Assembly: GCA_026026165.1 (NCBI GenBank)
Contig: JAPEUD010000037.1
Location: 1 to 64,000 of the forward strand
Source of the DNA: Sarea resinae
Lineage: Eukaryota
Reading direction: 5' to 3'
Length of the DNA: 64,000 nucleotides
Part shown: piece after piece, positions 1 through 64,000 of the stretch
Layout: every line of letters begins with the position of its first letter
Numbering within the stretch: position 1 is the stretch's first letter
The notes under the pieces: model-generated
What the model saw: only the letters and a program-made list of their open reading frames with translations
What the model was told of the DNA's origin: nothing
Database searches by the model: none
Translations under genes and position numbers: made by a program

Positions 1-1471
1 GTGTAAAATAGTGTAAAAGCTCGGTAGTCTCCTTCCCGAGGCAGAACTGGTTATTGTCCTATTCAAATATAAAAAGCTTGCCTGCTTATGAGACTGCTAG
101 GCCTGTAGATGGGCGGGTCTGTGGTTCGTGGTAGAACTTCCTCATGATAGGAAGACAGATAGATATGCAGTAGGAGTGGATGAGCTATCTAGATCCGTCG
201 AGGAAAGCTTTGGACGGAAAGTGCGTGGCACAAGCGAATCGATGACATTTCCCGCGTGTGCGCTCCTGGCTCTGTCAATTCCTTGTCAACAAACAAAAGC
301 CAGATATCAGATCAGCAAGACTCTAGGCAGAGCGAAGTTGCTTTCCCCCCCTATCCCTATCTCACAAGACAGCGTTAGAGCACAGGGTGCGACAGATCCT
401 AGACCCGGCAAAGAGTTGCCTAGGACAGGTGTTAGAGTCGGGCTTATTCGACTGCCCACTGGTGTGTTTTATAGCCATCCTGGAAATCTCCCTACCGGAC
501 AAGAAACTGCTATTCTGTGTTACGGCAGTATACTACAGATAACACCAGAACTTGTCCCTCAATCCAGACTTCCCCGTCGGTGTCAAGGCGTAGCAGCTCT
601 AAGCACCACCTTATTGACCTGAGCGTAGGAAACCTCCCCTCCCCTCCCCTCCCCTGCCCCTTCCCCTTAACAGCGCTTCACCACAGCTCCCTCCACAGCG
701 ATCAAGGAAGATTTACGGGCCGTCCCCACCCCACCCCGCCCCGACCTGGCTGGCCGACCCGCCGACTGTCTGCTCGACTCGACCTAACCGCGGAAAGGCA
801 ACAGCGGATGTCGTCGCCATATGGCCGTTCGTATTTGCTTGGTCGAGGCCGAAGAGGCCGGCGAAGATACAGGGGACGGCGGAGTATACTATATACAGAT
901 CGAAGGCGGGTGAGAGAAGAGAGGATGAGATGAGATGAGATGAGCTGTGGATGTGAATGGAAGCGTAGGGATCGCGAGCATGACACAAGACGCCGAGGGT
1001 GAAAGACACGTTGGCGAAAGTAGCTCAAGGCAGACCTGGCCGGTGATGAATGAACAGCAAACAAGGAGGGAAGGGCCGTTCTCACTGCTGTTTCGAAACG
1101 AACGCATTGTCCTAGCGCTAGGCAAGGCATTTGTAGCATGGATACCTATCTCGAGTACTAGTAGGTCAACAAGTCGCAATTGATAGGGGCCAGAGAGGTA
1201 GAGGGTGGATCATTTCGTTTATTCTACTCTGGGGATTGGCCGTCTGGCCTGTCCATCCTTCTGGCTGTCCACTCGTCTGATGCGAAACACTGATTGCGGA
1301 AAGAGAAAGAACAGAGAAAGGTGACCGTGGCATGAATATTGGCATGAATGCGTAAAAGGATCAGAACAGCGTGAAAACATAAATCGTGTACAGAGTAAGC
1401 CCTAGGATACAAACAGCGCGGAACATAAACCGTGTACGGAGTAAACCCTAACCAAAATAAACAACGCCCGA

Positions 1472-3247
1472 TCATTTGCCCCCGTCCTTTTCGGTCTTGC
1501 TGCCGAAGATCAGATCGTATGACCTGCTGATCCGATTGCATGTCTCTGTCTTATTGCCGCTCCGTTTTCCACTTTCTTGTGCTTGTCCTTGTCCCCGCTT
1601 GCTGCTGTTCGCAGTGACTGCTCTCCCTCGCCGCTCGCCCTTGTCGTCTTTGTGCTTCTCGTCCTCGTCCTCCCAGGCCGAGAAGCCAAAGCCGGGCTCA
1701 CACGCGACCCACTTCATCTTCTCGTAGACGGCTTTCTCGATATCGCGGCCGAAGCGACGCTCGGAATCGGCGGCCGAGCCGTACATACGCCAATCGCGCT
1801 GTTCGAGGCTGTAAGGGTCGAGTTTGGGAGGGCGATCGCAATGGAGGAAGAAGGGGCGCGGGTCGGGGAATTTGCAGGCTGGTGGTGAAGATGGGGATGG
1901 TAAAGAAGGACTCGAGGAGGGCGACGCTAAGAGGGAGGATGCTGTGGAGGCGGGTTGCGTGGTGTTGCCAGCGTGGTGGTTCAGGCAGAAGTCGTCCGAG
2001 GGATGGGATTGGATCATCGCATAGCCTTGGAAGGTGTAGTCGCTTGGGTGACCCAGGGGCTCCGGAAGAGTGTGGACAAAGTACGGCTCTTTCGTCTCCA
2101 GCGAAGAAGAAGAGGAAGACGAAGATGAAGAAAAAGGAGAATTGGTGAGGTTGTTAATCACACGCACAGCAGCAAGAAAGGTATCTTTGTCGCCCTGTCC
2201 CGGTCCGTCTTGCGTTAGAAGTGGATAATAAAATTCGCCGTAGGTGTTGTAGTACGCTGCTAGCAACAGCGCCGGGATATGGTGAGCCTTGGACACAAGG
2301 ATCTGGCCGGCCTCCATGGTGGGCGTTGACAGGAAAGCGGCGGGCGCCAAGCCGGCGATGGAGTAATACTGTGACGAGGCCGTCGAGGTCCAGTAGTCCG
2401 GCCAGAGAACCATGCGATGCGAGAGAAAGGGCTCCGACACGAACAGCTCGTCGGGTTGGCGCACGGGAAAATCATCGGCGTCGAGGAAGAGCACGGATTC
2501 AAAGGACGAGAACAAGATGGCGAAGATCTTGAGCTGGTACTTGGTGTAGCGGAATCGGAGTTTGCTTGTCTCGGTGACGTCTGACACGAAGACGCAGCGG
2601 GCGTTCAAGGGCGGTAGCACCTCGTCGCAGATGGCGGGCTCGTATTCATCCGCCGAGGACATAAAGACCTCAACCGGCAGCGTGGTTCCCGTATCGCGGA
2701 GCATCAGAAGAGAGACCAGCATGATGGGGAGGAAGCGTCCCCCGGCAGTAAAGACGATGCCCCTGGTGTCATTGGTGTAGGGCAGTCTCAGAGCCGGGGC
2801 GCGCGCCATCATGTTCTCCACGAACCACGCATGCTTGAGCTGGAGGTCCTCGAGGTCCTCGTGGGACATGTCGATTTCCTGGTCTTCGGGCCATGTGGCA
2901 CTGTCGTCCCACTGATAGCGCAGTGCGTACGCGTGGGATCGTGGATTCGGAATCGAGGCCTGCGGACGGGCGGCGGCCAGCAGCTCAGAGAAAGACGGCC
3001 AGAAAGCTTCCTGCGACGTGTCGAGGAGAGGCTGTTCGGGAGCTGGTGCAATGCTATGGCTGCTGCTGAGGACCGAGCGCTCGGACGGGGAATACGGCCA
3101 CGAGCCGTGCGAGTAGATGTAAAAGAGTGAGATGCTGGCGAGGAGGGCCAGGAGCAGGATTCCTGCTTTCCGGCCGAGGTCTTGTCGCATCGGGTCGTGG
3201 ACTCGTGATTGGGGTCTCTCTGGACGGAGAGACCGACGACTCTTCAT
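1472..3247 (-). CDS. Alpha-1,2-mannosyltransferase, GT71 (Mnn2/Mnn5 family), intronless; start may be the second Met near 3190
   Basis: N-terminal signal-anchor (AGILLLALLASISLFYIY); motifs RGIVFTAGG, LPVEVF, YQLKIFAILFSSFESVLFLDAD (DxD), LWPDYW, EAGQILVSK, GQGDKDTF. Confidence 0.9.
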   Translation of the reverse strand: MKSRRSLRPERPQSRVHDPMRQDLGRKAGILLLALLASISLFYIYSHGSWPYSPSERSVLSSSHSIAPAPEQPLLDTSQEAFWPSFSELLAAARPQASIPNPRSHAYALRYQWDDSATWPEDQEIDMSHEDLEDLQLKHAWFVENMMARAPALRLPYTNDTRGIVFTAGGRFLPIMLVSLLMLRDTGTTLPVEVFMSSADEYEPAICDEVLPPLNARCVFVSDVTETSKLRFRYTKYQLKIFAILFSSFESVLFLDADDFPVRQPDELFVSEPFLSHRMVLWPDYWTSTASSQYYSIAGLAPAAFLSTPTMEAGQILVSKAHHIPALLLAAYYNTYGEFYYPLLTQDGPGQGDKDTFLAAVRVINNLTNSPFSSSSSSSSSSLETKEPYFVHTLPEPLGHPSDYTFQGYAMIQSHPSDDFCLNHHAGNTTQPASTASSLLASPSSSPSLPSPSSPPACKFPDPRPFFLHCDRPPKLDPYSLEQRDWRMYGSAADSERRFGRDIEKAVYEKMKWVACEPGFGFSAWEDEDEKHKDDKGERRGRAVTANSSKRGQGQAQESGKRSGNKTETCNRISRSYDLIFGSKTEKDGGK

Positions 3248-3788
3248 CTGCGTCTGAATCGCATCCTTATTTGCATTTCAAGCAATCATCTCGTCGGCTC
3301 ACTACTGTTGTGGCGTCGTCACGTCTTCCTTTTGCATTTCCCGGTATTTGATGTGACCGGCATATTCAGCGCGAGATGTACTAGTAGTGGGGTGTAACCT
3401 TATCGCTTATGGGTTGAGGGATACCAGAATGGCACGGCAATGCATCGATGAAATAGCTATTCATTGAACAGCCTCAATTGCACCCAATTACGGCTCACGC
3501 CCCGGGCAACATATGTGATAGTTCTCGAGCCCCTCGAGAAAGTGAACTCTGGTCGAATGTTGTTGCTGTGTGCCTCGTAATGCTGCCACGTCATGTCCGC
3601 GCGTAGCGTCCATGCTGACAGAACTACAAGGATCAAGGTGAATGGGCGAAGCTTCATCAGAGGCTCCCTAGACTTTATTCAGAACACACAAGGATCAAGC
3701 GTTGTTCAAGCATACACTTTTACGGAGGAAATCACGTCAGACTGCGATGGTCGAAGACGTGAGATGAACATATGAGGAAATCTCCATC

Positions 3789-5539
3789 CTACTCTCCCTG
3801 TCTCAAACGCTTCATCGGTCCATACGTCGACGTGAATACACGTACTCGTCTCCCGAAGAAATACAAGGGGATGGCCATGAGAAGAACAAAGTACTGAATG
3901 GCAACCATCTCTCCAAAGGTCTAGAGGAATCAGAACGGAGCACAATTGGACATCTCCATCACTCACATTCTGGAGGCCGGTTGCTTCTTGCCAGTTGACG
4001 ATAAATAGAGCCAGAATGGCTCCAATGGTCCCTCGCAGCACAAAGACCGTGACCAACGCTTCCGCGGCAAGCTACCAAAGTTGATCAATAGCTCTTGGAA
4101 ATTGTCAGGGGCTGAGCTTACTCTTTCATATGAGTCGCTAGCATAGGTGACGGCAATGTTCGAGACTGCAGTCAAGCCGAAGCCTTGCATTGCGTATCCG
4201 AACGCGGGCCCAACCCAGCTAGTTTTATGAGCCACGCATAAGCCAAAGACGAGCACGCCCATGGGCCCAAAGAAAGCCGGAAACACCATTGCGGGTAGTC
4301 TGTATTCTGGCTCTCTGCGTCCATTTCGCTTGGTCATTGCTCGAGAGGTCCAGTCTATCAGCACACCGCCGATCAAGAATCCGAATAGTGCCCCTATGAA
4401 GCCCGCGATTGAGAGAAGGCCTAGGCTTCCGATTTTCCAGTCGTATGGTGGTTGGGTGAATGTTCGACTGGATGTTAGCTGGATGACGATGTTCCTATCG
4501 GAATCAGTACTGCAGGACGACCCTTTGAGCATACTCACCATCCGGTAAAGACGCCTACAGCGAGCCCTGTGAACGTTACGGGCGGGTACGCAGCCATTCC
4601 CAGGACGGTGAGAAAAGACTTGAAGAATGACGCATCGCGGTTGTATCCTCGGAAAATAGACATGGAGGCCAGCCAACTCCGCTTCGGAGGATATGATTCA
4701 ACGGGGGCAGTGAGCTCTTTGGTGCGAACGTAATTCGTCTCATGGATGGTGAAAGTCCCCACCGTAAGAGTCACTGCGGACGCAATTCCGAGAAACCCGC
4801 AAGTCCATCGCCAGCCGGAGTTTTGGACGATATAAGCGTTGATCAATGGACCGAGGAAGAAGCCTGCGCTGAGCGCCGTATGGAAAATCATCATGGACGT
4901 TCCACGCTCGTGGATGAAGAAAAGATCGACGATCAAGCCCGACACGGTAGCATCAGCGGCCGCTGCGCCGAATCCAGACAATATCTTCGACGCCAAGAGA
5001 GCATTATAGCTATGGGTTGAGTAACCCCACCAGTTCATACCGGTCAGTATAGCCAGGCCCGCCAAGAACACCGGTCGTTTTCCGACAAGCCGCATCATTG
5101 GAATCCAAAAGATATTACCCAGACCAAGAAGCAGTATGTTGAAGACAACCAGGAATCCGATGCGGGTCTGACTTTCTTCAAATTCTTTGGCCAGAGGCCG
5201 TACGGCGACGGTGAAATTGCTAGCGTTGACCGTGGCCAGGAAGGTGAAGAAGCAAACGGTGAGGCAGGTGGTATACTTCTCCAGCATTGTCCAATTCTGC
5301 GCGAAGGGAAACATTAGAAGATTGTTTCGTCTGTGAGGTTTTGCTGGATGGTTTACCAGCGGATCATTGGGATCCATCGACGGCTGAGGCCATCGTGATC
5401 GGCCATCGAAAGTCAGATGCTTCTCCGACTCGATGACTGTCCCTGCGATATCACCGCCTTTAGTCCCATATGCTTGAGCGGCGATTTCGCTATCCCGAGC
5501 ATGCTCAATGTCTAGGCCTTGACTTGTGTTCGCCATCAT
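3789..5539 (-). CDS. Major facilitator superfamily transporter, 5 predicted exons
   Basis: PQPSMDPNDPL/NW motif, GKRPVF, DLFFIHERG, GWRW, EPEYRL; introns approx. 5297-5356, 4496-4538, 4072-4122, 3922-3966; stop TAG at 3789-3791. Confidence 0.88.
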
Positions 5540-6963
5540 GGTCGAGAGGATGGAAACGAGCCATCTCTCTGTTACGACGAGATATATGGTCAGGTATGAG
5601 CCATTTGATTGCCATCTGATGTATTGAACTCGGTCGGAGATGGGAGGAATGGGTTTGGTGCTCCCACATGGAACAGGTGTCACGGAGAAGACAGTGGGAA
5701 AGAAGGCTTTGCTCCGAGTAAGAATCCTAGAATCTCACACCACCACGGTGTCCTACCACGGTGTCCTGTAAGCATTGACGAGAGATCCGATGCACCGAGC
5801 AACACAGATCGGGGTTGGCGACACTGGCATGGTGCATTTGCGGGGTCCCGCACCCGCATCATCTGCAAGGCATCAATTGCACTCCAAGTAAACTGCCCAG
5901 TGCTGGAAGCCATCATATCCCTCTGGAACCTGAAGAAGCTCTCCTGTCATCTTGCATTCTCTTGTCGTACTTGAAAGCCCTGCCACCTGCACCGGCGTGG
6001 AGAATCGATTCGTCAAGGTCTTCTTTCGTGTTACCCACCTGCATCTTCCCCAGATCCCGATCAAACCACCGTGGTCGGTCCACCTAACCAAATATATGGC
6101 TGAGCGCTTCTTCTTTATCTTCATCTGGATTCCTCTTCCATGTTGGTTACGTCAAGCTCGACCGGCCACCAACACCAAGTGCATCATGACAAAGACATTC
6201 CCTTGCTACCCTGGCTGCCGCCGCCGTGGAGCCACCACTTCCACGAACTCGATGAAGTCGATAGACCAGATTATAAAGGAAGACTTAGAGTCGGATAATG
6301 CTCTACTCAAAATGAACAACCACCACAGCTAATACTACGACTACTACTAATACAGCTACGGCCGCCACCATATGATAGACGCCGTCATTAGCAGAGTAAC
6401 CTGTCGAACCCGGGTAAACTCGAGAATAATGTTGTCCCTTGTCGTGAAATTGAACTGCCGTGAGAAGTATCTAATCGTGGCATGGCATCGCGTTGCATCG
6501 TGCCGCGAGTGGCTTGACCTCCGCGGACAGCAAAACTTCCTCACCTTTTAGCGTATTAGATTGGTCGGTCGATTAGTGATTTGGTTGGGGAGAAGACGCT
6601 GCAGACCGTGCTGCGTTGTGCTATGGTCCGACGAAGGATGCATGTCACTCTTCTTCGGATAGTCCCAAAAACAAGGGAGAGGGAGTGATCTGTATAGATA
6701 TCTAGTCTTTGAAGATTAGACTTGACCCGACATAAGCAGCACCGTCATAAGTAGCAACGTTATAAGTAGCAACAGCAAACCCAATCTCTTCCCGGCGAAG
6801 AATTATAAACTCCTAAAGAACAAAGAGATGCCAAGATAATAAAACGAAAGCCAGGCTGCTGAAGTAAACACCTCGCCCAGGCGTGAACACTTCATGACAT
6901 GCTCTTCATAAATTTCGCCTAAATCCGTGGCCACACACCTGACACAAACATAACGAACCAGGT

Positions 6964-8514
6964 TCAGTTATGTTCAATGACGCCCTCGTCAGCCAACAGC
7001 CCATGCTCGTGCTCGAGCGTCTCATCATTCGGCCTGCCCAACCACCGTCTCAACGGCGGTCGAACGATATCGTTGAACAGGAAGGTGCCATAAACCAACA
7101 GCGCAAATCCCAGAACCTGCAGCCATTTGAACGTCTCCCATCCTAGACCCAACGAGACGATCCAGATGAAGAGCGTCCGACATGTGTCGATTGTCGAGCG
7201 CGAGGTTGCCGACACCGTGCGGGTTACAGAGAGGCCGAAGAAGTTGAAGCCGCTGTTAGGTTCTCTTATTAGCATTGAATACTCGATGGGGAGCATAGAT
7301 TTGGTTAGACTTAAGAAAGAGAAGAGAGAGACCTACCCGATACTAATCATAATCAAGACACTAGACACAGCAATCGCTCTATTGTGAGTGAATTCCCACC
7401 AGCCCTCCCTCGCATCGAAATACCCATATTTTCCTTTTTCGGTGCGTCCAATAGCAAAATGCAAGACTATCATTCCCAAAATCGTAACAAGGAACCCGAA
7501 TAGCCCTTCCCAGCCGACTACTTTCAATGGTTCCAAAGCGTAATGTTCGAGGATCCACTCCTCGAGCACAAATTGCGTGGCTGTGAAGATTTGCGCTCCC
7601 GCGATGAACAAGACGCCAATTATTGTACGGACAGCTTCGGGAGTGCGGGCGGTTGTGTTCACATGTTCGGCCGTAGCTCGCACGAACAGTAGCGCGTGGT
7701 CGACATGGTCTTTCGCCGATGAAGAAGGCGTAGCTTTAGGGTCCTTGGCGATGGCGCCAGCGAGGCCAACTATAGCGACTCCAGCCACGACGATAAAAAG
7801 AGCAATCCATTGGTAGAGAAATAGCCTGCGACGAAGGAAGAGAACACTGAAAAGGCCAACGAAGAGAACAAGCGCCCCACGAGTCATTTGATATATGCTA
7901 GCCGCTACGAAAAGTAGTCCCACATTCATGAGAGTCGTGCCAGCAATATCACAAATGGCCGGCAGAGCAAGCAGTAAGACTTTCCATCCGTGTAGGTGTA
8001 TCCTGTCATCGTGGTCGTGAGGAATGAGTGGCTTCGTCGCGGCAGGACTGGGCGTCGCCAGACCCGCAGGGATATCGATATCAACTTCTGCTTCTTCACC
8101 ATCTGCAGCTACCGCTGTCGAGCTGACGGGTTGGTATCCGTTTTCATGTGTCGATGACTTGCGGGCGAGGTACTGGCGGTAGATAGCAAAGCCGGCGACG
8201 ACAAGCCAGCACCCCATTTCGCCGACGAACATCTGCGCGCTGCATAGCTATTAGACAAGTCGTCCAGCGTGAGTCACTCGGGTGGGGAAACACACGTCTG
8301 AACCACAGGTTGCTCGAAATGCTGGCGTTTCTTGGGGTTGCTGGAGTGGCAGTGGCGTACACATTGCATGTCCTACTCGAAAAGGGATTTAGCTCTGACT
8401 TTAGGAATCACAGGTGAAAGGGCTCCTGACCTGATACTTTGTGAGCAGTGTATTACACACACCTGTTAGTAGCATCATGGCTACCAGAAAGGGCACCACA
8501 GCCTTGGTCGCCAT
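6964..8514 (-). CDS. SLC35F6-like / nucleotide-sugar transporter (DMT superfamily) membrane protein, 4 exons
   Basis: Spliced reading MATKAVVPFLVAMMLLTGVCNTLLTKYQ/DMQCV...FEQPVVQT/AQMFVGEMGCW...LPAICDIAGTTLMNVGL...SIYQMTRG...VGWEGLFG...FNFFGLSVTRTVSATSRSTIDTCRT. Confidence 0.88.
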
Positions 8515-9264
8515 CTTGTGGATATTGTGAATAAGTATGTAGCCGGAGGCTGGGCTACCGGTGGGGTCGAGCTTGTAGACGGGACTAGATGCCAGCCATA
8601 GAATGAATCAACAGAAGTCAGGCTCAGAAATGCACTGCCTGCAATGAAGATGCAACTGCTACAGGATGATCAAGGATGAAGAGGGGCGAAGATGATGTTT
8701 TAGGTAGCTGTCTTTGTTGATGAGGTTGATGAGGCCGATGAGGTCAAGGCACAGCCATCCACGGATCTATTGAGGTCGGCTTCCGGGGGGGATGACGGAT
8801 GACCTCTCGGCCGCAGCGCTCGGCTGCAGGGACCGCGTGGGGATAAGGAAGGTATCTCCGTACCAATTCTAGACTGCACACTTGACCACCTCAACTTCAT
8901 CCACAATACCGATAATACAAGACACCACACGACACTGCAGCCAAATGATGAATTCTCTAATCACAGCAGATGCTACCAAAACCCAATGCTGTCCGTTTTA
9001 GAGCTTGGACGCAAACCCCCACCTCATTCTCATCCACATCCCAAAACTCCTCGGCAGAATCAGTCGATAAATCTCCTCCATCCACAAACCAACTCAAAAG
9101 CCATCTGGGGTATAAGCCCGACGAAGAGAAAATGAAAAGCGCCGGTAGATGTTCAACACCAGAAAGACATCTCGCGAAAGGTAAACCGCAAATTGCCTCG
9201 TTATCCATGTATGAAAGCAAATGAGATCGGCATCCAACGAAAAGCAGATATGGAATTCATCATC

Positions 9265-10405
9265 TTATCCTCTATTCATCAAGTCCAGTAGTCCAGTAGC
9301 TGCTCGTCCCTTGACCACGCTGCTCGTCAAGTGCACCTCGTCATTCTTGTCCCTAGGATTGTGGTCCTGTCTGTCTTGGCTGTCTGGCGGACTGCTTAAC
9401 TGCATGGGCGAATGGTCGTCTCTACGTCTGGAGATAACAGGCGTCTTGAATCTATTCTCGCCATCCTCGACGTCCGCTTGCTCGATATCCCCTTCGTGAT
9501 GACGACCTTCCACTTTTGGAGGGGATGACGGAACGTAGAGATCGCCTATGCTTTTGGAGTAGGCAGTCGGAGCAAGTATTGGCGCTGGTAGAAGCTTGGG
9601 AACAAGGTCGGGTTGTTCGTCGGAAATGGACTGTTGCGATGACCCGGAATCTTCAGAGTCAATCGTGGCTGATGGGATTATGGGCTGTCGTCGAGGTGCA
9701 ATCTCTAGTTCGGAGAGAGGCACGCTGGTCTGATTCGTCCGCACCTTATACATTGCAACCCTCAAACGTAGACGGAGCAGCTCGGCTTGCTGTTATACAT
9801 TAGAATATGTCATCATCGAAGCATCGTCTAGACTTACCGATGAAGCAGTAGGTTGTTCGGGTGCAGGAGTCGCGCCTGCGTCGGCTTCATGCAGCTCCAC
9901 GGCAACCGGAGCATCCCTGACGGCATCATAGTCGACGAGAGAAGACATTGACTGGTTATTGGTGGACTGCGATTGTTCCTCTAGACCCTCTTGGCTGGAA
10001 CGCGCCTCTGGGGATGGTTCTGCGTCGCTCGTATGATTCTGTGGTTCCTTCGGGTATCTATTTAGCTTGCTACCATGCCTCAAGGTTTTCATTGCTCACA
10101 TTTGCAGGTGGAGATGGCAACGGCTCGACACGAGGAGCACTCGAGGAAGCTGCCTTCTCGGCGAGCCGTTCTGGCTTGAGGCGTATCTCGGTTCGAGTCT
10201 CAGCATCATCTACCTCTGCGATGCTTCTCTTCCGGCCTGAAGAGGCATCTTTCCTTGGACTCAAGGCGAAAGGAACAGCTTTATGCTCCAAAGCAATTGC
10301 CTTGGGAGATGCTGCCGGGTCCTTGAGCTTCGATGGTGTTGTTGACATGTTGACAGGAAGATCCCCCAGGACGCGTCTCCCGGTCTTTACTGGTGTGGCC
10401 GGCAT
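9265..10405 (-). CDS. Nrm1/Whi5-like G1/S transcriptional repressor, 3 exons
   Basis: N-terminal D-box-like RRVLGDLPVN; GTB/Whi5-type motif LRLRLRVAMYKVRTNQ after intron approx. 9790-9837; C-terminal LTSSVVKGRAATGLLDL; several S/T-P sites. Confidence 0.75.
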
Positions 10406-10489
10406 ATTATGAGATCTGAAGGCAAAGCAAGACAAGTAAAGGGCAGAATATATGGGTCGAAGGCTTTGAGTTCGGTGGGGACTGCTGTC

Positions 10490-10786
10490 ACGCGTGGAGC
10501 AGCCGCGCGATCGATATAGTCATCCGCAAGGGTTTAGAGGTAAATGAATGCGAATGACCTCCCAAGTCGTGCAGACGAGAAGTTCTCGAATCTGACGCGT
10601 ACTTTGAAAAAGAGACAACGAGACCAAGGGAAGTTGTTGAGCAGTGCTTTATGTATGTGTATTGTGATGGTAATTGAGATTCGAGATTGGAGCTTCGAGA
10701 AGGGCAAAGGCGAGCACGAGAAGCGGTACGAGGTACAAACTTGTACCGTGTCGGCATGGGTCTGGGGTGGTCCGTGGCAATCGCGT
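10490..10786. promoter_or_regulatory. MCB (MBF-binding) elements upstream of the Nrm1-like gene
   Basis: ACGCGT at 10490-10495 and 10595-10600; ACGCGA on the minus strand at 10781-10786. Confidence 0.6.
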
Positions 10787-11076
10787 CAGGCACTACAACA
10801 TGATACCTCTTCCGTCAATCGTCTCGAGCTTAGATCTTTCACTCTTCAATGCAGGCCGTGGCAAACGCCACCATCATGGAGCATGGTGACAGAATCATCT
10901 CGCGAGGATTGCATTATCATAGTAATTGAAATCTCATCATCTTAAAACATTAAAGAATCGATCCACGATGAAAGGTCCTTTTCCGAGCCTACAGGCCAAG
11001 CCAGTCCTCAGAGCCAATGCTCCTTTCGCCTTTCGCCAAAACCAGCCCTCCGACCGTCCCCAAACATCAAATGCAA

Positions 11077-14000
11077 TCATAACATGCTCACGGAAAACAA
11101 AGTCGGGTCAAATTCATCTGAACCTGACCATCCAATGGACAAAGGGTCCATGTTGGGTTTATCGTAGAGATCCTGGTCCAAGCTCCAAAAGTTGTTCTCA
11201 GGCTGTATGCCGAGATCACCCAAGTCTCCGCTCAAGACGTCTGCTTCCAACCAGTTGGTACCAGCTGGGCCGCTAATGTTGATCTGTAAATCATCATGCT
11301 CTGAAATATCGCTATCTCGGCTACTCTCGTTGCTCTTCGTCGAGGGCGGCGTGAAGATGGGGGTTGCAGACCGAAGGCTGGTGAAGGAAGAGATACCATC
11401 CAGTTCCTCGAGCCCCTCGAAGCATCGCATGAGATTTTCCGGAGAGATGAGGCTCTCTTGCCAGGGTGAAGGCTGTCCGCCACTCGAGCCACGCTTCTCT
11501 GATTTCTCATCCGCTTCTTTGCCCGATTTGCTCGGCGTACCCTTTAATGCCAAAGTCCCCGATGCAGGGGTCTTGGCATTGGCAACTTGAGGTGTTTTGA
11601 GCATGGTCTGAGCTGGCGAATTGGCTTTGGATCCGGTCTGCATTCGACTAGATGGTGTACCAGCACCCAGATTAGGAGTCGCAATGTCCTTACCCCCCTT
11701 GATACTCGGGGCGTGTTTGGATGGCGTAGTCTGAGTTTTCTGTGATCCTTCAGGGGGTGATACTTTGAAGGTTTGATCTTCTTTCGGCGATTTCATCGTG
11801 CCATCCTTGTTCAGGCCGATTCCTTCTGCTAAGCTTTCCAAAGCAAACTTGAGAGGGTCAGCAATTGGCGGCTCTTTCACTTCATGTGTCTCAGAAGTGT
11901 GCTTGGCAAGCTCTAGTTGTGAGGCAAAGCCCTTTTTGTTGAACTCGCATTTCAGTACGGGACATCTGAATGTCGGTGTAGCCTCCGGTACTGGCTTTGT
12001 TTCTTGCTGCTGTCGCTTCTGCTCCGTCTTTATGATCTGTGGTGATGTTGTGGATCCAGGCGTAGTATTCTGGCCTTGTGCTGGGGTCGAAGCCGCGCTA
12101 CCTTGTTGATTTGGCTTCCGCTTCTTCGCGGGAGGGAACTTGAGCTTATCCGGCGTGAGCTCATTAGGTCCGTAGGCTTGAGGTACACCCTGAGGCGAGG
12201 AGGCACCAAGCGCGAAAGGAGGCTGCGATGTGGTAGGGGCCGCTGGTGGACGAGAGTTGTTGTTGGCATTTGGAACTTGTCTCTGCAACTGTAGCGCTTG
12301 CTGTTGCTTGCTAAGATTTGCGGCATTGAGCGGATGCATGGAGGCTTCAGCATTTGGCTGAGGCTGAGATTGGGGTGGAGGTTGAGCTTGAGACTGAGAC
12401 TGAACGCCGGGACCTCCAGGTTGCTTGTTGGATTGCTGGTGGGCTTGCTTTGTAACCTGAGCCTGTCTCTGTATTTGCAATTTCTGCATGACAAAATTGA
12501 AGTATTCCTTCAATTTATGAAGAGACTGGTCTAATTCCTGGGGCGTGATAGAGAAATGTTCTGCGGGATCCTTGTTGTTGTACTGCTGAATCAACACTTG
12601 ACGCTATGAAAAGTCAGTGGACAGTAGAAACGATGATTCAAGAGCCCTACCGTGGAGATGATCTCCCTCGCCATGCTCTCTTCGCCATATGCTCGCCAAA
12701 ATATGGGCAAAGATTGTTCCACTCTATGCACCATGTCTCGAGCTTCTCGAAGCTTTTTGGTCATGACCTCCTTTACCTGCGGATTCAGATCAATCGGCTG
12801 GCGCTTCGGACAACTCCGAATCACCTCTGCGACGATTTGTTTCAAGCGATTGTCTCTCTGGCGTTGTCGCTCGAGCTGAGCTGCCTCTTCATTGTTGGGC
12901 GGACCACCTCCATTTGCCACTTGGTTTGGCTGCTGCTGCCCACGCACTTGGCCGTTTTGTTGATGGTGAGCAAGTTGGCGGACATGCGCCTCGAATTTAG
13001 CACGTTGTGAAGGGTTCATTGAAGCTAATTGTTCCGAGGTCAACCCTGCAACGCCCGGTCTCTGTTGCTTCCCGTTGGGTACTGCCGGAGCTGCTGGCAG
13101 AGTTTGACCTTGCGAAGCATTGGCGTTCTCATTGATCTCATCGCTACTTGGCCGCTTTAGGTTCTTCGGAGCTTGTTGCGGTTGTGCAGGAGGCTGGGCC
13201 GCTCCTCTACCTGATGGAGCTTGTCGGCCAGATTTAGCGGCCGTTGAAACTGGGGTTCTGGCATGCGGATCAGACTGCTGTTGCGCCCATTGTTGAGGTT
13301 GTTGCTGCGACTGCGCTTGCTGGGGTGTTGGTTGTTGTCGCTGTTGTCCGGCTGCGCCTTTCTGACTGGCCTCGCGTTGGGCTTGTTTTTGCTGCATCTG
13401 CTGATGCTGTTGTTGTAATTGCTGCATTTGTTGCATTGCAGTCATTTGTGCCGCTTGCTGTGGGGGTAATTGCGGGGGCCTGGCATTGTTCGCCTGTGCC
13501 TGTGCCTGTGCTTGCCGAAGACGATTGCTCATGACCAGTCTCTTGAGCTGATCATCGGTGATGGCTTTGAGGTGGTCTGGAAGTCTCGGGCGGACCGATT
13601 GCAACTCTTGAGCAGTGGGTTCCGGTATGTTGGGTGGCATTTGTGTCATTTGCGGCACACCTGGGGGCTGGCCAGGAACACGGCCGTTGGGTACTCCTTG
13701 CGGAACCATCGAAGCGGGTGGCGCCTGTCCGGCTGGCGGCACACCCGGTCTTGCTTGATTCATCATGTTCAGAGCCCCTTGCTGTGTCCGACGAGGATTG
13801 ATGTTCATCCAGTGCATACTCTGAATACCATTCAACTTCTCCAGGCTAGCGGCTGGCATATGTTCGGGATTACAAGAGACCCACTCTTTCAGCTGACCCC
13901 AAGTCTTGACATGCTCGGGAACCTTGATGGTGTTGTTGTTCTGCGTGTTCAGAATATTCCTCGGGAAGGCTTTGGTGTCCATCTCGCGCACGCGCTCTGG

Positions 14001-16180
14001 AGTTAACGCCATCAAAGCATTTTGAGCTTGTTGCTGCCGGAGGTACTGTTGTTGTTGATGTTGTTGTTGAAGCCTCTGCTGCTCCTGCTGTCGCTGCTGC
14101 AATTGCTGATTCTGCAATGCTTGCCCAGCCATCTGCTGCTGTGTTGGAGGAACTTGTGAAAACGCCAGTTCCGGATTTGCCAGAAATTGGGCATTGTTCA
14201 TGTTTTGATTCGGTTGCATGCCTTGGGGAAACATGTGTTGCCCAGCCTGAGTCATTGGGGCTTGAGGGGCCATAGATCCTTGAGGCATCGCAGCGGCTCT
14301 GTTGGCCTGCTGTTGTGCTTGAGCGGCCTGCTGCTGTTGTTGCCAATTGCTCAGAACGGCTTTGATTTGCTCCTCTGGCAAATTAGCGATATGCTGTCTC
14401 AGGGCCAGAGGAAGGTTCTGGAGCTGGAGTTTGGTGATAGGGGTGCCCGTAGGCGCTTGTGCCATAGTCTGTTGTTGCGCCTGTTGAGCGGCCTGCTGTG
14501 CAAATCTCAAATCCTGCTGCTGTCCCATCTGTGGGGTCATTTGCTGTGGCCTCTGCTGAGGAGTGCCCTGACTTGGAGGCTGCTGGCCTTGTGGACCCAA
14601 GGGTCGATTCAGCATGGACATTGCCGGGCTCTGTTGCGGTGGTCGTTGACCCATGTGTGAATTCATCCCTCCGGGTTGTCCTTGCAGCGCAATCTGCTGG
14701 GCTTTCGCCTGCGCCGACGCTCGAGCCTGCGGCTGAGATTGAGCTTGGCGCTGAGCCACCTGTTGCATCTTCTCTTTCTGGGCCTGCTGGGCATTGAACA
14801 TTTGCTGCTGATGCTGCGCCATGGCATTTGAATTTGGCATGGGCCGTGAGACGTTGGCCTGACCTTGCTGGCTTTGTTGGGCCTGGCCCATTGGAGGACC
14901 ACCCATTTGCTGTGGAGGGAGTGGCCGGCTATTGCTCGCAGGCACCACCAGCTGGCCAGCTTCCTGTGACCGTAGGCCTTCGGCTTGTTGTCCGATGAAA
15001 TTCTCCATGCTGCCGACAAAGGTGTCGAAGGTTGGGGGTCCGCCGGCTCCCGGCTGTGGACCTTGGGCACCCATGCTGGTCCGGGACACCGGTCTCTGTT
15101 GCCCCGCCATGCCTCCCATCCCGCTCAGATCTTGACCTGGTTGTTGCCGATTAAGCTGTGCTTGAGACTTCAGCTTGTTGATCTTGAATTGTCGGAGAGC
15201 CATGCTTCGGAAAAAGTACGTCACGGGATCAAGACCTTGTCTCAAGAGGCCTTCCTTTTGCTCTGCGGTGATGTTTTGTAGATTTGCTTTAATCTTCTCC
15301 AAGTCATCCCGCGTGGCGTTTGAAGCCATTCGCTGAGCCAACATATGGACATGACCGGTTTCTTGAGGAGTAAGGGCTTCCGCGGCTTCGGTGTGTTGCT
15401 GCATCGGCATCTGCTGCATCATTTGTTGATACTGCGGTTGTTGGTGAAGAGGGCCTGGTACATTCACTCCATCCATGCCCATGGATACTCTCTGTTGGGG
15501 CTGCTGCCCAGGAGCCTGCGCCATTTGCATCTGATGTTGCATCTGAGGTGGGAATTGCTGCTGGAATTGGTTCTGGCCTGGGTGAGACATGCTTGTCTGC
15601 ATCGGGGTCTGCTGCATCATTGTCATCTGGGCGTTTTGCTGCGCTTCCATCGCAGCGGCTTGTCTTTGTCTCGTCGACTGAATCTGGCCTAGTTTCTCTT
15701 TGCAAAGCGTGTCGTAGGATGTCTTCGATGTTTATTAGTTCCGGTTCCAGTGACTACGCTGGATGCGAGACGAACCTTATCGACAGATTCCGATAGCGAT
15801 TTGGTCTCGAAGGCAATAGCGATGCTCACTGCCTCCATCAATTCGATGTTGTGTCTCACTTGCCGCAAGTAATGTACTCTGTCACAGATTCAGTGAACGC
15901 TCGACCAGGACACTTGTCAACCCTCATTCACACGGCCGACACAACGACAAAGGATATGATCCCGTGCCTGAGTCATCTTTGGAAAGCCATTCACTCACAT
16001 CTGAAAAATCCATCGCGCTCGCTCTTCGACGGGGACAGCGCTCTGCCAGCCTGGGGGTAGGTTCTGCCGACGAAGTGTCTGCAATATGTACTGCTGGACT
16101 TGGCCATTGTTCGGCCTCTGAACAGGCACCTGGCCTGGCCCTCCGGCGGCAGCCATATTTTGAAAGTTGGCCGGATTCAT
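11077..16180 (-). CDS. MED15: Mediator tail subunit Med15/Gal11-like, 4 exons
   Basis: N-terminal fungal KIX-like segment (PGWQSAVPVEERARWIFQ / AIAFETKS / SYDTLCKEKL), very long Gln-rich body, LRSQEAGQLVVPAS, TWGQLKEW, C-terminal CxxxxC...HxxxxH zinc motif. Confidence 0.75.
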
Positions 16181-18729
16181 GTCTGAAAGTCGTGCCGCAG
16201 GATCGTCGATCCCTTCACTCGGTCGATGACGGTGCGCGCTCAGTCGCGGGCGTTGGAAGACGTCGAAGCTTCAAGCATACATGGGCGATCGAAGGAGACA
16301 GGGCAAAGAACTATCGGGTGCGTGAGATGTCGTTTGCCACGAGGAGAATGATGCGTCACAGGGTATGCTTCCAATGAAAGGCGGGCGGCGATTCGATACC
16401 GACGAGCAAGGGCTATGAGCGCTGCACTGAAGAACGTGGGCAACGTCGACCGAACTCTCCCAAACCGGAAAGCTGTCGCATAGCACAAACTGTCGACTTC
16501 TGGTTATGACTGTCCGTGGCAGAGCCGAATCTGGGTGTCTGAACCGAGCAGCAACCAGTCAAAAGAGTCGACGATGCGATGAGCGAGCTTGGTTGCCTGC
16601 GAACAACGCATCAAACTCGCACTCGTCTCCCTCTCTCTGCTCTCCTCTAATTTCCTCGTGCGACGGGAATGCGAGCGTGTCGTGGATTTCCGACCGTTTG
16701 AGTTTCTCTTCTGCCTGTATCGACTTCTGCTTCGACACACAGATGGATCGGGGTGTCCCAGGTCGGTCGATCGCTTTGACGCAGGGCAGGCAGGCAGTCC
16801 GGAGGGTGGAGCGAGGTCCAGGGTGGCAGGCGAAGGTGGTGCACGCCAACTCGTCCGTAAGACGGGATGGACCAACAAGGGATCGAGAGAAAGTACCTCG
16901 CTGAGCTGTCTGTCTCGAACGAGAGAGGGCTGGCACTGAAGGAATCCAGACTCCGACGGCGGCTCTGTTCGGCAGGTTCAGTAGAAGGATGAGGAGGAGC
17001 GGCAGGATTGCAACATGTCGGGTGCAAAGGAGACAGTCGGTCGAAGCACGGTGGAAATGAATGCGGAAGAGGTCAGGTAATCATGATAGAGGAAGAAGAA
17101 GAAGAAGAAGAAGAAGAATGAGTGAGGTGTGCACAGTGCAGGTGCAGGTGGTGCAGAGCAGATGGGGCAGATGGGGCCGATGGTGCAGGTGGTGCAGGTG
17201 GTGCAGGTGGTCGCTGTCCCTTCGCTGTGCTCTCTCGGTGCTCGTGAGAGGGACAAAGTACTCGTACAGAGAGAGGCAAGGGTAAGGCAGCGAGGGCAGC
17301 GAGTGCAGCGTCCAAAGTACCTGGACCGGCGCCGTCATACCGGATAGTATGGTCGGCGGGGTCTCGAGTACTCGTCGCCGGTACCTCCAAGGCAGCCCAG
17401 TCCTAGTCAGTCCCAGTCTGCAGCTCCCGTTCAGCACGAAGACGAAGACGGCGACGGCGCCATCGCTGGCCGATTTTACGGACCAGAGCCGAAGCCCCAT
17501 CGTCACTATCTTCTTCCCCTGCCCTTTGTACCGTATGAACATCTACTGAAGTATCACCAACATGCGATCCGTCTACTCTACTCGTCCAGTATCTCCCCGC
17601 GACACCTCTGGCTGCGTGCCAGAAGGAAAAGAGAGAGAGAGAGGGTGGATGGATCATCGACGACGACGACGCTACTCTGCAGCTGAACCACTCGATGAAC
17701 CTCCTTGCTCCTTCTCGTCCGCGACAGCTGCTGCTACTGCTACTGTGGTATCATTCACTCGTACTCTACTCTTCTTGTCTGGTCCGTCTCAACTGTGTCT
17801 GGTCTGCGTCGGTGTCTGTGTGTGACCTGAACGGTGTGGAGGACGGGGCCACTAGGAGGACGGGCCCTGATAGAAGTAGTACTATGTAGTTAGTAGCCCA
17901 CTCGCCATTGACTAACATTCCTGGTCGAGCGTCGCCTCAGATCTGCTCCGTCGCTCCAAAGCCCAAGCCCTCCCACGCACCCTGGCCAACTTTGATTCGA
18001 GTGCACTCCTGCGCCAGGGCTTGCTTGCCATTGCTTGCCATCCGGGATGATTGTTGATGTCTGTCTGTCTCGAGCGAGGTCGAGTATTACATCCGTAGAG
18101 CAGCTTGACTTTGCACGCCGTCTCAGGAGCACGACTTCTCTCTATCGGAGACGGGGACATTGACCTGGATCGGCTGGCCAGTGGTTGTGATAACATTAGT
18201 AGGTAGCCCGAGATCAGCCATTCCAGAGGAGATCCGATCAGCTCTACTATGAAGTACTCGGCCTCTGCCACGATTCTTCGTCGTCGACATGATGATCATC
18301 ATTGGAGGCATTGGCCGCAAGGTACGAAGTACGAAGCACGATTGAAGTCAAGTACTCCGGAGTAGTACGGGCTGCACTGCGCACTCCAGCTGCCCTCCAG
18401 CTGCGCACCGAGCTGATTGATGGGCGTGGCGGCTCGCTTGCACGGAAGCGCTGTCAGAGAAGGCATTGGTCCACCAGACCATGACCGACCCTACCGACCC
18501 TGCCTCTCCGCCGCGGTAGACTAGAGTACGAATGCTGCCATCTGTATCTCCCCTCGTCTTCACCGCCTGCCTGCCTACCTGCCTGCCGCACTGCACTGCA
18601 CCGCACTGCACTCTGCACCGTGACCTGACCGGCCCTGGCCTTGCCCTACCGACCTTGCGTGCTCCTCCATCCGATCCAACCCACCCATCCCATCCTTAAG
18701 GTAGACGTCATCTCAGCAACTCGGTCAAG

Positions 18730-19902
18730 GTGGCGTCCCCGACAGTCCACCATATCTCGTCCGCCCTGTCGAAGATTTCATCTGTTCTGCCCGAGGTCCC
18801 GACCTCATACTCTGCCTCTCTGGGGAGATTCAACGCTGTTCTCCAGTCTCGCCATCGACAGCTGTCGCGGTTCGCTTCGGACCACCTCGCCGACGTTGCC
18901 GGCAAGTGGACGCTCGACTCGCCCGAGACCGTCGTCGCCTCTGTCCTGACCCTCATAGTCCTGCTCGTGTCGATGAGTGGCTGGGGCAGATCTTTTGGGG
19001 GATGGGGCGGTCGTTTCTCACCTTTCGGAAGATCGTCGGATTACCCGCCTCAAGTCTCCGATAGTGATTTTTCATACATCACGTCCGAAGATCTCGAGTC
19101 GCCCAGGAACACCTACGATGCTCATGCCAACTCGAGACCGCCGTTGGGCGGTGGCCAGGATGACATCCTCGTGCTGCGACATCGCACCGAGCGTTATCCT
19201 CTACACTTCCCGAGATATTCCATCGACGATGGTTTGATCACCGTGGGGGACCTGAGAGAGAGGGCGGCCAAGGAGTTGAATTCCAATGACGCGAGGCGGA
19301 TCAAGCTTCTATATAAAGGTCATAATCTGAAGGATGACAATCGTTCATGTCTCGACGAGGGACTCAAGGATCGATCGGAAATCTTGGGAGTGGTCTCGGA
19401 TCCCCTGCCTGGTGAGGATGAAGAGTCTGGAAGTGGAGACGACACATCACAAACATCACATGGCGATAAAACGAAGAAGAAGCGTGTTCGTCACCGCAAG
19501 AAGAAGAAGAGCAGGAAGTCCGGCTCGAGCTCTCCCAGCAGTACCGCCAACCTCGCTCCGGAATCCGCAAGCTCAACGACGCGACGCCCGACATCGCCCA
19601 TGCCTGCCCAGCAGGGTCCCAGGACGGCCATGGAGAAGCTAGATGACATCTCTTCGGACTTCCACGCCAGATTCGTTCCCGAGTGTATTCAATTCACCTC
19701 CCATCCTCCCACGGATCCGGCCAGAAGGAGTTTCGAGCATAAGAAATTGAGTGAGATGATCCTAGCGCAAGTCTTGTTGAAATTGGATGGAGTTGAGACG
19801 GAAGGGAATCAGGATGCCCGACAGCGACGGAGAGAGTTGGTCAAGGAAGCGCAGGCGGTGCTGAATAGCCTCGACGCCGTCGTGAAGCTCGAAGGCGTAT
19901 GA
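18730..19902 (+). CDS. BAG-domain co-chaperone with ubiquitin-like domain (BAG1/Snl1-like); start uncertain (GTG 18730 or first ATG 18973)
   Basis: UBL-like TVGDLRE...RIKLLYKGHNLKDD...EGLKD; C-terminal BAG EHKKLSEMILAQVLLKLDGVETEGNQDARQRRRELVKEAQAVLNSLD. Confidence 0.88.
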   Translation: MASPTVHHISSALSKISSVLPEVPTSYSASLGRFNAVLQSRHRQLSRFASDHLADVAGKWTLDSPETVVASVLTLIVLLVSMSGWGRSFGGWGGRFSPFGRSSDYPPQVSDSDFSYITSEDLESPRNTYDAHANSRPPLGGGQDDILVLRHRTERYPLHFPRYSIDDGLITVGDLRERAAKELNSNDARRIKLLYKGHNLKDDNRSCLDEGLKDRSEILGVVSDPLPGEDEESGSGDDTSQTSHGDKTKKKRVRHRKKKKSRKSGSSSPSSTANLAPESASSTTRRPTSPMPAQQGPRTAMEKLDDISSDFHARFVPECIQFTSHPPTDPARRSFEHKKLSEMILAQVLLKLDGVETEGNQDARQRRRELVKEAQAVLNSLDAVVKLEGV

Positions 19903-21310
19903 TGCGAGTCTCGGTCGTTACCTTTGGCACTGTATCTGGTCGGGCGGAGTCGGCATATGATTTGATCTTGTTGTCCTTGTTGAAGCGCCAAGGCCGAGAC
20001 GCAGTATCGATAGACGATGGGGCTCTCCGGCGGCTTCATCTGCATTAGACTCCATGTGCCGAGTCATGATTGAACATAGATAGCTCGAATACATGGCCTT
20101 GCTAAACTACGACCAACGTCGGACGCCTCGTATGGACTGATCATAGCACTGGACATGACCATGTGGATTCAAGGTACTACATGGATGGGACGGTAGGTGG
20201 TAGGTCATAGTGAAGGTCATCATCAACGACTGCAAGGTGAGGCGAACGAAGAAGAGACGCCAGCAGATGAGCTTCTATCTCGTGGGTACCTAGTAGGTGG
20301 ATGAGTGGCCTTTTTTCCGCTTCGAACGACACCTTTGATGTGGAAACGAGGGTCCGCTCAAAGGTTGTTGCGATGATGATGATGATGATACCCTAGCGTC
20401 GGGTGCCGTCGTCAATCTTATCGAGCGATGCGCCTATCGAGAAATGAATCTCGTTATGATTGATTGATTTTCTTATAGGGTACATGTAGCTATCCGTGGT
20501 GCAGTCGAGTCGTTAGTCAATAATGGGCAAATAGTAGTATACTCCGAGTATTTTGGTGGTGGGGAGATGACTATGCCGTCCTCTCCGGTACTGACCAGCC
20601 ACTTTTCGAGTGGTGATGGCGCCAATCACTGCCTAGAGAGCCAATCATCGCTTGTGCTCGCCCAAACCATCACATCTCCTTATTATTGATCTTCAGCTGT
20701 GGATTCGTAGACGGCGAAGAAGAAGACGCCGCGGAGAGATCGAGGAAAGGCTTCTGTGTTACTCCTCCACCATCATCCGCCATCGTCCACCATTCCGATC
20801 TGCTGCATCAGTGTCTTCCCCACAGTCGCCTCATACTGGCCCTTTTTCCTTCATCACACCCATCGTCTCCCGATCGTCTTTTTCGACCCCGAACCGGACC
20901 ACACTCTCGCCGAATCCATTCTGTCACTTCATTTCCCTTGCCTTGCCTTCACTTCACTTCAATTGTTCGCTCGCTCTTGGCCGGCTCGATCAATTCTGAT
21001 CTCATGCGCCGACATTTTCCCTCCTGACCACGACACTCATCTCCCTGCCCTGAATGTCTGTTCGAGAGAGCTTTGGGATCTTCAGCTTGCGGTCGCGCTG
21101 GTGAGAGAAGCTCCTCAATTTGTGGGAGCTGTAGGCTGGGCCCGCCTTCGCCAACATCGCACACCTGGTTCCCGTGGACCGTTAGGCCCAATCAGAGGCT
21201 CCGGTACCCTGAAATCGAACACAAACACATTCCTCAGCTCGAAGCCGTATTGCGATCAATCAGGTCGAGTGCGGATGTGATTCGCTGCATTGAGCCTCGA
21301 TCCCCCGGTT

Positions 21311-23036
21311 ATGGCTGCTGTTACCGCACGGCCATCTTCAGGTGCACTGACGCCACCGAGCAGTTCGCATGGAGACAGATCATCTTGGGATTACGCCGTC
21401 CCTCTAGATTACGAGGTATGCATTCTTATCCTCTATCAAGAAACATTCACTGATCCGCGACATGGTACAGAACGGCAATTCCGCCACGAACAGCAGAGAG
21501 TTATCATCCTCCTACGAGCCACACACGCACCGCCAACCTCCTCCGCGCCTGACAAACGGATCACTTGCAGCATATCCTCCGCGACCTGATCTGTCTCAGA
21601 GGCGCAACAATACCTTCGATTCGGGGCATTCCTCTCGATCGGTGCAGGGCGAGAACGGCCTCCTATCGCCGACCAGTCACAAGTTCTCGCTTGGAAGAAA
21701 GGATAGCAATCTCAGTGGTGTGGGCAGTGAGGCCGACAGCTTGTTGGATCTCTACGGGGCCCGCAGTGGTCCTAATAGTATGGATTTTGGAGATCGGAGA
21801 TCGGCAGATGGCGGCGAGTACCTGGATGCGGATGACCCCGAGAGCTCCAACTGGATTCACCGGGACAAATTGGCGAGGATCGAGATTCAAGAGTTGCAGC
21901 AGGCTGGAATACACATTCGCGGAGACAGTCGAGCCGGGAGTCGACTACACAATCGGAAAGAAAAACACCGAGAGCACTCCGCAAGTCAGCAAGAGAATGA
22001 AGATCTTGCTCAAACGAATCACGAGGGTGGGCGACAGCGCATTGCGTCTCCTGTACCCGCGGATGAAGAGAGTGACGGGGAACCAATGGTCTTTGACGTG
22101 CGCACTCCCGAAGAGATTGCTGCTGCAGCAGACCAAGAGTCGAGAAGCAACTGGCATCTGCCCGTTCGACAGCCCGGCAGGAAGGCGAGCTATTCCAGGA
22201 TACCGCTACCAAGGTCAAGCCCGATGCCGATTCCGCTAGACTACCTCGAGCGACACACGCCGTTATCGCGGAGCCGGAACAATAGTGGAGCGTACGGCTC
22301 GACGATTGAAGGGCCCATGGGACATCATAGTGCTCGTAGTCGAAGTCGCAGCGTCGGCAGCCAGGTCTTGTTGGATGACGGCGAAGAGCCGGATCTCGAT
22401 ATGACGAATGGGGATACACCGTCCGCATCACCCAAGAAAGCTCGAACGCCAGGAAAGGCTACACCTGGTGGTCGGAAAGCGTCGGCCAATCGCAACGCTT
22501 CAGGACAGAAGCCGAGGTCACGATCTGCCGCTGCGAGTCGAGAGCTCAGAGGAGGCAGTCAAGAGGGAAATCGGCCGGGGACTTCCCACGCCAAGCCGGA
22601 GGGCGACCCACCATGGCTTGCATCCATGTATAAGCCCGATCCCCGGCTCCCGCCAGACCAGCAGCTCCTGCCCACGCACGCCAAGCGCCTCCAACAAGAA
22701 CAATGGGAGCGTGAAGGCAAGCCCGGATCCGTGTACGATCGAGACTTTAACACTCTGAATATCTACGACCGCGAGCATAAGCCTCCGACGGGCGAGGCAA
22801 CGGACAACCCCGACGAAGAGAGCGCGTGGCCACTGCGGGCTGCCAAGAGCCCAACTCCGAATGGGAGACCTGGCACCAGCGGCACCGAACATGGCGGCTA
22901 CAAGACCATACCCAACGTGGCCAGGCAGCCCAGTCCTGCGCCCGTGACGATAACGCGAGTGCCGCAGCCGGTTCAGACGCAGGATTCGCCTCCGAAAAAG
23001 GAACCGGGGGGGTGTGGCTGTTGTGTCGTGATGTGA
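21311..23036 (+). CDS. teaR: TeaA receptor TeaR (Mod5-like prenylated cell-end marker), 2 exons
   Basis: Exon 1 21311-21415, intron 21416-21470 (GTATGC..CTGAT..CAG); WIHRDKLARIE, PEGDPPWLASMYKPDPRLPPDQQLLPTHAKR; C-terminal CaaX GCGCCVVM. Confidence 0.85.
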
Positions 23037-23689
23037 GCCCGCGCGACCTGTCCATCAATCTCGAAGCGCATCTTCCTCTAAATTTAAATATCACCGTGCT
23101 GAATATCGTTTCCTTTGTTTGGGCGTACTTGTCGGCGGATAGGCGATCTCGGCTTTTTTTTTCCTTTTACTGTGCAGATATACGCCCCTCGTCTCGTCCG
23201 CATCTCGAGTCCAATTGAGCGATGGTGGTCTGTGCTTGGAGTTCCATCTACTCGTCTTCATCTGTCTGTCCGTCTTGGTTCATGCGTTTATATCTTCTTC
23301 TTTTCACTTCTTACTTGGCACGGTAGCGACCTTTTCTTCGGAGCGTCAGCGTTAGCATCAGCGTCAGCATAAAGCGTGCATGCATTCTGTTCTACGGTCG
23401 GATTCCTGAGCATACCTCCATAGGCATCGGCATCCAATGAGCGAGCGTGCATCCGGATCCAGCCATCCAGCCATCTAGCCATCTAGCGACGTTCCCCGTT
23501 TTCATCTTTGTTTTCTACTCTCTTTTTTTCATCCTCTTCAGACCTCGCATCAGTGGGATGGACGCACGCGCGCACGCGTCAATACGTCAATACGTCAACG
23601 TCAACGTGGATAGCTATTCAGCTTGCTGGCTAGATTAGATGAACTTGATATCCGACGAGATGAGAGCCCGGACGTTTCACTATTACGGT

Positions 23690-25093
23690 CGTTGTTGTTG
23701 TTGTTGTTGCTTTGGTTTTCGTGGTGCGGGTGTGGGTGTGGGTGTGGGCGTGGGCTTGGCGTGCATCTTAGATACCTTACCTTACTTTACTTTATCGTAC
23801 CTACCTACCTACCTGTCCTCCAATTTGCATTGAAGTATCTGGTGGTACTGCTGTTGAAGATGTTGGCGGTTGAAATGATTGGTTGGTTGGTTGTAAGTCA
23901 TAGCTGCTGCTGCTGCTGCTGTTGCTGCTGCTGTCAAGAGAAGAGAGAAGAGAAGAGAAAAGAGAGAAGAGAAAACAGACGTGCCCATCCAGACCCCTTC
24001 CATGCCCCCTAACCCGTTCTTTACCCATCCCCCCCACCCCACAATTCCCCACCAGCTCCGCGTCGTTCCCCTGAGACCCAAGACCCAAGACCCAAGACCC
24101 AAGATCCAAGACCCAAGACCCGTCCTTTGAGAGGGAGGGGGCTCTACTTCGAGTTTCTCAATGGGTGGGTTGGTTGGATACGTTTTCGTTGGGGGTGTCT
24201 TTGAGGAGGTCGGGGGAGTGGTTAAGTAAGTGGTCAAGTGGGTGGTTAAGTGATTGAGTGATTGAGTGAGGGAGGGAGGGAGAGGAGAGGGTGAAGGAAA
24301 GAGTGAAGGAGAAGAAGAAGAAGAAGAAGAAGAAGAAGAAGAAGAAGAAGAAGAAGAAGAAGAAGAGGGTGGAGGAGATGGAGACAGAGGGGCGAAAGAA
24401 GGGGCAAGAGGGGCAAAAGAGGTGTGGTGCTCACTTCGACTCTGACTCTGACTGTAGTACTAGCGGTATCATTGCTTCTGTAATGTAGTGTTGCTGTAAT
24501 GTTACTGTTGTTGCTGTTGCTGTTGTTGTTGTGGCCCATCCCTGTGGCCATCTGTGTTGTCTGTCTTTCGTCTGTCGTCTGTCGTCTGTCCGAGATTTGT
24601 CGTCTATCTGAGGTCTGCCGTCTGAGGTCTGAAGTCTGACGGCGCGAGTGTTCGGGTGCCAGGGAGTTCAGTGGGTTCAGTGGGGTCAGGGAGTCCGTGG
24701 TCCAACGTTTGTGGTTCAACGTTCGTGGCTCAGCATTCACGGGTTCAGCATCCATTCAGGGGGTTCAGATTTTGCGGTTCGCGGTTCTGGGGGGAATGAG
24801 TGAGTGTGTGTGACTGGTAGCGACTGGTACTGGCTGCTCGCTGTTGGTCTGCCGTCTTCCGATTACATCTCATCTCATCTCATCTCATTACATTGCATTT
24901 GATTTGATTTCAACTGATTACATTCAATGACATTACATTCGTTCGTTTGAGCCCATGTTTGCAAAGATCGGCGTGTAAAGTTGGGCGTAGAGATCGGCGT
25001 GTGGAGTTGGGTGCGGGGTTGGGTGTGGGGGTGGGGATGAGATGAGATGATGGGGGTGATGCAGACAGTGATGCAGAGGCAGAGAGAGAGGGA

Positions 25094-25124
<31 letters not shown>

Positions 25125-25210
25125 AGGTGGAATCAGAGGCAGAGGCCGAGTCAAAGCAGTCAACCAACTTCATATCCATATTCATATCCATACCCATATT
25201 CACATTCATA
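23690..25210. repeat. Microsatellite / low-complexity block: (GTT)n, (GCT)n, (GACCCAA)n, approx. (GAA)18 at 24310-24366, (GAGGGT)n
   Basis: Tandem simple repeats visible between convergent teaR and AIM18-like genes. Confidence 0.9.
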
Positions 25211-25583
25211 TATGGATTCAGACCAAGGGTCCAGTGTCCAGGGTTTTAATGAAGTGGATAGATATCCAATGAATAGGAGATTGAAAATTCGAGATTGGAG
25301 ATTCGAGATTAGACATGGTAAGACGATGCGGGTACTGCTCGAGTGTCTTCTTCGCCCTTCTTAAGCCTTTTTTTTTCTTTTCTTTTCGGTGTTTTTTACA
25401 ATTTTGGTCTGATATGCAGAGATACGGAATTTTTAGTTGATAAATTACACCATCGATAATGTCATATGGCCTGGCCAGCCCCTTTGACGTCGGCCTCGCC
25501 AGGCTATCTGACGGCGATTTGACAGCGGCCTCGAACCCATTTGACATCGGCCTCGAACCCAGCCCAACCCAACCCAACCCAGA

Positions 25584-26837
25584 TCAAACCGTACCAACAG
25601 GCCTCTCGACCACATCCATCACGCCATTCACCACATTGGCCCGAAGCTCCTCTGTCGCCACCTTGGGCCCGGCAAGATAATGCAGCAACAAGGCCCTGCC
25701 GACGCGCTCGTCCTCGATCCGGCCCAGCTCGACCAGCTCGTCGACGTGGGCCTGCGCGCCCTGCGGCGTCGACGAGCCATCATACAGCACCTGCAAGACG
25801 CCGCTGCTGCCGTCGCGCACCAGCAGGAGCGACTTGGCCTTGGGCACGTTCTTCCGGGCGCCGCCGCCGAAGATGCGCTTGAACTCGGCCATGGCGGCGC
25901 CGAACTTGTCGTCGTCGAACTCGGTGACGGCGCCGTGGCCGCCCGCCGCCTGCAGCGCCTTCTGCGTGCGGCTCGTGACTGCTCGTACCCAGGCGTCGCG
26001 CAGGTGGTGGAAGTCCGTGTTCCGCGTCGGCGTGATGCGCAGTACCATCTTGGCGCCGCTGTCGCGCAGCACGCGGCCCCACACCTCCTCGCTGCCGTCG
26101 GCGTCCAGGAGCCGCGACCGCAGCGCATCTTTCTCGGGCCCGACGAGCGTCGTCGCGCTGGTTTCCGTCGGCGTGGCGGCGTCGATCAGCGTGCTGTGCA
26201 GGGCCGAGAGCGAGGGCGCGCTGATGTAGAGGCCGGCGATGTAGACTTGGATCCCAAGGAACGAAACCGTGCGGATGCCGTGCCCGAGGAGACTGTAGGA
26301 CTCTGAAGTCTGTGTCGCCGGTGCCGACGATGACGACGTTGGCGCACCAGTTGTTGACGTTGGCGTGGAGAGGGGCAAGGTCAGCGTGCGGGGGATGTAG
26401 GGGATGTGCTTGCTGCCCGTCGCGACGACGTCTTTCTCTTCTTCGGCATCCTTCTCCGCGCCGCTGATGACGGGTGTGCCCCGGTCCAGCTTCGCCATCG
26501 TATCCTCGGGAGCCGCATCATTCCTGTCCAGGTCCGAATTGGCCACGATGAGCCAGGTGAGCAGGATCGTAACGACGGTGCCGGCGCCGGCGTAGTACGT
26601 GCGGCGCTTGTGGTATTCGCGCTCTTCGGCTTCCTTTCGGTGCTGTGCGATTGGGTCTTGGTTCGTGTCGGCGGGCTGCTGTGACGATTGGGCGTTGCTG
26701 CTGGCGGGCCGCCGCGCGCTGGATGCGAATCGGTGCTGCTGGATCAGGGAGAGCATTGGTCGAGCGGTACTGCTGTGGAAGAGACATTGCTGCGTGAGGG
26801 GCTGGCGGAGCAGCCGCGAAGCATTCTGAAGACGCAT
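25584..26837 (-). CDS. AIM18: Aim18/Aim46-like chalcone-isomerase-fold mitochondrial protein (upstream in-frame ATG at 26951 is an alternative start)
   Basis: Arg-rich presequence MRLQNASRLLRQ, one TM segment, motifs YSLLGHGIRTVSFLGIQVYIAGLY, LRITPTRNTDFHHLRDAWVR, LLHYLAG. Confidence 0.82.
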   Translation of the reverse strand: MRLQNASRLLRQPLTQQCLFHSSTARPMLSLIQQHRFASSARRPASSNAQSSQQPADTNQDPIAQHRKEAEEREYHKRRTYYAGAGTVVTILLTWLIVANSDLDRNDAAPEDTMAKLDRGTPVISGAEKDAEEEKDVVATGSKHIPYIPRTLTLPLSTPTSTTGAPTSSSSAPATQTSESYSLLGHGIRTVSFLGIQVYIAGLYISAPSLSALHSTLIDAATPTETSATTLVGPEKDALRSRLLDADGSEEVWGRVLRDSGAKMVLRITPTRNTDFHHLRDAWVRAVTSRTQKALQAAGGHGAVTEFDDDKFGAAMAEFKRIFGGGARKNVPKAKSLLLVRDGSSGVLQVLYDGSSTPQGAQAHVDELVELGRIEDERVGRALLLHYLAGPKVATEELRANVVNGVMDVVERPVGTV

Positions 26838-27255
26838 TTTATTCCAAGTATCGATATTGTAATGTTGGTGAGGAATGCTTTTTGGATGTTGATGCTGCGG
26901 AATTACTGGAGCTTGCCTGTTGTGGTGGCCCGAGGCTTGGTGGTTGATCATGTTCGGGAGGGGTGCTTGTGGGCTGCCGTATTGAGAGGCCGTACGCAAT
27001 ATGTACTGAATACCGTATTCGTCGCTCTCAGCCCTGAGCCTGGAGAACTAGAGCCAGAGGGCGTGCCATAGAAAGTGCAAGAGTTCGGTTTCAGGCAGTC
27101 TACGGTAGGTTCACGTCAACCAGGAAAACCCCGCATGATGGGCTTTACTGCACTATGATAAATACAGAGGTAAAGGGTGTTCTTCTTCTTGAGCTAGGCT
27201 GAATTACAGTTACTCGTCAAACAAGACCATCTCCTTTCAATCGCAATAATCCCAC

Positions 27256-27874
27256 TTAAACAGCACCTGCCTCCCTCAACAGCTCAGCCAGCTCGCCCTT
27301 CTTGGCTTGGAGGTCCGAGTTGCCACCAATGTGCTTGTGGTTGATGAAGATGTTGGGCACGGAGCGTTGGCCGTTGCTTAATTCCTCGAGGGCCTTTTGG
27401 ATAGCGGCGCCATCATCTGGAAGTTGTATCGCAATCAGATAGGAACGAGAACAGAGGTGATTGGCATGGAAGAGACGAGCCGGGTATCAAAAGCAGCGCA
27501 GGAGTAGGACATACCGATCTCATCCAGCTCAAGGATATAAGGCTTAGCACCGAACTCGCTCAGCGTCTGCTTCGTCTGCTTGCAGTAGGGGCAGTAGGAT
27601 TTGCTGAAAACCGCTGGATCATTGTAGTCATCGTTAGCTACAGCCCGCATCATATCTGCCCTCTGCAAGGCGCGTGCATTTCATCGCTGCTGCTCCCTCC
27701 TATTCTATACTGATCATGTCCTCTCTTTTTTCTTCCTGCTTCGATTCCGACCAGATTCTCTTCCTTTTCTCATGAAATGGAGGCGAGGGGCTGCACCACA
27801 GCGATGCGGAAGAAGAACTCACCAATGGGGTTGTTGTCGATGATGTTCTGGGCCTTGGTCTTAGCGGCAGACAT
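27256..27874 (-). CDS. GRX1: Dithiol glutaredoxin (Grx1/Grx2 type), 3 exons
   Basis: MSAAKTKAQNIIDNNPI/AVFSKSYCPYC...LELDEI/DDGAAIQKAL...GQRSVPNIFINHKHIGGNSDLQ; CPYC active site; intron 1 27614-27822. Confidence 0.95.
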
Positions 27875-28885
27875 GGTGGCGGGGTCGGGGCTCGTAAAAG
27901 ACGAGAAGAATCGGCGGAGGAAAGACGTGGTGGGCGATTTGCGTCCAGAAAGCTTTAAATGTAGTTATTCGTTGTGATCTGGGGGGTTCGACGGTAAGTT
28001 GAAGGGAGCAAGAAGCTTTATATGAGAAGGCGGTGGCGGAAGGTTGTTGAATCCGATGGATCGATTTATGATGAAGATGTGTATGTAATCACGACTGGGC
28101 TAGATCCGATGATGCAATTGCATGTGGGTAAATTGGCGGATGGTGTGTGATGACAAAGCGAGCCTTGCGGCTTCAGGTACCAGGCTTGAACGTCGAATAT
28201 CGATCAGACTATTGCCTCTGTTGATTGTCATGTTTATTTGCGTTCAGAGTGAAGATCCTCATTGGATTATCTTTAGGATGCGTTGGATGTTTCCCTCTTC
28301 TCTCCAATGGGTTTAATACAGTGGTACAGATGGAGATATATTTAATTTGATGAGTTTAGAATATATTTATCTCCTTAGTCTTCAACCAATAAACTAAAAA
28401 TTACCCTGCATCTTGAATAGCTAGGCCAATTCTGCGTGAGAGATCATTCTCGAGAATCTCCGAGACTTCTCTGACTCTCTGGTCCAGTGGTGTCTTGGTC
28501 CATCTACCCAGAAGACTGTAGTCCGCATCGAAGATCGTATAACAATAGCAAAAGAGGGGTAAGCTCGTCTTACCATCAGGACATGCTACTGGTATTCAAT
28601 GGTTCAGGCTGTCGTTTCTGCCCATAAGCTTAGGGATATAAGAAAGCCATCCGAGTATTTCATGCACAGGAAAGTATGCTTGAGACGTTCGACTGAATTG
28701 CGTACTGCTTGCCTCATCTTTTCAAGAGTCGAGGCAAAGAAATAATTACAATCCTACTCAGCATCTCAATAGACGCACACTTGTACTCCCTTGACAATAT
28801 TGAGCTTATTCAAGTCTGTCCTTGCACCACAATCAGGCGAACGACACAATGCTTACAGCGATAGCTCTCTCACACTTCGTACAAT

Positions 28886-29724
28886 ATGACAGAGATCTCG
28901 CTCGCAGGGAAAACCTGCATCATCACCGGCGCAGCGGGCGGTCTAGGCAGGGCCATCGCTGAGACGTTCCTCAAGGCTGGTGCAAACGTGGTTGGCTGCG
29001 ACATTAACCTCAGCCTTCTCGAGGCCACCGCTCAAGAAATCTCCCCGCTGGGTAACTTCGAAGGTGTCCAGACAGACATCACGTCAGCGGAGTCCCTGTC
29101 AGTACTCTTCGACAAGGCGATCCGCAGATTCGGACGTCTAGATGTATTGGTCAACAATGCTGGCATCATGGACCGCTTTGATCCCGTCGGCGACTTGGAA
29201 AAGGATCTGTGGGATCGTGTCATAGCAGTCAACCTGACCGCGCCCTATCTGACCAGCAAGCTAGCCGTCAATCATTTCCTGAGCCATGAGACTGGCAAAG
29301 GTGTCATCCTCAACATAGGTTCCGCATCTGGCCTGTGTGGCTTTCGAGCCGGTGAGGCTTTTCCTCTCGAGCTCACACATCGGCTTCATAATGACCAACG
29401 TCTACGTTCGTAGGTGCCGCGTACACCGCTAGCAAGCACGGCTTAGTGGGCTTGACCAAGAACACGGCTAGCTTCTACGGCAAGAGAGGTATTCGATGCA
29501 ATGCCATTCTGCCGGGTGCTATGGAGACTAACGTCGGCGACGCGTTCAAATCCGGAATGAATGGTGAAGGTTTGGCTCTGCTCGAGCAGCAGATGAAGGG
29601 GACCCCGCCCGAGAAATGTGAACTGAGTGATGTGTCGAACCTTTGCTTGTTCCTCTGCTCTGATGCTTCAGCCGCGTTAAATGGTGTTTGTGCGCCTGCA
29701 GATCGGGGTTGGACGAGCATCTAG
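28886..29724 (+). CDS. Classical short-chain dehydrogenase/reductase, 2 exons
   Basis: TGAAGGLG, NNAGI, NIGS, YTASKHG (YxxxK), IRCNAILPG; intron approx. 29352-29413. Confidence 0.93.
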
Positions 29725-29990
29725 ATGGTTGATGCTTCACATTCGTGCACGTGTCTGGAGTATCGAGAGCTTGAGATACGGCAGTAGGCACATATCAAGA
29801 TCTCGAGTACTATGGTCAAGCCATTTTCTTCAGCAATCTCAGTCAGAAACACATTAGTAACGAAGACTCCATAGAACTTCATACTCCCTCTAACTAGTCG
29901 CGTTGATGTATGAAGTTGCGACTACACAGCACAGTTACGGTGTTCAAGCTCTTCCTCAGACACCCGCATAAAGCGAGAGAAAGTTGAAAA

Positions 29991-30139
29991 GTGATAATCC
30001 CGAAGGAAAGCCATCAAAAATTGCGCGGATGAGGGCCCCGAAGGACACTCAATCGCTCCGGCCTCCGCGCTGTGCAATGCAGGGCCAAAACAATGGCAAA
30101 CCGCCTTCTTGATCGCGGTTGCCCCCACAAGGTAAGTAT
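29991..30139 (-). ncRNA. U1: U1 spliceosomal snRNA
   Basis: Minus strand begins ATACTTACCTT; SL1 loop GATCAAGAAG (U1-70K site); SL2 loop ATTGCAC (U1A site); SL3 GAGTGTCC-TTCG-GGGCCCTC; Sm site AATTTTTG; terminal hairpin with C-TTCG-G; TATATAAT about 45 nt upstream. Confidence 0.95.
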
Positions 30140-30552
30140 GAAGAGAAAAGAAAAAAGAACAGCAGAACGTCTGGGGCTCAGGCTGATTATATAGCTGAGG
30201 CACCAGACCTCGCTTAGCTAGCCGAAAGTGCCAAGAAGTGCCAAGATCTTCCGTATCCATCAAGGTCACTCGGCTAGAAAGTGCGGAAATTGCGGTGGCT
30301 GATCATTGGCCGGTCACTGGTCTCAGTACTGCACCTTCACCGTATGTTTGAGTGACGACCCACTCGTTACCTCAGCAGTTTGCCCTGTTTGCCTTTACTG
30401 TACGGAGTACTCCGTGCATTACACGTTACGGAAGGCGCCTCAATGACATCGTGCTGTGCCTTCTTGATGCCCTGAATATGGATTGTTTGCTCTCCAGCTC
30501 TCCAGCTGCACTCCAGCTGCAAGCCACTATTATCCTTGTTATCCTGTTAGAG

Positions 30553-31711
30553 ATGGCTGGGGAAGTCCCACCACCTCCACAGTCTTTGATGCGCAAACTT
30601 CGTCTAGTATGCATATCAGATACGCACAATGCATCTCCCCTTGATGGGACTTTCAAATTGCCCCAGGGTGACGTATTAATCCATGCTGGAGACCTTTCTA
30701 GGCAGGGCAGCTTCTCGGAACTTCGCAAGACTGTAGAATGGCTTGAGAAGGCGGATTTTCAAGCGAAAATTGTGATTGCCGGTACCTTTTTAGGCTGGTG
30801 CTACATAGCAATGTTGGACACTGAATTCTTCAGGCAATCATGATATCACCCTCGATGAGGCTTTCTACGCCGAACATGGCTCCCATTTTCACAACCAACA
30901 AATCCAAAACCCAAAGGAATGCCTGGAATTATTCGCCAAAGCTCCATCGGTGACGTACCTCCGGCACGAGGCCGCGGTGATACATCTGTCACTTCCAAAT
31001 GGGATGCAAACCACCTTGAAGGTCTTTGGATCGCCTTACTCGCCTGCTCATGGTTTGTGGGCATTTGGCTATCCGCCCGAACGAGCCCCGACGCTGTGGG
31101 GCGAGATCCCTTTGGATACTGATGTGGTCATCACGCACACACCGCCCAGAACTCACTGTGACGAATCCCCGACGCGAGGCGCAGCAGGTTGCGAGGCTCT
31201 TCGTCAGGCGCTTTGGCGAACTCGTCCACGAGTCGCAATATGCGGCCACGTACATGAGGGAAGGGGGGCGGAGAGGGTCAGATGGAGCTTTGAGAATGGC
31301 ATAGAAGAGTCTACATGGCAATGGGTAGATCCGGGGAAGGACAACAAGAAGAAATCGATCATTGATCTGACAGCAAAGGCTGACAGAGCGCTAGCCACTG
31401 TCGGCTCGTCTCCAAGTGCTGCTGCTACATGGTCAGAATCGAACAGTCGTCAAAGCCATAGATTTGCCTCATCTGCGGCCTCCGATGCTTCGAATCATGA
31501 TGATCAGATAGGCCAGCGCTGTCAAGGTGGCTTGCCAAATGCAAGGCTGTGCGACTTGGCAGCTTTGTCTGGTCCAACGTGCCGAAAGGAGACCTGCATA
31601 GTCAATGCGGCTTTGATGGCTTCCAGTTGGCCGTACAAAAGCGGAGGAGGCAAGAAATACAACAAGCCGATCGTGGTCGACATTGATCTGCCGAATGAGA
31701 AGTCATCATGA
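30553..31711 (+). CDS. Calcineurin-like metallophosphoesterase (MPPED/239FB-like), 2 exons
   Basis: CISDTH, DVLIHAGD, IVIA/GNHD across intron approx. 30782-30833, FGSPYSP, VITHTPP, CGHVHEG, VNAA. Confidence 0.92.
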
Positions 31712-33057
31712 TGGCTGGATCGGTTTTGTCAAAGCAGTTCGTAGAAACAATGAGGGAGCTGATGCTCCAAATTGCATCAAAGTCCATGGGCTTTCTGACC
31801 GATCAGAGCAGTACACGCGGGCTCGCTGCATTGGTCCTGTGGGTGTAACGCGTGTCGTGCGATCTTACATAGTACTCATAGTAGATGAGCTGGTTGGTGC
31901 CTGGATTCGGCGATTGGCACGGACATGGTTGCGCCATTAGTCCGCTCATCCTGGGGGCCTTCGTTTCTGCGTCCATTGGTAGCCGTTCGTGGTCATGGTA
32001 CTCAGGATCAGGCGTGCACTGGCCAGTCGGATCAAGTACTATCCTCATGATTGCTGACGCCATTACGTCCAGCCCCACATCGCGAAGCCTATCGTGCCAT
32101 CGAAGAAGGACAAATCGCTCGTGGTTTCATCTCGATTGATTCCCCGCACTTTCGTGGATACAAATCGTCCTATCTGTTTGACTGGTACTACTGGTAGCGT
32201 AAGAAGGGGCCGAATGCCCGTGTTACCGTGTCCAGCGTCTGATCAGAGACGGCACTCCCCGCACATCCATGGACTATCGGAGCAAGTTCGTCAGATAAGT
32301 CAGGTACGGCGTTGTGTTGAGATGGTGAGCTTATCCCCTACCGTCGAACCGGTCCGTGTGGGTGGTCGTGATGCCCATTCGACGGACCAAAGTGAGCTGT
32401 TTCTGACACCCACTCTGGCCATCACGATCCTGCTCCTACACCCTCCATAGATCCGATGCTTGCCATTTCTCCACCGGCAAAGCCTCTGGTCTCTTCCCGG
32501 ACAGCGTGCATGCAATGCGCCTGCATGACGGGGGCACGATTGGTGGGCGGCGGGCGCTGGCCTTGTTCCTCGCCTGCTCGCCTGCTCGCCCTCCCCATGG
32601 AAGCATCAAGGACGTACAGCGTACAGCGTACAGCGTACAGCAGCATCCATATGCAGGTGCTAAAAGAGACAGCGGCTAGCACTACTTGGGAGGTACTGTC
32701 GTCGTTACGACGACCACTTCTCCGATTACGAGGCGGGCCTCATCCAACAGACCCTTTGCAGTCAGGTAGTCAGGTAGTCAGGTAGTACCATTCTGTACCG
32801 CAGGAGGTGGCTGGCCCCCTCCCAACGGCTCCCGGGGTTGGACATGCAGCCATGGAATCACGATGATGAGTCTTGGTCGTATGGGGCTTGCCGCATGTGA
32901 TGTGTTCCCGTCAACCTTATCCTGGCTCCCGCTCTCGGGTGGGACGAAGTCATACAAACTTGAAGGTACCGAGGACAGGAGGACATGAGGACGAGCGAAG
33001 GCGAGAAGACGAGGAGGAGATGGATCAGATCAGCCTTCGATGGCCATTCTATGGGGT

Positions 33058-33066
33058 GGGGGGGGG

Positions 33067-33109
<43 letters not shown>
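33058..33109 (+). repeat. Approx. 50-nt poly-G run
   Basis: G homopolymer interrupted by a single C. Confidence 0.9.
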
Positions 33110-33110
<1 letters not shown>

Positions 33111-33300
33111 TTACCTGTACGAAGTAGTACTCTGTAACCGCCAGTGACTGGAGGACGGAGATAGCGAGCTAGGGACCCTGTGGAGAGGCTCATGCGCCAA
33201 TCTCTCTCGGTCGACCGTGCCTAGGAGATACCTACTCCGTAGGTAACAATGGATGAGATCTACCCATAGTACGAGGGGAAATGCCCCGGTACGGAATAGG

Positions 33301-33347
33301 CCAGTGACTCCAGTGACTCCAGTGACTCCAGTGACTCCAGTGACTCC
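33301..33347 (+). repeat. (CCAGTGACT)5 tandem repeat
   Basis: Five perfect 9-bp units. Confidence 0.9.
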
Positions 33348-34832
33348 TTGCCAACCGCCCTCTCTGCTGCCATTGACGGGGGCCACTTTGCACGGGCCGA
33401 GGGCTCCCTCGCCAGACCAGACCATGTGCTGCGCTGGTTGCATGCCGCCAAGCCGAGGACTGCATCGCAAGCCAATGACGAGCATGGCTCTGCATGCCGA
33501 AGGAAGCAACGAAGCAACACACGAATCACAGATCCCTCACGGCTCCCTCACCGGACTTGCCTGACTCTCCAGCTACTCCGTACTCCTACGATCCATCACC
33601 GACGAGTACGTACCTTCTGAAGTAGTATGTAGTACCCCCAGTACCTCCTCCGGAGTACTTACTGTGGAGGGCAGAGGGGCGAGGGGAGAGGGAGAGGGCA
33701 GAGGGCAGAGGGCAGGGACCAAAAGGCCATTCGTCCTGTCCGGATCTCCAGCTCCCAAACCATCGGCGGGCCCTTTGGACTGGTGAAGTGGTAGTCGATT
33801 CCGTACTGCGTACTCCGTATACCATGAGTAGTCGAATAAGGTATCCGTGGATTTGATCTCTTTGGACGAGACGAGATCCTCTACCCTATCAATCCCCATC
33901 ACCGCGAGCCTTACCTCATCCTACATTTCCCTTTTGTTCCATTCCCTATGGTCATTGCTGCCCGCTTCCTTCGACGCACTCCCTTCACTACCTGGCCTGC
34001 CCGTCGTCGTCCTACAGATAGATGAGGCTGCCCCGATCAGGAGATGACATCCTCTTAACTACACCCCCATCACCATCACCGCGGCCACCGCCATCAACTG
34101 CCACTGTCCGTGATCTGACTGCATCACCTCCACGGCGACCATTCTCCTTCTCATTCTCATGCTCATTTCAGATAATATCAATTTACATTCCAACTGCTAC
34201 CTGCCTTGCTATTGTCATCATCAAATGCCCTCATCAGCGCTGACGCTGACCTACATGCGACTCCGAATACAAGTCGTGGTCTAAACCGATCGCGCAACGA
34301 GATCCAACTACTTACGGTACACCCAACCACACCATATACCACGAGGTACCTGGCCTTCACCGCTTCGCAGTCGTAAGAGCAGCAGCAGACAGACAGACAA
34401 CAACAACAACAACAATCAGTACTCTATTGTTACCACCATAGCGTCAACAACAAGAGCACCAACCTTGACTCCTTACCTTTACTCCTTCACGGCATTCCAA
34501 GAATGCAGTGCTAATTTACCCGTCTTGCCACATCCATCGCTTACGCCATATTTCGATCCGTGGCGGTGCATCCAACCTCTCAACGTCTTGGTTCTCGCTT
34601 GACCTGACTGAGCGTCGGAGATCAAAGGAGAGTAAGTCCGACAGCACCTCGAAACGATCCTTCGGCTGGAGCATCACTTTTCGCCGTCGCTTTCCTTGCT
34701 GTGACCATATATGCCGTTCGAAGACATCTCTTCGACCCTCTGATACATCCGTCGAATGAACCTCATCTCGTCGCCGTCTTCATACTTCAACGGTGACGCC
34801 ACCCTTGATTCATCGTACCTCCATCTACGATC

Positions 34833-36695
34833 ATGGACGAACCTCTCCCACCGGATCCATATGTTGTCCTGGGTGTAGACAAACATGCATCGTTGCCATC
34901 AATACGAAGCGCCTACCGGAAACTGGTCCTGACTTGTCATCCTGACAAGGTCCAAGATCCGACTTTGAAAGCGAAAAAGGTTGACGAGTTTCAACGAGTC
35001 CAACAAGCCTACGAGATACTCTCCGATGATCAGAAGCTCCAACAATACAAGGACCAGGTCAGACTGGCCGAGTTGAGGAGGGAGGTATTGGAGAGGCAAG
35101 GCAGTAGAGGTCCGCGAGTCGAAATACGAACGGCAGCTCCGCCTCCCGGATTCGACGCTCGGTCGAGTTCTGCACGCTACGAGCCGCCAAGGACGAGGTC
35201 TTATGAGTGGGAGGAAGAAGCGTCTTACTCTTCTCCGAGGTATGCAGAGGAGTCGCGAGCATCATCAAGAAAACATCCCGGTTACGATTCGACACACCCC
35301 AGGACGAGCCGTCCTACCGAGGAACGAAAAAGTAGCCGCGTTGCAGATGAGACTCGCTATCGGGAGACCAGAGAGCGCGTTTTCCGACGGGAGAGCGATC
35401 GGACAAGTCACGCCCAGAGCGATCGAAGAAGAACTCGCGAGAAGAGAAGAGACTACGACGACAAGTATGACGGAAGACATGATATTCACGTCGAAACCGA
35501 ATCCGAATCGGATGATGATCGGTACAGAAGAGACGACGAGTATCGACGCAAAGAAGAATACCGAGAGCCCCCCCGAAGGGAACCTCCGAGGAAGAAAGAA
35601 GAGGATTTCGGCGAAGCCATTGATCATAAGACTCGTGCCCACGAGGACGAGGCGCGAAATTACATTCTTCGTTCAAAAACTGCGGGAGCCGCCTATAGAA
35701 CGGTCCCTCATACAACCCAGTACTTTGATGCGAGGCGTAGTGAGCCGCCGCCACCTCGTGCGGAGCCGGCGAGACGAGCATCGACAAGGCGAACCCAGTC
35801 ACGAGATCGTGAACCCCCGCGAGAAGCTCCCCGTGAACGCAGTCGAGCAAGGTCAAGTACTCGAAAAGCTTCCGCCGATATCGTCGATCCTCCTCCAGTG
35901 CCGAAGATTCCACATCTGCATGCGTCGACATCGTCACCAGCCTCTATACCCGTTCCCGGAATGGCAAAGGGTCCCGCACCACCTCAGCGTTCTTCCACCA
36001 TGCACTACCCTGCTCGGGAGGCTCGGGAGCCACTTCAACGGTCGACAACAACACCGCTATCTACTTCTGGTATCCCCCCACGACGCTCCGAAGCAGTACC
36101 ATCTCCCACGACGAAGTTGAAGTCTCCTATTGAGCCCCATGACTCTGGGTATTCGAGCCCCGGAACGCCAGAGACACCACAAACAGCATCGGCGAAGCAA
36201 CCTCAGTACACAAAGTACATCTACCAAGATCCCGAAGATATGTCAAGTGGTCCCCGCATTGTCCCCGTCGACCCCGACTATCGTCGCCAGCGAAGTACTC
36301 CGGAGAGGCCGACTCTGACCACGCAAAGCTCATCGGCTTCTAAACATGGCGCCGGTCGTTCTGCCTCCTATGTCACAACGGCTTCATACTCTGCCGAGCC
36401 TCCTCCAACCTCGCGTCCGTCGGCACCAATGCCACGTCCGAAGACGACACGCGAAGTTCCGACCTCGTCTCGTCCAGAATCGGCTCGGCCGTCCGTCAGT
36501 CGCGTCGAATCGTCTACCAGTCGTACCCCAACCCGCCCATTGATGTCGAATGTCAGCTTCAGTCCTTCATACAGCGCCAAAGATGTCCTGTATACGTATG
36601 GGAATCCCCAAGATAGGGAAGATGTAGGCTATGGCCGGACTCATGCAGACATGTCTCGATCTCGAGGAGCATATCGAATGGAAACGATCCGATAG
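34833..36695 (+). CDS. DnaJ-domain protein with long charged, disordered C-terminus; intronless
   Basis: DPYVVLGV...IRSAYRKLVLTCHPDK...FQRVQQAYEILSD (J-domain with HPD). Confidence 0.9.
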   Translation: MDEPLPPDPYVVLGVDKHASLPSIRSAYRKLVLTCHPDKVQDPTLKAKKVDEFQRVQQAYEILSDDQKLQQYKDQVRLAELRREVLERQGSRGPRVEIRTAAPPPGFDARSSSARYEPPRTRSYEWEEEASYSSPRYAEESRASSRKHPGYDSTHPRTSRPTEERKSSRVADETRYRETRERVFRRESDRTSHAQSDRRRTREKRRDYDDKYDGRHDIHVETESESDDDRYRRDDEYRRKEEYREPPRREPPRKKEEDFGEAIDHKTRAHEDEARNYILRSKTAGAAYRTVPHTTQYFDARRSEPPPPRAEPARRASTRRTQSRDREPPREAPRERSRARSSTRKASADIVDPPPVPKIPHLHASTSSPASIPVPGMAKGPAPPQRSSTMHYPAREAREPLQRSTTTPLSTSGIPPRRSEAVPSPTTKLKSPIEPHDSGYSSPGTPETPQTASAKQPQYTKYIYQDPEDMSSGPRIVPVDPDYRRQRSTPERPTLTTQSSSASKHGAGRSASYVTTASYSAEPPPTSRPSAPMPRPKTTREVPTSSRPESARPSVSRVESSTSRTPTRPLMSNVSFSPSYSAKDVLYTYGNPQDREDVGYGRTHADMSRSRGAYRMETIR

Positions 36696-37821
36696 TATAT
36701 CATTTCATGGTGGCGTCACCTGGCTGTCTTTTTTCGAATGACAAGCAACGACACCTCTCATTGTATTTCTCATATTTGCCATCTATCTTTCGTAAGCGCA
36801 TTTCGCTTTGCATAAGCGCGTTTCGCTTTGCATCAAGCAGCTTTAGCATTGTCACTCATTCGCAGTCATTTTCAGCACAGTCTTTTTCTGGAGTTACTTC
36901 GGAGCAGAAGGATCTGGAAGGCAGACCAGACGGAAGGCAAGGAACGGTCTTAGGACTTAGGAAAGGGAGGGAACTGTGGGCTGGCTGGGACGTGTTGTCT
37001 CTACGACATGATGCTGATATATTATGACGCACTAGGCGCAGCGTATGGCAAATGGCATTTTTTATCTTCGGAATCTTTCTGATGAATGTAGTGCGTGATG
37101 AACGATAAGATGTCTACTCCCGAGTACAGTTTCGAGCCACTACGTAGGTACTTTGGACCCTGAGACCCTGAGACCCTGAGACCAGTTTTGTGGGTGCGGC
37201 TGGCTAAACCCATGTTCGCGGCCCACCATGGCTTACCCTGCGGCCGATGCCTAGACTAACCCGGAACAGCAATATAACATGGACTGCGGATTCACGACTC
37301 CAAAACACCACCGTCAACACGTCTGCTATCAGGCCCATCAGCGACACGTCCGTCGGCATGACGATCCGCCTGTATCGTAAAGGCTTTTCTTGTGTCTATA
37401 GAATCAGGTGGAGGATGTTGTACTGTACTGCACTATTCATACGACGGGTCTGTCGTCCTGACGATGCGTTCCTGCTTTCGTGGCAGGAGAAGTTCCGCCT
37501 GCTTCTTTTCTTCCGTCGCTGCCTAGGAACTTCTCTAGACAGACTCTACTGCTTGCTGTTCGTTCACTGGGTGCTCTTTCACGTACAAGTCTCAGAGTTT
37601 CCATGTTCACTTCGCTTCCTCGGGCAATCGTGTCAGGGTTGAAGTCCGATCCAGTTTCACTTCAGACTCGAGTACGCACACAAACAGCACACTTCAAAAG
37701 CCCCCTCTAATCGGTTTGCCTTTCTGCACCCCTGAAGATCTGTTGACGGAGGTGGTTAGGCCTACATCGCATTTACGAAACAACTAAGAGCTCGATAACG
37801 GCTAAGGCTATCGCTCTGGAA

Positions 37822-39469
37822 ATGAGTGCTGAACGTATCAATTCCGGGGCCGTTCAAGGAAGCCAAGGGCAAACTCTGCAGATAACCCTACGGCTGCTGA
37901 TATCCCTGCCTTCTCCAACGATCCCGCAAGCAGATCCGAGAGTGTTCGCTGGAATATATCTTCGTGCGTGATGCCTATCCCTTGATCTCCGGCTGAATGT
38001 GGTCGTCGCCTGAGCTCAATTAGAACAAGTCGGGAAGCTAACGCCAGATCAACTCTCAGCATATGAGAATACCTTTTTCTCATATCCAGAGTACAGCTAT
38101 GTGCTTGGACGCCGTGAGGAACCTCACTGGGAACGATTCCATGGAATCGCACTGGGTTTGCCGACCTTCTCATTCGGGTTTCGGAGGCGTTTCCCCCTTC
38201 AACGCCATCGATGGTTGCTCAGGAAGCTAACGCCGTGGGTTCGATCATCTAGCCGACGAAAATACGATTGTAGCCAGTGCTCCTCTGATTTCCTGCGTCC
38301 TAGGACCATCCAGGCTTAAGCAGGTGGGAGGCAACGTGTATGAAACGCTTGTGAGGTCGACATTTTCATCGCCCCCGCGCGTTGTGCGCGCACTGTTTAT
38401 CCTTACTCCTCAAGACAATCCAGCGGTAAGGCCTCTCCTGTACCTCCTAGGTGTACTGGGATATGAGCACATGAACCAAGCTAAACAGGTTCATCAGCCC
38501 TGGCCATGGACTCTTCAAACGGCTTCAGGATGGTCATCCCAGTCATCCCTCAATTTCCAGAGCTCGGCAGCGATGATGACAATCTTGCAAGATCTATTCT
38601 CCCAAAAAAATCATAAAAGGCAGATCTTAGGGCAAGTATGTTCCCCAGGACGCTCCAGCCTTCACCAGCTTTCCCATGTCTCATCCAAGAGCGTCTAGAA
38701 GATGGCTCGTCAAACACTCCTGCTGACATTTTTGGGATACTCAAAGCAGGCTCTGCTCGAAGAGTCGAACGAAGATGAGGGCGGCACCATGAATGAGAAG
38801 GGAAACGGAGAGTCAGACGGCGATGGAATGGATGGCGATAGCGTAATGACGGACCTCCCAGACAACGGCAATGAAGATGACGTCGCAGAGGAAGAAATTC
38901 AGTACGACAGCGAAGATCCGGATAGGACGATCAGCGACGCCTCCTTGTGCGGCGAAAAAGACGATGAAGGAGAAACAAATGGCGAGGATGGGCTGTCGGC
39001 GGCGTCCGTCCCAGCCTCCCCGACTCCGGAAACTCCGGAACGATTCATGGTAACGCGAGGACAATGGGATGCGGCCCAAACCCTTGCCTACCGACAAGGA
39101 GCTCTTGATAAAGCAAACCGGATGATCAATGCTCTGAGAGCTGATAATGAGGCCAATGGCCGGGCTCATGTGCCTCCCACACCGGCGGGTTACATCGATC
39201 CACAGCAGCCGACAAGTACCATACCGGCCCGCTCACGCACGCCTACTTCTATGTTCGCCGTACCGTCGCACAGAGAGAGGAATGCCCAGACCCCGTTCAT
39301 CCCGGTCGGCTTTGATGAAGCTGGTAGTCCACCCGTCACTCCTACTCCACTTCCCAGCAATGTCCGAGGACGAAGTGCTATGCTTGCTGCCCAGCGGCGG
39401 GAGCGCTCCAGAAGTCACCAGGGATCTGACCATGGTACCAGTGGAGGAGCATCTCGTTCATCTCGTTAG
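37822..39469 (+). CDS. Hypothetical (orphan-like) protein, 5 predicted exons, acidic and Pro/Ser/Thr-rich C-terminus
   Basis: Four GT-AG introns (donors GTGCGT, GTGAGG, GTAAGG, GTATGT; three with GCTAA branch points) join an uninterrupted frame from ATG 37822 to the 38702-39469 ORF. Confidence 0.6.
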
Positions 39470-39664
39470 TCTTAATTACCTGTCGAGAGACTTGGTCGGC
39501 GTTTGGCGGACGATGCTGCTGAGGAGGGTCTTGCACCAAGCGCCTTGACTATACCGCGGTCGTTGGTATAGCGATAGTTTTCTTCTCAAGTCCAACCATG
39601 GCAGCTCAGTCATTTGTTTGACAGAGACAATTTTGCCTCTCTCTCACACGCGCTTTTTTCTATC

Positions 39665-39739
39665 TCGAGCGAGGCTTTTCCGTCTCGGTTTACTGTTTCT
39701 TTCATCGAGCGAGGCTTTTCCGTCTCGGTTTATTGTTTC
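39665..39739 (+). repeat. Approx. 35-bp direct repeat, 2 copies, 40-bp period
   Basis: TCGAGCGAGGCTTTTCCGTCTCGGTTTA(C/T)TGTTTC at 39665 and 39705. Confidence 0.9.
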
Positions 39740-40049
39740 ACACGAAGCGGATGCCCTACTTTGACTGCTACTACCGCGATCGAGCTCTCTCGTGGCATGG
39801 TAGTAGGGAACCGCTCTTCGTCTGGTCCATGCGATATCCGTCTCCTTTATTTTCTCAGTTTCGACCGGCGCTAGATGTATGTGTGCTTATTCATCGATGA
39901 GATGGATGGGTGACGGAATGTATCGAGTAGTCGCGTAATAATTCTTTCTTTTCTCTTCTCTTTGTCTCGTTCGTTCGTCCTAGCTAGTGATATATAAAAA
40001 TTCATAAAACTCTCTCTTCTTCGTTGATGATATGTGAGACGTGACGTGA

Positions 40050-40906
40050 CACATGATATTATTCTCCCCCCCTTTCCTTTCTCCCTTTCCCCACTTTCCC
40101 ACTCTCTCTTCCCCTTTCCCCTCTTCCATCTTCCCTCTTCCATTTCCCCTCACTTCCATCACGCTCGATGAGCAGTCTGTGACGCTCTCGATGGATGAAT
40201 CGGTCGGTCGGTCGGTCTGTCAGACAAACTCGACGGTGTCGCTCTTCTGGTGTATAGAGTATGTGAGTAGTGTGACTACTAAGTAAGTAGGTGGATAGGT
40301 AAGGTAGTGTAGGTAGATAGTGTAGGTAGATAGCGTAGGAACGGGCGGGACAGAGATATGTATGTATGTACGTATGTATGTATGTATGTATGTATGTATG
40401 TATGTATGTGCGTATGTGCGTTCATTGCTTGGGACGATATATACGGTTCTACTCTAGACACGGTTCGAGAGCCATAGAGAAATCATATATCTACACTGTA
40501 CTACAGCACACGAACAGAAAGGAGAGAAAGGAGAGAAAGGAGAGAAAGGAGAGAAAGGAGAGGATGAGAGGCGAGAGGTGAGAGGTAATACTACTCTGTA
40601 GGTACACCTGAGCTGGGGAATGGGAAACAATAGGTGATGACGATAAGGATGACGATGGTGATAGTAAACGTGATAGTGAACGTGATAGTGAGATAGTGAT
40701 GAGAGAGTGATGATAGTGATGATGGTAATAGATGATGATAGTAATAGTGAGGACAACAGTGATGTTGATAGTGATGGTAAATTGTATGTACTTGATCTAC
40801 CCCGTCCTGTTCCCCTGCTCCGTCCTATGACATCCTACCCTAACCTATCCCGTCGTGTTCTCCTGCTCCGTCCCGTCCCGTCCTATCTGCCACTCCTTCT
40901 CCCTCG

Positions 40907-40948
<42 letters not shown>

Positions 40949-41345
40949 CTTTCCCTTGATCAAGATATCTCAGCCTCAGCCTCCGGTGGAGTGGGGTGAA
41001 ATACGATACGATACGATGGCGTACATGGACGCGATTACCCAGTTACATTTGAAGAGTCGTGATTCCGACTGTAACTGTAACCACGGCACGAGAGACGGGA
41101 GAGAGAGACAATAGAGTCGATGCCATGGATGGAGACAGGGGAGGGAAGAGGGGGGAGTGAGGGGTTCAGGATCGAGGAGGATTGAGGATGAGGATCGAGG
41201 ATGAGGATCGAGGATGAGGATCGAGGAGGATCGAGGAGGATGAGAGAGGATAGGAGAGAGGATAGGAGACAGGATAGGAGAGAGGATAGGACAGAAGATA
41301 GGGGATAGGAGAGAGCATAGGGGATAGGGGATAGAGAGGGGGAAG
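40050..41345. repeat. Microsatellite / low-complexity block: (TATG)n, (GGAGAGAAA)4, (CT)n, (GAGGAT)n, (AGAGGATAGG)n
   Basis: Visible tandem repeats, TpA-rich, between convergent genes. Confidence 0.88.
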
Positions 41346-41358
41346 TCTCTGGGCGCGT

Positions 41359-43461
41359 TTATAAGAGGACGTAGAGCGCGCAGATCTGTAATTAGTTGAT
41401 GAGTTAGCTTGGACTTTGGGAGGGAGGTGGGGAACGAGAAGAAGTGGATGGAGCAGAAGCAGAGGAAGGAGAAGTGGCTGTCATGCGGAAGAAGTGAATA
41501 TAAAGAGAGGGGGAAAGGAGAGTTGGGCGAATGGAGGGATGGATGGAGGGAATGAGAGTTGGGTGGATGGAGGAGAAAGACCAAAAACGCACCATGGATA
41601 GACCCAGAATCATGGAGATCCAGAAACACACATTCTACGCATCACCCATATTAGCTATGGCTCTCGATAATGCCCGTCATCCACCCCCTCCCATCTCTCT
41701 CCCGGGACAGCATAACTCACATTGAAAGTCTTCCTTCCCCGGACCCACCGCGTGCGCTGAATCATGACAATGGGCAGCTGCATCATCTGGGCCAGGAACC
41801 CATAGCCGCGCACCTTTTTGCTGATGCAGCCCATGACCAGCTCGTGCCCGACGGCCGAGATGAAGAATGTGATGATGGTCGCCGTGCGGCGGCCAACGTG
41901 CGGCCGCGACGCCGAGTACACGTGCCGCCGGAAAAAGTGGTGCACGGGAATGTTCCACTCGCGCGAGAACTCGAGCCAGTCGGTGCTGTTCCACCAGTCG
42001 GCGTAGAAATGGCGGTCGGCGAAGCCTGTGGACATGTCAGTCAGGCAGAGAGAAAGGAGGGGAGAAACAAACAGGTGATTTCGGCAAAAGCACCCAGCAC
42101 GTATTCGAAGATGACCAGGAACGTCAACAGAAACGAAACCATGAACGGGAATAAGAGCATGTTGATCGTCTCGGCCAGGATCAGGCCCCTCTCCGTGAGC
42201 TTCCTCGTCCGGGCCAGGCGGATGGCCGATTCGTCCAGCACGGGCGTGATGAACTCTTCGCTCGTGACCGTCAGCAGAAAAATGCAGCCGAAGACGGCGA
42301 GAGACTTCCAGAGCAGCTCGCTCCAGCGGGTCCCCGGCGTGCGCGGGTACTCGAGCTCGTAGCACAAGGTCGGGCACAGAATGTAGTCGATGTAGTTGCC
42401 CGCCGTCAGGTTTTGCGGGTACGTCACCCGGCCGAGGGGAGACGTCAGTTCCATGGCGAGGTCTTCGCGCAGTTGGGCGATCGCCTCTGCGTCGTCGTCG
42501 TCGTCGTCGTCCGACGCGCCCGTGTGGTTGTCTATTTCGGTGTCCTTGATGTCCATTTCTTTCTCTTTGACCGCGTCGACGTCCGTGCCAGAGCTGGGGT
42601 AGTGCACTGCCGCGATGGAGTCGGGCTTTGTTTCCGGGTGGTCGAGGCTGGAGAGGTGCCGTTGGGTTTCCGACAGGTGGCCGTTGTAGAAAGCCCAGGA
42701 GTGCATCTTCATGAGCAACGTCAGGGTGTGCAGGGTGAAGAAGACCTGGGCCGTCCAGGTCCAGTGCAGTCGGAACGGCAGGTCGACCCAGAGGAGCAGC
42801 CAAGCGGCTTGGTAGATGCTCTGCACCCATCTGCCCCCCTTTCGCCATTGCAGCCAGCCACGGCTATTCCGAAAGATGGAGTGCAGCGGCAGGCTCACGG
42901 CCGTACTGGCGACCATCAACCCATCGCTGATGAACAATGCCCGGATGTCCGGCGTGAACAAGCTCCACACCCGCCCGCGGATCGGCCAGCCTGTATCCTC
43001 GAGGTTCCGTGCCATCGTCGTCACCACCATGATAGCCAGGCCGATCCAGAACAGCGCAAAGAAGCCGTGAAAGTCTCGATAGTCGCTATCGGGATCGAAA
43101 TGTGACACGCGCGCCGTGTATTCGATGGTGGGGAAGAGACGGCGCTTCTGCTGGGCGCGCAGCTGTTTTCGCGCCGACGAGATGGACTGAGCCGACGGGG
43201 GGGCATCGACGGGCAGGGGCGTCGAGGTGCCGCTGTTCTGGTCAGCTAGGATTTCCTGAAACGGGATACAATCAAATCAGACCTCGAGAGCGCCGAATTC
43301 GATGCATCGAGATAGCCATTATGCTTGAGGCCCGAGCCCAGGTCCTCGCCTTGGGCTCGGGCTATTTGCGGATTGCTGGGCAGCTTGATGTTGTTACGCA
43401 GCCGGACGAGGTTCTCGGCATCGTCGGTCAACGACGACGACGTCTGGGCCGACGTCGACAT
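41359..43461 (-). CDS. ARE2: Sterol O-acyltransferase (Are1/Are2/ACAT, MBOAT family), 5 exons
   Basis: SHFDPDSDYRDFHGF, LLMKMHSWAFYNG, PTLCYELEYPRT, FAEITC/FADRHFYADWWNS, WNIPVHHF, SAVGHE (catalytic His), last exon ICALYVLL*. Confidence 0.93.
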
Positions 43462-44569
43462 GGCGAAGAGGTTTGCAGGTGAAGCTGAGGAGACGGTCAG
43501 GTCGTCTCTTTGCTGCTGCCCCGAAATGGAGGCATGGACATGAACAATTCGAGCTCCAAGCCTCCAAGTGGGTCAGACCACCACGGTTTACGAGTACCAG
43601 GCCAGGGTGTGGCTATTTTATCTTATCGGCTCGGCGCCGAAGGCTGTTGAGCTTGACTTGGCAGAGAATTTGTGAATGTCAACGGATCATGAAAGAGGAT
43701 AGGACTCGGCAAGCCATGCTGGAGGGGAGCCAAGAAAGAGAGGGACGGCAGGTTCATGGAGGTTGGAGGAGTGCAGGTCATCTTGTTTGGCCGTTTGCCC
43801 ATTTCCCCATCTCCCCATCTTCTACGCGTGAACGGCATGGCGGGCACGACCTAGAACTGCCCGGTATGACGGTATGGCACCGCTAGACCCAACTGACTGG
43901 ATGGATGGCAGCTCCAGCTCCAGCTGCCAGTGGGCGAGGGACGGGGACAGTACCGGGTAACAAGTACAGCGTACAGCGTACAGCCTTACGTAGACATCGA
44001 CGCGGTGGCTGTGGCTGAGCCGTGCGCGCGAGGCGTGTGGCTTGACCACGAGCCGTGAACGCATCAGGGGGACAAGCAAGAAGACACGGGGACACGGCCC
44101 AAGCACGGAAGGGGACCCATTGGGCATCTTCTGAGCAGAAGCTGCATGTCGTCTCTGGTGAATTCGATGGGAACGGAATGCCTTTCGGGGCTGCAACCCA
44201 CGAGAGGGAGAATGATCCGAGTCATGATGGCACCGTAAGGGGAAGGCTTCGGGGGAGTGCGGGAGACGAAGCAGACCATACAGACAAGGGCATCGATGTG
44301 CCATCGGGTGCACCGTACCGCGTAGTCCACTACGGCATCCCACGCAATCAAGTACCGCGGGCGGTCGTGCTGCTTTGCTGCGTTGTGATGAGAGATGAGA
44401 GATGAGAACAACGACGACGATTGCCTCCATCACGACTTCCCCTCGACCGCCGTCAGACCAGACTCATCCTTTCCCTTGGTCGTACCGCTCCCAGACGGCC
44501 TCATCCTCGCCTCTCCATCACTGATCCCATCGTTGCGTCCGCCCCATTGGGGCCCATGAGATCACCACC

Positions 44570-47447
44570 ATGAGCTCTTGTACCTCTCACTCTCCTGATG
44601 CCCGACCTCAATAAAGAGAGGCCCTCTGCTAACGCGAATCCCACCCACAGTGAAGCAATTCATTCGCAATGTGCGCGCCGCCAAGACCATTGCGGACGAA
44701 CGGGCCGTGGTGCAAAAGGAGAGTGCCGCCATCCGAGCCAGCTTTCGAGAGGAGAGCGGGGACTCGAATCGAAGGTATGCCCCTCCAGGCAGCACCTCGA
44801 GCGGCTGGATGCTGACCGTGCCAGACGGAACAATGTCGCCAAACTCTTATATCTCTTTACCTTGGGAGAGCGGACGCATTTTGGTCAGATAGAATGTCTA
44901 AAATTGCTGGCATCTCCCCGCTTCGCAGACAAGCGTTTAGGATACCTTGGAACGATGCTGTTGCTGGACGAGAACCAGGAAGTGCTCACGCTCGTGACGA
45001 ATTCATTGAAGAAGTATGTCCTCCGTATCCAGCGAGTGAGTAAGACGCTGACAGGTTAGCGACCTCAATCACTCAAATCAATATGTCGTCGGCCTTGCCC
45101 TCTGCACCCTTGGCAACATCGCCTCGATCGAAATGTCTCGAGATCTCTTCCCCGAAATCGAGAACCTCTTATCCACGGCAAACCCCTACATTCGTCGGAA
45201 AGCGGCCATTTGCGCGATGAGAATATGCCGAAAGGTGCCAGATCTGCAGGAGCATTTCATCGAAAAGGCCAAGCTACTCCTATCGGATCGCAATCATGGG
45301 GTCTTGCTCTGCGGTCTGACTCTCGTCACAAGTATGTGCGAGGCAGATGAAGCCGAGGGCGGTGAGGAGGGAATAGTCGAGATGTTTAGGCCTTTGACGG
45401 GCGGTCTTGTCAAGACGCTCAAAGGGCTGACCAGCTCTGGATATGCTCCCGAACACGACGTCGCAGGCATTACCGATCCATTCTTGCAGGTCAAACTATT
45501 GAGACTTCTGAGGGTATTGGGACGTGGGGATCCCCAAACGAGTGAACGAATTAATGATATCCTAGCGCAGGTATGCTTGAAATGTTCACTTGGTGATTGT
45601 TGCTGATCGTCCAGGTTGCTACAAACACCGACTCATCCAAGAATGTCGGCAATTCCATCCTTTACGAAGCCGTTCTCACCATCCTCGACATTGAGGCCGA
45701 TTCAGGTCTGCGCGTACTTGGTGTCAACATCCTCGGCAAATTTCTCTCGAACAAAGATAACAACATCCGCTATGTGGCGCTTAATACGCTCATCAAGGTC
45801 GTCGCCGTGGAGCCGAACGCCGTCCAACGACACCGAAACACGATCCTGGACTGTCTCAGAGATCCGGATATCAGCATTCGACGACGGGCGCTCGATTTAA
45901 GCTTTACTCTCATCAATGAAAGCAATGTTCGGGTGTTGATTCGAGAACTGCTCGCGTTCCTCGAGGTTGCGGACAACGAATTCAAGCCAGTCATGACGAG
46001 TCAGATAGGAATCGCTGCGGACCGGTTCGCTCCGAATAAGCGATGGCATGTGGACACGATGCTAAGAGTGCTGAAATTGGTGAGTCTCCCGTGCATTGCA
46101 TACTCGCAGCTCTGACTATCCAGGCCGGAAACTTTGTCAAGGAGCAGATTCTGTCGTCCTTTGTCCGTCTCATCGCCACAACCCCAGATCTCCAAACCTA
46201 TTCTGTTCAGAAACTCTACGCCAACTTAAAGGCGGACATCACACAGGAAGGCCTCACACTTGCCGGAGCATGGGTCATCGGCGAGTATGGCGACTCTCTA
46301 CTCCGTGGCGGGCAATACGAGGAAGAAGAACTCGTTCGAGAGGTCAAGGAGAGCGACATTGTCGACCTCTTCCTCACCATTCTCAACAGTAGTTATGCCA
46401 CTCAAGTCGTCACGGAATACATCATCACTTCATCTATGAAGCTCACTACACGACTCTCCGATCCAGCACAAATTGATCGACTACGCAGATTGATGACCAG
46501 CAACGGCACCAATCTGGACATTGAGATTCAGCAGCGAGCTGTCGAATACGGCAACCTCTTTGGCTATGACCAGATCAGAAAGGGGGTGCTCGAGAAGATG
46601 CCGCCGCCAGAGATCCGCGAAGAACAGAGAGTTCTGGGTGAAGCAACGAACAAGCGCCAGTCTAGAGTCGTGTCAAAATCAAAAAAGCCGGCCAAGCAAA
46701 CGGAACAAGATATGTTACTCGATCTGATGGGTGGTTCCGACCTTCCAGCTCCAGATCTCAGTTCTACCATCAATGGCTCTCAAAACAATGCGGACCTACT
46801 CGCGGATATTTTGGGAGGCGGAAACTCCATCTCCTCTCCTCCGCCGCAAACTACATCGCCTCCTCCAAACGGCCAACACCCATCCAAATCAAATGTCAGC
46901 TCAATTCTCGACCTCTTCGACACCCCCAGCGCCACCTCGACTCCGCCCCCCCCTCAAGTGGCTCCATCAGCCTCCAATGATCTCTTCAGCGGTCTTTCAT
47001 CTCCCGCTCCAATGGCAACCCCGCCGCCATCTTCCGGTCCCGGGGGTGGTGCTCACGAAGCCTATAACAAAAACGACTTTTACATCACGTTACAAGTGCA
47101 GCGCAACCAGGGTGCCGCGCAGATTCTCGCCCGTTTCCGCAACACCAGCAACTTTTCGCGCTTCACAGCTGTAGGCTTGCAAGCTGCCGTACCGAAAACA
47201 CAGAAGCTGCAACTACAAGCTATCAGTAGTGCCGAGCTTGACGCCGGACAGGAGGCTACCCAGCAGATGCGTGTAACGGGGGTCAACGGCGTAAGTCTTT
47301 TCCTCTCCACAAATAACGTGACAAGCTGACCGGCCAACCACTTAGCCACCCCCATCCAAGCTGCGTCTCCGTCTGAAGGTCAGCTATACAAAGGACGACG
47401 CGGCACACGTGACGGAACAGGTTGACTGGTCGGAGCCATCGTCGTAA
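44570..47447 (+). CDS. APL4: AP-1 adaptor complex gamma subunit, 7 exons
   Basis: [78 protein letters not shown], ear domain [13 protein letters not shown]. Confidence 0.96.
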
Positions 47448-47924
47448 AGCGTTTCGTTGTCGTTGTCATTGATGACTACTCCGGGCGTACTTGTTCCTTC
47501 TTGCATTTCGCACCCTTACCTCCTAGCTGTCTGTACGCCCTAGCTGGCATGTAGTCATCTAGGTACATAAGCATCGCCTGCATCCAGCAGCGCTCCTCTC
47601 GTCTCCCACTTAGATGGAGGGGGGAGGACGATGTGGGTTATATCAATGATAGCGGTTTTGCGTTCGAACTTTCTTCCCTCTTTCATTCAACTCAAGATCA
47701 ACCTTCGAGAGAGATGTTGTATCGAGACATCGCCCATATCAACGTTGGTGTTTCGCATATTTGACGAGGCGTCCTGGACGCCTTGAAAATAGTCAGGAAA
47801 TCTCTGGCTGGATATGATTGACTTCGAACCGCATTCCCGCAAGGCTGAAAAAATGCCGAGGGTGCATACTGTAGTACATGGAATAGAAGAACGGGCGGTA
47901 GTGAGTGGATTGGTAGCTGGAATC

Positions 47925-48521
47925 TCAGCTTCCTCCCACCTTCAGAGGGGCGGATTTTCTCCACAGAGCTAGCATCTCGTACTCTACCAACCCGCAATCC
48001 GGGACGACCTCCACCTGTCCTCCGTCCCGCTCCACAAACCCATGAAACAAGTTGCAATATTCTTCTTCCCAGTCATATATAGGTCCGAGCCAAATCACTT
48101 CGCTTACGATGCCTTTTCCGTCCTTGCCATATTCGTCGAGATACCTGCGCACGAGACGAGGATCGCGCGGGTAGACGAACATCCAGAATTCCGCGACCGC
48201 GGCCAGGGGGCTGAGCGCGAAGGTGCCTGGTACCGTGGATATGTGGGAGGAGGGCAGGTAGGTGTTTATGTCGGAAGAAACTTCGATGGCGTGGATTTTG
48301 ATGTTCTTGGACGAGGAGACGAGAAAGGCCTCAAGGAGTCCGGTCCCACTGCCAATTGAGAGAGTGAGGGGCACGTCACTGGGTGAGGAGGGGGATGTGA
48401 GTATTGATGATAGGGTGGTGAGGAGGGTTGTTGACAAGGAGAGGCAATAGGAAGGGTGATGGGCGGGGTGGGATGTGAGGGCAGGCAGGACAGGCAGGGT
48501 GGGCAGGTCGTGATGATCCAT
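47925..48521 (-). CDS. Small conserved-type fungal hypothetical protein, possible Rossmann-fold methyltransferase
   Basis: LSIGSGTGLLE motif-I-like, following acidic AIEV, WMFVYPR, IWLGP..DW. Confidence 0.7.
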   Translation of the reverse strand: MDHHDLPTLPVLPALTSHPAHHPSYCLSLSTTLLTTLSSILTSPSSPSDVPLTLSIGSGTGLLEAFLVSSSKNIKIHAIEVSSDINTYLPSSHISTVPGTFALSPLAAVAEFWMFVYPRDPRLVRRYLDEYGKDGKGIVSEVIWLGPIYDWEEEYCNLFHGFVERDGGQVEVVPDCGLVEYEMLALWRKSAPLKVGGS

Positions 48522-48994
48522 GATAATTCTATGGGGGTTCTTTTTCCGTTCTCTGGTCTCTGACGGAAGGTGGGTGATTTGTAGTCGTGATCTGGTTGTT
48601 TGTTTGGGGTGAGGGCGGTGAGAGTACTGAGGGGGTTCAATTGGCCCAACCGAGACCGGCAGTTCGGACTGGCCCATACTCCCAGGCCCCCCGCTACCTT
48701 ACTTCTAACGTCCTATGACGGCGTATCATGATGCCTCCCCCTCGCTCCCTCGAATGTCAAGGCTCTTGAGATTCTGACTCATCGGGGGATATGCGACGAT
48801 AACACTGTAGTCAGGGCAGTGCATTCATAACAGTCGAGGGTTCAGTCTCTTCCGATTCATCTCTTCAGCGTCGCGTCCTAGGCAGCTCTCGTGTATTGAA
48901 GTAGAGTTAGAGCTTCGCGCTCTAGCCCAGCATCGACGGTGAGTTCGTGCCTCGAGACCCTACTGATAGCTAATGGGGAATATAGTCAACCGTC

Positions 48995-51900
48995 ATGGCT
49001 TCCACTTCTAAATTCCATAAATACTCCTTCTTCACGCCATTGCCAGTCACTGTCATCGTCTCAGCCGTCTACATTGCGCTCGTCACGGGCTTGCTGGTAG
49101 TACACCTCGTCGTGCCCTCAGCACCGAAGAGCCCGACCCCCTTCGCTGGAGTCAACACGACCGAAGCTTGGCTTGATCTCCAAGAGCTCACCAACGGATA
49201 TCGGCCTTATAATAGCCATCGAAATGATGAAGTGCGGGATTTCCTGCTCAGGAGAATCGATTCGATATTGACATCAAATGGTGTTGGGTACTCGACGGAA
49301 AGCCTGCGCGCCCATGCTCCCCTGCAATCGACTGGAGAACCTCGGCCACAAGGCAAAAGAGAGACCTTTGACAGCTTCAGCGCACCGACTAAACACTCAT
49401 CTGCGACGAACGCTGTCGTCATCTTCGATGACATGCTTTCCAATGCTACCTTCTCAACTGCGCCTTTCACCTCTGTCAAGGAAGTAGAACCTGGATTGAG
49501 CGTCTATTTCGAGGGCACCAACATCATGGTGTACATTCGAGGTACGGAAGATGAAGATGGGGAGTGGTGGAGGAAGAAAAAATCGAGATCACCAAACAGC
49601 AAGGGAGGAGTCTTAGTCAATGCACATTATGATAGTGTATCGACAGGGTTTGGCGCCACTGATGATGGCGTAGGAGTGATCTCTGTCTTGCAGCTGATCA
49701 GATATTTTACGACCTCGGGAAATACCCCTAAACGAGGCATCGTTGCATTACTCAACAACGGAGAAGAAGACTTCTTGAACGGTGCACGAGCCTTTACTCA
49801 ACATCCCATCTCTCAGTTTGCACACACCTTCCTCAACCTTGAAGGTGCTGGTGCTGGCGGTCGGGCGACCTTATTCCGAAGTACGGATACAGAGGTCACG
49901 CGATTCTACAAGAAAAGCAAGCATCCTTTCGGGACTGTGATTAGCGGCGATGGCTTCAATCATGGTTTTATTCGTAGTCAGACTGATTATGTCGTGTTTG
50001 AGGATATACTTGGCCTCCGAGGCCTTGACGTTGCCTTTATGGAGCCTCGGGCGAGATACCATACTGACCACGATGATACGAGACATAGTAGGTAAGGTCT
50101 CTATGTTCGTGAACAAAGCTGATTCTCGATAGCTTCTATTGATTCCCTATGGCATATGCTCTCAAGCTCTATCACCACCGTAAAGGGGCTCTCGTCAGAT
50201 ACGAGCTCGACATTTGACAGTGACAGTAGCCCGAGCAGAGGAAAGGTCAACAATGGAAAGGGCACCAACGGCGTTTGGTTTGACTGTAAGACTATCAAGG
50301 TTCTAAGTGACCAAGCTAACATGTCCAGTGTTTGGTCGGACGTTGGCTCTGTTCCAGCTGCATACAATCTTCGCCATTTCCGTCACGCTTCTAGTTGTGG
50401 CCCCGCTAATGCTTCTGACCGTATCAGTCATCCTCCGGCAGTATGACAAGATGTACCTCTTCTCCTCGACAACTACATTTCAGCTTGTGTCTGTCACATT
50501 GCATGGATGGCGTGGAGTCTTCAGATTCCCTGCTGCATTCATTGTCGCATCAGCGATAGTCGTCGGTCTAGCTTTTCTAGTTACAAAAGCAAATCCGTAC
50601 ATCATCTACAGTAGCGAGTATTCTGTTTGGACCATGATGCTCTCTGCTTGGTTTGTCTTCGCCTGGCTCATCTTCCGAGGAGCAGACTTTACGCGACCAA
50701 GTGCCTTACACCGAGTGTATTGCCATCTCTGGCTGTTTGTTCTCGGCTGGGTGGCTTTAGTCGTGGTAACAGTCTCTGAGAAGCAGAAGAAGATTGCCGG
50801 GTTGTATTTTATGGTGTTTTACTTTTGCTGCATCTTCTTGGCCACTCTTATCTCTGTCTTGGAACTCTTTGCCCTCCCGACAAAAGCAGATTACGCTATT
50901 CAGCGCGACGACCACGTAGTCGTTCCTCGGAGAAGAGCAGCCTCGGGCAGTCAATCTTCTGCGAGGCTGCTGGTACCCTCTGCTGACGAGCGGGCCGAGG
51001 TTGGCGATCCTCACCCTGCCGATGAAGACGAAGACGCAAACGAGCGTACACCACTATTTCGCCATCCAGGCCGGACTACCTTTGCGAACTATCCACGAAG
51101 CCATGATGCCGATGCCGAAAATGAAGAGGAATCGGCAGACGGGAACGAAAACGTTTACGGCGAGGAGCAAGCGTGGAGTGCCTCCCTCCCACAATGGACC
51201 TGGCTCCTACAATTCTTGGTCCTAGCCGTCATCCCTCTGATTTTTGTCGGCCAAGTCTCGCTCCTCATAATCTCGGCACTCAAGCAGACCCCGGCAGATG
51301 GCAGTCCCGTCCTCATGATATATCTACTGGTGGCCATTTTCTCGATCCTTCTGCTCTCTCCACTCACGCCCTTCCTTCACCGCTTCACCTACCATATCCC
51401 CATATTCTTGTTCCTTGTCGCGCTGGGGACGTTCATCTACAACCTCACGGCCTTTCCCTTCTCGCCCAACAATCGACTCAAGATATTCTTCCTTCAAAGC
51501 GTCGATCTTGACTCGGGCATCAACTCGGTCTCCCTCACGGGCCTCGACCCTTATATCAGAGATATCGCGTCGTCGATCCCATCTGCAGCTGGGAAGCCCA
51601 TGACCTGCATGCCGGACACCACAAGAAAAGGACTGACATCGTGCTCGTGGTCCGGACTTGCGCCTCGCGTCGTCCAGGGCGACAAGAGCTCCATTCCTCA
51701 CGTCCCCCCAGAGATCGACTATCCGACGTGGCTAGACTACACCGTCTCTTCGCCGCTGCCACCTCCTCCTTCTGGTGACAACAACACGCGTACCGCGCGT
51801 ATCTATCTCAATGCACGCGATACCCGCGCCTGCAAACTCACCTTCTCCCCTCCCATATCGAGTCTGCATGTGCTGGGCTCCGCGGCGCGCGATCCGTACG

Positions 51901-52190
51901 ATCGGTTCTCGGCCGTGCCGTCGGCGGGCAGCAAGGAGGTGCGGCTCTGGCGGCGGGAGTGGGGGATGCCGTGGACGGTGGACTTTGCGTGGGATGGTGT
52001 CGACGACGACGACGACGTGGAGGAAAACGCGGGCGGGATGGACGGGACGATCGTCTGTCTCTGGAGCGACGACAATGACGTCGGGACCATCCCGGCCTTG
52101 GACGAGGTCCGGCGGTTCGCGCCGGTCTGGGTGGCCGTCAGTAAATACGCCGACGGGCTCGTCGAGGGCGCGAAGACGTTTCTCGTTTGA
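48995..52190 (+). CDS. PFF1: M28 family multi-pass vacuolar membrane metalloprotease (Pff1/FXNA-like), 3 coding exons
   Basis: [41 protein letters not shown]; many TM helices; introns 50088-50132 and approx. 50286-50328; probable 5'UTR intron 48939-48986. Confidence 0.93.
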
Positions 52191-52610
52191 GGCATGCTTG
52201 TTCGTTTGGGTGATGCGGCGCCTTTTCCGTTGCCTTGTCGGTTTCTTTGCGTTTATGCTTGCGTGTCTCAGTCGGGCGGTCGGTTGGTGTGTTGGTCTTT
52301 TTGTCCGAATGAAGGAATGAATGAATGAATGAAGGGGCAGTCCGGGCTCTCTCTTTGGGTCGGAGATATACATGAGTAAGGCGGGTTCTTGTGGCGATTC
52401 TTGTGGCAATTCTCGGGCGTCTAGGGTCTTACTGTATCTATGTATGTATCTATGCATATATGTATGAATGGTTGACCGAGTGAATGACATGAGTTGAAGG
52501 AGTGAGATTTGTATCCGGCTGCTTATTTGGTTTTTCTTCGTTCATTTACTTGATTTATTTACTTTATTTACTTTTATACTTTTGGGGGGACATCTTTGCC
52601 CGCTCCATGA

Positions 52611-54186
52611 TCATGGCGCCGCCGAGAAGCCCATGGCGGTCCAGTTTGCATTGACGCGGTCCTGCACGGCCTGCGGATACGAGTGCTTGAAATCCGCAGC
52701 CTGCCAGTCGGCGCCCGAGGTGTACTCGACAGGCAGCAGGGCATCCGAGACGACCTTGCCGCCCTTGGTGGCGGGGCCCGAGCCGTGCGACATGTAGGGC
52801 ACGAGGGGGAAGCCAGCGACGTCCTCGAAGAAGGTCTCGTCGGCCGCGGGCCGGCACCGGGTGCAGAAGGCCCAGATGACGTCCTTGAAGTCGTAGATGT
52901 CGATGTCCGGGCCGACCAGCACGACGCGGTGGATGGTGTAGCCGCGCTTGTCGCCGAAGATGAGGGCGCCGACTTGGTCGCGGAAGGCGGCCGAGGTCGT
53001 GTGCAGCGTTTGGAGGGTCGATGTGTCGATTTGCAGCACCGCCCATGTCACTTGCGATTCGAAGGGCGTGAAGACGTCGAGCACGGGCAGGCCGGCGTCT
53101 TGGCAGAGCTGGCGGATCTCGGCGGCCGCGAGGGGCCCGATCATCGTGTGCTGGAGAGGAGGTCTGTCAGTAATGGACGAGAGAGAGGGACCCTTCTGGG
53201 CTTACGGTTTCGTCCGTCAGTCGGCCAGCCGGCGAGATGGGCAGGATGGCGTCGTTGCGGTGCGTGATGGCGTTGACGGTGTATTTCGGCCACGGGTGCG
53301 TGTCGGCCGGGAAGACGTAGCCGTGCATTTCGCCAAAGGGCCCCTCGGGCCCCGTCTCGGTGATGGACAGCGTGCCCTCGAGCACGATCTCGCTGGTGGC
53401 GGGCACGTACAGGTCGTTGGTCTCGCACTTGACGACGTCGACGGCGGAGCCCGTCATGGCGCCGATGTAGCCGGCCTCGGACACGCCGTCGGGGATGGGC
53501 ATGCTCGAGGCCATGATGGCGGCCGGCGGCACGCCCAGGGCCAGCGCCCACGGCACGTCGCGGCCCTCCTTCTTCCACATCTGGTGGATCTGCCAGATGT
53601 GCTGCGGCTGGATCACGAGCCCCGTCAGGTGGTTGCGGTCGTGCACCATGGCGCGCGCGATGGACCAGTTGGTCCACGAGCCGTCGGGCGACTGCACGAC
53701 GTGCATGCCGTACGTCTGCAGGTACTTGCCGCCGTCGGCCTGGTGCAGCTGCGGCACCGGCAGGTGGACGAGGTCGACCTGGTCGCCGAACAGCTTGTTC
53801 TCCTTGCACGGGCCCGTGGGCACGACGTTGGGCTCGATGGGCGGCTGGCCTTTGGCCGAGAGCATCTTGTCGAGGATGGTGCGCATGCTGGCGTCGGGCG
53901 GCAGGGCGAGGTGGCGGGCCAGGCGGCCGTAGCGGTCCTGGGACGAGGCCCGCAGGCCCGCGGGCGCGCCCAGGATGCGGAACAGGCCGTCGTGGGCGCC
54001 CTTGACGTTGGTGAAGAGCGGGGCCTTGTCGTTGGTCTCGTAGACCTTGCGCGTGATGGCGCCGGCCTCGAGGTCCGGGTCGACTTCGCGCGTGACCTCG
54101 ACCAGGTCGTCGTCGGCGCGCAGGGCGTCGATGAAGGCGCGGAAGTTCATGTGGGGGAGTTGGTTGGTGGGCGTGGAGGGAGCCAT
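52611..54186 (-). CDS. FDC1: Ferulic/cinnamic/sorbic acid decarboxylase (UbiD family, prFMN-dependent), 2 exons
   Basis: [84 protein letters not shown]. Confidence 0.96.
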
Positions 54187-54891
54187 GGCGAGTGACGGAC
54201 GGTGTCTGTGTTGTCGAAGACGAAGAAGACGAGGACGAGGAAGAGGAAGACGAAGAGGAAGACGAAGAGGAAGAGGAAGACGAAGAGCGAGCTCGAAGGA
54301 AATAGACAGGCAGGTCGGTGGACGGGGAGTATCTCGACCGACAAGACGCCTCCCTAGGAGGGGGGCTCGCCTTGCTGGTGCCCGCACGGAGATCACGACC
54401 ATCTCCCAGACGGACAAGTTGCTCGTTGCTCGTCGCTCGTCGCCCGTCGCCCTCTCCACCCCCCGCCGGCACTATGGCACTATGGAGTAATAGCGCCGGC
54501 ACTGCGCCAACTGCCGGTGGAGAAAACCGGGAGATGTCTCGGCTCTCGCCATCGCTTGTTCCCCTTTACGCACAGTACGCACACACTACTCAGACCACGG
54601 ACGGCGCACCGCCCGCCCCGACTCGCTAGCTCCTAGCTCCTATGAACGGCGCAGAGAGGCAGCGACCAGAGGCAAATCGAAGCCTCGTCGAAAGGAGACG
54701 GATGGCACTCCGGCGGACCGGCCAGTGCAACCCCCGTCGACCATGTTTGGGGACCCAGCATCGTCATCGTTCGCGGAGCGTGGGACTGCGACTGCACCGA
54801 TGCAATTCTGGACGGCTCTCTATTTATCCATCTCATCGCCGCCGTGGACATTGAAGAGGCTGTAGTCGAACACCAATCAAGAGGGAAAATC

Positions 54892-55959
54892 ATGTCGAGA
54901 CGACACCTGTCCGCCCCTTTTCTCACACATCGGCTGCCGGCGCCCTCGCGCTCACGATGCTGCTCTTCGACGGCAGTGGCATTGGCAGTAGCAGCCACCA
55001 CTACCTCCTCCTCCTCCTCCTCCTCCACTACTGCGACCGCAACAAGCTCTCTGACGTTGCCCTCCCGTTTCCAAAAACGACACCTCCGCGTGCCCTCCAA
55101 ACAACATAACGCCGCCCGCGCCACGACATCACCAACCACGACTGCTACTGCTACTGCTCGACGGCCCCTCCTCCGCAGCGCACGCCAACCGCCCCAATCC
55201 CCCCCGTCGAATCTCAGCCTCCCGCCCAAAGCCAGCATCACCAGCTCGGCCTTCCCACTGCCCGCCTCACCCGTCCTGACGACGCCGCCGAGACGCATCA
55301 TCGTCGCCGTGACGGGCGCCACCGGAACGATCTACGCGCTGCGGCTGCTCCAGCTCCTGCACGCGCTCGACATCGAGACGCACCTGATCATCTCCAAATG
55401 GGCGCTCTCGACGCTCAAGCACGAGCTGCCGGCGGGGCAGAACACGCTCGCGACCTTCACGGCGCTGGCGACGGCGACGCACTCGTGGCGCGACGTGTCG
55501 GCGGCGCCGGCCTCGGGCTCGTTCCTGCACCAGGGCATGATCATCGTGCCGTGCAGCATGAAGACGCTGGCGGCGATCCGCACCGGCTACACGGCCGACC
55601 TGATCGCGCGCGCCGCCGACGTCACGCTGAAGGAAGGCCGCCGCCTCGTGCTGGTCGTGCGCGAGACCCCGCTCAGCGAGATCCATCTGGAGAACATGCT
55701 GGCGGTGCGGCGGGCCGGCGCCGTCGTCGCGCCCAACGTGCCGGCGTTTTATCATCGGCCGGCCGATCTCGAGGGCGTCATTGCGCAGGGCGTGGGCCGT
55801 ATGGCGGATTGGCTGGGCGTGCACACCGAGGGCGGTTTTGAGCGATGGGGCGGCTTCAATGGGGGTGGTGGTGGCGGTCAGAACGCCGGCCTCGGTGATG
55901 CTGCTGCGACCAAGGAGATCTTTCCTTCAGAAAGACTCGGTAGCGGCAACGAGGAATAA
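54892..55959 (+). CDS. PAD1: Flavin prenyltransferase (UbiX/Pad1) with long Ser/Thr/Arg-rich N-terminal extension; intronless
   Basis: RRIIVAVTGATG, ETHLIISKW, APASGSF..GMIIVPCSMKTLAAI, LIARAADVTLKE.RRLVLVVRETPLSEIHLENM, VPAFYHRP. Confidence 0.95.
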   Translation: MSRRHLSAPFLTHRLPAPSRSRCCSSTAVALAVAATTTSSSSSSSTTATATSSLTLPSRFQKRHLRVPSKQHNAARATTSPTTTATATARRPLLRSARQPPQSPPSNLSLPPKASITSSAFPLPASPVLTTPPRRIIVAVTGATGTIYALRLLQLLHALDIETHLIISKWALSTLKHELPAGQNTLATFTALATATHSWRDVSAAPASGSFLHQGMIIVPCSMKTLAAIRTGYTADLIARAADVTLKEGRRLVLVVRETPLSEIHLENMLAVRRAGAVVAPNVPAFYHRPADLEGVIAQGVGRMADWLGVHTEGGFERWGGFNGGGGGGQNAGLGDAAATKEIFPSERLGSGNEE

Positions 55960-56169
55960 AGCCCCAAGATCAAAACATGATCATCTCGATCGTCCTCTCC
56001 AATCCTCTCCAATCACGCCCCCAGCAATACAAGCGGTACATTCAAAGAGCCCACCCATGCCATACTCAAACATTCAGCGCCACTACCGCCACCGTCCCTC
56101 TCTCTCTCTATCTTCGAACCATGGGGTTTTCTAGGACCGATCAGTCGAGAGGTCCCTACTCGGCCTAGG

Positions 56170-56702
56170 TGTTCCTGTAACAGAAAGAAAGAAGGGGGGG
56201 CCTATAGAAAGAAGGGGGAAGGGGGGCTGCTTAGTAACGTGGTGTATAAATAAGAGAGGAAGAGAGAGAGGTGTACAAAGAAATCAGACACAGAGTACAA
56301 AACAAAACAAGAGCTAGAGCTAGAGAGCCTAAAGTAAGAAGTCGGACGTTCGGAAAAATAGGAGATAGAAGACAAGATAGAGAGAGAGAAGTACAGAAAG
56401 AAGAGCTCCTCTGAGAGAGATGTAAGAAAAAGGAGCTAGAGAGAAGGCAAGAGAAGGAGAGAGAGAGAGATGAGAGGGAGTTGTGTATAGTATAGTATAC
56501 AGTATATAATATACAGAATCTATAATCCACAATCCAGAATCCACAACATCCTACCAAACTGTAAAGAGACAAAGAAGACAATATTAGTATCACAGCAATA
56601 AACTATACACACTACCTAGGTAAGAGAAGGTAGATACTATACCTACCTACATATCGACTACATCTTCTAAACTAGATAAACTAGTTTCTAAGGTAGTAGA
56701 GA

Positions 56703-56733
<31 letters not shown>

Positions 56734-57100
56734 TGTGTGTGTGTGTGTGTGTGTGCTTTTTTCGCTTTAGATAGTTTAAGTAGTTTAGATGGTTTAGATG
56801 GTTTAGATGGTTCAGATAGTTTAGATAGTTTAGATAGTTCAGATAGTTTAGATAGTTAAACACTACTATATATACGATCTACTATCTACTGTACTAAATT
56901 ATACTAGACATTAGACATTAGACATCAAGAGAGAGGAAACAACCTCAGCTCTTTTCCCTTTTCCCTTTTCCCTTTTCCCTTTTCCCTTTTCCCTTTTCCC
57001 TCTTCCTCTTACTCCTCTTATATCTATCTAGGGAGTCTCTCTCCTCTTTCAAAGTTTCCACCTCTACACCTATCCTTAAACCCCCTCTCTAACTAAGCAC
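56170..57100. repeat. AT-rich, TpA-rich low-complexity block with RIP-like signature; 9-bp tandem array 56766-56855, (GA)n(GT)n, (TTTCCC)n
   Basis: Abundant TAG/CTA/TATA; repeat units differ mainly by CA>TA and TG>TA. Confidence 0.8.
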
Positions 57101-57538
57101 ATCACACATCCCACGACCACTCTACCAGACCTAAGAACCAATCCATGTCGAAACCGCCCAACAAGACAAGGGAAAGACGGAGATGAGAATGATGAGAAGA
57201 ACATTAAGAACGATAGTAAGAATACTTTCTACAGTCTCCCTCCCAAAAAAAGCCAGCCACTCGGCCACTTACAGGCGCCAAAGCCGAAACGGAGTACCTA
57301 TGCATCTATGTGAACATGGTCCGATCTCTTCGGCCGAAAAAGACGAGGAAACGAAGACGAGGAGAAGAAGTGCTTGAGATCCATGATCGAAACGCCAACG
57401 ACAACGCCTACGGTATTGACCAGACCATCCCATCCAATCCCTTCACGCGAGGCGGACAACGCCAAGCCAAGCCAGGCCAGGCCAACAGCACGGCAGCCAT
57501 CCTCAAAAAGGACTAAAACTACAACTTCATCGTCGCCT

Positions 57539-59787
57539 TCATAATCGCACATGTCCATCCGACGCACCACCGCCACCACCACTACCACCGAACCACCGGC
57601 CCAGCCCACCGGCACGCGACGGCCCCCCACCTACACCCCCGTCGTCATTGCTATCCCCACTCATCCACTTGGGCGCCTGCAGATTCGACAGCCAACGCGG
57701 CTTGTCCGTCGTCTCGAACGTGTTCTTGACCCGGTGCCCGAAACTCTGGAAGAAGCCCTCGTCGTCATCATCGTCAACGACACGGCGACCGTCCCGATTC
57801 TGCGTACGAAGAGACTGCCTCTGGTCGAGAGAAGAGCGAGGATCGCGCGACGGCACGAGAAGGGAAGGGTCGGTCCGGCCGCGCGGGTTGTTGCGCACCG
57901 TGGGAAGGAGACTCGTGTTTGCGGTGCGGTGAGGGCCGGGACCGACGGGACTGGAGGCGCCGGATCCCGTGCGAGATGCTAGACCGAGTCCCGAGGATGC
58001 ACCGTGCAGCTCACGATCGATGAGGTCGCGGCCTTCGCGCCAGCCGCCCGTGCCGAAACCAGACGGATTGGTCAGGTTGCCTTGGTCGTCTTCTTCGGGA
58101 ACGGCATCAAAGACACCAAAGCCAAAGAGCCTTTTGACTTTTCCGTAGAGGTTGAACAATGTCGCGAGGACGGGAATGAGGATCAGCATCGGGAAGAAGT
58201 AGTCGAACCCCTTACCCAGAGGAGTGAGATCGATGAGACGGCCGAGGAAGTGGTAGAAAGTCGTGTTGTGGTAGACGTCAAAGGGCATAAAGGTGACGAA
58301 ATTATAGGATAGAGGAACCGTCAATTTAGCTGTCTGCGTAGCGTACCAGCAGGCGCTTTCGCCGTAGGTATTTCGACGGACCAGGGCACGATTGCCCCAG
58401 ACCTTGACATCGCTCATGCTGGTGAGCGCCGTGGCGCACATGTAGAGAAGCCAGACGGCGGCGATGCATTGGCCTGCGAAGCCGATTTGGCCGTTGCTGC
58501 TGTTCGGGTGGTGCACCACGGTGAGGGAAATGAGAGAGTAATTGGGTTTGGCGAACTTGATCATCTCAGACCAAAGGATAGCGATCGAAGCCAGAGAGAA
58601 GAAGGCGCCGAAGAAATATCGGATGGCCGGGATGATATTTGCGTATAGATGATAGCGAGTGTATGGGGTAAGGAGGGTCACTCGCTCGTAAAAGGGCGCA
58701 TGAGACGGTGTCTGGCCAAAGTCAAGACGCTGGGAACCTGCCGCATCTAGGATAGCCTGAGTATCCGTGGCTTCTTGCACCAGACGATCCCAAGTATCGA
58801 TAAAGCGCAGACGTGTATGGCGAGCTCGTTTCAGCTTCCGGGTGAGGTCTGCAAGATAGCGCTCCGTGAGGACGGCCGGTACAGAAGAGCTGGCGACACG
58901 AGCTCGTGGTGCCACAGATGCCCTTGACTCTGGTAGAGTTGATACATCTGTGAGATCCTCGATCCAATCTTGATAGTTTCTGGCTGTACCATCTTTGCGC
59001 TGTCGTAACTCCATCACTTGCACCTCTAGCTCATCCAGCTCTTCAATTGAATCATTCAACCGATCGTACACCTTTGGCGCCTGGATTTGAAGCCTCCGCA
59101 ATCGGCCACTGACGCTCGCGTTACGGAGGAGACGTCGTGGCAGCGCGACCAGGCCGTGTCCCATCAGATAGATGGCCAAAATCAAACCCCAGCAATATGC
59201 CAATGCCATGATAAGCGCTTTCAACGAGCTGAAATGGACTCCCGACTGGATGAAGACGTAGACAAGCCCCGCCGTGCCACACCCGAGAACGATAAGTTGG
59301 TATCTTGCGTTGACGCGGAGAGAATATAGAAAGCGGTCTTTAGGTGTGCGAAAGCCAGAGTCGGAATAGTCTGCTAGTAACGGTAAGATGACCCTAGAGC
59401 CAGTCAATCAGCAGCCTTCTTCTTCTGATGCCTTCAACCGCAGAGGGCCTACCATGTCAATGCAAAAGTCAGCCAGTATGTAAGGCGCCAAACGACCAAC
59501 ATCACGCGGTCTGGAAGCCATATACCCCTAGCATCGCCAGTTTCTGTGGAGCTAGACGCAAGATCGATGGGGACGAGAAGAACAATGCTCGCTGGAAGGG
59601 CCAAAGCCAGGAAGATGGGTACGAGGAGATAAGCGGGAGTCGTCCGCAGGGGGAGGTAATGTCGTAGAAGAAGCAGGACGGTGAGAGAGATGACCAGAAG
59701 CGCCGACAAGGCGAAGATATTGGAGCCTATGGACGATTTGACGGCCATGGCGATCGCCTCAGCCGAAGATGAGGCTGCGGAAGCCAT
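57539..59787 (-). CDS. LMBR1-domain membrane protein (LMBRD2-like), 2 exons
   Basis: LLRHYLPLRTTPAY, LLVPIDLAS, WRLTYWLTFALTW/VILPLLADYSDSGFR, MALAYCWGL..YLMGHGLVALPR, LTVPLSYNF, GTGGWREG. Confidence 0.9.
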
Positions 59788-60757
59788 CTCGACAGCGGCA
59801 GACAACAAGGGAAGGATATGCTCGTATCGGCCGTGACATGTAAAAGAACGAACGCTGATTCTCACACTCCTGCTTCATCCGAACATGTGTGAGAAGTCAA
59901 GATATGTTGCAGGAGACGGCACAGGCAATATGTGGAGTAGAGAACTGAGATAGCGGTGGGAATGGCGGCTACGGTGATGTTGATGGCGTCGTTGGGCGAG
60001 GCCAGGATGTTGATGATGTACGAAGTACTTGGACTTACGTATGCGCCAAGTGATCTGCGCAAGTAATCCTGACGAAAGGTACACAGTACCTCCACTTGTA
60101 CCACATCCCCCAGAGATCATGTCGGTCGTTCTGGAAGGCATTGGATCTGATGTATCCCATCTCGGTCCATCTACTGCTCCTTTCTCGGCCATATGATGGT
60201 CCTCCACGACAATCATTCCAAGACCATATCCGTACCGTGCAAGGTCCAAGGTCAAAGTATTCATGATTATCATCATCATTATTTCCGCTATTGAGCGAGC
60301 AGGCACAATCAACTAGACTAGACTAGACTAGAAGAGTGCCGAGGGATGAGTAAAGAAAGCAGTCAAAAGTGAAGAAAGGAAGACATACAAAAATCCAATA
60401 ATGACACAAGCGGCCGATGACTCAAGGCCCGCTGATGAATGGACGGAGAGACGAGACACCGAAAGAAGAACACCAAAGCAGAAGACTGGGTATTGGTATT
60501 GATGTGTTCTTAGTACCGTTTTGAGGAAGAAACGAATGGTAGAGGGGAAAAGGAGAGGAAATAGGAAATGGGAGTTGGGGAGAGTGAAGAGAGAAGAAAA
60601 TTTACGGAACCCTCGACCGCAAGCCAAATCACAGAACCAAACGACAATCGCCGAACAAACGTGAGGAATACAGCCTTCTCTCTCCGCGCCTCTGCGTTTT
60701 GATCTGCACCTCCGAGGCCACTCGGAGCATCAGGGTTTCGATCAATCGACTGATCCA

Positions 60758-62909
60758 TCATCCCTGCTCCTCCACGCCAAGTTCACTCTCCTCGCCAAAC
60801 TCGTCATCCAGATCCTCCGCTTCGCCATCGCCATCTCCCCCCAAGGCCGTCGCATGCAACATGCCCGCAACAACGACGTCAGGATGACCGTCCTCGTCAT
60901 CGATGTCGTCTTCGTCGATGAGAACGCCACCTTGATCCTGCTCTCCAGCCGCACCAGCTGTGGCATTGCCATCTATAACCACGTGGTGATGCTGGTGAGG
61001 GTCAATATGGCCAAGAGTATGATTGACAACATCGGCATTATTAGACTGCGTATGAGTGAGAGACACGGAATTGTTATCGTCGAGGTCATTATCGTTGTCG
61101 TCGTACATGGTACCGTCCGTTTCGTATTGCAGAGCTTCTTGGTTGAGATAATTTCGTAGTCTTTTTACGCCGTCGCCGGAGAAGACACAGAAGACATCGC
61201 GTTGATGCTCATTGAATTCTGAAGAGCCAAAGGTAAGTATCTTGAACAACAGATTTCAACGTAAAGACATACCAGGAGGCGCTTCCCGACAGAAGACCGT
61301 GAGCTCTTCGCGGAGAAAGGCCTGAACGCCCGTGAGACTGAGATGAGTCAGACGGGGACAGTGATTAAGCAGCGCGTGTATGCCCTAAAGGCCATTAGCT
61401 TCATCACCAGAGGATTTGGAATATCATACCTGCAGGGTCAGATGCACACAATAACTCAAGTGCACCCTTTCAAGGGAACTAGCTGCCAGCACACCTCCTT
61501 GCGGTCCTGGTTTGGCCTTGGCCAATGCCAGAATACTTCTATCAGTGATGGCTTGGCATTTAACCAGACCGATACGTCTCAGCTTTGGTAGAGTGGCTAA
61601 TTGTTGCACCGACGTGTCCGTAAGACGATGACAACAGGCCAAGTCGATGTACCGAATTCGATTGCAGGACTTGACGAGCTGTACCACAGCCGTATCGGTG
61701 ATATGCTGGCAGTGTCCGAGATGGACGTAGTGCAAATTTTTCCCTAGTCTGGTGATGGACATGATTGCTCGATCCGTCAATTGTCTGCATTTTGCGAGGA
61801 CAAGATTTCGAAGACGTGGAGCAGCTGTAACGATCTTGCTGATGGCCTCGTCTCTCAATTGCTCGCAATTCGTAAGGTCGAGAATTCGCAGACTCTCATA
61901 AGTTCGCTCGTCTGGTAGATTGAGAAAAGCTTCGTCCGTAATGAGCGAACAGTGAGCTAGTCGAAGTTCTCGAAGATGGCGACCCTTGCTGATCAATGCA
62001 GTAACAGAGTCTCCGCTGATGAGCTTGCAGTCGTGAAGATCAATTTCTAACATATGCGGGCAATTCTCAGCAAGAGCTATTATCGATCTGTCTGTCAACT
62101 GGGAGCAGTAATTGAGCTTGAGCTGTAGGTTGTCAGCTTCACTGTTTTGTTCCGGGCTTAGTGTTACCCACCCTTTTCAGGTATCTGCAATTCTCAGAGA
62201 TGGCGACCAATGAATCGTCCGTCACCTTATTGCAACCGGTGATATTCAAACCTTGCAATCTCACAGAATTGTTTGCCACCGTCAACAACGTGCGGTCCGT
62301 GATCGAGTCCACTCCTGACACATCCAGTGCCAGAAGACTCCTATTCCCGTCCACAAGAGATATAACGCCCAAGTCCGTCAGCTTGTGGCAGCCCGTCAAG
62401 GTCAGCCTCTCTACCCTTCTGCAGACTTCTAAAGGTTTCACTGATCCATCGCTGATGATCTCCCCGAGGTTTGATAGATTCAATCTCTTTACCAGATCCG
62501 AATAAAGAAATAGCCCGGTTGGCTTCCGTACTGACTGTATCACGTTGACCAGTCTGTTCCACTCGTTGCATAACGGTCGATGCCACAGAAGATCCACGCT
62601 ATTCCTTGCCCAGGCTTTCGAAACCAGCATGCAGTTCCTCAAATCCGCTGGCGATGATGCTAGCTTGGCAAAGATCGCTATGAGAAGTTCTGGTGGAAGT
62701 CTATCGATAGGTGAATGGCACTCCTCTGTATCTCTATTCTCTACCGTCATGTCCCTGAAAGTTGAAACCCCAAGAGAGGACTGCGAGTCGTTGGGCTGCG
62801 CCATGAAGAAGTCTGTGTCATCGTACGCGGCCCTTTCCGGAGAACTAGATGATGACGATTCCGATGTCGGATTGCTCGTGATGCGAATGATCGGGCGTGG
62901 CCGAGCCAT
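60758..62909 (-). CDS. GRR1: SCF F-box/leucine-rich-repeat protein Grr1 (GrrA), 4 exons
   Basis: F-box IDRLPPELLIAIFAKL, LLWHRP, LRRs (VERLTLTGC, LRELRLAHC, PRLRNLVLAKC, CNRIRYIDLACC, LPKLRRIGLVKC), EFNEHQRDVFCVFSGDGV. Confidence 0.95.
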
Positions 62910-64000
62910 GATGGCTGACTCCGGTGAATCGATGCCGCGCTGTAGCCTCTCCACCCCCGTGACACCGAAATGCGAGTACTACCCCGAGTGTCCTTTTCTG
63001 CGACGTAGCTATTGCGAAGCAAGGCAAAAGCCGAAGGAAAATGGCTAGATCTGGAAGGAGCCGGGGCCAGGTGAGAGCTGAGTAGGTACAACGAGTTTCT
63101 GCCTTGGTAATCCAGTATCCAACAAGTCGTGGTGACGGAGCAGTGCGTGGCGATGATTATGCTATGTACGTCTCCCTGCGACAGCTTGTGTCGTGCTTGA
63201 TAATGATGAGGATGGAATGTCTGGTATTTATCTAGCGCGGCAGGAGGATCGACGATGCTGGTAGGGCGCACCTAGGAGTAAGGCTCGTGGAGGAAAGCGG
63301 GGGAGCGAGCAAATAAGCGCCGGTCAGACAGGACGAAGGACACCCGCGGTCGGCCGCCAAGCTCGTGTTGATGCCTTTCACGTTGGGCAGAGATGAGTGT
63401 CTCGAAGAAGTCTTACAGTCGGCGAGGATTGGGAGCGGTTGAGGTAGAGCAGAGGTGATTGATCGATTGAGTGAGTGAGCGAGCGAGTGTAGTGTAGTGT
63501 AGTGGTGTTGGGGGTTTAGCTACTGCGTAGGATCGTGACGAGGGTGACAGGGCCCGTTCCAGACTCAGCCGTCAGCAGTCTGTTTATTGCCTTTGCCCGG
63601 GGATGAGGAGGATGCGGTTGCGATACTTGTCCTGGCTGTGCTGATTGCCCCGACTCTCCTGATGACAGTACCTCGACGGGCTCCTCCGTGAGGCTGTGAT
63701 GCATATGGCGATCTTCCACTTGGTGCTGCCTTCTCCTGTTTGTCTTGTCTTGTCTTGTCTTGCCTCGTCCTCTGCTCGGTCGCAGCCTCAAGTTCGGGTG
63801 TGTCGCCCGCAGGGATGCGTGTTCGACATCGGTGCTGATCGGGTCGAATGGGGGATCTGTATGAAGTACTCTGTACTCCATAATCACAAGATCGAAGCCC
63901 GCATGCGACAAAGTACAGGCGCTGCTTTGTCATCCACCGTGCTCTCTACTCAGCGCCACACCTCAAGTGGGTCACGACGCAAGTATCGAGAACCTCATCC

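Follow-up and report, generated by a model that had tools for sequence, protein, structure and literature searches.

The 64,000-nucleotide stretch of Sarea resinae DNA analyzed here (the window) contains a glutaredoxin gene on the minus strand, with three exons encoding a 103-residue protein that has a CPYC active site. Exon 1 codes from the main ATG (27872..27874, in the context GCCACC-ATG-T) and spans 27823..27874, exon 2, which holds the CPYC site, spans 27515..27613, and exon 3 runs to the stop codon (27256..27416). All three exons are covered by RNA contigs. The two GT..AG introns are 209 nt (27614..27822) and 98 nt (27417..27514) long; the joint 27613/27823 is found in RNA contigs from both runs and the joint 27416/27515 in run X1. 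A database protein, P0001, carries the source label Sarea resinae (Sareomycetes), is 100% identical and begins at the main ATG. It matches the glutaredoxin domain (PF00462, E 6e-18), and with CPYC in exon 2 the gene counts as a dithiol (CPYC) glutaredoxin. The C-terminus encoded by exon 3 has no PTS1-like ending. An earlier sequence-only reading had singled out the interval 27872..27934, which covers only an N-terminal extension of this three-exon gene. Downstream, at 25584-26834 on the minus strand, lies a gene for a chalcone-isomerase-like protein (PF16035) with an ATG-started, presequence-like N-terminus; it is therefore probably mitochondrial, and we take it to resemble yeast Aim18/Aim46. 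A divergent short-chain dehydrogenase gene (28874-29724, plus strand) lies about 1 kb above the glutaredoxin gene.

A glutaredoxin family search of the genome assembly, which is possibly incomplete, gave five matches in four genes among the best candidates scored. Besides the window gene these are L001 (thioredoxin fused to CGFS), L002 (a CGFS protein whose start looks like a presequence) and L003 (a CPFS protein that is hydrophobic over an N-terminal stretch). CPYC occurs only in the window gene, which is the sole classic dithiol glutaredoxin found in the genome within those same bounds. When P0001 itself was the query, the best candidates scored included only the window gene and L003.

Upstream of the main ATG, on the same strand, an ACG (27926..27928) follows the Kozak-like context CCCACC (27929..27934, with A at −3). 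The sequence-only reading had placed this codon exactly 18 codons upstream in a context mirroring that of the ATG, and the letters bear this out: CCCACC-ACG-T (27928-27926) and GCCACC-ATG-T (27874-27872) are 54 nt apart. The interval contains no stop codon, so far as the 18 codons from ACG to ATG are concerned, and translates as TSFLRRFFSSFTSPDPAT; this 18-codon extension (27875..27928) is a putative short mitochondrial presequence. Since the P0001 model starts at the ATG, the annotation misses the extension, as had been expected. Thirteen codons above the ACG, the frame is closed by a TAA (27965..27967), and it is correct that, reading upward, no in-frame ATG is met before it: between 27875 and 28122 none of the frames contains an ATG, and the nearest, at 28123, is cut off by a further in-frame stop (28102-28100). 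One X1 contig differs at 27966 and so loses the TAA; the window's frame would still reach the stop at 28102-28100 before any ATG.

Other routes to an upstream start were considered and rejected. The only other in-frame near-cognate codons in the leader, ACG 27895 and AAG 27955, both have T at −3, and the former also lies below the conserved motif described later. An upstream exon supplying an ATG by splicing is contradicted by the longest stretch of leader in the X1 contigs, which has no joint between 27823 and 28006. A downstream hairpin that could aid initiation at the ACG was sought, and no stable one was found (z −0.98). In the same leader, an out-of-frame ACG with A at −3 opens a five-codon frame (27972-27955, minus strand), and a TATAAA hexamer (28022-28017, minus strand) sits 11 nt upstream of the point where the longest RNA contig ends.

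Transcription across the ACG was checked with RNA contigs from two runs, X1 and X2, of two studies. The best-covered contig, X1 record 1 (525 nt, 13 differences, depth 263), has both introns spliced and covers 27823-28006 without a joint, which gives a transcribed leader of at least 78 nt above the ACG in one contig (27929..28006). Five of its differences fall within 27823-28006; two are placed (27956 and 27966), and none is listed in the extension. X2 record 13 spans 27823-27929 with no differences and ends one base above the ACG. The ACG is thus present in spliced RNA in these two contigs, with no intron between it and the ATG. A transcription start below the ACG, named beforehand as an observation that would tell against the extension, is not what the contigs indicate, with the limit that a contig end is not a transcription start, so that they give neither the start site nor the share of transcripts that carry the ACG. 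Two loose ends in X1, at 27900 and 27935, apparently belong to the glutaredoxin of another fungus that matches just that stretch; if both come from one shared record, this sequence apparently continues in frame to its own Met.

Because contigs are blind to start sites, it is conceivable that both protein forms exist and are separated mainly by alternative transcription starts, a long mRNA including the ACG and a short one beginning below it. The end of X2 record 13 just above the ACG would suit such an arrangement, and excerpts of a study of Cryptococcus describe some synthetase genes with transcription starts between the two codons (PMC7049704). On the other side, X1 record 1, at depth 263, reaches 78 nt above the ACG, and a weak codon in a strong context is what leaky scanning needs, whereas a dedicated long mRNA could simply use ATG. 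We consider a split by transcription starts quite unlikely.

A near-cognate codon is by itself weak grounds for an extension. The chance that a 30-codon open leader contains one is 0.96, or 0.52 with A at −3, and a putative upstream near-cognate codon is reported for 4457 of 6664 yeast genes (PMC6582344, in excerpt). The combination of [CG]CCACC with a near-cognate codon is rarer (10 occurrences in 128,000 positions, or about 0.002 per leader, for a pattern picked after the site had been seen). The extension could on such grounds be a product of chance, or a pyrimidine-rich element of the 5′ UTR that only resembles a presequence when translated, and comparison with orthologs bears directly on this question.

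A scan of metagenomes gave eight loci, of which L007 is cut off below the site and was excluded, leaving seven informative loci in five lineages. At the position homologous to the ACG, six of the seven loci, in four of the five lineages, have ATT with A at −3. The distance from ATT to ATG is 17 codons in L006/L008, 19 in L009, 16 in L010/L011 and 17 in L012, the leader of which has one extra residue; the spacing thus varies from 16 to 19 codons and yet remains in frame in all four ATT lineages. L006 matches the window exactly over the 12 nt preceding the start. ACG itself occurs in none of the four motif-bearing lineages. The remaining locus, L013, has neither the motif nor a near-cognate codon with A at −3; it is a fungal glutaredoxin without an FLRRFF-like leader, which would reflect either loss or a paralog. 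In L008 the frame is open to an ATG 81 codons further up, so a longer form is possible there. DNA changes within the extension are weakly skewed to the third codon position (4/3/7 for the three positions; five synonymous, five not). A pattern scan of viral contigs yielded unrelated genes, with no glutaredoxin in the 20 commonest translations, and a scan of contigs of prokaryote genomes gave five loci in bacterial records that are uninformative for leaders.

Protein homologs extend the comparison. An unbiased set was obtained by searching with exon 3 alone, and among the 120 matches listed of 229, an FLRRFF-like motif is present in 15 of 15 readable leaders before the core Met. The remaining 105 are uninformative on the leader, being partial or mis-spliced or beginning at the core Met or close to it; most homolog models among those listed are about 102 residues long and start at the downstream Met. 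An enriched set was collected with a profile that included the extension, bringing the total to 196 proteins: 57 with at least eight residues above the core Met, 121 with fewer and 18 that were not parsed. The strict motif pattern is found in 51 of the 57 leaders (47 of them unique) and looser versions in the remaining six. A further search of 50% representatives was dominated by multi-domain proteins, and 13 of 150 were examined, which added three motif-bearing proteins and two ATG-started Sordariomycete leaders.

In the 47 unique leaders, the residue at the ACG position is Ile in 23, Met in 15, Thr in five, Ala in two, Leu in one and Phe in one; both Ala leaders have Ile one residue earlier. 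The background rate of Ile upstream is 6%, and since all three Ile codons are one base from ATG, Ile at this position is by definition encoded by a near-cognate codon. The preceding residue is Thr, Asn, Ile or Lys in all 23 Ile leaders (background 23%), which implies A at −3. Thr at the start position, preceded by a residue whose codon starts with A, recurs in five leaders. In all nine Met leaders that show upstream sequence the preceding residue is Ser; as all nine are Xylariales or Xylariales-like, these count as about one event. A TCN codon for that Ser would probably leave the Xylariales ATG leaky, in weak context. Column entropy falls from 3.0-3.5 bits at positions −12 to −4 to 1.75-2.35 over −3 to −1 and 0.25-1.3 in the motif columns, where the pattern used for anchoring partly forces the values down. 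Being in frame and free of stops is likewise a matter of construction for leaders in protein databases, and the lineages are not independent.

By source label the Ile leaders come from Dothideomycetes, Leotiomycetes, Lecanoromycetes and Eurotiomycetes, and the Met leaders from Xylariales, Gaeumannomyces and Zarea. In Sordariomycete relatives the start is a true ATG. Near-cognate codons and ATGs taken together, such a start stands at the homologous position in five further classes of filamentous ascomycetes, with class assignments checked for three species and presumed for the rest. Of what the sequence-only reading had expected from an alignment, the conserved motif and the ATG, the latter in Sordariomycetes, were recovered; a conserved ACG was not. 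Judged from these sequences, ACG is a minority codon in this glutaredoxin family and ATT or another Ile codon is usual. Failure of the extension to be conserved had also been named as a weakness to look for; the start, as a near-cognate codon or ATG, and the FLRRFF-like motif are conserved, and L013 lacks them.

Some leaders are longer. Ten proteins of Xylariaceae type (P0136-P0138, P0144, P0148, P0160-P0162, P0164 and P0185) and three of Hortaea/Salinomyces type (P0122, P0123 and P0129) have a further ATG-started extension. These extensions resemble one another and reach about 25-40 residues above the FLRRFF-like motif, which suggests a third start or a longer presequence; given these upstream ATGs in Hortaea and Xylariaceae, Thr in those leaders need not be a start. 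In P0011, P0029 and P0080 the leader is about 26-28 residues long, with an Ile start after Ala-Thr and an insertion before the motif.

Taken against these comparisons, chance or an untranslated pyrimidine-rich element is extremely improbable and already largely refuted. The weak third-position skew would suit it; however, 15 of the 47 leaders begin the same peptide with a true Met, conservation sets in at the start position and its Kozak positions, and the frame is kept across variable spacing in all four DNA lineages. The extension is real and conserved and, as judged from sequence comparison, very likely functional. A different concern is that the presequence is genuine in the family and vestigial here, an ancestral ATT or ATG having become an ACG at which initiation is now negligible. 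The minority status of ACG, with its absence from the four ortholog DNA lineages, and the case of L013, where the feature can be absent, are compatible with such decay. Yet the context and motif are intact in the window, Thr with an A-starting codon before it recurs, and no other dithiol glutaredoxin was found in the genome to serve mitochondria. Excerpts of two studies also describe ACG as a working start, in extracts of N. crassa (PMC5487733) and in yeast ALA1 (PMC5666671). We therefore think it very unlikely that the extension is a relic.

The extension had been described as presequence-like, and the description fits, with the qualification that it is short. By our own calculation its first 12 residues contain two Arg and no acidic residue, with net charge +2 and a helical moment of 0.82, giving the basic, acid-free, amphipathic N-terminus of a presequence; the moment exceeds that of shuffles of its own residues at p=0.045. 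Among the window's 8,385 open frames with a near-cognate start, only 11 equal the extension on moment, charge and R-3 motif together. In the orthologs, Arg occupies motif position 4 or 5 in 45 of 45 cases, and 44 of 45 lack Asp and Glu over the first 12 residues. At 18 residues the extension falls short of the 20-60 usual for presequences (PMC7723863, in excerpt, also the source of the Arg spacings of cleavage motifs), and cleavage would remove about 6-14 residues. Its Arg residues are placed as in R-2/R-3/R-10 cleavage motifs. The window peptide fits both the R-3 and the R-10 residue pattern, and the orthologs are R-3-like in 8 of 41 and R-10-like in 26 of 45; a family-wide R-3 site was rejected on this count.

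The short signal and inconsistent cleavage motifs leave some room for an extension that is translated from the ACG and does not deliver the protein to the matrix, serving instead as a surface anchor, directing it to the intermembrane space or another compartment, or affecting only stability. A small fraction of yeast Grx2 is located in the intermembrane space, according to the accessible part of PMC11653698. The conserved Arg, aromatic face and absence of acidic residues nevertheless fit a presequence. No nonapeptide matches a cryptic PTS2, and a signal peptide was rejected because the extension has no hydrophobic core (best eight-residue hydropathy only 0.54). We regard a destination other than the matrix as unlikely.

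The reading we favor, and hold to be quite probable, is that, through leaky scanning, one mRNA yields mainly a cytosolic form and, to a minor extent, a mitochondrial form started at the ACG. Dual targeting through a non-AUG start was the interpretation originally proposed, and the RNA contigs over the ACG and the conservation of the extension argue for it. Transcription would begin above the ACG, as some transcripts at least show. Of the scanning ribosomes, a small share would then initiate at the ACG with Met, helped by its strong context, as conservation and known near-cognate initiation suggest. Most would go on to the strong ATG and presumably produce the 103-residue cytosolic enzyme. Sequence features suggest that the 121-residue long form, with its short basic amphipathic presequence, would pass through TOM/TIM23 into the matrix and be trimmed by MPP and Icp55 or Oct1. 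There, glutaredoxin, glutathione and a mitochondrial glutathione reductase may reduce glutathionylated proteins, a step suggested by family knowledge and by two in-frame ATGs on the genome's glutathione reductase gene. Relatives would arrive at this split through ATT in strong context or through a Ser-preceded ATG, probably in weak context.

The glutathione reductase gene (L139, minus strand) has its in-frame ATGs at 3225 and 2961, 88 codons apart, with an Arg/Ser/Leu-rich, presequence-like spacer between them. Its product is a plausible matrix partner of the long glutaredoxin, and the two-ATG layout resembles that of yeast GLR1.

Two forms of Grx2 are made from two AUGs in yeast. The window gene resembles S. 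cerevisiae Grx2 in that a single glutaredoxin gene would give a mitochondrial long form from an upstream start and a short cytosolic form, as set out in excerpts of PMC11653698, where Glr1 is said to use the same scheme. It differs in its upstream ACG, its 18-residue leader and the missing annotation. For near-cognate starts of mitochondrial isoforms, the accessible parts of two papers describe yeast ALA1 (ACG) and GRS1 (UUG) (PMC5666671) and Cryptococcus ArgRS (cccaccAUU) and LeuRS (gccaccACGAUU) (PMC7049704). As in these cases, a weak codon stands in a strong context upstream of the main AUG, and its CCCACC is the context of Cryptococcus ArgRS. The same excerpt of PMC7049704 describes fungal lineages swapping a weak AUG and a near-cognate codon at mitochondrial starts. 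Near-cognate-started isoforms are also described for yeast Adh4, Trr1, Trz1 and Hyr1 (PMC11653698 citing PMC6582344, in excerpt). In the sources as accessed, the known cases belong either to tRNA synthetases or to enzymes of budding yeast, and several are supported by experiment, whereas the present one is a filamentous-ascomycete glutaredoxin argued from conservation only.

Dual targeting by alternative initiation in fungi other than yeasts is described in excerpts of work on Ustilago maydis Pgd1 (PMC7214817) and Aspergillus fumigatus Bol3 (PMC11285713). What Pgd1 acquires is a peroxisomal PTS2, which is absent from the glutaredoxin extension, and the cytosolic form of Bol3 starts at an AUG downstream of an annotated targeting sequence, unlike the arrangement here. 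For N. crassa cpc-1, near-cognate output in vivo was below 1% of that of AUG (PMC5487733, in excerpt). No report of a non-AUG presequence on a filamentous-fungal glutaredoxin was found in literature that includes few subscription journals and is accessible in part, and neither "glutaredoxin" nor an N. crassa gene identifier had a match in one supplementary file of PMC7049704. What would be new is a near-cognate-started presequence on glutaredoxin across filamentous ascomycetes; the mechanism and the dual targeting of Grx2 are known.

What gives the finding weight is how widely it extends among filamentous ascomycetes, together with the swaps of codon and the extension's absence from annotation. 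If it is correct, most filamentous ascomycetes make a mitochondrial form of their main dithiol glutaredoxin that annotation lacks, and work on knockouts or N-terminally tagged versions of this gene would call for re-reading. The family would also provide a natural series of ATG, ATT and ACG starts, with context apparently shifting in step, as a test bed for the mitochondrial share. A broader proposal, which we consider possible and on balance doubtful, is that the mitochondrial thiol-redox network of filamentous ascomycetes is supplied in large part from hidden starts: ATT or ACG for glutaredoxin, a non-AUG leader for thioredoxin reductase and two AUGs for glutathione reductase. Start-codon stringency would in that case be one dial for mitochondrial antioxidant capacity under stress, and the proposal would explain why N. 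crassa, in the words of a preprint accessible in part, "seems to lack a mitochondrial TR" (bioRxiv 10.1101/2025.04.24.650474).

A non-AUG mitochondrial form of thioredoxin reductase is possible at L146. The gene (L146:1059-1305, plus strand) has an in-frame leader that stays open for 82 codons, and no ATG occurs over 400 nt; within the leader a CTG with A at −3, at 1146, is followed by an Arg/Ser/Phe-rich stretch. The leader motif IAAAASLQQK is shared with P0451, the sole long readable leader among 32 N-terminally complete homologs.
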